A stretch of 58,645 bases of DNA, filler included, from Perkinsus olseni (Eukaryota), in assembly GCA_013115125.1 (NCBI GenBank). It is 6 parts of 6 records of this genome, joined end to end, with 100 filler letters (N's around TTAATTAATTAA, not from the genome) between each part and the next. Parts side by side here need not be neighbours in the genome. Positions count along the whole stretch, not along the records: positions 1 to 9,772 come from JABANN010000906.1; 5 more parts are not named here. One strand, written 5' to 3'. Within the stretch, counting starts at the first letter, position 1. Every line of letters begins with the position of its first letter. The notes beneath the pieces were generated by a model, which saw only the letters and a list, made by a program, of their open reading frames with translations, did not search any database and was not told the origin of the DNA. Position numbers and translations under genes: made by a program. Below are positions 1 through 58,645 of this stretch, in pieces.

Positions 1-426
1 GGTCCTCGATGGTCTCTATGAAGTGGCCTAGCGGATTGCTATATGCAGCTGAATCACGAGAGCACCTGAGCGACGACCATGGGAATGCTGCTGATGAGTT
101 GCTGAAAAAATACCAGGATACGTCAAAATGTGACCGTCAGGATGGTAGGTGAAATCCTCGACCAATCATTTCCTCTGAGCCAATGCGCCGCCTAGCACTT
201 ACTCAAGGAGGTCGATGGTATGTGTCTCCCAGGCAGTCTCGGCAGCAGCAGCCGCTTGTATGGCCGAGCACAACGCTGTCTTACCGCTGCCGCTGCGGCC
301 TACTACAGCGATACTCACTGGCCCTTCGCCTGCGGAATCGATGGCTTCGAGGATCGATCTGGCAGCAACTTCGACCCCCGCGAGATCAGTGGTGATGCGG
401 GGGAGCCATGCGAGAGAGGAGGGCAT
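1..426 (-). CDS. P-loop NTPase (AAA-like), 5' part only; runs off the window edge
   Basis: ATG at 426 (MPSSLAW...). Walker A in VSIAVVGRSGSGKTALC. GTAAGT donor near 201. Confidence 0.55.
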
Positions 427-615
427 GAGAAACCGACTATCTGCCGAGCTGAAGTAAATCACGACCACACGATAGCCTCCACGAAGCGGCAAAGATTCTT
501 TCATGGATGGACAGAAACAGAGAGGCTGGCCCTTCTTCCATCCGTGGGGTTCAGAGGAAACCAACCTTTACTCGGAACGAAACAAGCCGGAGACTAACAC
601 AAGGCAGAACGCCTT

Positions 616-2442
616 TCAGGCAGCAGTGACATCATCATCCACGCTGTGACCACCCATGCGAGCCATCTCGTTCCTCAGCTTCTCAGTCTCCGCCAGACTA
701 GGCTCTTCGCACGTTGCTCGGGCCCTAGCGGCGAAGTCCATGTACCACGTCGTGATAGCCAACCGGTGAAGGTCTCCGGTGACTGGAAGTACCTGATCGA
801 CCCACGGTGGAATTTCGTGGCGCGCGGTCAGAAAAGCCTACCTCATGCGGCACCCGATCGCTGAGAAAAACTAGCAGGCGGCCACCACTGGGACAGATGC
901 CCGTCGCGACCTCCGAACCATCCTCCATTGCATGGAACACGCGAAGCGTCTGAGGCCAGAGGATGCGTGATTTACGAAAGGAGTGGTACGAGGTACACCC
1001 CTCCGTGACTGTCCAGTGACCATCCCTCCGGGTTGAGGTAGACCATGACCGTCAAAATCCTCCCATCACCAATCGGATTGTCGATGTGTCGGATATACCG
1101 TGACCCGACACCGTTGCCTCCACGTGCGGCTAACAGAGAATTTCGTGGCGCGCGGTCACCGTCACGGTATGGGAGGACTCACCTGGGTAAATAGCGACCA
1201 TCGAGCTCTGGGCCACCACCGTGTCGACTCCCTCCAGAGCAGCGCATCGACAGTTTCGAGCCAAGCCTTGGACGAGGAGGTCCATACCTGAGGAGCCGGA
1301 AGAAACAGCAGCCCCAGAGAAGCCGTCGTGACCTGCTCTCAGCCACTTGTAGCCGACGGGACAGTCGTCGTCCTGTGGGGACAGCCAACGCACAAAGTCC
1401 CCTCGAGAGCCTTCCTCAATGTACCTAGCATATACCGTCCAGAGGAGGGCTAGAAGCAGGGCCTTCGCTGTGACTTGATGTTCTGGCCTGATCGCCCACC
1501 CCCCATACGACCCCTCCCGAAATCGCCCGTCCCTGAGAGCTCCATCTGAGTTTATCCTCTTCGAACCAGGCTCACCATTGGAGTATCGGTCGAGCCAGCA
1601 GGTCCGCATTTTCTCAACAGCCGTCATGTCGATGTAGCCATCAATGAACGCCCACCCCCGACCGGCCAAGCCTTCCGCTAGAGACGCTGCCTGGCCGGCA
1701 GTCAACGTAGGTGGCTCGCCCCATTCCGAGCTCGCCTCGTATCCTGCCAGAGGAAACTCTCAGAGACCACCACCAGCAGCAGCGACATCACCTGAGTCGT
1801 AGTGTCCACCCATCATAGAAAAGCACATCTCGATCTCACGGGACTTGGCCTTCAACTCACTCTGAGCCGCCGCCACCTAACGGCCAGGGCGGCAGTCTAC
1901 GTCGAGCAGCCGGTCAACACCTCCCGCTCAGCATTCCGCTTTTGTTCGGCGACCTTTTCGACAGCCTCGCTTGCTGTGGAGACATCTTGTAGGATCCTGG
2001 GGGCCGATTCGTCAGTTCCACGGGTCGACGTAGGATACCATGCAGCGGGACCCACCGATTGCGCTCAGCCCCAGCCTCGGCGATTTCCTCACTGATACTC
2101 CGAGTCTTCTCGGCATGAGCCTGAGCCACCAAAGACTCTGCATCGCTCCGCTGCACATCGAAACTCTTTTGGCATTTTTGTACTAGCATGGCCAGGCGAA
2201 GGTTGGCAACCTGTTCGGCCAACGTAGGCTTCTTTCCACCAGCGCCTCGACACTCCACACGATGAGCCTGCAGAGGGTCCTTCGACTCCGTGACGCCTCG
2301 TCGATCTGACCTCCCTCCAATGGCGCAGCTGATGGTCCTTAGAGCAGTACTTAACATCCAAGCATCGGCTGCAAGTGAAGGGATGCGGCCGTTGTTGACT
2401 AGTCGCACCACAGTAGGCACAGGAAAGATAGACAGCGGCCAT
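616..2442 (-). CDS. MYND zinc finger + 2OG-Fe(II) prolyl 4-hydroxylase (EGLN/PHD2-like architecture), multi-exon
   Basis: N-terminal CAYC...CSRC...YCSKDHQLRHW (MYND). Spliced C-terminus RYIRHIDNPIGDGRILTVMVYLNPEGW..GG|TLRVF...RLLVFLSDRVPHE|VLPVTGDLHRLAITTWYMD matches the PHD catalytic motifs (HxD...H triad, 2OG-binding Arg). Stop at 616-618. Confidence 0.85.
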
Positions 2443-2873
2443 TTTTGCCGCGGCTACCATCAGCTCGACAGCTTGTGCGTTAAGTCTACCTAGCCCGTAC
2501 GAGAACCCGTCGATGACTGACCAATTATAGAAAGCGAACAATGAGTTCTCAGGCACTTACTCCTCCTCGGTCGAAGACTAAGCGGTTAAAAATCATCGGG
2601 CGGTGGCAACATGCACACGGGAACCCTCGCACTACCCGCCTCATCGTAAACCCTCGAGGAAAAGGAAAAAAGTTTCAACCGGCAAGAAAATAACAGACGA
2701 GCAGGAGTAACAGAAATTCGTTCGATGGCTGACTCCACGACGGAGACATGCAGGAGCAGCTCGACTAAAGTATACAACGGAAGTTTCATGAGAGGTCGCC
2801 GCAAGGACAATATTCCCCCTCACCACTACTGACGCAACCGGGGCAGCAAGGCATCGTCGAAACAGTACAAGTT

Positions 2874-5369
2874 CTATGTACACTCGTCCAGGAACTTGGC
2901 CAGTTCATCATGGCCGCCCTTCCGGGCAAGGATCGCGGGGGTCTGGCCTCTGACGTCCGCCGTGGCCCGGAGGCGCTTGAAGACATCGAAGGTGAGTAGC
3001 CACTCACAAATATCCTTGTGTCCGCCGTAGGCTGCCTTGTGGAAGGCGGTGTGGCCCTGGTCATTCCCCCTAGCCAGCTCTTCGGGCTCCAGCACCGTCG
3101 AGCACCACTTGACCGTCTCCAGCTGACCCGACAGCGCCGCGAAATGGGTGACTATGCAACCCCACTTGTTGACGTGATGGACATCAGCCCGTCGGGCCAC
3201 CAGGACGTCGCACATGGCCGGGAAGCCGCCCCAACACGCCAGCTGCAACGGAGTGGTACCGTCCTTGGTCTCGCTGTCAACAGGCAAACCGCAGTCGACG
3301 AGTAGCCAATCAATCATACCAACTCGGCCGTTGCGAGCTGCCCAATGGAGAGCATTGCGACCACTCTTGTTGTCACAGTAGAATGGATCTCCACCGACCG
3401 CGAGGAGAGTCCTGCACACTTCCAACTGCCCAGCCCCAGCAGCGTAGTGGAAGGGTGAGGAGCCGAAACGGTCAGTGAGGGAGACGCCCTTCTCTCGGAT
3501 CTCCTCGGGAGTGTACAGGTGGAGCACCGAGCCGTCCTGGCATGCGGACATGAACGGGTCTAGTTTCTTCGATTTCTTCTTGACCCTGTTTTTGACGGCC
3601 ATCGCCGCCGTCGCTGTCTTGGTGGCTGCGAGTTCCTCCACGTAGTCGAAGAACGAGGCGGCACACGCGTGGGCGAAGACATGCTCGACATCAACGACCA
3701 CCCCCAAGGCTTCCGACAGGGTCTCCACCAGGATGACGGCCAGAAGGGAGGTCACGCCCTGACTCGCTAGAGACGCGTCATCGACAACATCGAAGCCCAG
3801 CACCAGATTCACGCATGCTCGTATCCGCTCCCGTGCGCCGCCGTTCGACGCCTTAGACTTTCGAGCCTCGGTGACGGGGTAAGCCGCCAAGGCCTTTCGA
3901 TCCAGCTTGCCGTTGGACGTGACCGGCAGCGCTTGGAGGGCAGTAAACCATGTTGGGACCATGTAGGGCGGCAGAACTTTCCCCAGCTCCTGTCGGAGTC
4001 TAGGGACATCAAGGCAAGACGAGTCACCAGTGATGAAGGCGGCCAGATGACTCTTATGGGGCACCACCGCGCATTGGCATTGGTCATCAAGATGCTGGCT
4101 GAGGGCCTTCTCAACTTCACCGAGTTCAATGCGATACCCTCGAAGCTTCACTTGGGAGTCGTTCAACCTGCCCAGATAAATGTAGTTACCATCGTCGTCA
4201 ACTCGCACTCTGTCACCAGTCGCATACCAACCGTCTCCGGAAAAGCCGTCGAGGGGTCGCGATGGCGCTGCAGTCCTCTGGAAGTAGCCAAGCGCCACGC
4301 CAGCGCCACCGATGAGGAGTTCGCCCGAGTCGCTGATCTCGAATCTCGTCTTCCGAATGGGCCGCCCTATAGGAACAGGGCCATCACCGTCTGGCAATAC
4401 TCGGTGAGTACTCGACCATATTGTGGTTTCAGTGGGGCCGTAGCAGTTCAGGACCATCGGACTGATCTCACAGAGGCTCCTGAGGGTGGCAGGGAAGGGC
4501 TCGCCACCGCAGAGGATCTTCAGGCGAGGGCTGAGCTCCTCGGCCCTCTTCAAGAGACCAGCAGCTATCAGCAACTGCCACATTGTGGGAGTTGCCTGCA
4601 TAACGTCAACTGACTCCTCGATGAGCATTGAGAGTATCTTAGGTCCATTCCGGCAAGTCTTGCTGTCGGCAATGATGCACTCCCTGCCAGTCGAGAGAGG
4701 CAGCATGTACTCCAACACCGAGATGTCGAACTGGAAGGTCGTGACGGCCAGCAGGCGGCCCCAATCAGAACCGAGCTCCTCGGAGAAGTGCTCGAGGACA
4801 TTAATCACATTAGCATGAGACACCACCACCCCCTTGGGCCGACCAGAAGAACCGCTAGTAAACATAATATACGCCGGAGCTGGCAGGCCGTCGCGCTGCA
4901 GAGTCAACTCATCCTCTATGGGCTTCTGGAGGTTCTCCAGCCCAGGAAGATCTTCGACTCCGATGACTCTGCGGGCGGTCGACTTCAGCTCAGCAGCTGC
5001 CTCAGCGGTGGTGACGATGAGGAGGTCGCAGTGGGCCTCGTCAGCCACCTGCCGCGTTCGACCAATCGGTGTGAGCCCAGCGTCCAGCGGGATCATAGTG
5101 CAGCCGAGCTTCCACAGCGCCAAGGCAGTGACTATGAAGGCCGTCCCTCGTTCTAACAGAAGAAGCACTCGCGAGCCTGGCCGCAGACCGCTCTCCCGGG
5201 ATAATGCTGAGGCGCGGGCGTCCACGAGAATCCGAAGTTGATGGTAGGTAAGGACGGTGGAGTTGCATCGCAATGCGATATTTTCAGGATATTTGACCGC
5301 TGTCGCCGCGAAATTCAGCCACAGGTTGTCATAAGGCAAATGAATCATGCATGAAGCTCTGACTGTCAT
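2874..5369 (-). CDS. Intronless NRPS-like protein: adenylation domain - carrier (PCP/ACP) domain - about 6 ankyrin repeats
   Basis: A-domain core motifs FTSGSSGRPKG, FDISV, NCYGPTE, GELLIGGAGVALGY, YATGD, QVKLRGYRIELGEVE, LPPYMVP, NGKLDR. Carrier motif QGVTSLL (Ser codon 3747-3749). Ankyrin repeats such as GRNALHWAARNG, GTTPLQLACWGG, GHTAFHKAAYGG. Start is ATG 5369 or 5348. Confidence 0.9.
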   Translation of the reverse strand: MTVRASCMIHLPYDNLWLNFAATAVKYPENIALRCNSTVLTYHQLRILVDARASALSRESGLRPGSRVLLLLERGTAFIVTALALWKLGCTMIPLDAGLTPIGRTRQVADEAHCDLLIVTTAEAAAELKSTARRVIGVEDLPGLENLQKPIEDELTLQRDGLPAPAYIMFTSGSSGRPKGVVVSHANVINVLEHFSEELGSDWGRLLAVTTFQFDISVLEYMLPLSTGRECIIADSKTCRNGPKILSMLIEESVDVMQATPTMWQLLIAAGLLKRAEELSPRLKILCGGEPFPATLRSLCEISPMVLNCYGPTETTIWSSTHRVLPDGDGPVPIGRPIRKTRFEISDSGELLIGGAGVALGYFQRTAAPSRPLDGFSGDGWYATGDRVRVDDDGNYIYLGRLNDSQVKLRGYRIELGEVEKALSQHLDDQCQCAVVPHKSHLAAFITGDSSCLDVPRLRQELGKVLPPYMVPTWFTALQALPVTSNGKLDRKALAAYPVTEARKSKASNGGARERIRACVNLVLGFDVVDDASLASQGVTSLLAVILVETLSEALGVVVDVEHVFAHACAASFFDYVEELAATKTATAAMAVKNRVKKKSKKLDPFMSACQDGSVLHLYTPEEIREKGVSLTDRFGSSPFHYAAGAGQLEVCRTLLAVGGDPFYCDNKSGRNALHWAARNGRVGMIDWLLVDCGLPVDSETKDGTTPLQLACWGGFPAMCDVLVARRADVHHVNKWGCIVTHFAALSGQLETVKWCSTVLEPEELARGNDQGHTAFHKAAYGGHKDICEWLLTFDVFKRLRATADVRGQTPAILARKGGHDELAKFLDECT

Positions 5370-6622
5370 TTGGTTCGTAGCTCCCCTTGCCAAACTGCCC
5401 CAACGCAACCCTCCCCTGATGGTCGTATCTTAGGTTGAATCGATACGTAGGACTACGCTCAAGGTGGCAGCACTTAGCCGCCACCGTAGACCACCGAACG
5501 AGACAGGAGCAATATCGATACCATGCAAGTACTCCGTCCGACGTCCGGCCACGTCGCAGGTCGACTTAGACGCCTGACAAGCGCTGCATGTACGAGTTAA
5601 TCGCTGATAAACGGCACTCCATGAACGAAGACGCTATTGCTAGTTAGGGAAAGCGAGAGAGACAACACTGCAGTTGTGGGAGCTCGGACGCATTCCGTAA
5701 CAACCGAGACCGATCAGCTTTTTCCTAAAACTGAAATGCTCATTTGCTAGCCTACAAAACTTTTCCCGAAGTGAAACTCAATGGCTCCGACAGATATATT
5801 TTGCGTTAAATCGACCGATGGAGTATTGCGATTTAACCAGCATGAGCGAACTTCCTTCGAGCAGCAGAAACCAATTCGATCGAATTGAACCAGACACCCG
5901 AAGTGGACTTCTTACCTTCATGCTCCTCAATTACACATACCTGACAGCAGTCGAGCAAACACTCCATAACAGAAATTAAGGAAATGCAAGTCCAGACAAG
6001 ATAACAAGCAGCGCGCTAACACTATTGATAAATTGCGCTCAGCAGCCAAGCGGCAACTAAGGTTCGCATCATTTTCGGCTCAGTCATCCAGTCAAAGATG
6101 CATACAACAGTCAAGCAGCGATAGTGGATAAAAGAGGGGTCAACAAAAGAGCATCGAGGCAGAAGGGCAACAGTAAGGATGAATACTATATGACCTCTAC
6201 GGACAATTAGTAGAATCTTGCAATCTTGCGAAAACCTAACGTCATTGGCAACTACAAGCGCAAGCTTTCTTCAGAGCACACCGGCTGTGAGGGTAGTAGC
6301 AGTTGAAATAACAAAATTCTACAGCCACACATGCCAGCTACAGCTGCTTTACTTCAAAGATCGTTTTGTATGAACGTGTCCTAGGTCTGCGAGACGAGAG
6401 CTTTCCGTACACTGGGAGAGCAATCATGCAACAGAAATGTAAGTTCAAGATAATAACAGAATTCGCAGAGAGTCTCCTGTTGAGATGCCGCGTTGTACCT
6501 GGACGGTGAATGAGACGCTCCAATACTTATATTCTAAGCGGAACGAAGTGGAGTCAAGCTAATGGTGAGAAATGAAGCGATAACTACGAAAATCGATAAA
6601 CAATTCAGAGCTTGGATCACAA

Positions 6623-6694
6623 GGGTGTGTAGCTCAGTGGTAGAGCGGCTGACTGCAGATCAGCAGGTCCTCGGTTCAAATCCGGGCGCGCCCT
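6623..6694 (+). tRNA. trnC-GCA: tRNA-Cys (GCA)
   Basis: Acceptor stem GGGTGTG/CGCGCCC, D arm AGCTCAGTGGTAGAGC, anticodon arm GCTGA-CTGCAGA-TCAGC, T arm GGTTCAAATCC; 72 nt. Confidence 0.95.
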
Positions 6695-7068
6695 ATTATT
6701 CGCCAACTATTTCTTGGCGTGACTCGCCGGACGCGGCATACGAACGTCATGAATATTATGACCAAATTTCGAAACAAACTACCTTCTCCAAGTTCGACAA
6801 TTCTACGAAAGCAACCGCCTCCACGGCATCCCAAACGCATCCAATATTGCCCCTCACACATCGCTAACTTGACGATAACAGACTCCTATCCTCCCTGGGC
6901 GGGAGCAGCACAGATAAAGATACATCATTCCAAATATTATTCCTGAAGTTCATGCAAGTGTACCTGAATAACGTTGCGGCGATACCTCACTCACATCGCT
7001 ATCGCGTGTCAATTGAAACGCGCAGTCCTATTCCAGTCTTCCCACTCACACCGTGCCTCCCTCCACGG

Positions 7069-8691
7069 TTATAAATCATCCAAATCCAGCTCGTCCAGGC
7101 AGTCGAGTTCTAAAGCCGATAGTTCACTGACTGTCATCGCGTCATCGGCCGCGCTGCTCAAAATCTCATCTGGCGCAGAATCGACACTCATTTCTTCTAG
7201 CGGTGAAGGGAGGCCAGTCTCAAGGCTTCCACCGAACCCCCGAGGGGAACCTGACCGCATGATTGGGGCTCCGCTCCGAACGAGGCTGAGGCATTACTGG
7301 CGGGGTCCTGACCGGTCTCTCTTCCCCGTATGACCGGAGTGAGCGCTGTAGGGCTCTGACAGGAGGTCGTCGATGAGGATATCGTACTGCAGCACGACCC
7401 CGCTGCCTGACGACGAACAATGCTTGATGCAGCAGTGAAGAGCAGGCTTCGAACAAAACGCAGAGGAATGAATCGAAGGGAACGGTAGAGCGCGGAAGTG
7501 AAAAGGTAAATCCCAGTTGCCGCGACCATGGGGCGCCGCACATCCAGCATTCTGTACGAACTGATTCGAGCAGAGCCGCCGCGAATAGATAATCTATTAT
7601 AGATTTCATTCGTACCATTCTCATCGGCTGCGATCGGCCTCCAGCCTGCAGCCGGGAAGGGTCAGGATTCTCCTCCACTTCATCACCACCCTGCGTTGCG
7701 CCCTTATCTTCCGCCTCCACCGCTTCCAAGGCAGTTGCTGTAGCGTATAATCGAACGTACTCTACAGACAGAACATCTCACCGGGAGCTTCCTCACCGAG
7801 TCGCGCTCCGCCTCCCTCTAATTCCACTCCGAACTACACTGCTACCTCAGCAGCAATTCCGGTGCGGTCCTCCTCGCGGTTTTCTAGGCCACCCAAGTCT
7901 AGCTGCATCAACTCTCTCAGCGCAACTTGAACATCTCAACGATCCGAGCGCCGCGTAGGGCATTGAACAAGCAGATCGCCGTAACGGTATGCGCCACTCA
8001 CCCTGACACTTGCAGTCGTAAGCAGTCTTATCTCGCAGCATCAGAGCAGCGGCATCTGGGTTCAACGGATCCGATGGGTTGGGGTATCTGGCCATCCAGT
8101 GTGGTGGCAGTCAGCGAGATCAGCAGCGAACAGCACTGTCAAATTCTATGCATCACCAATTTCTGCTCAAGGTAATTGCAAGACTACCAACCCCTCGTGG
8201 AACTTACGCTAGCAGCTGCGGTAGAAAGACGTCGAAAATATTGACTAAGGAGTAGAGCGGCGTCCACGTCTGATTGATAACGTCCAAACACACAGAGCCG
8301 CTGCGCTCATCTATGTTCGGGTGAAATATTCTGAAGCAGGGGAGTCGGAGGTAAGATCGATTCCGCCGGTCTCGGACCTGTTCTTGAAACCTATGCTCGG
8401 ACTTTGGAACGGATACTGCTCGGGCAGCTCCACGTGTATCCGATACATGCCACCCTTGTACGGAGCTGATAGAGTCGGGTCACCGTGCAAGGGAGGGGCA
8501 CCGACGACCTACATTCTGCTGGGGCGTAAAAAAGGACCGAAAAGTCCTGCGTGACGTTCTTCGACTCCGGGTCAGCATCCACTTCGTAGCCAGCCCGCAT
8601 CCTGAGCGGAAGCGAGTTCGGAACGGCCTCTACTGCGAGGTGCTTACAGCCGAGCAAAGTCTGTGTGCTTCCGATTTGCTGCTTGCGACAT
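7069..8691 (-). CDS. Ubiquitin-conjugating enzyme E2, UBE2H/Ubc8-like, multi-exon, acidic tail (3' end approximate)
   Basis: Spliced [22 protein letters not shown]...[26 protein letters not shown]...[40 protein letters not shown]...[17 protein letters not shown], with the catalytic Cys present. Confidence 0.85.
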
Positions 8692-9772
8692 CGATGGTGA
8701 ATGATAGAGGTGATATCAGAATGTCCACTAGTGGGACTAGGAGGGGGGTGAGACAAAACGTTTATACTACTGAAAGCCAGCGAAGACATCACACGAACAA
8801 AGCAACCACTTTAGCAACCGCGAAGTCATTGGCTGCGTTAAACGTCGAACTTGAATGCCAAACGGAGGGAAGTCCTTTGTCCCGTGAATGAGAGCAGAGA
8901 GAGCGAGCAGCCCCAACAGGATCCGTTGACGATGATCTGCACCCCTCGGGCGGCTTCTAGGGACTCTCGCCACTCGCCCAACTCTCGCCAAGTGGTGGTC
9001 TTAATCGCTCGAGGTTGGAAATAACGATTGCTGTGTGCATATGTCGCATAATCGTGCGTGAATATTTCCGGCTTGGAATTCCTTCGCGTGCGGAGCATAA
9101 TCGTTGGGCACGATTGAAAGACGATTGTAGAGCTTTTCTTCGCACTGCTCCCTCCGATACTGTATGGAACGCATGTGATGTACCCTAGCTCTGTTTGACA
9201 TCTCGCCTTCCTCATGCTCAGCTGCTCTGTAGAAAATTGCTAGGGATCAGCTAGCTCAGGTGTTTCGCTGATTATCAGTAGCAATCAAACTTTGATCACT
9301 TATCAAGAATCACTAGCTATCATTCTCCTTCCCCACCCATTAATCAGCTCACATGATCTACTGTGTGCGGTTCTGTCTAGTCCTGTCGGCCTCCGCTGAC
9401 GCGGGGGCGGATATAGGGCGATAGGCTTACGCCCGTAAAGCCTGGGAATAAGTTTCGAGTCGAGTTAGCAGCAATGAGCGACTGTTGCTCAATCATGCGC
9501 CAATCGACTTGTGCATGCGTGCATAGCTAATACTCTAGCCACCCGAAGAGAACTAGATCACCCAGGTGGAGAAGCCTTATACTCCTTCCGGTCTTGCGCT
9601 GACTATGAACAACAACGGGGAAGCAACAACGACATACCTGAGCCTAAAATGGGGGAACCGGTAGGATGTAGCTCGACTACTCTGTGGTCGTGAAGGGTGT
9701 GAAAGGAAGGAGTGTCACTGATACGTTCTGAGTCAGAACTGTCATAGTCTCGCCTGTCGTCCGAGTAGATGT

Positions 9773-9872
9773 NNNNNNNNNNNNNNNNNNNNNNNNNNNN
9801 NNNNNNNNNNNNNNNNTTAATTAATTAANNNNNNNNNNNNNNNNNNNNNNNNNNNNNNNNNNNNNNNNNNNN
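9773..9872. other. Artificial scaffold linker (N44-TTAATTAATTAA-N44)
   Basis: Six-frame stop spacer flanked by Ns; the same structure occurs five times in the window. Confidence 0.97.
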
Positions 9873-11673
9873 CCGCCTTGTAGACCTCCTCGGCGGTGTC
9901 GACAAGCTTGCATCCCTCAACGGCGTAGTAGCGATCGGGGAATGAAGCCTTATCACCGCAGCCACGCTCCATGACGAAGGCGAAGCCCATGTCGCGGAAC
10001 TTGGACACAACATTAGGAGCGATGGCGACACGAGTCTCATCGCTGTTCTTAGTCTCATCAAGAACACCGATGGTCTTGAGAGCAGGAGGGTACTCCTTAA
10101 CCTTCTCGGGCTCAGGCTTCTTCTCCTCAGCAAGAAGAGGAGTAGAAGCGTCGTTCTTGGTGGTGACCTTCTTCTCCTTAGCAAGGCCTTGGAGAGCAGC
10201 GAGCAGCTCCTGAGTCTTCTCGTGAGCGTTACCGAAGAGCATACGAGTGTTGTCCTTGTAGAACAAGGGGTTCTCGATACCAGAGTAGCCAGTGGCCATG
10301 GAACGCTTCATCACGACGCACATCTTAGCCTTCCACACTTCGAGGACGGGCATGCCTCCGATGGGAGAGGAAAGATCCTCGACGGCCATGGGGTTGACGA
10401 TATCATTAGCGCCGATGACAAGAGAGACATCAGTCTCTGGGAACTCAGGGTTGATCTCGTCCATTTCCTTAACAATATCATAAGGGACATTAGCCTCAGC
10501 CAGCAAGACATTCATGTGACCAGGCAAACGACCGGCGACGGGGTGAATGGCGAACTGAACCTTGACACCGTGGGTGCGAAGGCAATCAGCGATACCAGCG
10601 ACAGTCTGCTGGCAACGAGCAACGGCCATACCGTAACCGGGGACGATGATGACGGACTGGCCGTTGATCATCTTATCAGCAACCTCGTCGATGTTGGTCT
10701 CAGTGATAGTACCAGTGACCTCGACGGTGTGACCTTCCTCGACACCGAAGCCACCAAGGATGACGGAGGTGAAGGAACGGTTCATACCCTTGCACATGAT
10801 GTAGGAAAGGATAGCACCGGAAGAACCGATGAGAGAACCAGCAATGATGAGGATGGTGTTGGAGAGCATGAAACCACAGGCAACGGTAGTCCAACCGGAG
10901 TAGGAGTTCAACATGGAAACAACAACGGGCATATCAGCGCCACCAATGGACATAACAAGAGCCCAACCAAGGTAGAGGCAGATGATGGTGGTAACGATGA
11001 TGATCCACATACCGGTAGTAGAGCCCTTACCGACAAAGCACAACCAAACGGTGAGCAAGATGGAAGCAACGCAAATGCCTGCGTTGATCCAATGGCGGAA
11101 GGGAAGAAGGAGAGCCTTAGAGCGGATGACACCCTGAAGCTTGCCACAAGCAACGATGGAACCAGTGAGAGTCATGGCACCGAAGAAGATACCAATCATA
11201 GTCTCTACCAAGTGGCCAGCGTTCATCACCTCTTCAGCATCGAAGTAACGAGCATAGGCGACCATGACGGCAGCAAAACCAACACTAGCGTGGAAGCCAG
11301 CGACCATCTGGGGCATCATGATCATAGTAGCCTTGGACGAGATGAAAAGACCGCAGACAGCAGCGATAACGAAGCAGATGATAGCAAGAACACCAGAGTA
11401 GTGAGTGAAGCGGGGGTCGAGGCAAGCGAAGATAATGGCAACCAACATACCAATGACACCGGCCATGTTACCCTTAGTGGCGGTCTCAGGAGAACCGAGA
11501 CCCCTCAAGGCATACATGAAGCACATGCCGACGAAAACGACGGCGGCTTCGTTCATAGAGATGTGGGCGACACTCTCCTCCGGGATAGCGGGGAGCTCAC
11601 CAGCGGCAACACTTCCCCTCAACTCGGTAGCAGCGGCCACGGCACACGATGCAGCGGCGATGAAGAATCGCAT
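9873..11673 (-). CDS. NNT: NAD(P) transhydrogenase, fused beta-alpha order, copy 1; truncated by scaffold end; signal-peptide-like N-terminus
   Basis: Domain II SIGGADMPVVVSMLNSYSGW, domain III VPGYGMAVA, HPVAGRLPGHMNVLLAEA, GANDIVNP, then the start of domain I (ETRVAIAP). ATG 11673 MRFFIAAASCAVAAA. Confidence 0.93.
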
Positions 11674-12504
11674 TTTTGACCAACAATACGACACTGACGC
11701 GAGTAGGACTGCAAACCCCACACATACTACTACGACTATCTAATGGGTTGTGTCGAACTACGTGAAGCCTCAGGATTGCCCTTCTCCACAGGACCTGCGA
11801 GAAACTCCCCGCACTAAATGCCGGACTCCCATGCCGAGGAAGATTGCCCATCATCCGAAAATTCTCAAATCCACTCCCCAAACTCACTAGGCAGCGATAA
11901 AAGCTATAATTTGATCGATGGGCCAAGCAACCGCAAAATCACCAACAGAACGCATTCCAGCACGCCCCGTCTCTCGAGGGCACTCTCACTGAACGACCCG
12001 ATCCAACAGAGGCCATAGAGAGTCCACTGAATGAAATCAGACCGAGAAATTGGCGCCCTAGAGCCGCCCTACGGCAGACGCTCCCTCGAACCTAGCCGGC
12101 CAAAGCTTGCCGCTTTGTGTTGTCTACCACCAGGGCGAGCGAGATTCACCTCGCCGACCTTCAGATTTTTCGACTTGCCAAGGCTTCGCCATATGGGGAT
12201 CCTTACTAATCTAACGCAACTCTGAAGAATAACTAAATTGAAACAGTTCGTTGCCAGCAATCTGTTCGGCAATGGACTTGATCCATGTAAGCTAACGTTT
12301 AGACCGATACCTACCGTGCAAGTCTTAAGATAAACTCTTCTTCCACTACAATGAATAATCATCGCCTTCTACGAATAAGAACAAGGCGTCAGCTTTGATG
12401 AAATAGTCCATTGCTGCTTTACGCAACAGTACACCGCGAGAGACTCTAGTCAAGCGGAACTATCGCTACTGCTCGAAAAACACCATCATCACGTCTGCAT
12501 CATT

Positions 12505-15500
12505 TCACCTTCGGAACATACCCAACATGCGTTTAGTAATCCAGAACCCACCAAAAATGTTGAACGAAGCACAGAAGGTACCGACAATAGCACAGACCGA
12601 AGCCATATGCCCTTGTGCCGAGAGCTGGGTCATCGCTCCGACAACGATAATCCCGGAAATAGCATTGGTAACAGACATTAAAGGAGTGTGCAACGCTGGA
12701 TCCACGCTCCAGACCAGGAAGTAACCGATGATCACCGCCATCACGAAGGCCATAAGCTGGTTCACGAGTTGCATGTCGTTGCTGAAGCCAGCACAGATGC
12801 AGATGACCCCGAGAACAAGCAGGCCAATGAAGAAGTTGAGCCACTTGGAAAAATTCGTTTGTTCCTTCTTCTCTGGCTTCTCTACAGGGGCAGCTGGTGT
12901 GTTGGCTGGCTTGGCCTTCGGCGGCGGAGGAGCGGCTGGAGGGGCCGCCGGCTTCCAAGTCACCTCACCGTTGTATGTGCAACGGATCGGACCGATGACC
13001 TCATCGGGATTGGTTATAGCGTTGTCCAGATTGCCAGCATCCCCCATGTGCTTGAACAAGTGACCCATGTTGGCTGCAAAGAGCTCAGAAGCCTGGGCAG
13101 GCATGAAGCGAGCCAAGTTAGATTCACCAACAATGGTTACGCCACTCTCGGGATCAACGATGGTCTTATCCTTCTGAGTGAGCTCGCAGTTACCACCCTG
13201 CTGAGCAGCAAGATCCACGATAACAGAGCCAGGCCTCATAGAACGGACCATCTCCTTGGTGATAAGGAGGGGAGCGGGCTTGCCAGGGATCTGGGCGGTG
13301 GTAACAACAACATCAGAATCGGCACTCAACCTGGCATAGAGCTGCATCTGGGCTTGACGGAACTCGTCAGACATAACCTTGGCGTAGCCACCAGCCCCAG
13401 CACCCTCTTCCTTGATCGGCACCTCAGCGAATTCAGCACCCATAGACTCGACCTGCTCCTTCACAACCGAACGAGTATCATTGGCAACAACGAGGGCGCC
13501 AAGAGAGCGAGCGGTACCAACGGCCGAAAGACCAGCGACACCGGCACCGATGATGAAAACCCTTGCTGCTGGAACTGCACCAGCGGCGGTGGTCAGGGGC
13601 TTGGAAAAACGAGGCAAGAGATGGAAGGCTTCGATTATGGCCTTGTAGCCAGCCATGTTGGCCATTGAGGAGAGAGTATCCAACTTCTGGGCACGGGTAA
13701 TACGAGGAACAGCATCAACAGACATAGCAGTCACACCCTTGGCGGCGAGAGTCTTAAGCAACTCGGGGTTAAAGGCAGGCCACAAGTAAGTGACGACGAT
13801 GTGGCCCTTTCTAAGTGACTTGATGTCTTCTTCCGTCAGGGTGTTGATCTTGCAGATGATATCCGCAGCCTTAAAGACTTCCGCAGAGGTCTGCACCAGC
13901 TTGCAGCCTTCAGTGGCGTAGTAGCGGTCAGGGAAGGAGGCCTTGTCACCACACCCACTCTCCATTATGAAGCCATAGCCCATCTCACGGAACTTGGACA
14001 CCACATTAGGGGCAATGGCAACACGAGTTTCCTCAGAGTTACTGGCCTCGTTCAAGACGCCTATGATCTTCTTGGCCGGCGGGTACTCCTTCACCTTCTG
14101 TGGCTCTGGCTTCTTCTCGGCAGCTAAGAGAGGGGTGGTGGCGTTAACGCCGGGGCCGGCAGCGGGCTGCAGATCCTTAGTGAGGTTTTGCAGCTCGGCA
14201 AGGATCTCTTGGGTTCGAGTCTTAGCGTTACCGAATAGCATACGGGTGTTGTCCTTGTAGAACAAGGGGTTCTCGATACCAGAGTAGCCAGTGGCCATGG
14301 AACGCTTCATCACGACGCACCGAGTAGCCTTCCACACCTCGAGAACGGGCATGCCTCCGATGGGAGACGAGAGATCTTCAACGGCTAAGGGGTTGACAAT
14401 ATCGTTAGCGCCGCAAACGATCGATACATCGGTGGTTGGGAACTCAGGGTTGATCTCGTCCATTTCCTTAACAATATCATAAGGGACATTAGCCTCAGCC
14501 AACAAGACATTCATGTGACCAGGCAAACGACCGGCGACGGGGTGAATGGCGAACTCAACTTTAACGCCCTGCGACCTCAAGAGCTCGGCAATACCGGCTA
14601 CGGATTGCTGACAGCGGGCGACGGCCATACCGTAACCGGGGACGACGATAACAGATTTGGCGTTCAGCAAATCGTGGGATACCTCATCGACGTTGGTCTC
14701 AGTGACGGTACCAGTGACCTCAACGGTATGACCCTCCTCGACACCGAAGCCACCAAGGATGACGGAGGTGAAGGAACGGTTCATACCCTTGCACATGATG
14801 TAAGAAAGGATAGCACCGGAAGAACCGATAAGAGAACCAGCAATGATGAGGATGGTGTTGGAGAGCATGAAACCACAGGCAACGGTAGTCCAACCGGAGT
14901 AGGAGTTCAACATGGAAACAACAACGGGCATATCAGCGCCACCAATGGACATAACAAGAGCCCAACCGAGGTAGAGGCAGATGACGGTCTCAATGCCAAT
15001 GCAGATCGTACCGCCCTTGGTCCCCTTACCAACGATACAGAGGTAGACCGTTAGAGCAACCGAGGCAACGCAAATGCCAGCGTTGATCCAATGACGGAAT
15101 GGGAGTAGCAGAGCCTTCGAGCGAATGATCCCATGAAGCTTGCCGCAGGCCACAATGGAGCCCGTAAGGGTCATGGCACCGAAGAAGATACCGATCATGG
15201 TCTCGACCAAGTGGCCAGCGTTCATCTCTTCCTTGGGATCGAAGTAACGAGCGAAGGCTACCATAACAGCGGCCAGGCCAACCATGGCGTGGAAGCCGGC
15301 AACCATCTGCGGCATCATGATCATCTTCGCTTTATTGGCGATCATGATACCAGCAACAGCGGCCACAGCGAAGCAAATGAGCGCTATCTCCAATGATTTA
15401 GGAGTGAAGTGTGGATCGTAGAAAGCGAAGACAACCGCCACGAGCATTCCGATAGAACCAGCAGCGTTGCCTCTGGTAGCGGTAACAGGCGATCCAAGAC

Positions 15501-15651
15501 CCTTGAGGGCGTACATAAAGCTCAAAGCAACAAACACCACGGAAGCTTCAGTCATAGTGGCGAAGGCTGTCCCACTGACCAAAGATGCCGGGTCTTCCTC
15601 GGGAAGGTAGGGATGGCTGCCGCCTCTCAGATGTGGATCGACAGAGGCCAT
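12505..15651 (-). CDS. NNT: NAD(P) transhydrogenase, fused beta-alpha order, copy 2, complete and intronless (1048 aa)
   Basis: Beta-subunit domains II and III, then alpha domain I (GAGVAGL, EGAGAGGYAK, DLAAQQGGNCE) and alpha TM part (LHTPLMSVTNAISG). Confidence 0.96.
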   Translation of the reverse strand: MASVDPHLRGGSHPYLPEEDPASLVSGTAFATMTEASVVFVALSFMYALKGLGSPVTATRGNAAGSIGMLVAVVFAFYDPHFTPKSLEIALICFAVAAVAGIMIANKAKMIMMPQMVAGFHAMVGLAAVMVAFARYFDPKEEMNAGHLVETMIGIFFGAMTLTGSIVACGKLHGIIRSKALLLPFRHWINAGICVASVALTVYLCIVGKGTKGGTICIGIETVICLYLGWALVMSIGGADMPVVVSMLNSYSGWTTVACGFMLSNTILIIAGSLIGSSGAILSYIMCKGMNRSFTSVILGGFGVEEGHTVEVTGTVTETNVDEVSHDLLNAKSVIVVPGYGMAVARCQQSVAGIAELLRSQGVKVEFAIHPVAGRLPGHMNVLLAEANVPYDIVKEMDEINPEFPTTDVSIVCGANDIVNPLAVEDLSSPIGGMPVLEVWKATRCVVMKRSMATGYSGIENPLFYKDNTRMLFGNAKTRTQEILAELQNLTKDLQPAAGPGVNATTPLLAAEKKPEPQKVKEYPPAKKIIGVLNEASNSEETRVAIAPNVVSKFREMGYGFIMESGCGDKASFPDRYYATEGCKLVQTSAEVFKAADIICKINTLTEEDIKSLRKGHIVVTYLWPAFNPELLKTLAAKGVTAMSVDAVPRITRAQKLDTLSSMANMAGYKAIIEAFHLLPRFSKPLTTAAGAVPAARVFIIGAGVAGLSAVGTARSLGALVVANDTRSVVKEQVESMGAEFAEVPIKEEGAGAGGYAKVMSDEFRQAQMQLYARLSADSDVVVTTAQIPGKPAPLLITKEMVRSMRPGSVIVDLAAQQGGNCELTQKDKTIVDPESGVTIVGESNLARFMPAQASELFAANMGHLFKHMGDAGNLDNAITNPDEVIGPIRCTYNGEVTWKPAAPPAAPPPPKAKPANTPAAPVEKPEKKEQTNFSKWLNFFIGLLVLGVICICAGFSNDMQLVNQLMAFVMAVIIGYFLVWSVDPALHTPLMSVTNAISGIIVVGAMTQLSAQGHMASVCAIVGTFCASFNIFGGFWITKRMLGMFRR

Positions 15652-17137
15652 TGTGGGTGGAAAAAATCAGCGGATCTTGCGCTCTACTGAGAACATCAAC
15701 CCCGATCGTGGCAAGCCAGCATTCGAGGCTTCTATCAACCACTCAGATAACGACGGTCGCAACAATAATGGCAACCTGGATTAGTCGATAAAGGCTGTTC
15801 ACAAGGAGCACACGAGAACACACGGCATCTCGAAACGCGAGCCAGTCCATCCGTGTGTAATTCGTGATACATAGACAACAACAGTGGACTGGCCTAATGA
15901 ATGCCATACCTCGGACCCATACAAAGCAGGGTAGAGTATAATCTAAGGTAAGGGTAGAGAGGCTCAGGAGCAGTACGCCTCCCGTAGTGATCACCGACCA
16001 AAATCAGCACGCGCGCGCTTGCCGGAGCGAAGCGTCGCAGCATTTGACAATTTGTTGACTTATTTGCGAGGTCGTATTTGACTTCGGTCACCCCGTTCAG
16101 TGAAGTAATTCTGACACTCAAAATATATCACGGAATTGATCCTTAGACTTAAAATGCGTTTCCAGGATCGATTCCGAATTCCGGAATTACTTTACTAAGC
16201 GACCCAAGTGGCGCTGCCGAACTAAGCTTCGACGTGACGATCGCTGACGGACTGTATGAAACACTGTGTTTCAACGTGTTTCATATGGCGTGTTTATAGG
16301 TCGATTGCACGTTTACAACGTGTTTCACGTCATGTGTTTCAAACACAACAGGCAAGAGCCGGTGATGTAGTGACAGGTCATGTGAATGAACAGGGGAAAT
16401 TTGATCGTTGATCAAATATGACGAAGTGACTCGAGGACGCCAATGGCTCAAGCCAAGCATACCTGAAAGCCGTAAAGAGAACAGCCGTGACGGCAAGGCG
16501 AATGGGTTCTACTCACCGCTGTGCAATTAAAGAAAGATGTGACACCATCGCTCCGCCTACTATCCAATATGAGGACGACGAGAATGTACCTGGCCGTACA
16601 AGAGCTCAGCTGACCAGGCTACACTCAGCCTACCCGAGTCCCAGAGCATGCAGGATCTGCTGCTGCATATGACTGGTATCTTCAGGCGAATGGTGATAAT
16701 GGCACGCTGTCACGAGGCTTCTGATGCAGACCTAAGGAAGAAGTCCAACCCCTGCCTCAGAGGCTGTGCTCTTACCTTGGCCATGAACACTATTGCCAGG
16801 GGTTTCAGGACCACATTGTGAAGCGTATCAATGACGTCCATCGAAAGACACCTCGAAGCTGGCACACAGCCCTCAGACCAGGATGGCAAACACATCTCCC
16901 CTTGGCTTCCCACGAACTCAATACGGTCGAACAAAGAGTTGAGGAGAAAGACAGTTGAATGGAGCCATGGGCGGCCGGTGCTTTCGATAAGGAGGCAGAA
17001 GCTTATGCTGAACCGCTTGGCGTGGTGATTATCACAACGCCACGACGATTAAGCGTGATACCGGCCGCCACGATGGCGTTATAAAAACGACGAAGTCCAT
17101 GACAATAGACTGATCCATTCCGACCGTGTAGGTCATC

Positions 17138-19335
<2,198 letters not shown>

Positions 19336-19543
19336 GATAGCCCAGAGTTGGGCGGGCCGGTAACACCTGGTGTAAATACTCTCACAAGACCTCCGACCTC
19401 CACAGCGACCGTCAGGGACTCCCCTTTCTCAAAACAGTGACGAACGGCACGGCCCATTCGTCAAGATTTAGTTCATACGACCCGCATGGTGAATGATCGG
19501 AATAGATCGGACCAAAAACAAGAAAACCCCACTGTCTCTGCAT

Positions 19544-19545
<2 letters not shown>

Positions 19546-19614
<69 letters not shown>

Positions 19615-19618
19615 GGGG
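19546..19618 (+). repeat. Poly-G run at scaffold end (probably a sequencing artefact)
   Basis: About 70 G directly abutting the linker. Confidence 0.7.
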
Positions 19619-19718
19619 NNNNNNNNNNNNNNNNNNNNNNNNNNNNNNNNNNNNNNNNNNNNTTAATTAATTAANNNNNNNNNNNNNNNNNNNNNNNNNN
19701 NNNNNNNNNNNNNNNNNN
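19619..19718. other. Artificial scaffold linker
   Basis: N-TTAATTAATTAA-N. Confidence 0.97.
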
Positions 19719-20207
19719 AAGACAATACGGGCGCGCGCTTTTTTCGAGTTGTGCCGAGGTATGATATTCATACGATCAGTGCTGTTGCAATGCGCCGGGA
19801 GGATTCATCATTCCTCTATCTTTGATGTGACGGAAGTCTCGTTTCTACGAGGGTTTCGCATTGGATACGACGTATTTCCGTAGAATGCTTAGAACCGTAG
19901 AAAGGTGTAGGATTACGATACCCATATCGGGGGCGAACTTGTGTCGAAAAGACCAGCCCGAGAGCAGACTTCACAGACGCATGGCACCAGTGCCTCGGTA
20001 ACAGCGATGAACACCACGACTTGTTTGTGAAAAAATCGTGTTCATTCAGCCTTACGCGACCTCAGTCACGCGGGAGGCGAAAAAGCATCCCGTCCACCTC
20101 GAATGCATAGAAGCATTAAGACGGTATAAAGTATGATAGCTTCAACACTGAACCGCTTCAAAAACTACCAGTCAAAGTTAGTCAACAGAAGATAAAATGA
20201 TAATGAG

Positions 20208-21475
20208 TCACATTCCCTCGAAAGGCGCTGGAGGGCTTTTCTTTGCGGCGAACCAATCCAACGCGGATTGGTGGTCTTTAGTGAACGTCAAAGGCTCACG
20301 CTCGGCACTTGCCGACTCCAACCACGGAGGGAACTCCTGAAGAGACACAGGTTTCTGACGCCGTCAAATAAACCGGTTCTCTCTATGATCGAGCGTCCCG
20401 AGACGCCAGCCTACCTCGTCCTGTCTCTTACGAATGACTCTCTTGGCAGCTCTAACAGCGAGTGGGCCATTGGCGGCGATGGCTGAGGCTAGCTCTAGCG
20501 CTTCGTTGTAAACCTACTGAGAAGTTTGGCAAGGACTCGGGCGACCACTAGTATGGGCAGCCTACATCCTCAGGGCTGTCACTCTCCGTTAGCCTGTTGA
20601 CGAGGCCTAGGTTGAAAGCTTCTGTAGCTTGCACTGGACGGGAGGTGTAAACCTGCCACCAAGAGACCAGAACCTCTCGCCTTGTATGTTGGCAAGTCTA
20701 CCATGTCCAGCGCAGTGGCGATAGGCAACATGAGAGGCAGGAGGACGCATCCGCCGATCCCCGGGATGAGCCCCAGTGCTGTTTCGGGTAGGCGCAGTAC
20801 GGTCGCAGGAGATGCTACACGCAACTGGAAGCGAGTGTGATAGAGAGAACACTGAGTGATAATGCGCCCTCACGTCAGAAGCGAGGGCGAACTCCAGTCC
20901 ACCACCCATGGCGTGGCCATGTACCGCAGCGATTACCGGCATGGGGAGTCCGAGGACGGCCTTAACCCCATCCTTCATACCCTGCAGGTACCTTGAGAGG
21001 GCCGGCGGCGCGTGGTGGCTCTGCCCCAGAACGTGATGAGCTCTGTACTATGGGCTTTCGTCTCACTCTTTCGCTTGTTCTGGGGTGAAGTTCCGGGAAG
21101 CCTTAAGATCTCGTCCCGCACAGAAAGACTTCCCTTCGCCAGACAGAACGACCGCGCGGCACTCGCTTTGAGGCAGCCCCGAGAGATACTGAAGTGACGG
21201 GATTTCCGGAGTAGGCCGGTCGCTTGACACCCCTCTGACCTTGGCAGCACGTGAAAGGTCCGTCATCATCTCCAAGGTAATAGCATTGCGGACATCTGGT
21301 CTGTTGAAGGCTAGGTTGTACACGTGGGTTTTACCTAAGGCTCGGTAGCGGATCTCCGCCGATCTCTGCGGCTTCTCTTACCTTGAGGAGCCTTGCGTAT
21401 GAGTACTTGGCCGGAGGAAAGCCCAGCCGCAGCTGCCATGGACTGGCAGAGTCGAGCTCTAGCAGCAGAAAGCAT
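20208..21475 (-). CDS. Enoyl-CoA hydratase/isomerase (crotonase family, AUH-like), likely mitochondrial, multi-exon
   Basis: FNRPDVRNAI, SFCAGRDLK, LPMPVIAAVHGHAMGGGLEFALASD, LPETALGLIPGIGG, ANGPLAVRAAK. Arg/Ala-rich presequence MLSAARARLCQS. Stop 20208-20210. Confidence 0.9.
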
Positions 21476-21832
21476 TCAGATGGACCGCAACCACGCTGAG
21501 CTGAAGGGGAGTCGTTGATCGGCCGCTACAAATGAGCCACCCTAGCCACGCGCCACTGCAAGAAGCTTATGAAGCGTCCCCGCCGAGCGCGGCACTGACC
21601 AGCACGAAAGCAGAGATCACTCATCGGCAACAACTGCTAGCAACCTAATCTATCATGTGCAACCTTCGACATAGGATACCCTGGGATTTACAGTCTACAC
21701 AATACACAGTTACCACGACGACCATCCCACAGCTGTTGTTTGCACGCCGAACTCCCAACTCGAGTCTTCCACAACAAAAAGGAAATCGATGCAAATAATC
21801 CAAGTCGAGTAATATCAATCATGATGTCCGAT

Positions 21833-22949
21833 TTATTCCGTAGCTGTCCGTACCGCTGCAGCTGCTGACAGGGACGCCTCACTAGCAGTCGAGTCAACAG
21901 CAGCAGCACCCTGAGTAGTAGTCCGGCTACACGCCCCTCGCAGGCTCTCTCACGATGAGCTTCCGAGATAGGCCATTCCATACGACCACGGCCTGCCTGC
22001 TGTCTTTGACTATCTCCAGAAGCAGCTCGACCAGCCTACCGAGTTGAGTCATCATTCTGTCTCGGAAATCTGCATCCTCAGCACTTATGCAGGGCTCCTC
22101 TATCGTGAGCTCGATGACACCTACAACTCGTCCCCAGTCATGTTTGCCCAACACCAACTTATGGCAACCTCCGAGGAGCATCTGCTGATAGACGGCGCGC
22201 ACTCCCAGCGATCGCTGTGTTGACGCCGACTTTAGCTCCACCATGGTTTGCCGCGGATCAAAAGATCCCACCTCCTGCAACCAGAGGCTGGAAGAACCCT
22301 CTTCGCGGAGACTCCAGCCGCCTTCGGATACTCTGCCGGTGTCCTCCTCCCAGCCAGCGGGGTCTCCAACGCAGGCATCGACTTCGGCTCTCACAACGAG
22401 GTTCAGGTCGCCTAGCCTCAGAAGGGAGACTCTGTGATGTCGAGAAAGTTGATCCTCAGTGCCAGGCCGAGGACGCGTCATAGCCTCCTCGAAGGACCAG
22501 CCGTATGTCGGGTCCTTGCCCACCGAGGCCTTACCCACGGCTCTTGGTCAGAAGGATGCCTTCAGGATCTGCTGGTGGTACATAAACTGGTGGCATACCA
22601 GGCACGACAATCCGAGTATTTGACGGCGTTGAACTCCGGTGACAAGAATAGGAGCCAATGGCTGTGATGTCCCACTGCCACGTCTCGTGCCGCCCATCAG
22701 TGAGCTCATCTCTGTCCACTACACGCAGGTATCGCGTCATGAGGGGGTGCATGGAGGCATGAGGACCCGCCACTGGCGACTGCTGCTCGTCGGCCGTGGT
22801 TTCAACCGACTGCCGCTGCTGCGCACCTCCTCGCGCCTCCCAACTCCCCCCTCATGATACCGCTGGATGGAATCCGCCTTACTCTCCGCGCCTCTAGAGA
22901 GATGCCCGGGCCGGGCACCGGATCGAGCTGGCAAACCGAGGGATGGCAT
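21833..22949 (-). CDS. RAI1/DXO-like PD-(D/E)XK-fold protein, possibly disrupted (frame break near 22535)
   Basis: GSY...IVVPGMPPVYVPP, YGWSFEEAMT, HHRVSLLRLGDLNLVVRAEVDAC, VELKS, YQQMLLGG resemble the EVD/ELK/Q motifs of RAI1-like proteins. Confidence 0.5.
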
Positions 22950-23505
22950 ATGCTCGACTGTGTGGTCCAGCGAAAATGCTGAATAGACTCTTCCTCCCGG
23001 CCAAAGCCGCCCTGGACCGAAGACACCGCTTTCAAGCACTCGAGAGATGGCCAACTCTATTCGTGGGAGTATACTGATGAATAGCAACGCAGCGAGGTCC
23101 AAGCCGGGATTTCCTTAGGAGCCAGATGAGAGCTAGCCCAAGACGTTCACGCGTGCACAGGGTTGAACGCAAACACATCCGAGTGGCGAGGGACAGAATC
23201 GCTCAACATGATCTACGCCGGAAGTGACACCTGAGTTGGAGTATCCACTATTCAACGCTCGTCGTTGAATACGCTAATGACCCCCCACCCTCTCCTATGT
23301 GACCATGGTTCGGTCCGGTTACGGTATCTTCTTCTAGCGCAGTACCTCTTTGAGCGAAGGGGTGTAGTTGCGGACTCAGGACCTGCATGAACCCTAGTAA
23401 TGTGACAAGGTATCAGCAACCGTAGCGAAGGGGATAGCGAAACATTTCCCCCGGGTTATTTACATCACCAACACGACACACGACGAGCGCTTTACGGAAA
23501 AAAGT

Positions 23506-25554
23506 TCACCTTCCTGTCACGCCGTCCATCGGCGAGTCGGCTTTGGCAAGCAAAGAGGGCCCCGGTCCCAGATGGCATCTCCTGCTCTCGTGGCCAGGCT
23601 GACCACACCTACCGGTCAGACTCGACAATCGTCAACGCTACGCAGACGCTACCTATGGCAAACTCTAGGGTTCGGACAGGACTTCGCCATGTGGCCGAAG
23701 CCCAGGCACTGCAGACACTGGACTTGAGGAGTGGCGCTAGGGTCGCCTACTGCTGTTGCTGTGGGGGCAGCAGCAGCCATCACCTGGGCGATGGTCGTGA
23801 AGGAAGGCTGACCGGCCTCGGAGGACCTCACCTGGTACCCCGCTGAAGGGCACATGCGGCTCTCATGACCAGGCTGGCCGCACCTGCAGGCCATCGTGGT
23901 GGGGATGGGCAGCAGGCATGACCCTCACCTATGGCAGGCTCGAGCGTTGGGGCAATTCCTGGCGATGTGGCCGAATTGGAGACACTGAAGGCATTGGATA
24001 TTGGCGGCGTTGCTACTGCGACTGGTGACAGCGTCTTGTGTGGCGGCTGCCTGATGATACAGGGCTCCTGCTGGGTATCCGAGGACAGCTGAATGGTCCG
24101 ACAGACGACAACGCGGGAAACGGAGGGGGGCACTTCCCAGACGGACCTCACTCGGCCGCCTGCCCTGGGCTAGAGGACCCTGCGACACCAACACTGGATG
24201 GGGGCACTGCCAACTCTCATGACCAGGCTCTGCACACCTACCATGAATGGTCCACTGCTGTCTTCATCTACTACACCGCTCACCCTCACCTATGGCAAAC
24301 TCTCGGATTGGGGCAATCCCGTGCCATATGGCCGTACTGTAGGCACTGCAGACACTGCACGGGGCCGTGGCGATGCGGGGGAGCCGTCGTCCCGACTTCT
24401 GCCTCCTGCTGCGTAGGGTTAACAGGTGATAGATGGTAGCTAGACCGTACACTATGTCCTGGTTGGTTAACCGACGAGCGGTGGTGGGGTGCTTCTGGCT
24501 TGCTCTCATACAGCCCTCCTAGCAGGCTTCTGCTGCGACAATCTCCTGACTTGTGTCCAGGTTGGCCACAGCTGCAAACAACGGATGGTGACACAGTGAA
24601 GCCTACTACTCCGACTCCGACTACCACCACCACCACAACCACTACTACTACTATACAGGAGCTACACGGCCATACTGTGAATCCAGATACCGTGCTCCCA
24701 GACCAAACCAAACTACTACTCAGTAGTAGCTACTGCTGGCAATCATTCTACTGCTGTTACGACTACCACCAAGAGTACGGTACTACCACTACTACTTGCG
24801 ACAGACTGGAGGCATAGGGCACTGCCTGACCATATGCCCCTCCTGTCCACAATTACGACACACCACTCCACACCACACAGCTGGGTGACCAGGCTGTCCG
24901 CACTTATCACAGACGATAGCATTCGGGCATGCCGCCGCCTACAGGACACCTCAGCACACCAACAGCCACAGGAACAGCTCTACCGTATGGCCTATCCGAC
25001 GACATCTACCGCAGGTCTCCTGATCCACTGTGCATTCCTTAGAATTGTGGCCCGACTGAAGTCAACGACAAAAGCCGTCCAGCGAGGCCTTGCCTGGGCA
25101 GGCGTTCACTACTTGAAAGCATTTGGTACAGGTAGTAGGGTTGGGGCAATCACGAGCCCGATGGCCAAACCGGAAGCAGTTGGCACATTTGCCGTGGAAG
25201 GGAGGCTCATAACCGCTGACCGCACCATCGCCTCTGACACAGGGCAAAAGATATCGATCGTTTGAGGATGGCTCGGACCACCACCTCCGCCGACCAGGGC
25301 TCCGAACTGCCGGGAGGACGTCCATCTGAGCGGAGCGAAGCTACTTTTTCCGAGCAGTACATCTTCCCTACGTCAGAAGGTACTCCTCCCTCTTCGTCTT
25401 CGATGATAGGCGACGGGCTGAGAGAGACGCCCTCCAGCCTGATCCGGCACCACTGAGCTCACCATTGGGATGCCTCGTGACCCCGACCACCACAATTAGC
25501 ACAGAGGACGACAGCACCCTCCCGACTACGGCTCCTCTCCCTTCTACCCAACAT
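23506..25554 (-). CDS. CCHC zinc-knuckle array protein (CNBP/AIR-like), multi-exon
   Basis: More than ten CX2CX4HX4C knuckles (CANCGGRGHEASQC, CANCFRFGHRARDC, CRNCGQEGHMVRQC, CLQCLQYGHMARDC, etc.). ATG 25554, stop 23506-23508. Confidence 0.85.
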
Positions 25555-25756
25555 AGAGAGAGCCAACTGCACAGCTATCGACACGTTCCCACGCCCGTCG
25601 ACTGTTGCGAACGAGAATGGGACGCGACCCAAATCTCCCGACACTTCCCTCGACTCTTATTGACCTGCTGATGGCGTAGGACACAGGGATCAGCGGTTGA
25701 TACTCGCGACACTCGCAACGCCACACCAAGGGAGGCAACGACAACATCACATGGCA

Positions 25757-27969
25757 TCAGCACAGCGTGGACTTGCCAAACTGTTCGAAGAACTCATCCT
25801 TGACTTCGCCTCGCACCGCCACCAACGGCGGCTCTACCTTCCTCCTAGCCGCCGCTCGGGCGTTCCCATCCTGAAAGCAGCAACAGCATCGACCCTGACG
25901 CCACGACCACGGCTACTACGGCAACTCCCTTCAAAGCGACAGTCTTGTCACGATGCCGCCGAGCCATGTCCCTGACCGCCGCCCGACGCTCCTCCTCCCG
26001 AGCCGAGGCCTCAGCGGCCTCCACTGCCCCCTCTGCTGCAGACTGCTTTCTGGCAGCCTCCGCCTGATGGGCGCCAGCATGGGCTGGTCACACTGAGAGC
26101 GCCGCTCACTTGTCGATCTCGGAAGTCCTTCACCCTTCCCTCCGCGTCCGGCGGCGCCCCACGATAGCCGTCCTTCCTGTACCGCCGCCCTGTCGAGGAT
26201 GAAGATTCGAGTCAGCCCTTCTCGGCAAATCTTGCTCGCCCGAAAGATATGCTCACCTCCGTCCAACTTTTCCGTAGGCGGTTCATTGATGAACCTCCGA
26301 CCATCCGCCATGTACTCGAGCATCGCCTTGCCAGCAGCCTCTTCTGCGTCACGCGCCGCGAAATGTCGTAGAGCAGCCGCTTCTGCCAGCTTGCGATTGG
26401 CCTCCAGAGTCCTACGCAGACATAAATGTCGTGCGCCACGAAATTGCAGCTCCTCACTCTCTGGCCAACCGCCTGGCCCTAGCGGCTATCTCCTCCTTCG
26501 GTCCGGCCAGGCCCCCATACGGAGCCGCGGGCGACGACTGAAGCCCCACCGTGACGACGAGGGCAGGGAGGACGAAGCCACCTACTTCAACCTCTGCCAT
26601 TCTCTCCTTTCGGAGCATCTTCTCGAACATCTGCTGTTCCAGTGCGTCCCTTTGCTGTTTCTGTTGCTCTCGTTGCCGCACCACCTTGCCCTCATCCTCC
26701 CCATCCAGTACTTGCACTGACGACGGACCGTACCTGGAAGACAGCATGTTGAGGGAGACCAGCCCTCGGTGGTGGCCGGTGATGCTGCACACTGCCGACT
26801 ATCTCCCCCAAATTCCCCCGATTCTGACGCCATTCCACCTTTCATGCTCAAATACTTCAACCTACGACGATCGAACCGCGTACGATGTTCTTCAGGTCCA
26901 AAAGGACGACAGGAATCTCAACGAATCTCAGTAGTAAGCCCCAGCCCTGAGCCTTTCTCTCTTGAGCTGAGCGACATTGTCAGGTTCACTGCGAAAGCGA
27001 CCTTCCAGGCGTATAGAAACTCATGACAATCTAATAAGCGCNNNNNNNNNNNNNNNNNNNNNNNNNNNNNNNNNNNNNNNNNNNNNNNNNNNNNNNNNNN
27101 NNNNNNNNNNNNNNNNNNNNNNNNNNNNNNNNNNNNNNGCTGAGCGACATTGTCAGGTTCACTGCGAAAGCGACCTTCCAGGCGTATAGAAACTCATGAC
27201 AATCTAATAAGCGCATATCCGAGCTTCCCGCGCGCCACGAAATTCAGAGCCTTCCTCAATATGGCCTCCCTCTTACTCGACTACTGAGGTGTCCTCCCCT
27301 CCCGCCTCCCTTTCCAGCCGCTCACTAACCTGCTTGGCGAGGGCAGCCCTCAACTCAGCCTGCGTCGCGCGCCGCGAATTGTGACGCTGGAAAGAAGCAC
27401 GCTTCCGACCAAACACCCAGGAAACAATGTGCAACCACCAAGACGGGCCATTCCTAAGTTTCGACAGCTGCTACGACAAATTCTGACTCTGTCCTCTTGC
27501 ACCCCAAGAACGAGAGGCTAAGAGCCACCTCCGTGGTTCACGCCAAAACTGTCGTTCTCTCCGTCGGGCTGCAGCAGGCACACCTCCATCTCCCTTTCAG
27601 CCAGCTCCTCATGAGCCTCCATAACCCCCCTTTCGACTGCCCTCTCCTTCTCACGATCAGCATAGAGGCGCGCCAGCTTCTCCAGGACCTTCGAGAATGG
27701 CCATCCACAGCCGAAGACAAACACCAACTCACTTGCGCGTCCAAGGCCTGCTTGTCTACGCCGATCGTGCGGATCTTGGCGTCGAAGAAACGAGGTCGCC
27801 TGAGGTTGACTCTCGCCACATCCAAAACCAAAGATTCCCTGTCATACCGGGAGGCTTCCCCTTCCCTCATCTGTGCCACCCTAGCTGCTATCCTCTGATC
27901 GATCCCCACCACCTCCGGCCGGGCAGTTGTACGCGGTAACTTCTCCGGCAGGCGACGAGAGTCCGTCAT
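25757..27969 (-). CDS. RIB43A: RIB43A-like axonemal ribbon protein (RIBC family), multi-exon, spans a scaffold gap
   Basis: RRPRFFDAKIRTIGVDKQALDAQV, YGPSSVQVLDGED followed by coiled coil, and C-terminal DEFFEQFGKS all fit RIB43A motifs. Confidence 0.75.
26966..27214. other. Scaffold gap with duplicated ~76-bp flanks (assembly overlap artefact)
   Basis: 26966-27041 is repeated exactly at 27139-27214 on either side of the N run. Confidence 0.85.
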
Positions 27970-28083
27970 GAGCTTTAGACCAAACGAGCTGAACCCGATT
28001 CGTTTATCGGCCAAACTGAAGCCTTCGTAAGCCCAGACGAGGATACTCCATGGCAATTGGACGACTACGAGGAGAGCTGCCCC

Positions 28084-28302
28084 ACAGCAGCAACGGGTCG
28101 AGTAGAGCGAACAGCAGCAACGGGTCGAGTAGAGCGAACAGCAGCAACGGGTCGAGTAGAGCGAACAGCAGCAACGGGTCGAGTAGCNNNNNNNNNNNNN
28201 NNNNNNNNNNNNNNNNNNNNNNNNNNNNNNNNNNNNNNNNNNNNNNNNNNNNNNNNNNNNNNNNNNNNNNNNNNNNNNNNGAGTAGAGCGAACAGCAGCA
28301 AC
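28084..28302 (+). repeat. 27-bp minisatellite (ACAGCAGCAACGGGTCGAGTAGAGCGA)n, interrupted by an N gap
   Basis: About 4 copies before the gap and a partial copy after it. Confidence 0.9.
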
Positions 28303-28671
28303 ACAACACAGCCTGATTTGCCTTCCAAGTGTGATATCCGTATATCCAGTGCTGATGACGCCGTAGCGAAGACGGATGATGATAGATGAAAAAAAGATGA
28401 TACCAATGAAAAAACTTAGACCAGAGACGAGTTTTCCAGCACGGAGTACTGTCTCCGGTGATAGTACTACTACTGCCACAGTTGTCGCATTTCGTGGCGC
28501 GCGGTCAGACAGCCGGCATCATCATCAGCAGCAGCCCTACCCGAGCACGATACGTGGAAGATGATGCGCCTGCTGAGCCCTCCTCTACAAAAGACTTATG
28601 CGCCGCGATAATGGGAATAGGAGTTAGGAAAGGTGTGGTATGGCGATGATGAAAATGTCGAGCCAGAGCTG

Positions 28672-29205
28672 CTACTCGAAGCATGAGATGTTGGGCGGCT
28701 TCTTTATGTCATCTTTTGACTCCAAGAGCTCCTTGGCGTCCATGTGGCCCAAAGCCGCAGCCTTCGAACTGACACAAGCGTATCTTAGGTCGATCATGGC
28801 ACAAGACGAAAAACTTACAAATATTCATAAGCCTTGCCCTCGTCCTTCTCACAGCCATACCCAGTATGCAGCATCTGCCCCGACACCATCGAGTACTGAG
28901 AAGACAAACCGATTCCCTTCGGCCGCATCAGAGACCCTCTACCATGGCACGATCAGCATCACTAGAGCCGGGGCTGTTGGCGTAGTGCTGTGCCTGGATA
29001 GCCCACTTCCGCTCGACAAATCTCACCACGCTGGCCAGTGGCGTTCCTGACGACTCAAAATCAGTTGGGTTTTCCGCATCAACCTTCTGCGGAATGAGAG
29101 CTCACCTTTCCGCTTCGCTCCGCTAAGCAACTCTTTTCCGACACCGGCCGTCTTCCGGTCCCCGGTGACGGCTGTCCGCGACAGATGCCGCGTCAATGAT
29201 AACAT
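28672..29205 (-). CDS. Small Sel1-like-repeat protein, multi-exon
   Basis: Spliced ...SDADRAM|YSMVSGQMLHTGYGCEKDEGKAYEYF|SKAAALGHMDAKELL fits the Sel1 consensus. Start approximate. Confidence 0.6.
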
Positions 29206-29400
29206 GATTGGGGGGTTGACTAACACTGACTAGTAAGCCGCAAACGACTAGCAAGTACGCAAATCATCGATGCTGATAGAGCGGTCAAGCAGCTACAGTT
29301 CTGCCACTAGAAGGCGGTCTCAGTGGAATCATCCTGAACTTAGAGGGAAACAACAGAGAACATAATGGTACTCGCCGCAGACTAAGGCGAAAAGAGCCCA

Positions 29401-29500
29401 NNNNNNNNNNNNNNNNNNNNNNNNNNNNNNNNNNNNNNNNNNNNTTAATTAATTAANNNNNNNNNNNNNNNNNNNNNNNNNNNNNNNNNNNNNNNNNNNN
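29401..29500. other. Artificial scaffold linker
   Basis: N-TTAATTAATTAA-N. Confidence 0.97.
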
Positions 29501-30434
29501 ATTGTCATTCTTGGATTCAACAATGTCATTCTTGTCTGCTCACGTGTCAAACTTGCACGGGAAATGGTGTAGAACGCTGACTCTCCTCTCAGAGACGCCG
29601 AGACGAGGACGGTCCAACAGTTTGGGAGAGAAATGAAGAGGCATATCGAAGTTGAGGGTGAGAAAAACTCCCAGCGTCCTCAGAAGCCACTCGTTGGCAG
29701 GAGTCCCCAAAATCCCTTGTCATTACACGCTTGAGCAAACCGCTGTGTTGGTGCATGAGAATGTATTGCTCTAGGCTGCGCAGACCGGGCCTATCACCAA
29801 TTGATGGTGTGAAATCTATAAGAGTCTCAAACGTGATGAAGTTGAGTTGGTTTAATATCAACTAAAGTTGCCGCGGTTGGACGAGGATGGCGCATCCGGG
29901 ATGTTCAGTCTGTAGACCAGTCTTCGGCTGCTGTGAGGTTTCTTACTGCATCAACTGCTTTCGCCTAGCGGGCCGAGGTTGGAGAAAAAGCGCGAGCAGC
30001 AGGTACTCCCTTCTAGTCTGGTACCAGCCGTTCTGTTCCTTCCCGGTCAATGAGATTTATTACCCCCCCCCCCCCAGCTCGCAATAGAAGCCTACTAGAC
30101 ACTGACGTTTGACTTTAGGTCTCAATTTTGTACCACCCCGGTTCAACTCCCATGTGTGTGCATGCCGTCGGTTCAACTACAAACGTCATCTTGGTTCCGA
30201 TCGATGCGGTCGGTCATCTAAGCAGGTGTTGGTGGTGGAGGGCACCTGCACGTTAAGGGATGAAATTTCTCGCCCCTCAGAAAATTTTCACTGAAATTTG
30301 AGCCTTTGAAGACGGCGTATAGAAATTTGATACAATTCGAGATACTGTCTTGATGAGACGTGCTTAGCCCCGTTGCCTAGCGTGAGCTGGGTTATCGTTA
30401 GTTAACCTTCATGAATGCTGTAAAGGCGCAGCAA

Positions 30435-32490
30435 ATGGCGCCCACCGCGGCGGCGAGAATTCAAGAGTCGAAGCATATCCCGAGGCATGCTATGGTATGG
30501 TCTAAAAGATTGACTGAGATAGTAGAGTGCTTGGAGAAGGAGTAAGTCGGAATACTAGACTACTGCGTTGTGGACTACTGCGCTCATGGATTGGTGCGCG
30601 GCGGGAGTGGACTGAAGAGCTACCAGTGCAGGCTTCTGAGTGCCTGAAGTTTAGGTCGCTGTCCTCAGGCGAACCCCGGAATGGCAGATCGGCTTAGTTA
30701 TACAGGATGTGTTCAAGAAAGGCGCGAGCTCGCCGTCCGCCATCAACCGCGTGCCTCAAGCGGTGCGAAATGTCCTGAGCGCTCGATTCGGAGAAAGTCT
30801 GTCGCCGCTGCGAGTCCTCGAGCAGTAGGTTGGAGGCTGGTAGGGGTGGCATATGAAACTTGAGAGCAAGACTCTTCCGGCCCGGAAATTCCGGGCACAC
30901 TCTATGCTCCGACATGCTTTTTCCTAGGGGCTCTGCGGACTTTGCTCACAAGTTCCTTCTCGAGAGCCGACAGGATGGAGGGAAGATAGAAGCTGTTGGA
31001 TTGGACTTCCGCTCACATACGAGCCTGTGCGTATCAAGCCAGATAGGTGGGCGCTCGATCGTGTTTGCTCCCGTCGTCTGAGCGAACCATAACGGAGGGA
31101 CAGACTCGCGACTCGAGGGAGCGAATGGTTCTATGATGGTTGGGCACAATTGTCGAACAAACACATCGGGAAATTGGTAATCATTAGATGGTAGGTAGTA
31201 CAAGTTTATCGAGTAGATTGATGATTGTCGTATGGATTGTCGTCTCTCTTGTGCATTTCTCACACGAAGGAGCAGTCCAGGCCTTGACAGGTTGTGCCTT
31301 CAACTGCAGCTTCTGTGCAACCGGAAAGTTAGGGTTGAAGAGGCAACTCAGTGTCGATGAAATAGTCGGACAAGTCCTCACGTTCCGAGCCACTGGTGAG
31401 GGGATCATGGTCGTATTTGTCGTGCGATCCCCCATCTCAGGAGCCGCCGTCTGAATATTCCCCAACGCTGTATCTCTCAGGTAACGTTGTTGACTCAGTG
31501 TCGTTCATGGGCATGGGAGAGCCCCTGGCCAACCCTAAGATATTTAACGCTATATCAGTCTTGACTGATCCTCAGCTTGTTGGCCTGTCCGCCAGACGGA
31601 TGAGCATATCCACGATCGGGATCATACCGGGCTTGGTGAAGCTCACTGAACTGCACCCACAGGTGCGGAGATTACCGGCTACCAACAAGTTCCGCCGCAG
31701 AGCCTGGCTGTCTCTCAGGCTAATGTGGCATACTCCTTGCACAGTCCATTCCCAGAGGAGCGTGAGAAGATCATGCCTATCCAGAAGGTCTATCCCTTCG
31801 CCAAAGTACGCTGTTGGGGTGTTGCTCCTTCTTTCAAGCGCTCAGTGACGATAAGGTCCAGAATTTGAAAAGTGGCTGGCCATGGTAGTAGGATAATGCC
31901 GTGATCCAGGTATTTGACGTCTTGGATGATCGAATCAAAAGGACTGGTCGGAGGATATGGATCTCTTATTTGCTCCTCAAGGGTATCAACGATACTGAGA
32001 GGTAAACGCCCCACACTCACCTCCCCCGTATGAGCAGCCTCAGACATGCCCGAGCGCTCGCCCAGTTAATAAAGGACCGACCGAAGCAGACTAGCTACCT
32101 TTACCATGTCAACTTATTGCCGTAAGTCGACGGGCCTTCTTTCTAACCGATTTCGGCGCTACAAGATTCCGAGTCGGGAGCGCGTAGCACGGACGAGTGC
32201 TGAGGTGTGTTCGGTAGATACAACGAAGCGCGAGATGTGTCAACAGCATTCAAGCGTTGTGAGGACTGGAACCAATTCCAAGCCATCCTCAACAACGAAG
32301 GCATCACCACATCCTTTAGGAATTCATTTGGCCGGTCTATCGATGCGGCATGTGGACAGCTGTAAGGACTCAGAAGTGGGGTTCGTGTTACTTGGGCTTC
32401 TCACGTGTTCTACTTGAGGACTGTTTACATGGGCCCTTCAGATATGCGACCTATGAGGCTAAGAACGCTCTGAAGAGCAAGCCAGTCTAG
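30435..32490 (+). CDS. Radical SAM rRNA methyltransferase, RlmN/Cfr family (Cfr-like sequence), multi-exon; start uncertain
   Basis: [19 protein letters not shown] (CxxxCxxC), [48 protein letters not shown]. Stop 32488-32490. Confidence 0.9.
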
Positions 32491-32770
32491 CATGGTATGT
32501 GTTTCTGAACGTTTCTGCACTTTCGGTGTGTTTGTCGACCAAAATGCTAGGAACAGGGGCGCTTCGCTCCGCCTTTTTCCTCGCGCACGCCAAGGGTAAG
32601 AAATTGTGTTCGCTGTCGGGTCCCGGCTGGTATTGTGTCGGCATTCTTCTTAGCCTCGCGCTTCTTTTCGCTCAAGCATCGTGTATCTTGCATTTCATCC
32701 GACCCGTCATGATTGATGGAGCTGGTCTCTCGTTGATCCAGACCGTCAGGCATTTTTGTTTGTTCAAAAC

Positions 32771-33735
32771 ATGTTCAGTGCGTTATCGGCGGCTCGTATG
32801 GCCAGCCCTATGGTTCGTTTGGCCTCTCCCGCTATGGCGAGGTTCGCGGCCCCATTGGCTTGCAGATCATTCGGTACTCTGATTGGCAAACAGGCTCCTG
32901 CTTTTGCAGCCAAGGCGTGCATGCCTGATAACACCTTCAAGATGATTGACCCCTCGGACTACAAGGGGAAGTAGGAAAGGCCTGGGCTGAAGAGTAACGG
33001 CTGCCTCATGATAGTCACTCTCAAGGTACCTCGTGCTGTACTTTTATCCCGGGGATTTCACGTTCGTCTGTGCAACGGAGACTATAGAGTTCCATAACAA
33101 GTTAGAGGAGTTCAAGAAAAGAGGGGCCGAGGTGAGTGGGCGTTCTGCCATTACGGCATGTTTTTGCGATGATGCAGTTACAGATCTCCGTCAGGTGCTG
33201 GGATGCTCCGTGGATTCTGCTGATGTTCACAAGGCTTGGAAGAATACTGCCAAAACGGCAGGCGGCCTAGGCACTCAGATCAATCACCCTATGATCAGCG
33301 ACAACAAGCACGAAATTTCCAAGGCCTATCAGGTAGTCATCCACTAGTGTGTTGACGGATTGGCAACAGTGGATTGGGAGTAGGTTCTGTTGGATGATGC
33401 TGGTGTTGCCTGTCGGGGCGTCTTCATCATCGACAAGGAGGGTATGGTTCGATCAGAGCTCAAGAACGACCTCCCACTTGGCAGAAATGTGGATGAGGTT
33501 CTCAGGGTGAGTACTGGGGTGTCACATTTTGCTTTGAACGCGAATCTGGTGTGAATGTAAATTGAAGAATTGATTGGGCCGTTCTGTAGTGCTGCTTTTT
33601 ATTCAGATCCTTGATGCGTTAGAGTTCACCGATTCCCACGGCGATCAAGTGTGCCCTGTGGCTTGGCATCGCGGCCAAGAGGCCATGAAGGCCAGTACTG
33701 AAGGTGTAGCTGAATACCTCACCAAGCATACCTAA
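32771..33735 (+). CDS. Typical 2-Cys peroxiredoxin (AhpC/Prx1 class), likely mitochondrial, multi-exon
   Basis: [50 protein letters not shown]. Arg/Ala/Ser-rich presequence. Confidence 0.92.
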
Positions 33736-34496
33736 ACTGCTGCTGCTACTGATATCATTATTAGTTTTTCATAATAAGAATGAGCTGGGTTGGGTCTCAC
33801 CTTGACGGTGGTACAGGCTCACCTGGTCTCAGCCATATGACATGTGCTTGCGTTACAAGTGAAAGGACGCAGATGAGGCTCTCATGTGCCGAAAGGGGAT
33901 TATTGTTGAAAGGGGGTATCCTGAGAGGTTTTGAAGAGTCCTGAGCTGGGAACGGTCTCACCTTTATGGTGGTCAAGGCTGTCCCAGACTCGGTAGTTGC
34001 CATGGACAGTGTCGAGTTGTCAGTAGGGTCGACGTGGGGGAGCTGCGCCTAGCCTAGGAAGTTGTGTTCGTGCGGGTTCTACGGCGAGAGATTCGGGTAG
34101 CTGATACCGTACACGATGCGAGGCGATAATGTACGAAACTAAGGTCGGAGTAGCATGGCACAAAACAACCTATTTCGCTACGTAGAGCTCACGCAGACTC
34201 TACCCGCTCGACGAAGGAAGAGAATTCTAGTTCGGCGCAATAACGCCATGCAGTGATGAGAATGCACCACACCGTCGACGCCAACCGCTTATTGAGGCCT
34301 TCGCGGATGAGGGGTTTTGGTGTTATGGTCGTGCATATCTGTAAAGCTCGTACATCATCGTCGTATCGGTTTCCGTGTTGAAGGTGACGTTTTCGTGCAA
34401 CACTGCGAATTTGACCTAAATGCAAGAAATAGCTAAATTGCACCGTGATCGATTACGCCGTTGCCGTCCACGAAATTCTCCACCATCTCCGCCACC

Positions 34497-34952
34497 ATGG
34501 GTCGAATGTATGGAAGAGGTAAGGGCATCTCGTCCAGTGCCCTGCCCTATCGCCGTAGGACTCCCGGTTGGGTCAAGATGACCCCTGAGGATTGCGCTGA
34601 GAACATCTGCAAGCTCGCCAAGAAGGGTCTCACCCCCTCCCAGATCGGTGTCACCCTTCGTGATTCCTTCGGAGTCCCCCAGGTCCGCTTCCTCACCGGT
34701 AACAAGATCTTGCGTATCCTCAAGCTCAGAGGTTTGGCCCCTGAGTTGCCCGAGGATCTCTACCATCTTATGAAGAAGGCCGTGTCCATCCGCAAGCACA
34801 TGGAGCGCAACCGCAAGGACAAGGATGCCAAGTTCCGCCTTATTCTGGTTGAGTCCAGGATCTACAGATTGGCCCGTTACTACCGTCGTGAGAAGCGCCT
34901 TCCTGCCTCCTGGAAGTACAGTCCCCTCCAGGCCGCTGCCGCTGTTTCTTAA
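34497..34952 (+). CDS. RPS13: 40S ribosomal protein S13 (uS15), intronless
   Basis: [18 protein letters not shown]...[16 protein letters not shown]...[21 protein letters not shown]. Confidence 0.98.
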
Positions 34953-35288
34953 GCTGCTGCTGTTGGTAATGATGGAAAGACAGTGCTTGAAGTATTGGGA
35001 GTACTTGCTGCTACTACTACCATTGCACTCGAGATTCCGGTGATCTGGAGATTAATGTGGATGATCTTCATTGTTGTGTTGATACTAATAGGGTAGTTCT
35101 CGTTGTCGCTTGGGGGCTGACTTGAATGTGGTCATATCAAGTGGGAGACGATAATATGGGTAGCAGCGGAACGGAACGAAACTGGCTGCGCGCATCAGAT
35201 CGCTCCATCGCTATCCACCACTTACTCCACCGTAGCGCTAGGCGTGGCGACAGCACACTGCGAGAAGGTTGTCTCAGTGTTTTTCGTT

Positions 35289-38251
<2,963 letters not shown>

Positions 38252-39174
38252 GGCAGCGCTGACAGCAGCAGCGGCAGCAGCAGTTGAAGCTTTCTGTGTG
38301 TAACACTGTACGGACCATTTGTATCACTTCCTCCCCTCGAGGATCTGCTTGAATTTGTTACGATCTATTCCGTGGCGAGTTCTGGACTGGCGATCGATAG
38401 ACCCGTCGCGCGAATTTTCCAGTTTTTCTTGATTTCCCATCTCCTCCCTCATGTTCCGTCTCCTCACGACTCTCGCCTTCTTGCTCTCAAGCTGTTTGGC
38501 CGCCCAGGAATGGGAGGACACCCCTACCACGACTCAGTGAGGGTGCCTGAAGCTGGCAGGATCTCGGCAGTATTGCTTCCCTTGTCAGGATTTGGCAACT
38601 CATCTCGATGGGCGAAGGAGGCTCGGATTCATTTAGAGAGTTTGTAGGACCCTGAGGCCTCATCCCACAGCCATGCGAGCTTTTCCTTCGTAGGCTGTCG
38701 TTCGTCCTGATTTGATGGAAGAGCGATCGAGCGACGGACGTGGGGCCCTATTCTGGGCTTGGGAATTCGGCAATACCAGAGTAGTGGGGTACCAGGACGG
38801 TGTGTCGTCGTCTTTGCCTCTACCTATCAATCGTGCCATCGTCATAATTAGCCTCTTTTTGTCCCCAACTGTATGAGAAGCACCCCAGAGCTGCCACAGC
38901 TGAGGCGACAATCGCGGCAGTTTTTGGCACTGCAGTGGTCGTGTAGCTACTGTGCTCTGAATAGCCGCATAATATCCTAGCGCGGTAGCGATCCTGGCGG
39001 TTAGGCGCTTCTCACTCTGGCTGCTCTCGATAATGATGTGTTTGATGATAAGGAAAGGGATGCTCAGGGTAGCAGCCCAACTAGCCTATGCAAGGATGGT
39101 AATAGTGTGTGGCTGGAGGACGCTTGGACTACCACACCGGCGGCTGTTCGTGTCAGATGCAGACTGCGACTATG

Positions 39175-39274
39175 NNNNNNNNNNNNNNNNNNNNNNNNNN
39201 NNNNNNNNNNNNNNNNNNTTAATTAATTAANNNNNNNNNNNNNNNNNNNNNNNNNNNNNNNNNNNNNNNNNNNN
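39175..39274. other. Artificial scaffold linker
   Basis: N-TTAATTAATTAA-N. Confidence 0.97.
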
Positions 39275-41190
39275 GCTCGCCGAGCAATGCTCGGGTTTCA
39301 GGTTTGGTGTTTTCCTTCCCGCACTCCCGTATTCTTTGGGATTTTACACCGAATGAATCCGATGAAGATGATTCAAGACATGCAATACGTGCGTTCTGCA
39401 CTGGAGGCTCCGAAATACCAGAAAAGTGGCAAAAACTGCGCAAAATTGGCGATTTTTGAAAGAATTCCCATAAATTTGCATTCTTTCCGGGAGTATTCCT
39501 TCCTGGAAAGTTTCCTTGGGAAAGTTACGGAAGGGAAGAATGATTCTTTCCACTTCAACCACCCTGCTTCGAGCCAAAACGGACTTCATGTGGAATAATC
39601 CCAAGTATGTTTATTATGACAACACTCTAACATCAGACCCGTCAACTAGCGCGGTTTCGCATCGTCCCTGGGACAGCGTCTCATGAGATATCCAGGGGCC
39701 ACGGATATGATCTTATGCTCTTATCGCAGATGCCGCCCTTGGGGCGGCGCTCTACCTAATGGCACTGTGTGGCCCGCACAGTGCAGACGCGCGCACGCCA
39801 CATGCACCAAACCTGCGGTCTGCAGGATACATTCACTGTAACGGTGAGGAGGTCAGACCCCTGTTTAAACACTGATGCTATTGTCCGACAGACAATGTCA
39901 CTCACACACTGACATTTGACATTTGTTACTAACATTTGGTCACTGAGAAACTCGAAGCTCATTTCTGTCTACCCCGATAGCAGTCATTAGTAATTACGAC
40001 TCACCTGCATAGTATCTGCACCCACAGGCCTTCATCGCATTCAGCTTCTGAGTGGAGGCTTCTGCTTTTCATGCCTACAGTCTTCGTGCAGATGATGGAC
40101 GAGAAAAGGGAGATTGTTTATCTTCGTACCTTGAAATTTCCATATTCTAGTAGTGCACCTCTGGATAATCATTCTTTCACTAAGTTGTGGGTATGACTAC
40201 CTACCCTAAGAGACTCGAGACTTCTGATAATAGAACTGCGTGACGCTTCCCCATAGTCCAGCGACATTATGCCGATTCCGGCATATTGATTGACGAGAAA
40301 ATCCCAGCCCGACCGCGTCATTAGGGGATGCCTTCTCCGAAAAGATCTCGTGTCACGAATAGATCAACGGTTGATCATCAACCGGGAAGGAGACGCTCCT
40401 GCCACGCGATCTCCCTCCCCTCGAGCAGGGACGGGTGGGACAAAAACATATGCAGGACACCCGGCACCACAGTGCCTGACACCGACCCCTTGCGATTAAC
40501 GTCTCGGTGACGTGCGCTGCTTCGTACGCACACGCGCGGCTGTCTCCTCCAGCGAACTTCCTTGGATTTTCCCACCAAAAATATACTGATCCGTATTCCC
40601 GAGCACCTTACACTTATTCCGTAAACGGTGTTCAACATGGCCGATCTCTTGGGCACGTTTCGTACAGCTAGGTCGCGGAAGTTTGACACGGCTCTTTGAG
40701 GCAGGGTGCCGGCCTAATCCTACTAGGAGACTTGAACTAGAAGTTCTAGTACGTCTCCATGTTGTGACTGTTGCACATCATCAGTTGATGATCAACTCAT
40801 GCTCCTCGGTTGTCAGAGGTATGAGGACTCCTCATTGAGGAGCACGCACCACATGCAAACACCGAATTTAGAGATAGATCCCGGCATACACCCATCCCTC
40901 TTCAGTATGAACGCACAAAACGATCGCGCAATTGTCTCTGTTCCTGGCAGGTTCCCGAACCGAGCCGAGGCTGCGCGTTGGCAACATGATCAGGGCCGAA
41001 GTGGCACATGCTCATCGCGGTCAGGCAGTCTGGCACACTTTGAATTCGCCATTCGTGGTCTGATTTCAAGCCGAATTATTCAACTTGAATAGATTATGTA
41101 CCGCACTTTACGCTATAGTTAGGTAAGTTGCTCGTCTTTTTCCAGTTGCTCGACACTCAGGCTTATACGAGCTATCCCGTCCCCAGCCAA

Positions 41191-42160
41191 ATGAAAGCCA
41201 TCTCGGTTTGCGTCTTCGTTGCTGCCCTGTACACCATCCTCTTCATCTCTGGATGCAAGAAATCTAGTGAGCATGCTCGACCGCGGAGAGCGTTGATCCC
41301 CGGTCATGCTTCTCAGGCGGTAACACTACAACCAGAAGCCCAACTACCAGGGGCCCGACAACAACTGCCCGTCCAACGGGCCCGACCACTCCGCATCCTA
41401 CGTCAACGCCCGGTCAGGGAGCTAATTATCCCCGTGATCTCTGGGAGCCTGTCTTTCGTCAGGTGCCCCGACCCCTGACGGTACGTACATATATAATGGT
41501 ACACTCACGGCAGGAATCAATGGGTCGGCTGAGGTGCACAGTATCAAGAGTACAAGGATTATCGATCGCATGTGAAGTTGCTCCTAGACCCTGCGAATAG
41601 GGGGACTTGTATTCTGTGCAGGGTCGCCGCCAGAGCCAACCCTTACGTTATTATCGGCAGAAACAATGGCTCCATACTGTTCCATATGGTGAATACGGCT
41701 GGTAAGGACCAGGTCATCATCGACAATGTCAATGCTTTGCCTGCGATTTTTAAGTCGTTCATCAAACGTAAGTCGTTTGTTCTCAAATGTCGTGGACAAG
41801 CTTTCTCTGTTCAGACACAACCATCCTCTTCTTTCAATCGAACAACAGCATCCTCATATCTGTCCCGCCTGCCAAAATCTCCATTGCCCTGCATCATGTA
41901 CAGTAGCAGCGAGCTGCATGGCCGAGGCGACCTGCTACCAGCACGTCTGTGGATGTGCTCAGCCTTGCCATTTACAGCCTTCTCGGCTGATGGGTTGCTT
42001 TCCCTCTGCTGTTGTCAGAGGAGGCTTCGCTTTAGTTCGCCAAGGCTTGCACCAAAGATTTCGGAGGTGCCAGTTCTTGTATTTCCATCACGGCGCTCGC
42101 ATCAACTGCGCTGATGGCGCATTCTCTTCTCAACCTGTCTGTCGCGTTCGGGTGAAGTGA
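41191..42160 (+). CDS. Putative secreted/surface protein with signal peptide and Pro/Thr-rich linker, multi-exon (3' end uncertain)
   Basis: MKAISVCVFVAALYTILFISGCKKS|GGNTTTRSPTTRGPTTTARPTGPTTPHPTSTPG|..., followed by further short exons. Confidence 0.6.
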
Positions 42161-43002
42161 AACCAAAATAGGAAACGGCAGTTGGGAGTCCCAACTTGGG
42201 ACTTTCAACTTCAGACCAGTGAATCAAAGGTGAAGCAAACTGCGTGTTGCACGCATCCAACATCGGTGAAGCTTGAACGATTGGCTTTGCCCGAAGGATC
42301 CTCGCCGGATAATCCGACAGCAGCAGTCTCGATAGGTATTGATCAGCTAAGTCCGATGTTAACCAACACAAATAGCAGCTAGGGTAGCCCTTGGTGTGTG
42401 TCTCTGCGACACTGTCTCATACTTGCCTCTACTGACAGGGCGCTCGGCCCACGCCTTTATGAAGGGAGGTAGCAGGTTGGACCTGCCAGGTTCATATCTC
42501 CTACTTCCGCTATATAGAGTGGTTGGTATAAATTCCTGGTTGGGAACGCGGCTTTCCGAACGCCTACCCTACCGCGACGCAGTTTCACCCCCGAGTTTCC
42601 CGATTAAATCGGGCCGATTTGGTTCACCTGGTAGCTGAGGTGCCATTAGATGCATATCGAGTGAGTCCTCGCCGATAACACTGGTCCGTAGTTACTACGC
42701 CGGAAGGACCTGAGGCGCCTACGGCGTAGTAGCACTATAGGCGTATCTGGACGGCCCATATGCCACAGTCACTGCGACCAGATCACGACGGGCCCCGTCG
42801 GACGGGGGCTGTTGACCCTCACGGCACGGTTTTCCTGTAGTACAGGACCTGTACAGTTCAGGCTGTACGGAAAGCTGCCCACAGGCTAGTCGATCAGCTC
42901 AGTGGGAGGCGGGCCACGTGTTTCCGCAAGAGCGCTGTCCCGACGGCCGCGGCCGCACTAAACGCCTGATGGAGGATCTGTCAGGCATGCAATGCGGCCG
43001 TC

Positions 43003-43079
43003 ACGGAGCTAGCAAGCAGTGCTCGCTAGCTCCGTCGCCTCAACTAGTGAGTGCTTGCCAAGCACTCACTAGTTGAGGC
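43003..43079. repeat. Two adjacent palindromes (near-perfect 16-bp arms, then perfect 21-bp arms, each with a 1-nt centre)
   Basis: ACGGAGCTAGCAAGCA-G-TGCTCGCTAGCTCCGT and GCCTCAACTAGTGAGTGCTTG-C-CAAGCACTCACTAGTTGAGGC. Confidence 0.9.
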
Positions 43080-43841
43080 AAATACAGTAAACTCTAACTG
43101 CTAGAGCGAGCGCAGCCCACAACGGACGGTCTGGGACTCAGAGTCTGAACGTTGAACGATTGTAGGTTGAACCAGCCTGGGTGATGCGCCCTGGCATGAA
43201 TCACGGCCCGTGCTGGGTCGACACTGATGACTCATGATTCCACGCTCGGTGAGACATTACGGCCGCATTACACTACACGACCCAGACGCTGAGCAGCGGG
43301 GCGGCAAACCCTTCGCCCTGAAGATACACAGCTTGTGCGGCGCGAGCAGCACATACGCACAGGAGACACAGTTGAATCCAAGAAGAAAAGCGACTGCCTG
43401 TAGCGGTCTCATTGCGCGCCGATGGAGTTCGAGAGCTCACTGCAGCCTCAACCCTCGCAGAAGGGCCCTCTCTTCATTTGACAAAGGAGGCCCTCCTTAG
43501 GAGGGGCTCTGTCTCTTTCGGGAATTATCGAGAGCACTTATCTCGCACAGTGCGACCGCACAAATGTCTCCGCCGCTCCCATTCCTCGGCGGTTCAGGGT
43601 TAGTCTGCGTTTCGTGAGCAGAGGATAACATCATTGGACCAAGAACAGCCGTTGTCGTTGCATGGCAGGCTAAAATTTTGAGAATTTTGAGTCGAAATGA
43701 GCATCACGCTTCGCCTGTAGTACAGTCGGGACTAAGCGAGCCTAGTAGTGCGCTCTCTTTCTCGACTTGAGACTGGCAATTTCGCAACACTACCGGTCTT
43801 GCGGCACGCAGGCTGGTACTTCACATCACCTCCTGAGTCCG

Positions 43842-44382
43842 ATGAAAACCTTCTCAATCTGCGCCTTCTTTGCTGGCATGTACGCTACTCTCTTCATCGC
43901 AGGATGCAAGAACTCATGTAAGAAGGTTCGATTGTGTTAGATAGAGTTACCGCCTGATTTTGCTCAGCTGGGAAACCTGTGACCAGGATTCCGACTACCA
44001 GGAACCCGACTTCTACTGCCTCGCCTACTACCGCTATGACCACTACGGCCACGCCTACTACTGCTACGACTACTACGCCCACGACTGGCACGGTGACGAC
44101 TACCACCGCTACGACTGGCACGGTGACGACTACCACCGCCACGACTGGCACAGTCACGACTACCACCGCCACGACTGGCACGGCAACGACTACTACGGCG
44201 ACGACTACTACGGCGACGACTGGAACGGCGACGACTACCACCGCCACGACTGGCACAGTCACGAGTACCACCGCCACCAATGGTACGACCACGACTACCG
44301 GGGGGGCCGAGTACCACAATACCGACTACCGCGGCTACGACCACCGCAGGCACGACTAGTGCACATTCAACATCCACACCCG
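43842..44382 (+). CDS. Mucin-like Thr-rich secreted protein, paralogue of the 41191 gene; frameshifted at a G7 tract (further exons likely)
   Basis: MKTFSICAFFAGMYATLFIAGCKNS|..., 30-bp tandem units encoding TTTTATTGTV; the Thr-rich frame resumes after 44306 in a different frame. Confidence 0.65.
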
Positions 44383-45123
44383 GTATTGTGTCCCATATCC
44401 CCCCAGTCCCCCTACAGTAGGGGGTAGGCTATCAGGTGTTGATGGTCACCCTGCCCCACCTTTCCCTCCTCTTCTAGTCGCATCGAGTCTTGCCGATACA
44501 CTAGCACTGTAGTATCAGATCGGGTTGGAATATTTCTTGCATTGTAATTCACGGTCCTGTCAACTTGTTACCCCTGCCGTGCCCAGAGGTACCCGCATTC
44601 AAGCTCAATCTATCGTTTCACAACCCGTTACATTGGTCGGTCGATGGCATCGACTCGGTGCGGTTGTCCGTACGTGTTTTTGAGGTGCTTGCGTCTGAGC
44701 TGCCGACGAGCTTCGTCTTCTGATAAAACTGAGTGTTGAGCTTCAGCGGAGTAAAACAAGTTAGATTCGGCGACGAGATGTCTGGTCTCATGGTCGAGTC
44801 CTCCCAGTGCTTACTCACCGGAAGTAACTGAGCACAGAGGTGACCTCTAGGAAATGAGAGTGATACTAACTACGGATGGGATATCATCGAATAAGTCATA
44901 CTGCTACCTCGTTTGTTCGGGGGTTATTGACCAGACGATCTTCCTTACGATTTAAGGGGGTTAGGACGCTATTTTAGGCCAAATGCCTTCCCACCGATTT
45001 CTAAGTCAAAGGCGTAAGGACGGGACTTTAGGATCTTTAATTTATGATTTGGCAATTATGACGTGGTTGTGACATTAGGCCAAGCGGTTAGGACGCAAAG
45101 ATTTCACAAGGCCCACGACTCAA

Positions 45124-45195
45124 GGGTCGTAGCTCGGCAGGTTAAGCGACGCAAATGCCTGCCGCGAGGTCGTGGGTTCGAATCTTGTGGGTCGT
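45124..45195 (+). mobile_element. tRNA-like Pol III A/B-box relic (possible SINE head or pseudo-tRNA)
   Basis: GTAGCTCGGCAGGTTAAGCG ... GAGGTCGTGGGTTCGAATC, without a complete cloverleaf. Confidence 0.45.
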
Positions 45196-46546
45196 ACACA
45201 TTGTATGTACGTTTCGCGGCAACTCAGGCGCAGGTGCACGTTTCCTCGGGGCCTTTCCTCGGGACAGCAGCGAGGTCGTAGCCCGAGGAGTAGCACCGCA
45301 ACGCTGGTCCCTATCGGAGGACAGGGGCAAGGGGTGGGACGAGCAAACGTTCCCGTGGCAGGTGACTCTTCATAGCTATCGACTTACACGCAAACTCAGG
45401 CGGCCGCTTCGCGCGCCCAAAACACGCCGCTCCCTTTATCGTATCACCCTTCTCCTTGACTATCTCTTCTCCATTTGTTCTTGGAATAGTAGGACGCCTT
45501 TAAATTTAGCAGCGGAGCGATCGTCAGCATAAGCGTGAAAAGTAGGTCGGGCTTGGACCCGGGCATCAACTAAGGAGCCCTTCCCAAGCGCAGTGCGCAA
45601 CACCGACCGGACACCGAATTCGCGTACTGATTTCCATCTTGCAAGAGCTACGTTAGTTTATCAGCGGAGGTGGAAATATCCGGAACGATGCAATGATGCT
45701 AATTGATCCCGGCGTCGTTCCAAGTCAATGCGTTGCTTCGTTCGCTGGCCTTTCGGATGAAGTTGATTCATGCAAGTCACTCGTTTATGGTACCCTCTTC
45801 TGTGGCCGCCCGTCCTGTAGTTAGCCTGTTTGTCGAGCAGGTGGGTGTAGCCAGAACAGTATGGAGTCTACACTGGATGGGGAGAAAAGGTTGTGTAGAA
45901 CTCAGCGAGAGGGCTCTCGCTGTCCAAGGCCGCCCTCGGGTGTTCAATCAGAAAGATTCTCGCGTATCCAAGGTCGAAGCATGGCGATCATGCAACAGCC
46001 TGTCATCGACTGCTTAGCGTTGGACGTCGGAAACACGGCTGTCGGTAGTTTTTCTTTCGGCGGTCCATCATGCTTCGTCCCGAGCTCCTTCTATTGTCGA
46101 CGATGCTGTTATTGGTGCTCGGAGAGGACGGCTTGGCGTCGCCTGCGTGGCTGCTCGCCGGATTCACTGAAGGTAGTTGGGGAGCACGACGCGGGATCCG
46201 CCGATTGAAGCTTCCCTTATACATCCTGCTGTACAATCGCCGCGTCGCTCAGCACAGGGTTGTCTTCCAATCGGGCCAAGTGCCGCTTATCATATTTCAA
46301 TCAAGCCCTGGATTTTTGGGAAATAATTTTGCCGCTGGGGCGTGCCTGTCCGCAGTTCCATTAGAACTTCCCTCGAACACCGTACTGTGCCTAGTATATT
46401 CGCCACGTCTCCCAGCACAGAGGGCGCCGCCGTCTGTCCCGTAAATGCCACACTTATGATTCGAGACTTCCACTTCTAGAAGCCACTTCTTCGTGCGCAC
46501 CTCAGGGTTGAGCTTGCTCTTTCGGAAAACTAACTATCGCCCTTCG

Positions 46547-48812
46547 ATGATTGTGGTTAGCAGCAGTGGAGGCTCATTTTTCTTTGGTCTTTTGGCTATC
46601 ATTTTGGCAGCTGTGATCACTACTTGCAGTATTCCCGGAGTTTTTGCTCCCGAGGTAGTTCGACGCAGTTGGCTCACGCAAATCACCTAGTGCATCCATA
46701 GTATGGAATCCATACAGGATGGGGGAGGATCAATCCGGGCTTTCAGAAGTTTACGCCTCGGAGAATTGTTCATCAGACGCCCAATTACACAGTGAAAGTT
46801 TTACTTTCTGGCCTCGATTCATACGCCTCGAGGGAAAATTTCTCATCAAGTGTCCTAAGCCTAAGGCGTACATTTATACCCCTAGATTAATCCACAATGT
46901 GGATTCCATACCAGTTTACTTTTAAGCTCTCTCACGCTCCTGACGATCGAACTCAAATTGCGTCATCTTTAAACCCGCATTGTCGTCGGAGGATGGTCGT
47001 GATCTGTGATCGGTTTGGTCGTAGCTGACTGACCCTCTTGGTCGTACCGAAAATTCCCCAAGTCTGATCATGTCGGAAGCACCGGGCGTCTCAGATCGTC
47101 TAGTAGTGGACCCCAGCTCTCGGAGGTCGATCCTAGCTCGTAGCGCGGTAAATGGATACTAGTTCGGTACAGTACTGGAGGCTGATCCAAATTGCTGTGA
47201 TGAGAATGCTGAGCTTTTTGACTTGAGGAGGGACGCTGTCCTGTGTCAGGCATATCGGCCGTTACAACGGGCAGCGGTTACCTCGGTGCCTTTTTGGCTT
47301 CCTTTCTGATGATACTGTGCGCTGAGATCGGCGACAAGACGTTCTTCATAGCGGCGGTGCTGTCGATGAAGCACAACCATGTGGTGGTTTTCTTGGGGGC
47401 CATTGGAGCTCTAGCCTTGATGACGGTAGGAGGGGGAGGTGGCGTGGATGGGGGATGGACTTAACCCAACAGGACAGGCCACAAGAGCGGCGCATTGATA
47501 TACTGGAGGTGCACCCCTCTTGTGTGAAACGCAATTGTGGATTACACAAGGCGCTAGGGCTCTATTTCATGTACGTTACGTGTGGAGTGGTATTACACAA
47601 CTGTAGCGCTTTTTGTCTGTTTGGCTTGTCGAGGCCATTGATGAAAATTTCACGTGTGATCCGTGTAATCTACCGAGTCAGATGTGTAAAATTTCGGAAA
47701 AAAGTGTAAAAACACTGGAGACTTGTGAAACAAAAAAAACTGTAGCCCGTCGGCGCTTTTCACGCGCTTGGCGTTTTACGCACAATGCGGGTGCGAGTCC
47801 ACTGGATGCTGTTTTAGCGGTGCAAAGATACGAATCTTATTTTGCAGCGGACGGGAGGGTAGGCGGAGCGATGATGGTTTGGCGTTGATCAGGTCCTGTC
47901 TGCCGCCCTGGGCTTCCTGCTTCCTACTTTGCTGAGCAAACACTTTACGCATTACACGTGCATTACTCTGTTTTTGTACTTTGGTGAGTGAGGGTGTCCG
48001 AGGAGGTCCCGGGTTCGAACCGCGGCGGAGGCGTTTTTGATAGAGGGTTGATGGTCAGGCCTTAAGTTGCTGAAAGAGGCGTATGAGATGGACGGAGAAG
48101 GAGGAGAGAATGAAGAGCTTAAGGAGGTAGAGCTAGAACTGAAGTAATATACAAGCGTGTCATATGGCCGAGTGGATAAGGGCGTTGCCTTCCGTGCATG
48201 GGACAGCGGGATCTATCCCAACATATATCTTTCTTATTTTCCGAATATCTCACGTCACCGCAAGGAAGGGGAGGCCGCGGACGCCACGATGAATTTAGAA
48301 CCTCATCGATTCATCGTAGCCGTCCTGAGCTCGTCCGCTCCGCCAGTGGTAGGGTTGTGTATAGTCGTGTATAGATTCATGCTCAGGGAAGAGGATGATG
48401 ACTGCAGCCAGTCGCCGTCGCCGGCATCCGAAGGAGTGCCCGATGATTGCGAAGAGGGTCCTAGTCGTGGACGGGTAGGTGCGCTTCATCTTGGAGGGGT
48501 TGAGGTCCTCCTTGGCAGGGTTGGGCTTGCTCGGAGGAGACGCTGTTCTCTCGACTAGCGATAAGGGTCTTCACGCAGGTAGGAGGGAATTATTCCGGAA
48601 CTGTGTTTTCTTCACGCCCGATTATGTAGTTGGTCGTGGTTTTCGCATAACCACCTGTTTTTCCTCCAACCACCTGTTTTTCCTCCATCAGGCGTTTACG
48701 ATGACCTTTCTCGCTGAGTGGGGTGACCGGAGTCAAATCTCCACGATAGCGTTGGCGTCGTCCAAGAACCCTTTGGGAGTCACCGTTGGCGGCGTGCTTG
48801 GCCACTGCATCT
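46547..48812 (+). CDS. GDT1: GDT1/TMEM165 (UPF0016) Ca2+/Mn2+ transporter, multi-exon, truncated by scaffold end; start approximate
   Basis: Two family motifs, AEIGDKTFFIAAVL and AEWGDRSQISTIALA. Hydrophobic N-terminal exon at 46547. Confidence 0.88.
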
Positions 48813-48916
48813 GTAATATGGGAATTACTGGCAAGTGACTACTTACTGTGTGTGCCATTTTGATATGCAAATGAACAAAATTGAGATATCTTGCTTAATA
48901 CGAAGCTTTCATATGT

Positions 48917-49016
48917 NNNNNNNNNNNNNNNNNNNNNNNNNNNNNNNNNNNNNNNNNNNNTTAATTAATTAANNNNNNNNNNNNNNNNNNNNNNNNNNNN
49001 NNNNNNNNNNNNNNNN
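48917..49016. other. Artificial scaffold linker
   Basis: N-TTAATTAATTAA-N. Confidence 0.97.
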
Positions 49017-51100
49017 CTCATACTCAGACTGTTCACCTGAGCCTCTTTCATCACCTTCGACCTGCTGGTCATTATCAACTTGCTCAACATTATCTCCGAT
49101 CTGCTGATCGTTTCCACCACTATTATTGTTATGTTCCATAGTCTGCGCACCACGTGTGATACTCCGAACACAAAGCAGTGTGGTGTGGGTATCACAACTA
49201 TCCTCTGGGTTCTCTAGGTCTGTGGCGTTGAGTGTGAGCCCTTCTCATCCATAGATGTCACAAGCGGGAGGTATCCACAGGCATTAATGTGTAGTCGTGG
49301 GCATTGGACCCTTTTGCCTTCGGATTCGGGTACGGCTTTTCAGGCGAGTTGGTTAAGTCGGCAGTTTACCACGCATGTGGCATAGGTTCTAATCTCCCCT
49401 TTCCGGCACAAATTTGCCGCGATTTGCGTGAGGAGGCAGCTGAACCGAATAACACGGTACGAGTGAAGCTTGTACCGCTGAATACTGTACGAATGGTCAG
49501 TGTATGACTGCATACTGTACGACGTGTCACTGTATCTGTGGATACTGTACTGAACGAAACTGTATCGCTGGAAACTGCACGAACTGTCACTGCACGACTC
49601 ATCACTATACGGCTTGAAGCTGTACGATTACTTCTCAATCGTTTGTAGGTACTCTGCTGAGGTACTTGATGGCCGTGCGACAAAGGACGCTTTTCTCGCT
49701 TACCACGTGAGCTAATCTGCAAGAGCTCGTCGATAGATCTGTGGCCCAGATCTTGGGCAGTCTTGATGAGTTTCTGCTGGAACTGCTCTTCATTCTCACA
49801 GGACTTGAGTTCTTGGAGAAACAAGCGACCAGTGAGATCGAGGGCGGTACCACGATCAGAGCCAGAGAAACGAGGAGTAGCTTTCACCATATCAGCAAGG
49901 AGTACTCGGCGACTGTGCCAACCAATAGTCAGTTTGTGTTCCGTGATGAGAGAATTGAAGAATTTCCGCCCCATTTGAGAAGACTCTTCCCACGGTCGTA
50001 CAGGGGCATAGCGGTCGCTGTTGCACCAACGGCGTAGGATGACTGTGAGCTTCTCTGGTTTTGTGAAGAAAGTGTGGGCAGGGGATATCACCTTGTCGAA
50101 AAGCAGAGAGCACTGTTCATACCATTCGACCAACTCAGCACCCAGCTCTTTAACACGGAGTTGTTGAGCCTGCAAATCAGAGAGAGACTCTGCAACTATC
50201 ATTTCGTCGTGAATGTAGATCCACTAGCCAAATTTGCTCTCAGTCGAGGGCAAGGCAGCATCCTTCAACAGTTCATCGCGAAGGACCTCACTAAAACGGG
50301 AAGGCAAAGCCGCCGTAATAGCAAGCAGTTTGAGGGGGCTAGCATCCACTTTGCAACCTTGGGTAGCACGTTGCAAGTTGCGCATGAAGTCTCTATACTA
50401 TAGAGTAAACCGGTTTTTGACTATAGAGTCTATAGTCAAAAACCGGTTTACGGGTTGAGGTCGAGGGCACGCTGAGTCATCTTTGGTGAAGTCAGAATTA
50501 ACAAGTTGCCGAGCGTTGTCTATCGCGCATTCAAGAGGAACGTCGCGAACACGCGTGTCGCTCAGTGCTAGCCCATAACTACAGTAGCAATAAAGCGAGG
50601 AAGGTCAAGGCCTAGATTACGGCCGCTTCTATCTTGGAAGAAAAGACCCTTCCAGCCAACTCCTTTCGGATGGCCAGCACCAAGAACGTATTCCGCAATA
50701 GAATATGGAGTAAGCCGACTCAATTCGGCAACCGAAAGGCGCTTGTCAACTTCGTGAGAGACTGTGGTACTAGACTCGACCGTCTGCTGTAACTGATCCC
50801 AGATAGAGGGGGACTCAGTCGAAGCCGACTGGGGAAGAGTCAGAGGGCTGAGGTGTTTTTTACTTTTACCAGGCCGTTTGTGTCCATCCCCGGTTCGCCC
50901 AACCTCGGATTGCCCGGATTGCAATGTCTCGGAAGAACTACGAGTGACTACTTTCTCTTGGTCGGCTGAAAGACCAGATGAGGGAGAGGTCGTAGTCGTT
51001 CGCTGGAGAGCAGTGTCGGCACTGTGCGACTCATTCTCGCGAATGTTCTTCGGAATCCGAAGTGGACCCTCCACCCCCAGTAGTAGGGGAAAGAGGCGTT
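49017..51100 (-). pseudogene. Decayed intronless ORF, possibly a retroelement gag-like relic
   Basis: Long ORF pieces (50568-51074, 49366-50202) separated by stops and no clear introns. A degenerate knuckle-like CHM(R)GKL lies near 49360-49385. Confidence 0.35.
50405..50451. repeat. Perfect 47-bp palindrome (23-bp arms, 1-nt centre)
   Basis: GTAAACCGGTTTTTGACTATAGA-G-TCTATAGTCAAAAACCGGTTTAC. Confidence 0.95.
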
Positions 51101-51532
51101 GAGCCTCTGGCGTAGCTCGGATGATGCACCATGTTTAATGGACACAACAAAGAAGAATAGTCGAGAAACAAAAAGGTAGCGAAAAGAGCAGAGCTCCCCA
51201 TAGCTAATCATAGCTTAGCTGCACAGCGTCTGTCTCCTTAACGGAGAGCTTGAGATGACGTCACTAGGATTTGAACCTGGGTCTGGAAACCTAGCGTCAC
51301 CACCAGCAGCAACAGCATACACTTGAGGGCTGCTGATGCTGGTGATGACGAGTAACAAGACGAAACATAAATAGTATCAATAATGATGTGCATGAGGAAG
51401 TGGATACAATAAATGCCGGGAGAAACAAATGAATCTACAACAGTACTAATCACAGCCAGAAGCATAGACTGGGGCCATTGCGTAGACTTAGGATGATCCA
51501 AAAAGGCGTGATGATGATAAACGTTAAGGGCA

Positions 51533-53236
51533 TTAAAGAGTAACCAGCATCTCATCCTCCAAAGCCGGCAAGTTAGGTAATACTGCCGACTCAGCCACAC
51601 CACCATGGGGATTGGGTTTAAGGAACTCCCGCACGAAGGCTCTCATCTCTTCAACGCTTGTTACATACTCCTTGGCTTGGACCATCGCCTCACGGTCTCT
51701 TGAGGCATCCTCTATGGTCTTCCTCAACGGGCCATAAACTCTTTTCTTATTTACATATACAGTACTTACATAACCATAGGGATTCCTCCAGACACCAGGG
51801 GGTGCACCGTAACTCTTCCTGCGACCGTAGCAGCTCATATTTGTGTTACTGTTGCTGCTTAGATCATTCAACCGACTTGCTCCAACTTGCGGCCGTGGCA
51901 TACCAGTGGTCGCTAAAACAAAAAAGGATGGTACATCGAAGAGATAACACCATGACTACTACCTCCAGGGAAGAAGAACGCCGGCATTGGTGCAGCTAGT
52001 GTAGGTTGCTGCTGCTGCTGTTGTTGCATTTGTGGCTCTTGCTGCTGACGACTAATCGGCAGACCACCGTACTGTGGTGGTTGAGGCGCGGTAGTAGTGG
52101 GGTTGGTAGTCATGGCTGGGTAGGCACTCGATGACGATGTAGTAGCACCCGTTGCGGAGAAGGTAGAAGTAGCATCGCAAGGGGTCAAGCTAGGGGTGGA
52201 TACATTGTTTGACGTGCTGCTCGTAGTAGCCGCAGCAGAGGAAGCACCGGGGACAGTAGCACTGACTCGCGAAAGCAAGGCATTGTACGCAGCAGTGGCA
52301 GCTCCTGAGAAAATGACGACAAAATCAACTAGTCTCTGAGATGGTTGAACGTCTGCTGCGGCTACTACCTGGGTTGCCCCCTCGTTGGCTGTTAAGCAGC
52401 TCTAGAAGGCCCAAACATGCGTTTGTCAAGACAGCATTTTCTGCCTCAAGCTTCTCGGAGGTGCTTCGAGAAGGCCCCTGACCGCCACCATTAGGAGCCG
52501 TAGGTGGTGGTAGTGCCGCCCCTGCTGTTGTAGTGGCGGTGGTAGCCGTTGTTGACAAGGGAGAGGCAGGCAAGGGGGTTGTAGGCAGAGGGCTGAGACT
52601 ACTGCTAACGTTGCTGCTTGCACTTGTACTGTATCCACTATCGCTCAACGATGAGCATTCCAATCCAGCAGATGTTGTTGATGCAGTTGTTGCTGGGCTC
52701 GCTAAAACACAACAAACACCGTTAGCTCGATCCGATATCGCCCTGGAGGAAGCTGGAGGAAGTGACCATTAATGCCGACCGAGGCAGCGGCAGCAGCAGC
52801 AGTTGATCGTCATCTCACTCTAACATTGTCGGTGACTTCATAGACTATGCGCATAAATATTGTCTTAAGAAGCACCTATCATGCCCTAGTAAGCGCGAGA
52901 GCTAAGAACGCTAAGAGCAACATCATCGACTACAGCCGACGTAACGTTGATGAAGAATGAAGCCCCCCGCACGAACTTACGTGGAGTGAACTTGGGACTA
53001 TCACAAGGTGATGACCGAAGCAGGTCATTATCATCATCAAAGTTGAGTGTTAGTGATGGATGTGCAGTACTAGCGATAGGGGTAGCAGGAGCAGCAGTAC
53101 TAGCAGACTGTGGATAGTGTTGGGCAGCGGGGGCGGACGCTGGTAGAATACCAAATCCCTGTTGGAGTTGGAGTTGTTGCGGCCCGTCTTGATGGGGACG
53201 CTGCTGCTGCTGTTGTCCGTTGGTAGAGGAGAACAT
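51533..53236 (-). CDS. Low-complexity (Q/S/T-rich) protein with C-terminal AP2-like DNA-binding domain, multi-exon
   Basis: YGAPPGVWRNPYGYVSTVYVNKKRVYGPLRKTIEDASRDREAM: a three-beta-strand plus helix pattern of the AP2/integrase type. Confidence 0.6.
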
Positions 53237-53953
53237 TATGAAGAATCCAGATCGACAAGTAACTTCAAATGCCTGCTCACAATCAGGAGGTTTTCATCAA
53301 CATCACAGGCTTCTCCTCATCGCCACAATAGTATCGCTAGTAGTAACAACAATTACAATCACGACAACAACACCAGCGGCAGCAGCAGTGGCACTAAAGG
53401 CCGCCGATTCTGCTATGGTTGAGATCGGCCTCCCGACTGGCGGCATAATGCTGGACTTCGGTTACCTACGTTGGTACATTTGCCATCTCAAGGGCACCAC
53501 ACCGTCTGTCCCTCTGCTTGTGCAAACCAGTCGATTTTGCACGTCGATCGCGCTCGCCATTCTGATCGATGCGCATGATCTGGCCGCGTCGTCACCCACC
53601 GCTTGCGTGCCACTGTTGTAGAATATCGACCACATGTATCCAAGCATTCATCTTGGGGCCTCCCAGGGGAATGGAAACAGCCTCGTCATCGACGAGAGGC
53701 TGTGTAATATGGTAGTAACCGGTGAGGCGCGATCTGAAGTTGGTGATCATTTCCACGGTGTATCATCAGAATCTACCCAATCTTGTGATGATGGATTGTG
53801 ATGATCAACAACAACAACAAACATCATCGTCCCTGCCCGGTAATCACTTGAACTAAGCCGCTAGATAGGGGTGTCAGCAAAGGGCAGGGTGGAGCAGGTC
53901 CTTTCCCTCCAGCAACGACGAACCCCAATTGGGGGCTTGGTGAGGTCAACGCT

Positions 53954-55082
53954 ATGCTTACTGAAGCATGTTCTAGGCTTTTGGATGCTGTACAAAACCC
54001 TGATACTCAGTACAGAGATTTATGTAATATGAATTGGGTATGTTATGGTAGGGGTGATGTTTCCTATTCAGGTATTCAGCAAGCACGTAAAGCCTTGCTT
54101 GTTGGCCAACATGTGTATCGTAATGGTGAGCTTGGCGCTGCTGGGTGTGGTAGTAGTCTACAATCCCTGAATGCTATACTTGATCCATCCTGGAAACTAC
54201 CTTCATCACCCACTGATGTTGCAGCAAAGCAACAACAACAACAGCAACAACAGCAGTCGCCTATCACTGCTGTTGCGGCTTCTGCTGCTACCTTTGATGA
54301 TTATACCTCTACTGCTGCAAGTAACAGTCTCCCACGCTTCGACCCAACAGCAGCACCACCCAACTTGACGCTGTCAACCACCGCAGGTAAACACTACCAC
54401 CTACTCGCTATCACTCCCATCGATGTGTTCAGATGTGTCTGATGCTAGCAAGATGAAATTGCAGCCTACGAACGCTGAGGATCATCATCGTCATGATACG
54501 TTATATGGTACGGACTTCTTCTTAGGAAGTAGAGTGGGGGGCACTCCAATGCATGTGGATGGGGGCTGTAACAGCAATCCCAAGAAGAGACAAAAGAACT
54601 ATGGTGCCCCGACTGGTGTATGGAAGAATCCTTATGGTTTCGTGAGCACGATTTATGTGAATAAACGTCGTGTCTACGGTCCATTAAGGAAGAGTGTTGA
54701 AGCTGCTACTCGTGATAGGGAGGCTCTAGTCGGCGTTAAGGATATTATAACAACTGTTGAAGACATGAGAGCCTTCGTTAGAGACATGTTGAAACCCAAT
54801 GACCATGGTGGTGTAGCTCTCAGTCGTCATGCTACTACTACTACCACTGACGTCTGTATGAACTCAATGCCTAACATTGGTGCTGCCGCTGCTGCAACCA
54901 GCACCACCACGCCAAGATCATCTAGGCCATTACCCACTTCGCCTACACGTCGTCGGAGTCGTAGCAACAAGAAACAGCAGGTTGCTACCTTATTTTCATC
55001 GTCATCATCATCATCATCGCAGTTTATGCTTCCGTCATCGGACCCCACTCATCATTCTGACGAGGTTTTCATAACCATCTAG
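53954..55082 (+). CDS. Paralogous AP2-like domain protein, divergently oriented; start may lie further upstream
   Basis: YGAPTGVWKNPYGFVSTIYVNKRRVYGPLRKSVEAATRDREAL...EDMRAFVRDMLKPNDHGGVA; polyQ tract. Confidence 0.6.
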
Positions 55083-55676
55083 AATACTACTACTATTACT
55101 ACTCCAGCGACTACTGTAGGTTGGATAACATTCCGGAGGTTATCCTTGGACGCTGGTTCGACAAGTAAGTACTACTGAAACAACTGCAAATCTTCATCAT
55201 CAATCATCATTCTTGTGGATGATGATGTGACATTGATACTCTGCTGCTGCTGCTGCTGCTGCCGTCACGATGCCAAACATCATCATCATCATCGTCCTTT
55301 GCACTATTACTACGTGCTTATTATTATTATTACTCATTGCTGTTATGATCAACGGCGCTTGTGCGCCTCAACTGACTGTAATGAGCGGCGTTGTTGTTGT
55401 TATTGTTGTTACGTGATGAGGCTGCTCTCACATGATGATATCATCATCCGTCGCGATCCCATCATACTGTCATCAAAGTTTTCCTCCCGATGATTACCTC
55501 ACCTCCTGTTGTGTTGTTATCATCATCATCACCATCAATCGTCGGTGATCGTCCAAGTGATAACTGCCGATCTGCTGTCTCATAAGGCTTGACCTTGCGG
55601 TGCCGGGTCGCACCCGCGTCACCATTAGGGGTCATTCTTCACATTGGGGTCGTTGATGCGAGGTTTGATACGGTTA

Positions 55677-58221
55677 ATGATAAGACCAGGCTCTGAAGTG
55701 AACAGGCGGAGACCATCAGCAGCAGCAACAACCGGCAGCGCAGCCGCACCTAGGGTAACACCAAGCAAAGGCCGACCTCACAGTGTGAAACCCGAGCTCA
55801 TCGATTTCCTCTACAAGAGGGATTATACCGGAGCCATTGCCCTACTGGAATTCGAGGAGGCAGTTGGAGATCGCCGGTGATGAGGGTTATGATGCTGCTC
55901 AGCAGCCCTGACGTTCATACTCATCGACAGGCCTGCCTTACCATTATGGCTGGCTCTGTGCTACTTCCACAATGGACAGTACGATAAGGCAATTGAAGTG
56001 TATGACACCGTGATACTGGTCGATGGTAGTAGTCATCAGTAAGGTCTCTATGCACCACATCCCCTCAGGTGGCGCACCAGGTGGCGAACCTCACCCCTCG
56101 ACTGCAGCTAGTGATAAGGAAGAGGAGGCCGTAAAATTGTGGAAGGCCTGTTGTCTGTAGCATCAATCGCCATACAGAAGCTGTACTACTCATCACTAGG
56201 TATGGTGCTTGTGAATACGAACAATGCTACCAACTGGCGGACAGTATTGGGGACTACGGCCACGATGACCAGGTAGCAATACAACACTTGTGCCTTATCA
56301 TCATCATCGCCACAATCATCGTGCATCCTTCATTTGCCATGATGGTCATCAGGCTTCAAGCCAATTACGTACACGGCTGTTGCTGCATGCTGCTCATAAA
56401 CTGAATGATGAAGCAGCCATGATGAAGTGGCATCAACGGCTCACTAAAGGGGACAGCAGTGCATCCTCCCCCTCCTCGACACATCACCAACAGCAGCTGA
56501 CACTAGCAGCGATACAGTACCACTCAGCCGTCATCAATAGTGATAATGATGGTTTATCAGGTACCTCAGGAATCACTACCAACAGGCCACTGATATCTAT
56601 AAGAAGCTCATTGTGGACAACCCTGACTATAAAGCATTGAATGTGTATTAGTCAACTCCCTCGCAGTAGAGATATACCATCCCCGGCCTCAGGTACCTAG
56701 CCCTCTGTTATTATAAGATGGACTTCTACGACGTTGCTGCCGAAATGCTACAACCGTAAACAACATGCTACACAGGGTACGTCTGATGGTATGATGCTCA
56801 GGTATCTAGTCGCACATCCTACCTCTGTCATAGCCAACAACCTCAAAGCCTGCTGTCATTACCAACTCTATAACGGTACTACTACTCGTTGTCGTGGGAG
56901 TACTACGCCCCTCGTTGGAAAGGTAAAGCAGCTGAGGATGTATGGAAGCCTCTGGTTGAGCACAGTGCTCAGCATGGTCCAAGAGTCTACGATCATCACG
57001 ATATACTACGACATAATAAAGTGGTTTTCCGTAATGGTGATGGAGCCCTTCAGGTAGTCAGGTGCCCTCTCTACTGTGCAGCAGACTGTGTAGCAGGTAT
57101 TACCCCAGCTATTGGATATTATACCGGAGGCAAGACTCAACCTTATCATATATCATTTACGAGCCCCGAATGGGGATCCGCAGGAAGCGTTCAACCTACT
57201 CAAGGTAATATAGATGGATACAGACGTTGTGTATTCGTCTGTGGTAGGGAGTCGAGCCGAGCCAGCCACGGGAACACATCTTGAAGGCAGTAGTACACGC
57301 TGTAGTAGGGCAGCAGCAGCAGGGCGACGGTAAGCTTCTTGCTGCTTCTTCACAACATCAATGAGACCGAGTCAGGTGCTGGTGCTAGGGAGTCACTTCA
57401 GACAGCAGAGCAGCTCTTCCATCTGGTTGGGGCTAGTAATAGTGCCCATGGCAGCAGCAGGCCCTCCACGACCGTGTGTAGGTGCATCGGAATGTGACAC
57501 GATACCTGGGCGCCAGTGCATGGCCTCGTGTCTGTACTTGAGGAAGCAATTCGAGGACGCCTTGGTCTATCTGAAGAGCATCAAGGCTTATTTCTCAGCA
57601 GATGATGATTTTAATTGGAATTATGGTATTGCTTGTGCAGCCATTGGTGACTATAAGGAAGGCCAGCAGGCTCTGCTCTCGATACACAACCCCAAGTATA
57701 GATCAGAATTCATGTGATGCAGCTGTGGTGGTGCTGCTGCAGCAGAGGGAGCACGTTGATGCTCTCAGTTACCTCTCATGGCTGTGTAGATGCCTAGTCC
57801 TGAATGGTGATCCAGTATCAGCTTGGGAGGTGTATACTCGTCAAGAGCCAACCTCGGATACCTTTAACTTACTACATATTATTGCTAATGATTGCTACAA
57901 GCAGGGGCACTTCTTCATCGCCTGCAAGGCGTTTGATGTCCTGGAGAGGCTCGACCCCGATCCAGAGTTCTGGGATGCCAAGAGAGGGTCGGCAGTAGGC
58001 GTCTTCCAGCTGGTCATAGCGGGCATGGCGCCACCAGAGCAGCTACAGGAGGTAAGGCGGCTGCTGTTGCTGAGCAGTGATGGGATGGTTATGTGAACTG
58101 CTGTCGTCAGGTGGTCGATCTTTTGCGAGGGACGAGAGAACATCAGATACCGCAAGTAGAGTACATCATCAATAGGGTCTTTAAGAAGTGGGCTGGAGAT
58201 AATGGTGTCTATCTAGAGTAG
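55677..58221 (+). CDS. TTC26: Intraflagellar transport protein 56 (TTC26/DYF-13), TPR protein, multi-exon
   Basis: [87 protein letters not shown]. Stop 58219-58221. Confidence 0.92.
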
Positions 58222-58577
58222 CCGCCGCCGCAATAGACGGCAGGTGATGATGATGGCCATTATCAGCATTCATGATCATGTTATCTCAAGGCATGGATCC
58301 CGTAGCATCAGTCTCTGATGCATTCATCGTGTTGTGGTATGAGTGCTGTAATGGGACAATCTTTGTGTTATCATTGATGTATAGGTATGTTTACTCCACC
58401 ATCACCATTATTCAACAACCCTTTCCATAAACTACCAACTACCCCTATTCATGCTCAGTCGTCCTACTCCAATGCTGGTGGGATGCTGCGGATCCACATC
58501 GAGCGGACATCAGCTATGAGCTCCGATCACACCGGTTACACAGGTACGCCAGTACCATCCACCTTGCGTCATCATCA

Positions 58578-58579
58578 TC

Positions 58580-58644
<65 letters not shown>

Positions 58645-58645
58645 C
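58578..58645 (+). repeat. (CAA)n microsatellite at window end
   Basis: More than 20 consecutive CAA units. Confidence 0.95.

Follow-up and report, generated by a model that had tools for sequence, protein, structure and literature searches.

The analyzed stretch of Perkinsus olseni DNA (58,645 nucleotides, filler included; here termed the window) contains, on its minus strand, a gene encoding an N-terminal MYND zinc finger followed by a prolyl 4-hydroxylase (P4H) domain related to animal PHD2. This locus is very probably the P. olseni-type gene of the described "HIF prolyl 4-hydroxylase," a predicted cytosolic, Fe(II)- and 2-oxoglutarate (2OG)-dependent dioxygenase that would use O2 for prolyl hydroxylation. 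Judged on its sequence, the locus is the same gene as Po EU007818.1, already known since 2008. The P. olseni HIF prolyl 4-hydroxylase was the subject of a paper by Leite, Brito, and Cancela (2008, Protist), the title of which appears as reference B51 of PMC4007648. A MYND-PHD gene was thus cloned and published from P. olseni in 2008, and the locus is therefore no new discovery; the novelty implied by the preliminary description of the window does not stand, the same description having been published in 2008, as far as that title indicates. Po EU007818.1 was later listed as "PHD2-like," with the flag for experimental evidence (an asterisk), in group A2 together with choanoflagellate and animal PHDs (Florimond et al. 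2019, Table S2). Among the papers covered by our literature search, there was no other on the Perkinsus enzyme and none linking Perkinsus to Skp1 or Gnt1.

Positions 616 to 2442 are the exact stop-to-start span of the coding sequence, with the ATG at 2442-2440 and the TGA at 618-616. Removal of 11 introns, all of the GT-AG type and each of 43 to 63 nt, leaves an open frame of 1281 nt encoding 426 residues (Table 1). This gene model is collinear with the protein of the Perkinsus chesapeaki ortholog, P0001, and with the published Po rows. The frame of exon 7 differs from that of the long open reading frame at positions 1130-1759.

Table 1. Features of the MYND-PHD gene (positions in the window)
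Feature	Position	Strand	Basis or remark
Whole CDS, MYND + PHD2-like prolyl 4-hydroxylase gene	616..2442	-	12 exons, 426 aa
MYND zinc finger, residues 8-50, split by intron 1 (2268-2310)	2250..2421	-	Pfam, gene model
Introns 1-4	2268-2310, 2121-2183, 1997-2055, 1877-1920	-	Gene model
Introns 5-8	1744-1791, 1533-1575, 1425-1474, 1288-1332	-	Gene model
Introns 9-11	1130-1182, 950-998, 793-841	-	Gene model
Exon 1, residues 1-44, most of the MYND finger	2311..2442	-	Pfam zf-MYND 8.5e-9 on the exon-1 reading frame
Exon 2, end of MYND and start of helical linker	2184..2267	-	Gene model, contigs
Intron 2, 63 nt, in frame	2121..2183	-	Joint 2119->2183 in runs X1, X5
Exon 3, linker	2056..2120	-	Gene model, contigs
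Exon 4, linker	1921..1996	-	Gene model, contigs
Intron 4, 44 nt	1877..1920	-	Spliced in X5 record 12
Exon 5, end of linker	1792..1876	-	Gene model, contigs
Exon 6, start of catalytic domain	1576..1743	-	P0001 homology, contigs, gene model
Exon 7, 58 nt (GTGDFGRGRMGGGRSGQNIK)	1475..1532	-	P0001 homology and published Po row
Exon 8, with RGDFVRW	1333..1424	-	Counterpart of PHD2 RGDKITW
Exon 9	1183..1287	-	Gene model, contigs
Exon 10, HxD iron ligands (RHIDNP at 1074-1091)	999..1129	-	Pfam, gene model
Intron 10, 49 nt	950..998	-	Absent from published cDNA-derived sequence
Exon 11, ends in PHE of PHEV (distal iron-binding His)	842..949	-	Pfam, gene model
Exon 12, RLAITTWY (2OG-binding Arg), C-terminal helix, stop	616..792	-	Gene model, published Po row

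The final H-x3-C of the MYND finger (CAYCG...CSRC...YCSKDHQLRHWREAHRVEC) is complete only once the 43-nt intron 1 has been spliced out, and the sixth zinc ligand is a His (CSKDH). Besides the exon-1 frame, the public fragment P0017 of this locus matched the Pfam MYND profile (5.1e-10, profile positions 1-39 of 39). Pfam, the open spliced frame, the contigs, and a published row designated "ZF MYND subdomain" place this N-terminal finger on the same polypeptide as the P4H domain, from which it is separated by a long helical linker of roughly 85 residues. His was found as the sixth ligand in 46 of the 47 non-Perkinsus MYND-bearing matches, only 7 of which are named, all animal. The Perkinsus finger reached as much as 33 bits in comparisons with animal PHD fingers versus 19 bits or less with any solved MYND structure. 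When P0017 was compared to the Protein Data Bank (PDB), the MYND part matched only NMR entries of ZMYND10 (0.019 and 0.046); the ATP synthase subunit b rows of the same search were at chance level. A MYND-only search (P0001 residues 1-60) of a collection of 5.8 billion proteins recovered the query itself as the sole candidate and is uninformative on MYND kinship, and the nearest clusters in an Atlas search with the MYND part were generic MYND proteins, none with PF13640, an observation to be taken as a lead only.

The catalytic motifs quoted in the preliminary description (RHIDNPIGDGRILTVMVYLN, PHEVLP, and RLAITTWY) were all confirmed in the spliced product. The iron-binding triad and the 2OG-binding Arg are intact in the 426-residue product, as H303 and D305 (RHIDNP), H367 (PHEV), and R378 (RLAITTWY). 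Residues R235, D237, H306, D308, H372, R383, and W389 (P0001 numbering) were invariant across 36 aligned homologs, and the same residues are present in the model. The 2OG-FeII_Oxy_3 profile of Pfam matched two separate exon frames (1.2e-4 and 0.12) below its gathering score, because introns cut the domain, and the public fragment P0014 of the locus at 8.4e-18. A DurN match on the frame of the last exon (E = 0.083) was at chance level. Structural and PDB comparisons of the catalytic domain were made with the P. chesapeaki ortholog P0001 as the query, not with the spliced product of the locus. In the AlphaFold model of P0001 (pLDDT of 85.9), the catalytic domain is predicted to adopt a PHD-type fold, with TM scores of 0.86 to the Trichoplax PHD (rmsd of 1.7) and 0.80-0.85 to PHD2. 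The top Foldseek match of this model was Pseudomonas PPHD (PDB 4iw3; TM of 0.86), which shares the fold but is a bacterial single-domain protein acting on EF-Tu.

The published Po rows were the same as our model in all stretches compared, namely, residues 1 to 52, the linker, the stretches that span junctions, and the C terminus to the stop. Searching the published alignment with 10 short strings from the model retrieved 7 of them. Two misses, RLAITTWY and LLVFLSDR, fall where the Po row is interrupted by alignment dashes; the third, RHIDNPIGDGR, combines dashes with one real difference, R for H. The latter affects the first His of the HxD motif, the Po row having RYIRRIDNP versus RYIRHIDNP in the model, and P. 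chesapeaki also has His at this position. A sequencing error or an allelic difference may account for the Arg that replaces the first iron-binding His in the Po row. At one position with N in the model, the Po row has an ambiguous X (N or T), and as printed it has one Thr fewer in GYIDM(T)AVEK.

The P. chesapeaki ortholog P0001 (annotated as "Egl nine 1," 432 residues) comprises MYND, PF13640, and PF13661 domains and is 66% identical to the gene model over 429 columns; further orthologous fragments were found in P. olseni and P. marinus. P0001 matched 37 distinct sequences of solved structures, including 33 of EGLN1 (best, 5e-26, over 248 residues of the human chains); other matches were to EGLN2 (5e-22), the Trichoplax PHD (3e-21), Pseudomonas PPHD (6e-14), and PDB 6t8m (3e-9), which we take to be a protist PhyA entry. 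The sequence of P0001 thus resembles EGLN1 more than bacterial PPHD or PhyA, and the EGLN1 match is far beyond chance. The Perkinsus protein and animal PHD2/EGLN1/EGL-9, including the Trichoplax PHD, have in common an N-terminal MYND finger followed by a PHD-type double-stranded beta-helix, the HxD...H triad, Arg383, the RGD-x-(I/V)-x-W loop, the WY-x-D-x-x-x-RA C-terminal motif, the His as the sixth MYND ligand, and the fold (TM of 0.80-0.86 for the P0001 model). They differ in that the catalytic domains are only about 30% identical and that the Perkinsus linker is a long helix common to dinoflagellate homologs rather than an animal linker.

Both by HMMER and in the tree, the closest catalytic domains belong to dinoflagellate and oomycete PHD2-like proteins lacking MYND, such as those of Dinoflagellata sp. 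MGD (P0015), Polykrikos (P0018), Durusdinium (P0020), and Aphanomyces (P0045). The helical linker is also present in P0015. No MYND finger was detected by Pfam or residue pattern in the dinoflagellate and oomycete PHD2-like proteins, several of which differ further by having two tandem P4H domains. In a careful phylogenetic tree, 26 animal-like rows, Mytilus included, were on one side of a branch with 100/99 support and Perkinsus was outside, joined at 100/86 to a dinoflagellate protein without MYND. Another maximum-likelihood (ML) tree likewise had Perkinsus outside an animal-clade branch (SH-aLRT of 98) and adjoining a MYND-less dinoflagellate homolog; TgPHYb was left out of these trees. Perkinsus thus fell outside the metazoan PHD clade, that of the strict HIF prolyl hydroxylases, in the ML trees, but its placement beside the animal clade was not rejected by the AU test (p = 0.105).

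Splicing was analyzed in contigs from runs that are presumed, not confirmed, to be RNA, runs X2 and X3 covering small parts of the gene only. Contigs of X1 and X5 showed splicing of 8 of the 11 introns: the junction 2310/2268 (intron 1) was present in X5, and record 12 of that run joins 1997-1918, 1873-1791, and 1742-1578. No joint was found for introns 1533-1575 and 1425-1474 in the contigs, which end near the exon edges 1578 and 1424. Intron 10 was retained in every contig across it (X5 record 11; X1 records 3 and 4); this retention introduces a stop, so that the protein would end before the distal His. The model is matched at each of its 11 junctions by the Po (EU007818.1) rows of Florimond et al. 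(2019, Fig. S2), which read LAMLAHAEK at the junction of intron 2 and HGGTLRVF at that of intron 10, the intron being removed in both cases.

The public predictions partition this locus differently. P0002 and P0017 keep the 63-nt intron 2 as coding, and the databases hold a MYND-only protein of 147 residues (P0017) and a P4H-only protein of 219 residues (P0014), as if a small MYND protein and a free-standing P4H were specified by two separate genes. This arrangement is unlikely, to the point of being scarcely credible, since P0017 ends at an in-frame stop within intron 4, an intron removed in X5 record 12, the frame is open throughout all 12 exons, the P. chesapeaki ortholog is one 432-residue model, and the published cDNA-derived sequence spans MAAVYLSC to DDDVTAA and the stop. 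The proposal that the MYND and P4H exons belong to a single gene is thus borne out by the spliced contigs and the published cDNA-derived sequence, read in a single open frame. PhyA (the Skp1 P4H of Dictyostelium and Toxoplasma) is a cytoplasmic 2OG-dependent prolyl hydroxylase and O2 sensor of the same superfamily. For the product of this single gene, a PhyA-like role in the prolyl hydroxylation of Perkinsus Skp1 has to be considered, since the Perkinsus entries in Table S2 of Florimond et al. (2019) are this A2 gene and one in B2, with none in group A1 (that of PhyA), and that study derives animal PHDs from within the PhyA-containing clade A. However, absence from a 68-sequence table is not equal to absence from the genome, and the same authors file the gene under A2 as "PHD2-like," not as "phyA." The much weaker match to 6t8m than to EGLN1 (3e-9 versus 5e-26) and the group A2 assignment support the earlier view that the catalytic domain of this enzyme, from a protist (Perkinsus), is of the PHD/EGLN type and not of the PhyA type. 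In addition, PhyA has no MYND finger and is often fused to Gnt1, whereas the Perkinsus product has no Gnt1 domain. An Skp1-directed enzyme is accordingly improbable. Toxoplasma PHYb, which affects translation elongation, represents the second alveolate PHD, and we attach next to no weight to a PHYb-type identity for the locus: the catalytic domain of this alveolate protein is indeed preceded by a region of considerable size, and PHYb-like genes are present in Perkinsus, chromerids, and dinoflagellates, but that region consists of MYND and a helix in the published alignment, not of D1/D2 subdomains, and in Florimond et al. (2019) the PHYb-like group B2 contains P. marinus XP_002773980-82, with this gene in A2.

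The combination of MYND and PHD domains in a protist also raises the question of a gene acquired from the molluscan host, as an animal EGLN1 with MYND already attached. The parasite resides within the haemocytes of clams and oysters, the domain architecture is otherwise known from animals, all 7 source-named MYND+P4H matches are animal (one of them a mussel), the whole-protein language-model neighbors are animal HIF-P4H clusters, and the distribution of the MYND His ligand described above fits such a transfer. The phylogeny argues otherwise, the animal-like rows, Mytilus included, excluding Perkinsus at 100/99 and the dinoflagellate protein joining it at 100/86. The nearest non-Perkinsus HMMER matches, dinoflagellate or source-unnamed, had E values of 1e-52 to 1e-33, versus about 1e-25 for EGLN1 of animals; the alignment with dinoflagellate P0015 (query 55-423) takes in the helical linker; and the gene occurs in three Perkinsus species and has 11 short introns of the Perkinsus style. 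Host transfer is unlikely, and we would be greatly surprised by it. As a tentative alternative, which we hold to be possible but on balance doubtful, the MYND-PHD fusion of Perkinsus and animals may be one ancient event that preceded animals and HIF and was followed by loss or remodeling in dinoflagellates, oomycetes, and choanoflagellates. An independent, convergent fusion, as put forward in the preliminary description, would be the other possibility. The AU test, the shared His ligand, and the higher bit scores of the MYND finger against animal PHDs (up to 33) than against solved MYND structures (at most 19) are compatible with the ancient scenario; the lack of MYND in the closest catalytic relatives and the generic MYND neighbors of the MYND part alone in the Atlas are against it.

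Regarding function, the enzyme is predicted to consume O2 in hydroxylating a prolyl residue of its protein substrate, at a rate that would depend on O2, and it would therefore be an oxygen sensor, proposed in the preliminary description to be independent of HIF. The MYND finger of PHD2 recruits HSP90 co-chaperones through a short proline-containing motif; by analogy, the Perkinsus finger may recruit a partner or substrate via a motif of this kind. The interdomain helix common to dinoflagellate homologs might have a role in oligomerization or scaffolding. A HIF-alpha is probably not the substrate; we know of no HIF-alpha or VHL partner for the Perkinsus enzyme and of no HIF in Perkinsus.

A Perkinsus enzyme combining MYND with a PHD2-like domain was published in 2008 and entered a PHD/PhyA phylogeny in 2019, and the gene does not represent a new kind of system. 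The present analysis provides a corrected and complete model, supported by splicing, for a locus divided in public predictions between MYND-only and P4H-only fragments. If the fusion were ancient, the MYND finger would originally have served to recruit the enzyme to a client other than HIF, e.g., via co-chaperones, HIF having been added late. As a parasite of commercial importance in clams and oysters, Perkinsus inhabits hypoxic tissue of its host, and for this reason an oxygen sensor in this organism would be of some applied interest.

Read on the reverse complement, the stop-to-stop open reading frame listing contained a run of short open pieces with a changing frame from position 2442 to position 616 (minus strand). 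Pfam identified a zf-MYND finger (8.5e-9) on the piece beginning with the ATG at 2442 and, on two pieces further along, a 2OG-FeII_Oxy_3 domain at 1.2e-4 and 0.12, the latter two scores being sub-threshold because introns interrupt the domain. Some match at E ≤ 1 was obtained for 4 of the 8 pieces, including one to DurN that was rejected as chance-level. With P0001 of Perkinsus chesapeaki as a guide, we assembled a spliced model of 12 exons and 11 GT-AG introns of 43 to 63 nt each, with a 1,281-nt coding sequence that has no internal stop and encodes 426 residues. The preliminary description had placed the gene at 616..2442, coordinates that coincide precisely with the stop and start codons of the model, and every motif that it listed is present in the spliced product. 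The last H-x3-C of the MYND finger is complete only once the 43-nt intron 1 is spliced out, thereby providing independent support for this intron.

Public predictions divide the locus into two proteins, the MYND-only P0017 (147 residues) and P0014 (219 residues), which corresponds to the C-terminal P4H region and shares 99.5% identity with the model across 204 residues. P0017 treats intron 2 (63 nt) as coding, as does the partial P. olseni protein P0002, and terminates inside intron 4. Contigs from four sequencing runs, guessed to be RNA, were aligned to positions 500-2900. In them, 8 of the 11 introns are spliced out, including the one that contains the stop of P0017. A single contig of run X5 joins 1997-1918, 1873-1791, and 1742-1578, thereby bridging the linker and the catalytic domain. 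For two introns, no joint was listed in the contigs, which stop close to exon edges 1578 and 1424. This gap is closed by the published Po rows (P. olseni EU007818.1; Florimond et al. 2019, Fig. S2), since they agree with the model at all 11 junctions, beginning at the initial residue and ending at the stop. A string search of that figure located 7 of 10 short strings in the Po row; two of the missed strings fall where the row is interrupted by dashes, and the third combines dashes with one real difference (R for H). Thus, the contigs and the published rows together bear out the proposal that the MYND and P4H domains are encoded by one gene.

Introns with an observed spliced joint and the neighboring open reading frame
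Feature	Coordinates	Strand	Evidence or description
Intron with spliced joint	793-841	-	contig
Intron with spliced joint	1130-1182	-	contig
Intron with spliced joint	1288-1332	-	contig
Intron with spliced joint	1744-1791	-	contig
Intron with spliced joint	1877-1920	-	contig
Intron with spliced joint	1997-2055	-	contig
Intron with spliced joint	2121-2183	-	contig
Intron with spliced joint	2268-2310	-	contig
Neighboring ORF, 851 aa	2874-5429	-	adenylation-like N-terminal part, C-terminal ankyrin repeats

Intron 10 (950-998, minus strand) was kept in all contigs spanning it (X5 record 11 and X1 records 3 and 4), with its neighboring introns spliced in the same contig. Its retention introduces an in-frame TAA, and the protein would stop after HGG. 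A variant allele found in both runs (974 A>C, plus strand) alters this TAA. The retention may be regulated or may reflect pre-mRNA. One X1 contig is continuous from 2183 to 2871, taking in exon 2 and intron 1 as well as the start codon and the full upstream spacer, and ends 3 nt from the stop (2874) of the neighboring minus-strand gene; this contig could derive from DNA or from read-through RNA that had not been processed. Two introns of the gene (793-841 and 1130-1182, minus strand) contain an identical 20-nt string, which recurs with one or two mismatches at 27225-27244 (plus strand) and 28488-28507 (minus strand), giving four matches in the window versus 0.01 expected. One of the further copies looks intronic, and one sits just upstream of an ATG. 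The string could be a regulatory or an intron-borne repeat; its reverse complement holds a TTTCGTGGCGCGC core, which resembles E2F-type sites.

The catalytic family was assigned with P0001 as a proxy for the model. Among the 37 distinct PDB sequences matched, 33 were EGLN1 (best match, 5e-26 over residues 155-402), followed by EGLN2 (5e-22), the Trichoplax PHD (3e-21), Pseudomonas PPHD (6e-14), and 6t8m (3e-9), a protist PhyA entry. EGLN1 and P0001 align at RGDKITW/RGDFVRW, RHVDNP/RHIDNP, and PHEV/PHEV, and both contain R-x-AIT-x-WY and an ARARA tail. The triad, Arg, and RGD/W loop residues are unchanged across 36 aligned homologs. The AlphaFold model of P0001 (pLDDT, 85.9; pTM, 0.72) comprises a small N-terminal finger, a long helix (residues 60-144), and a double-stranded beta-helix with a C-terminal helix. 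Foldseek matched its catalytic part to PPHD (TM, 0.86), the Trichoplax PHD (TM, 0.86; rmsd, 1.7), and PHD2 (TM, 0.80 to 0.85). The architecture and family announced from the sequence, a MYND finger on a PHD/EGLN-type domain, were confirmed, with EGLN1 at 5e-26 versus 3e-9 for 6t8m. The locus is one gene encoding a complete finger and an intact active site on a PHD-type fold.

An exhaustive HMMER search with P0001 returned 2,505 matches at E ≤ 0.001, and the best 150 were analyzed. The best matches to the locus itself are Perkinsus proteins: the 432-residue P. chesapeaki "Egl nine 1" (MYND, PF13640, and PF13661; 66% identity to the model), partial P. olseni proteins with up to 93% identity on single exons, and one P. 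marinus fragment. Among the best 150 HMMER matches, the Perkinsus fragments were followed by dinoflagellate or unnamed sequences (1e-52 to 1e-33), animal EGLN1 appearing near 1e-25. Pfam analysis of 63 of the 150 detected 23 MYND+P4H proteins in addition to the MYND-only P0017, and a zinc-ligand pattern detected 47 MYND-bearing matches outside Perkinsus among the matches listed. Source names were looked up for 30 proteins: all seven named MYND+P4H proteins were from animals (turtle, sea urchin, two nematodes, Nematostella, Mytilus, and jellyfish), seven more MYND-bearing proteins carried no source name, and the named relatives lacking MYND were from dinoflagellates (Dinoflagellata sp. MGD, Polykrikos, and Durusdinium) and oomycetes (Aphanomyces and Pythium).

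A quick tree of 142 domain rows, which excluded P0014 and 22 proteins with <170 profile positions and included four second domains of tandem proteins, separated a 64-row animal-like clade from the other 78 rows (SH-aLRT, 98). The MYND pattern was present in 43 of the 64 animal-like rows and, among the other 78, in the two Perkinsus rows only. In a careful tree of 69 rows, selected after the first tree was seen, Perkinsus fell outside the animal-like branch (100/99) and grouped with the MYND-less P0015 of Dinoflagellata sp. MGD (100/86), then with database proteins P0026 (99/81) and P0019 (99/89), on a weak backbone (65/87). Constraining Perkinsus with the animal-like rows, a group defined after the tree was seen, cost 22.97 log-likelihood units and was not rejected by the AU test (P = 0.105). 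Several protist PHD2-like proteins contain two tandem P4H domains per polypeptide (P0018, P0020, P0023, P0025, P0028, and P0048), the named ones being from the dinoflagellates Polykrikos (P0018) and Durusdinium (P0020); the two domains were separate in the tree for P0018, P0020, and P0025 and together for P0023. The P0024 cluster, which weakly adjoins the animal-like clade in the careful tree (65/87), includes P0168, which is PHD2-like, has a coiled-coil linker, and was deposited as "2OG-Fe(II) oxygenase [bacterium]"; it probably comes from a eukaryote whose sequence entered a metagenome bin.

The sixth zinc ligand of the finger is His in Perkinsus and in 46 of the 47 non-Perkinsus MYND-bearing matches (seven named, all animals). 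The Perkinsus finger scored 10 to 33 bits against these matches and no more than 18.8 bits against the solved MYND structures (best, ZMYND10), a comparison of unequal sets. Atlas neighbors of the finger alone were generic MYND proteins. Ciliate group B4 PHD-like proteins, described by Florimond et al. as lacking catalytic residues, also begin with a MYND finger, with Cys at the sixth ligand (rows Sc and Tt, Stentor and Tetrahymena; Fig. S2, PMC6437050). MYND-P4H fusions therefore arose more than once and are not limited to animals and Perkinsus. An ancient fusion with later losses and a convergent one are nearly evenly balanced.

The gene has already been published, and there is no novelty in its existence. 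In Florimond et al. 2019 (mBio, PMC6437050), Table S2 has the entry "Po, Perkinsus olseni, EU007818.1, PHD2-like*, group A2," the asterisk denoting experimental evidence, alongside choanoflagellate and animal PHDs, and the N terminus of Po appears under the heading "ZF MYND subdomain" in Fig. S2. The 2008 primary paper on the enzyme is cited as reference B51 of PMC4007648. Our literature search found no other papers on the Perkinsus MYND-PHD enzyme. The 2008 study by Leite et al. reportedly cloned the cDNA and the gene and found that the transcript responds to hypoxia. Where the window (1089-1091, minus strand) and P. chesapeaki have the first iron-binding His, the Po row carries Arg (RYIRRIDNP); this Arg may stem from a sequencing error or a misprint, or the published clone may represent a different allele. 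Both this difference and the retention of intron 10 count against a fully straightforward account of the gene.

The enzyme would hydroxylate prolyl residues of a protein other than HIF in an O2-dependent manner, the MYND finger would recruit a partner, and the long helix may act as a scaffold or oligomerization element. This helix is common to Perkinsus and the dinoflagellate P0015, since the alignment of P0015 to P0001 begins at residue 55. Hydroxylation of Skp1 is an unlikely alternative, suggested by the absence of a Perkinsus PhyA from the published Table S2 (PMC6437050). Beyond the published enzyme, the value of the locus lies in the corrected gene model and in the questions of the substrate and of the origin of the fusion.

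Follow-up and report, generated by a model that had tools for sequence, protein, structure and literature searches.

Gene, open reading frame and transcript

The window, which is the whole stretch of 58,645 nucleotides of Perkinsus olseni DNA that was analysed, carries on its minus strand a gene for a protein made of an adenylation (A) domain, a carrier or thiolation (T) domain and a C-terminal ankyrin module, hereafter called the A-T-Ank protein (Table 1). The open frame extends from 2874 to 5408 (-) without an internal stop and the stop codon of the coding sequence is at 2874-2876. An alternative start is the second ATG at 5348-5346 (Met8), which gives a protein of 824 aa. Because the RNA-labelled contigs of two runs both end at 5350, which is 2 nt upstream of this second ATG, and because the P. 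olseni record P0002 and one ESM Atlas record also start at Met8, the true protein is probably the one of 824 aa that starts from ATG 5348. When the RNA-labelled contigs of the two runs were placed on the locus they tiled 2854-5350 with no joint, and a single contig of 991 nt included the codon of the carrier Ser and the entire ankyrin module. The depth of these contigs was zero over the flank 1800-2765, and a neighbouring transcript had a spliced intron and therefore the contig material is RNA. By these contigs the gene is expressed without splicing, and the A-T and ankyrin regions lie on a single continuous transcribed stretch. The neighbouring genes are a MYND-finger ORF, an AAA-like ORF, two transhydrogenase genes and a tRNA-Cys, and none of these gave a functional link to the A-T-Ank gene.

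Table 1. Coordinates of the A-T-Ank gene and its parts in the window
Feature	Position	Strand	Evidence
Whole CDS including stop	2874..5369	-	831 aa from ATG 5369; no intron; ORF, RNA-labelled contigs and homologue starts
A domain, large N-terminal part, residues 20-400	4170..5312	-	PF00501 (E 4e-61); TIGR01733; pLDDT mostly 80-96; invariant motif residues
Specificity stretch, nine of ten code residues	4416..4727	-	Alignments to 5u89 and 4zxh; pattern kept in 22/22 members
A domain, small C-terminal part, residues 401-497	3879..4169	-	PF13193; GRLNDSQVKLRGYRIELGEVE; Lys488
Carrier (thiolation) domain, residues 512-588	3606..3836	-	PF00550; four-helix bundle model; Ser in 22/22
Flexible lysine-rich linker, KNRVKKKSKKLDP region, carrier to ankyrin	3564..3605	-	pLDDT < 50 at 584-601
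Ankyrin module, residues 603-831	2877..3563	-	Capping region and six repeats; Ank families; pLDDT 89-97; 45% identity

Domain organization

The original prediction described a single uninterrupted ORF for a stand-alone A-T protein with a complete adenylation domain, a carrier domain that keeps its phosphopantetheine Ser (GVTSL) and about six ankyrin repeats, and with no condensation, thioesterase or reductase domain, and on each of these points the analysis agreed with it. The Pfam AMP-binding family (PF00501) matched residues 20-363 with 207 bits (cut-off 29.9); AMP-binding_C (PF13193) matched residues 418-488 with 22.1 bits, which is under its cut-off of 24.5, and NCBIfam TIGR01733 scored 283.1 bits, which is under its cut-off of 317.4. 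The core motifs were all found, as FTSGSSGRPKG, FDISVLE, NCYGPTETT, YATGD, GRLNDSQVKLRGYRIELGEVE, and NGK488 with the catalytic Lys488 (codon 3906-3908), and these are what we take to be motifs A3 (TSGSTGxPKG), A4 (FDxS), A5 (NxYGPTE), A7 (YxTGD), A8 (GRxDxQVKxRGxRIELGEIE), and the A10 Lys. Most of the core motifs were invariant across the 22 aligned sequences of the family and in the small part R401, K408, G411, R413, and K488 were invariant. By these core motifs the A domain is assigned to the NRPS-type amino-acid adenylation domains of the ANL superfamily.

The carrier domain was matched by Pfam PP-binding (PF00550) at residues 514-577 with E 2.9e-8 and 34.3 bits (cut-off 20.8), and the attachment residue Ser541 (codon 3747-3749) lies within GVTSL (residues 538-542). 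In the AlphaFold2 model the carrier helices are at 512-524, 541-555, 561-566, and 570-588. The linkers on both sides of the carrier have pLDDT < 50, as would be expected of a swinging carrier, and basic-rich linkers are also found in other family members. It is presumed from the sequence that this carrier is primed with phosphopantetheine. Condensation, thioesterase, and reductase families were absent from the Pfam listing of the protein at E <= 0.01, and residues 603-831 are wholly occupied by ankyrin repeats.

Specificity code and predicted substrate

Two sources gave the specificity code, namely HMMER alignments against A domains of solved structure and the alignment of the family, and its residues are D215, I216, L219, Q258, L286, G288, C309, I317, W318, and K488, which is exactly the code DILQLGCIWK that had been read by eye in the original prediction. 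Twelve solved sequences matched the 166-residue pocket stretch at E <= 1e-10, and the top matches were 5u89 with 89.8 bits (DILQLGLIW), 8www with 83.7 bits, and 4zxh with 75.8 bits (DILQLGVVW). The first of these gives the code of DhbF module 1, which is identical to that of the A-T-Ank protein at 9 of the 10 positions, and AB3403 is identical at 7 of the 9 positions that could be read. According to a review (PMC10510592), 5U89 is the glycine module of DhbF with a glycyl vinylsulfonamide and 4ZXI is AB3403 with AMP and glycine. LgrA module 2 had ranked as the best PDB relative but this rank was a sum over two A domains; its pocket stretch scored merely 40.9 bits with a different code, and it was discarded as support. 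In the family the pattern D-I-[LV]-Q-[LI]-G-x-[IV]-W-K was kept in all 22 aligned members. Among the best 120 matches there were 110 A domains from outside the family, of which 90 had DILQxGx[IV]WK and 61 had DILQLG[LM]IWK. The earlier prediction that glycine is activated is thus supported as far as sequence can support it, by DhbF, AB3403, the family and the listed relatives alike, and the pocket suggests that glycine is the true substrate.

Ankyrin module and its spread among protists

Pfam Ank families covered residues from about 600 to 827 (Ank_2, E 2.2e-37; Ank, E 7.6e-26). In the AlphaFold2 model a capping helix region at 605-630 precedes six helix-pair repeats at 639-657, 673-692, 707-725, 740-759, 775-791, and 811-829, with pLDDT of about 89-97. 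Compared to 19 members from outside Perkinsus, the identity was 0.45 for the ankyrin module, 0.39 for the small part of the A domain, 0.33 for its core, and 0.22 for the T domain, and by this measure the ankyrin module is the best-conserved part of the protein and the carrier is the least conserved. There are 39 invariant ankyrin positions, groove positions among them, and this signature was kept at 38-39 positions in A-T-Ank members and at only 11-15 positions in three generic ankyrin proteins. The conservation is partly structural because most of the conserved ankyrin residues occupy canonical repeat positions.

The nearest relatives of the module that lack an A domain kept 21-25 of the 39 signature positions, and J-domain proteins are among them. 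In J-domain proteins such as P0342, P0140, and P0141 the ankyrin module aligns over 81-97% of its length at 37-40% identity but DnaJ, with or without OST-HTH/LOTUS, takes the place of A-T and about one third of the signature is missing. The extra domains of J-domain proteins usually bind protein clients. When the ankyrin module alone was searched against the whole library, the best 150 matches were giant multi-ankyrin proteins that scored by summed repeats and one family member, P0003, and the same search of the ESM Atlas gave generic ankyrin clusters only. Prediction of a complex between ankyrin residues 603-831 and carrier residues 508-590 scored 0.00 twice, which amounts to 'no answer' and is evidence for neither side. 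Two proteins with Aspzincin_M35 and ankyrin repeats, P0382 and P0391, were considered as evidence for a protein target and rejected, the peptidase match covering only about 30 profile positions and P0382 being under the cut-off; they are retained as a lead only.

The original prediction had treated an ankyrin-terminated A-T protein as an unfamiliar architecture, and this novelty was overstated. At least 20 protein clusters, spread over the four protist lineages of perkinsids, dinoflagellates, diplonemids, and one stramenopile, have the A-T-Ank architecture, and the members outside Perkinsus include many dinoflagellates, two heterotrophic diplonemids, and Pedinella. Our literature search found no paper that describes the function of an A-T-ankyrin enzyme of this family and none with the specificity-code string. 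Beedessee et al. 2019 described, in broad terms, fusions of single PKS/NRPS domains with ankyrin repeats in Symbiodiniaceae, and for the free-standing A domains of this group they gave Gly as the predicted substrate (PMC6361889).

Proposed function and alternatives

The explanation that we favor, and hold with moderate confidence, is that the A-T-Ank protein is a stand-alone glycine-loading enzyme that docks by its ankyrin groove on a conserved protein partner. It would be a cytosolic NRPS-like enzyme of a conserved protist family, in which the A domain would make glycyl-AMP from bound glycine and ATP, and the glycyl group would then be moved to the phosphopantetheine arm at Ser541 of its own carrier. 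Because it has no condensation, thioesterase, or reductase domain, the protein cannot complete a reaction alone. The six-repeat ankyrin module, on its flexible basic linker, would dock the loaded carrier onto one conserved partner, and this partner would be either the glycyl acceptor or an enzyme that transfers the glycyl group. This explanation builds on the order of the domains, on catalytic motifs that are intact, on a pocket of the glycine type, on the carrier Ser and its conservation, on expression as one unspliced stretch, and on conservation throughout the family that is strongest in the ankyrin module. Its conjectural part comprises glycine as the true substrate, the priming of the carrier, the identity of the partner, and docking by the groove, which we infer from groove residues that are the same even between very distant protists. 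The evidence on the ankyrin module leans slightly towards a protein partner.

The alternative that survives best, although we consider it unlikely, is that the protein loads glycine in trans for a PKS or hybrid PKS/NRPS line, with its ankyrin repeats as the scaffold that brings it to single-domain KS, C, or carrier proteins. Such scaffolding has been proposed in general for dinoflagellate modular synthases, and dinoflagellates supply many of the family members. The amino acid that has been reported in polyketide hybrids of dinoflagellates is glycine (PMC7557087). Fusions of monofunctional PKS/NRPS domains to HEAT, ankyrin, and PPR repeats have been noted, as have free-standing A domains with Gly as the predicted substrate (Beedessee et al. 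2019, PMC6361889), and fusions of carriers to TPR and of FabD-like acyltransferases to ankyrin repeats have also been described (Williams et al. 2021, PMC8283056). However, the A-T-Ank architecture is equally present in Perkinsus, in the two heterotrophic diplonemids, and in Pedinella. In the P. marinus transcriptome, Table 2 of Williams et al. 2021 (PMC8283056) lists 16 adenylation domains and no ketosynthase, condensation, thiolation, acyltransferase, or thioesterase domains, which is weak evidence considering that this transcriptome has a BUSCO of only 30% and that the HMMs were built from Amphidinium. In addition, the relatives that were found for the ankyrin module are J-domain proteins and not PKS parts, and a FabD-Ank protein was absent among the 120 matches listed in the ankyrin-profile search. 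The evidence leans slightly away from PKS/NRPS trans loading in Perkinsus; feeding of a PKS/NRPS line is possible in dinoflagellates and less likely in Perkinsus.

Somewhat less probable is that another small acid such as alanine, beta-alanine, sarcosine, glycolate, or similar is activated, and that the glycine-like code reflects only descent from bacterial Gly domains. Code position 322 is C, A, V, or L within the family and is mostly M or L in the bacterial relatives, and a different code, DLPQVGMVWK, was present in 13 of the 110 near relatives from outside the family among the best 120 matches. It has been cautioned that substrate predictors with bacterial training data can go wrong for A domains of dinoflagellates, the example being BurA, which was predicted to use Phe and was shown by isotope labelling in the bacterium to use a modified methionine (Williams et al. 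2021, PMC8283056). Against this alternative, nine of the ten code positions are fixed from perkinsids to dinoflagellates, diplonemids, and the stramenopile, including Asp215 and the bulky Trp318, and two members, P0016 and P0372, carry exactly the code of DhbF module 1. The Asp at the position of Asp215 pairs with the alpha-amino group.

Returning to docking on a protein partner, one specific form of it, to which we give a rather low probability, is non-ribosomal glycylation, in which the ankyrin groove related to that of J-domain proteins would hold a conserved client and an amine of this client would attack the glycyl thioester on the carrier. Still lower is the probability that the carrier is vestigial, which would make the protein a glycine-AMP ligase or amide synthetase, or a non-catalytic glycine/ATP sensor on an ankyrin scaffold. 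What speaks for a vestigial carrier is that conservation is lowest in the T domain, that its motif is GVTS in Perkinsus and GxDS in most members, and that the Pfam carrier model was missed at E <= 0.001 in 9 of 15 rescanned A-T-Ank members, these being all 7 of the members from outside Perkinsus in a first rescan (P0006, P0007, P0008, P0014, P0016, P0123, and P0124) and P0372 and P0380 in a later one. On the other hand, all 22 aligned members have the Ser, Ser541 opens helix 2 of the predicted four-helix bundle, and the catalytic Lys488 and the A8 hinge motif, both of which are needed for the thioester-forming state, are invariant. Finally, that A-T and ankyrin are two genes misread as one, or that the ORF is a chance or contaminant one, has a negligible probability, found nothing in its favor and is refuted as far as the contigs allow, since the frame is open throughout, RNA-labelled contigs bridge both junctions, the same fusion is present in at least 20 clusters with complete-ORF transcripts from other protists among them, and a P. 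olseni protein and a P. chesapeaki protein of equal length share 93% and 66% identity, respectively, with the A-T-Ank protein.

Significance

A-T enzymes with unusual C-termini, namely Ebony, AASDH, and the fungal A-T-R-R betaine reductase, have revealed chemistry beyond classical peptide assembly. The A-T-Ank family is both conserved and expressed, and its members occur in a parasite of oysters, in symbionts of corals, in dinoflagellates that form blooms, and in diplonemids that are abundant in the ocean. Should glycine prove to be the substrate and a partner of the ankyrin module be found, this could account for the entry of glycine into dinoflagellate hybrid polyketides or could reveal a new glycyl-transfer reaction in protists without such pathways. 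If glycylation is true, proteins would be aminoacylated after translation with no need for tRNA or TTLL-type ligases, by a route common to perkinsids, dinoflagellates, diplonemids, and some stramenopiles. The strongly constrained ankyrin groove gives a direct experimental handle on the partner.

Comparison with known systems

The repeat-fused single-domain PKS/NRPS proteins of dinoflagellates (Beedessee et al. 2019; Williams et al. 2021) resemble the A-T-Ank protein in their fused ankyrin repeats and in the glycine free-standing A domains, and the dinoflagellate A-T-Ank members are probably among the ankyrin-fused monofunctional domains and the 'glycine' A domains of Beedessee et al. 2019. In the parts of these two papers that bear on such proteins there is no family definition, ankyrin conservation, or function, and Perkinsus, diplonemids, and Pedinella are not covered. 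DhbF module 1 (PDB 5U89) and AB3403 (PDB 4ZXH/4ZXI), which among solved structures matched the pocket stretch best, share the A and carrier folds and the core motifs with the A-T-Ank protein. Unlike it, these bacterial units work within C-A-T(-C/TE) modules and pass glycine to a condensation domain of the same line, whereas the A-T-Ank protein has no C or TE and has an ankyrin module after the carrier.

In animals, AASDH (ACSF4-U26) has A-T followed by a PQQ-type beta-propeller and activates a small amino acid, beta-alanine. As described, AASDH is like the A-T-Ank protein in that A-T is followed by a repeat-built protein-interaction domain, but it differs in having a beta-propeller instead of ankyrin repeats and in its animal lineage; Pfam found no PQQ repeat family in the A-T-Ank protein. 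Ebony is the insect beta-alanyl-amine synthase, in which A-T is followed by an amine-selecting domain that is catalytic and has an acetyltransferase-like fold. Compared to Ebony as described, the C-terminus of the A-T-Ank protein is ankyrin repeats throughout, with no amine-selecting domain by Pfam, and catalysis of transfer is not known for ankyrin repeats. Of these systems Ebony is the closest analogy to a possible mode of action of the A-T-Ank protein.

Domain composition and predicted structure of the A-T-Ank protein

The window is eukaryotic in character, with few long ORFs, and the A-T-Ank protein, in which an adenylation (A) and a carrier (T) domain precede an ankyrin module, is encoded by one of these (see table). 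The original prediction had described this ORF correctly on all the points that could be checked, and the carrier motif GVTSL was confirmed at residues 538-542. At 93% identity over 824 aa, a Perkinsus olseni record is the best match of the protein, ahead of one from P. chesapeaki (66%). No condensation (C), thioesterase (TE) or reductase (R) family was found in the protein in a Pfam scan at E <= 0.01, and the NCBIfam amino-acid adenylation model TIGR01733 gave a score of 283 bits, which is strong yet below its cut-off of 317 bits. In an AlphaFold2 model made from a 13-sequence family alignment (mean pLDDT 83.4, pTM 0.61) the A domain is well formed, the carrier domain has four helices with Ser541 opening helix 541-555, and the ankyrin part is a capping region followed by six helix pairs (pLDDT about 89-97), while linkers 501-510 and 584-601 have pLDDT below 50. 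The carrier-ankyrin linker is short, disordered and Lys/Arg/Gln-rich in all aligned members (KKKSKK in Perkinsus), and may act as a nuclear localisation signal or bind an acidic partner.

Features of the A-T-Ank gene, its product and its surroundings (window positions unless residues are stated)
Feature	Position	Strand	Evidence and remarks
A-T-Ank open frame	2874-5369	-	uninterrupted, 831 codons + stop
AMP-binding	residues 20-363		Pfam, E 4e-61
AMP-binding_C	residues 418-488		Pfam, 22.1 bits, below cut-off of 24.5
PP-binding	residues 514-577		Pfam, E 2.9e-8, 34.3 bits against cut-off of 20.8
Ankyrin families	residues roughly 600-827		Pfam, Ank_2 E 2.2e-37
Carrier-ankyrin linker	3564-3605	-
MYND-type zinc-finger ORF	2089-2556	-	PF01753, E 8.5e-9; just downstream of A-T-Ank gene
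Spliced transcript	5421-6498	-	RNA-labelled contigs; one intron
tRNA-Cys (GCA)	6622-6695	+	ARAGORN; sole tRNA in window
NAD(P) transhydrogenase gene, first of tandem pair	9817-11739	-	runs into N stretch
NAD(P) transhydrogenase gene, second	12505-15666	-	PNTB, AlaDh_PNT_N/C and PNTB_4TM in single 1053-aa ORF

Expression and surroundings of the gene

When Logan contigs of two RNA-labelled runs, X5 and X12, were aligned to the window, four overlapping X5 contigs (2854-3844, 3816-4605, 4584-4971 and 4953-5350) covered 2854-5350 with zero joints, indels or mismatched letters, and X12 covered the same span piecewise. The Ser codon of the carrier, the linker and the entire ankyrin module all lie on a single 991-nt contig, and the next contig bridges the A-T junction. 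Nothing in these contigs splits the A-T from the ankyrin part into the separate transcripts that the original prediction had considered, and contigs cannot prove a single molecule. Depth was zero over the downstream flank (1800-2765), and the upstream neighbour transcript has a joint skipping 342 bases, from 5572 to 5915, with ends CT..AC, that is GT..AG on the minus strand; therefore the contig material behaves as RNA and not DNA. No read was placed on the gene from a sample of 4-5% of each of two raw-read RNA runs, which counts neither for nor against expression. The 5' contig end lies at 5350 in both runs, 2 nt ahead of a second ATG (5348-5346), and the P. olseni protein P0002 and one ESM Atlas record start at this second Met. 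This makes 824 aa the probable length of the real product and, since it would start directly with the A domain, a targeting peptide appears to be absent.

The neighbouring genes offer no functional help. The MYND-finger ORF had no depth in the RNA-labelled contigs. The spliced upstream transcript, roughly threefold deeper in them than the A-T-Ank gene, lacks any ORF of at least 100 aa; its contigs continue beyond 6498 into unlike sequence. The two tandem transhydrogenase genes are closely alike.

Substrate pocket

The ten code positions were read off HMMER alignments and the family alignment, with GrsA numbering assumed for their placement. The code obtained, DILQLGCIWK (D215, I216, L219, Q258, L286, G288, C309, I317, W318 and K488), is residue for residue the Gly-type code originally predicted. 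A search restricted to the 166-residue pocket stretch gave 12 solved sequences with E <= 1e-10, led by 5u89 (89.8 bits, aligned residues DILQLGLIW), 8www (83.7 bits) and 4zxh (75.8 bits, DILQLGVVW). According to a review (PMC10510592), the 5U89 structure shows the A-PCP unit from the glycine module of DhbF in the presence of a glycyl vinylsulfonamide, and 4ZXI is AB3403 with AMP and glycine. LgrA ranked at the top over the whole protein only through the summed scores of two A domains; in the pocket search its Gly module reaches 40.9 bits with a different code, and it was not used as support. Among the best 120 matches, 110 are not A-T-Ank proteins but mostly bacterial or metagenomic C-A-T modules, and 90 of them carry DILQxGx[IV]WK (61 exactly DILQLG[LM]IWK), 13 carry DLPQVGMVWK and 7 other codes. 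At the level of sequence, the evidence points consistently to glycine as the predicted substrate. Williams et al. 2021 (PMC8283056) explicitly warn that substrate prediction of this kind has gone wrong with A domains of dinoflagellates.

Spread of the A-T-Ank family

The original prediction had not recognised an ankyrin-terminated A-T design; no characterising paper was indeed found, but the design is not isolated, as 20 of 120 proteins listed in an ankyrin-profile search, three of them fragments, join the module to AMP-binding and/or PP-binding. Placed by source names, members come from perkinsids (Perkinsus olseni, P. chesapeaki), dinoflagellates (Effrenium, Cladocopium, Durusdinium, Prorocentrum, Biecheleria, Polykrikos, Gymnodinium smaydae, Abedinium), diplonemids (Artemidia motanka, Flectonema neradi) and a stramenopile (Pedinella sp.), and several are complete-ORF transcripts. 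The ESM Atlas holds two AMP-binding + Ank clusters of 66 and 60 members, one auto-named 'Ligase/ankyrin repeat fused protein'; phylum is known for 2 members apiece, with Chlorophyta in both. The pattern D-I-[LV]-Q-[LI]-G-x-[IV]-W-K and the carrier Ser are kept in 22/22 aligned members, with C, A, V or L at code position 322, and members P0016 and P0372 reproduce the DhbF code exactly. When a quick maximum-likelihood tree was built from 21 A domains of the family and 15 bacterial ones (careful search incomplete, root arbitrary, several rows long-branched), the bacterial domains all fell on one side of a branch with SH-aLRT 99, as would be expected if the eukaryotic family arose once. In one member, the NCBI record P0009, the ankyrin module is followed at the C-terminus by an additional GGACT/AIG2-like gamma-glutamyl cyclotransferase domain (residues 943-1077, E 3.7e-17), a possible hint at amide chemistry on amines.

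Constraint on the ankyrin module

Compared with 19 non-Perkinsus members, the window protein has an identity of 0.45 in the ankyrin module, 0.39 in the A sub-domain, 0.33 in the A core and 0.22 in the carrier domain, so that by sequence the ankyrin module is the most constrained part. It has 39 invariant positions, in motifs including DRFG, D.KSGR..HW..R, KD.T...Q...WGG, N.W.C...HF, N.Q.H...HK..YGGH and D.RGQ, and many of them presumably fall at groove-facing variable repeat positions, if DARPin geometry is assumed. Eight A-T-Ank members have 38-39 of the 39, twelve other ankyrin proteins without an A domain 21-25 and three generic ankyrin proteins 11-15. A DnaJ domain is present in three of the twelve intermediates (P0342, P0140 and P0141), with OST-HTH as well in P0140. 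The pattern suggests that the groove has one conserved ligand. Since J-domain proteins use extra domains for clients, the groove ligand would most simply be a protein. The signature is matched at 35/35 aligned positions by P0382 and P0391, both from Symbiodiniaceae. What looks like an M35 peptidase part in them matches over about 30 residues only and is a lead at most.

A related six-repeat module with GRHWR, DT..W, N.C..W and N.HHK signatures occurs in P0342, P0140, P0141 and relatives, a wider group of protist proteins of which some are from diatoms and a choanoflagellate, and is joined there to DnaJ and sometimes OST-HTH/LOTUS. These proteins seem to make up a conserved ankyrin module family not yet described.

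Probable mechanism and comparison with known systems

A probable mechanism is that glycine and ATP give glycyl-AMP on the A domain, the glycyl group is transferred to the Ppant thiol at Ser541, and the loaded carrier, swinging on the two flexible linkers, is presented to a partner in the ankyrin groove which would be the glycyl acceptor or the catalyst of glycyl transfer. As C, TE and R domains are all missing, neither release nor condensation can be carried out by the protein alone. It is plausible that in dinoflagellates it loads a PKS/NRPS assembly line, as glycine-containing polyketides exist there according to a passage in PMC7557087. This fits Perkinsus and diplonemids less well: Table 2 of Williams 2021 gives P. 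marinus 16 adenylation domains against 0 KS, 0 C, 0 T, 0 AT and 0 TE, a count to be weighted lightly because the transcriptome BUSCO is 30% and the same HMMs missed the A-T-Ank protein's own carrier domain.

The part of Beedessee 2019 (PMC6361889) on Symbiodiniaceae remarks in general on single PKS/NRPS domains fused to ankyrin repeats and on free-standing A domains predicted for Gly, Trp or Phe. In a literature search covering main texts, no paper was found that defines the A-T-Ank family or treats its function, the conservation of its ankyrin module or its occurrence outside dinoflagellates, and the code string returned 0 papers; supplementary tables may list members. The family is real, conserved and uncharacterised, with a clear experimental route. 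A further stand-alone design is the fungal A-PCP-R-R glycine betaine reductase, as mentioned in a section of the review PMC10510592. Judged from sequence, the A-T-Ank protein would do what the loading part of an NRPS module for glycine does, and it belongs to none of the complete module types because C, TE and R are lacking. Closest in logic are Ebony and AASDH, eukaryotic A-T enzymes with a non-NRPS domain behind the carrier.
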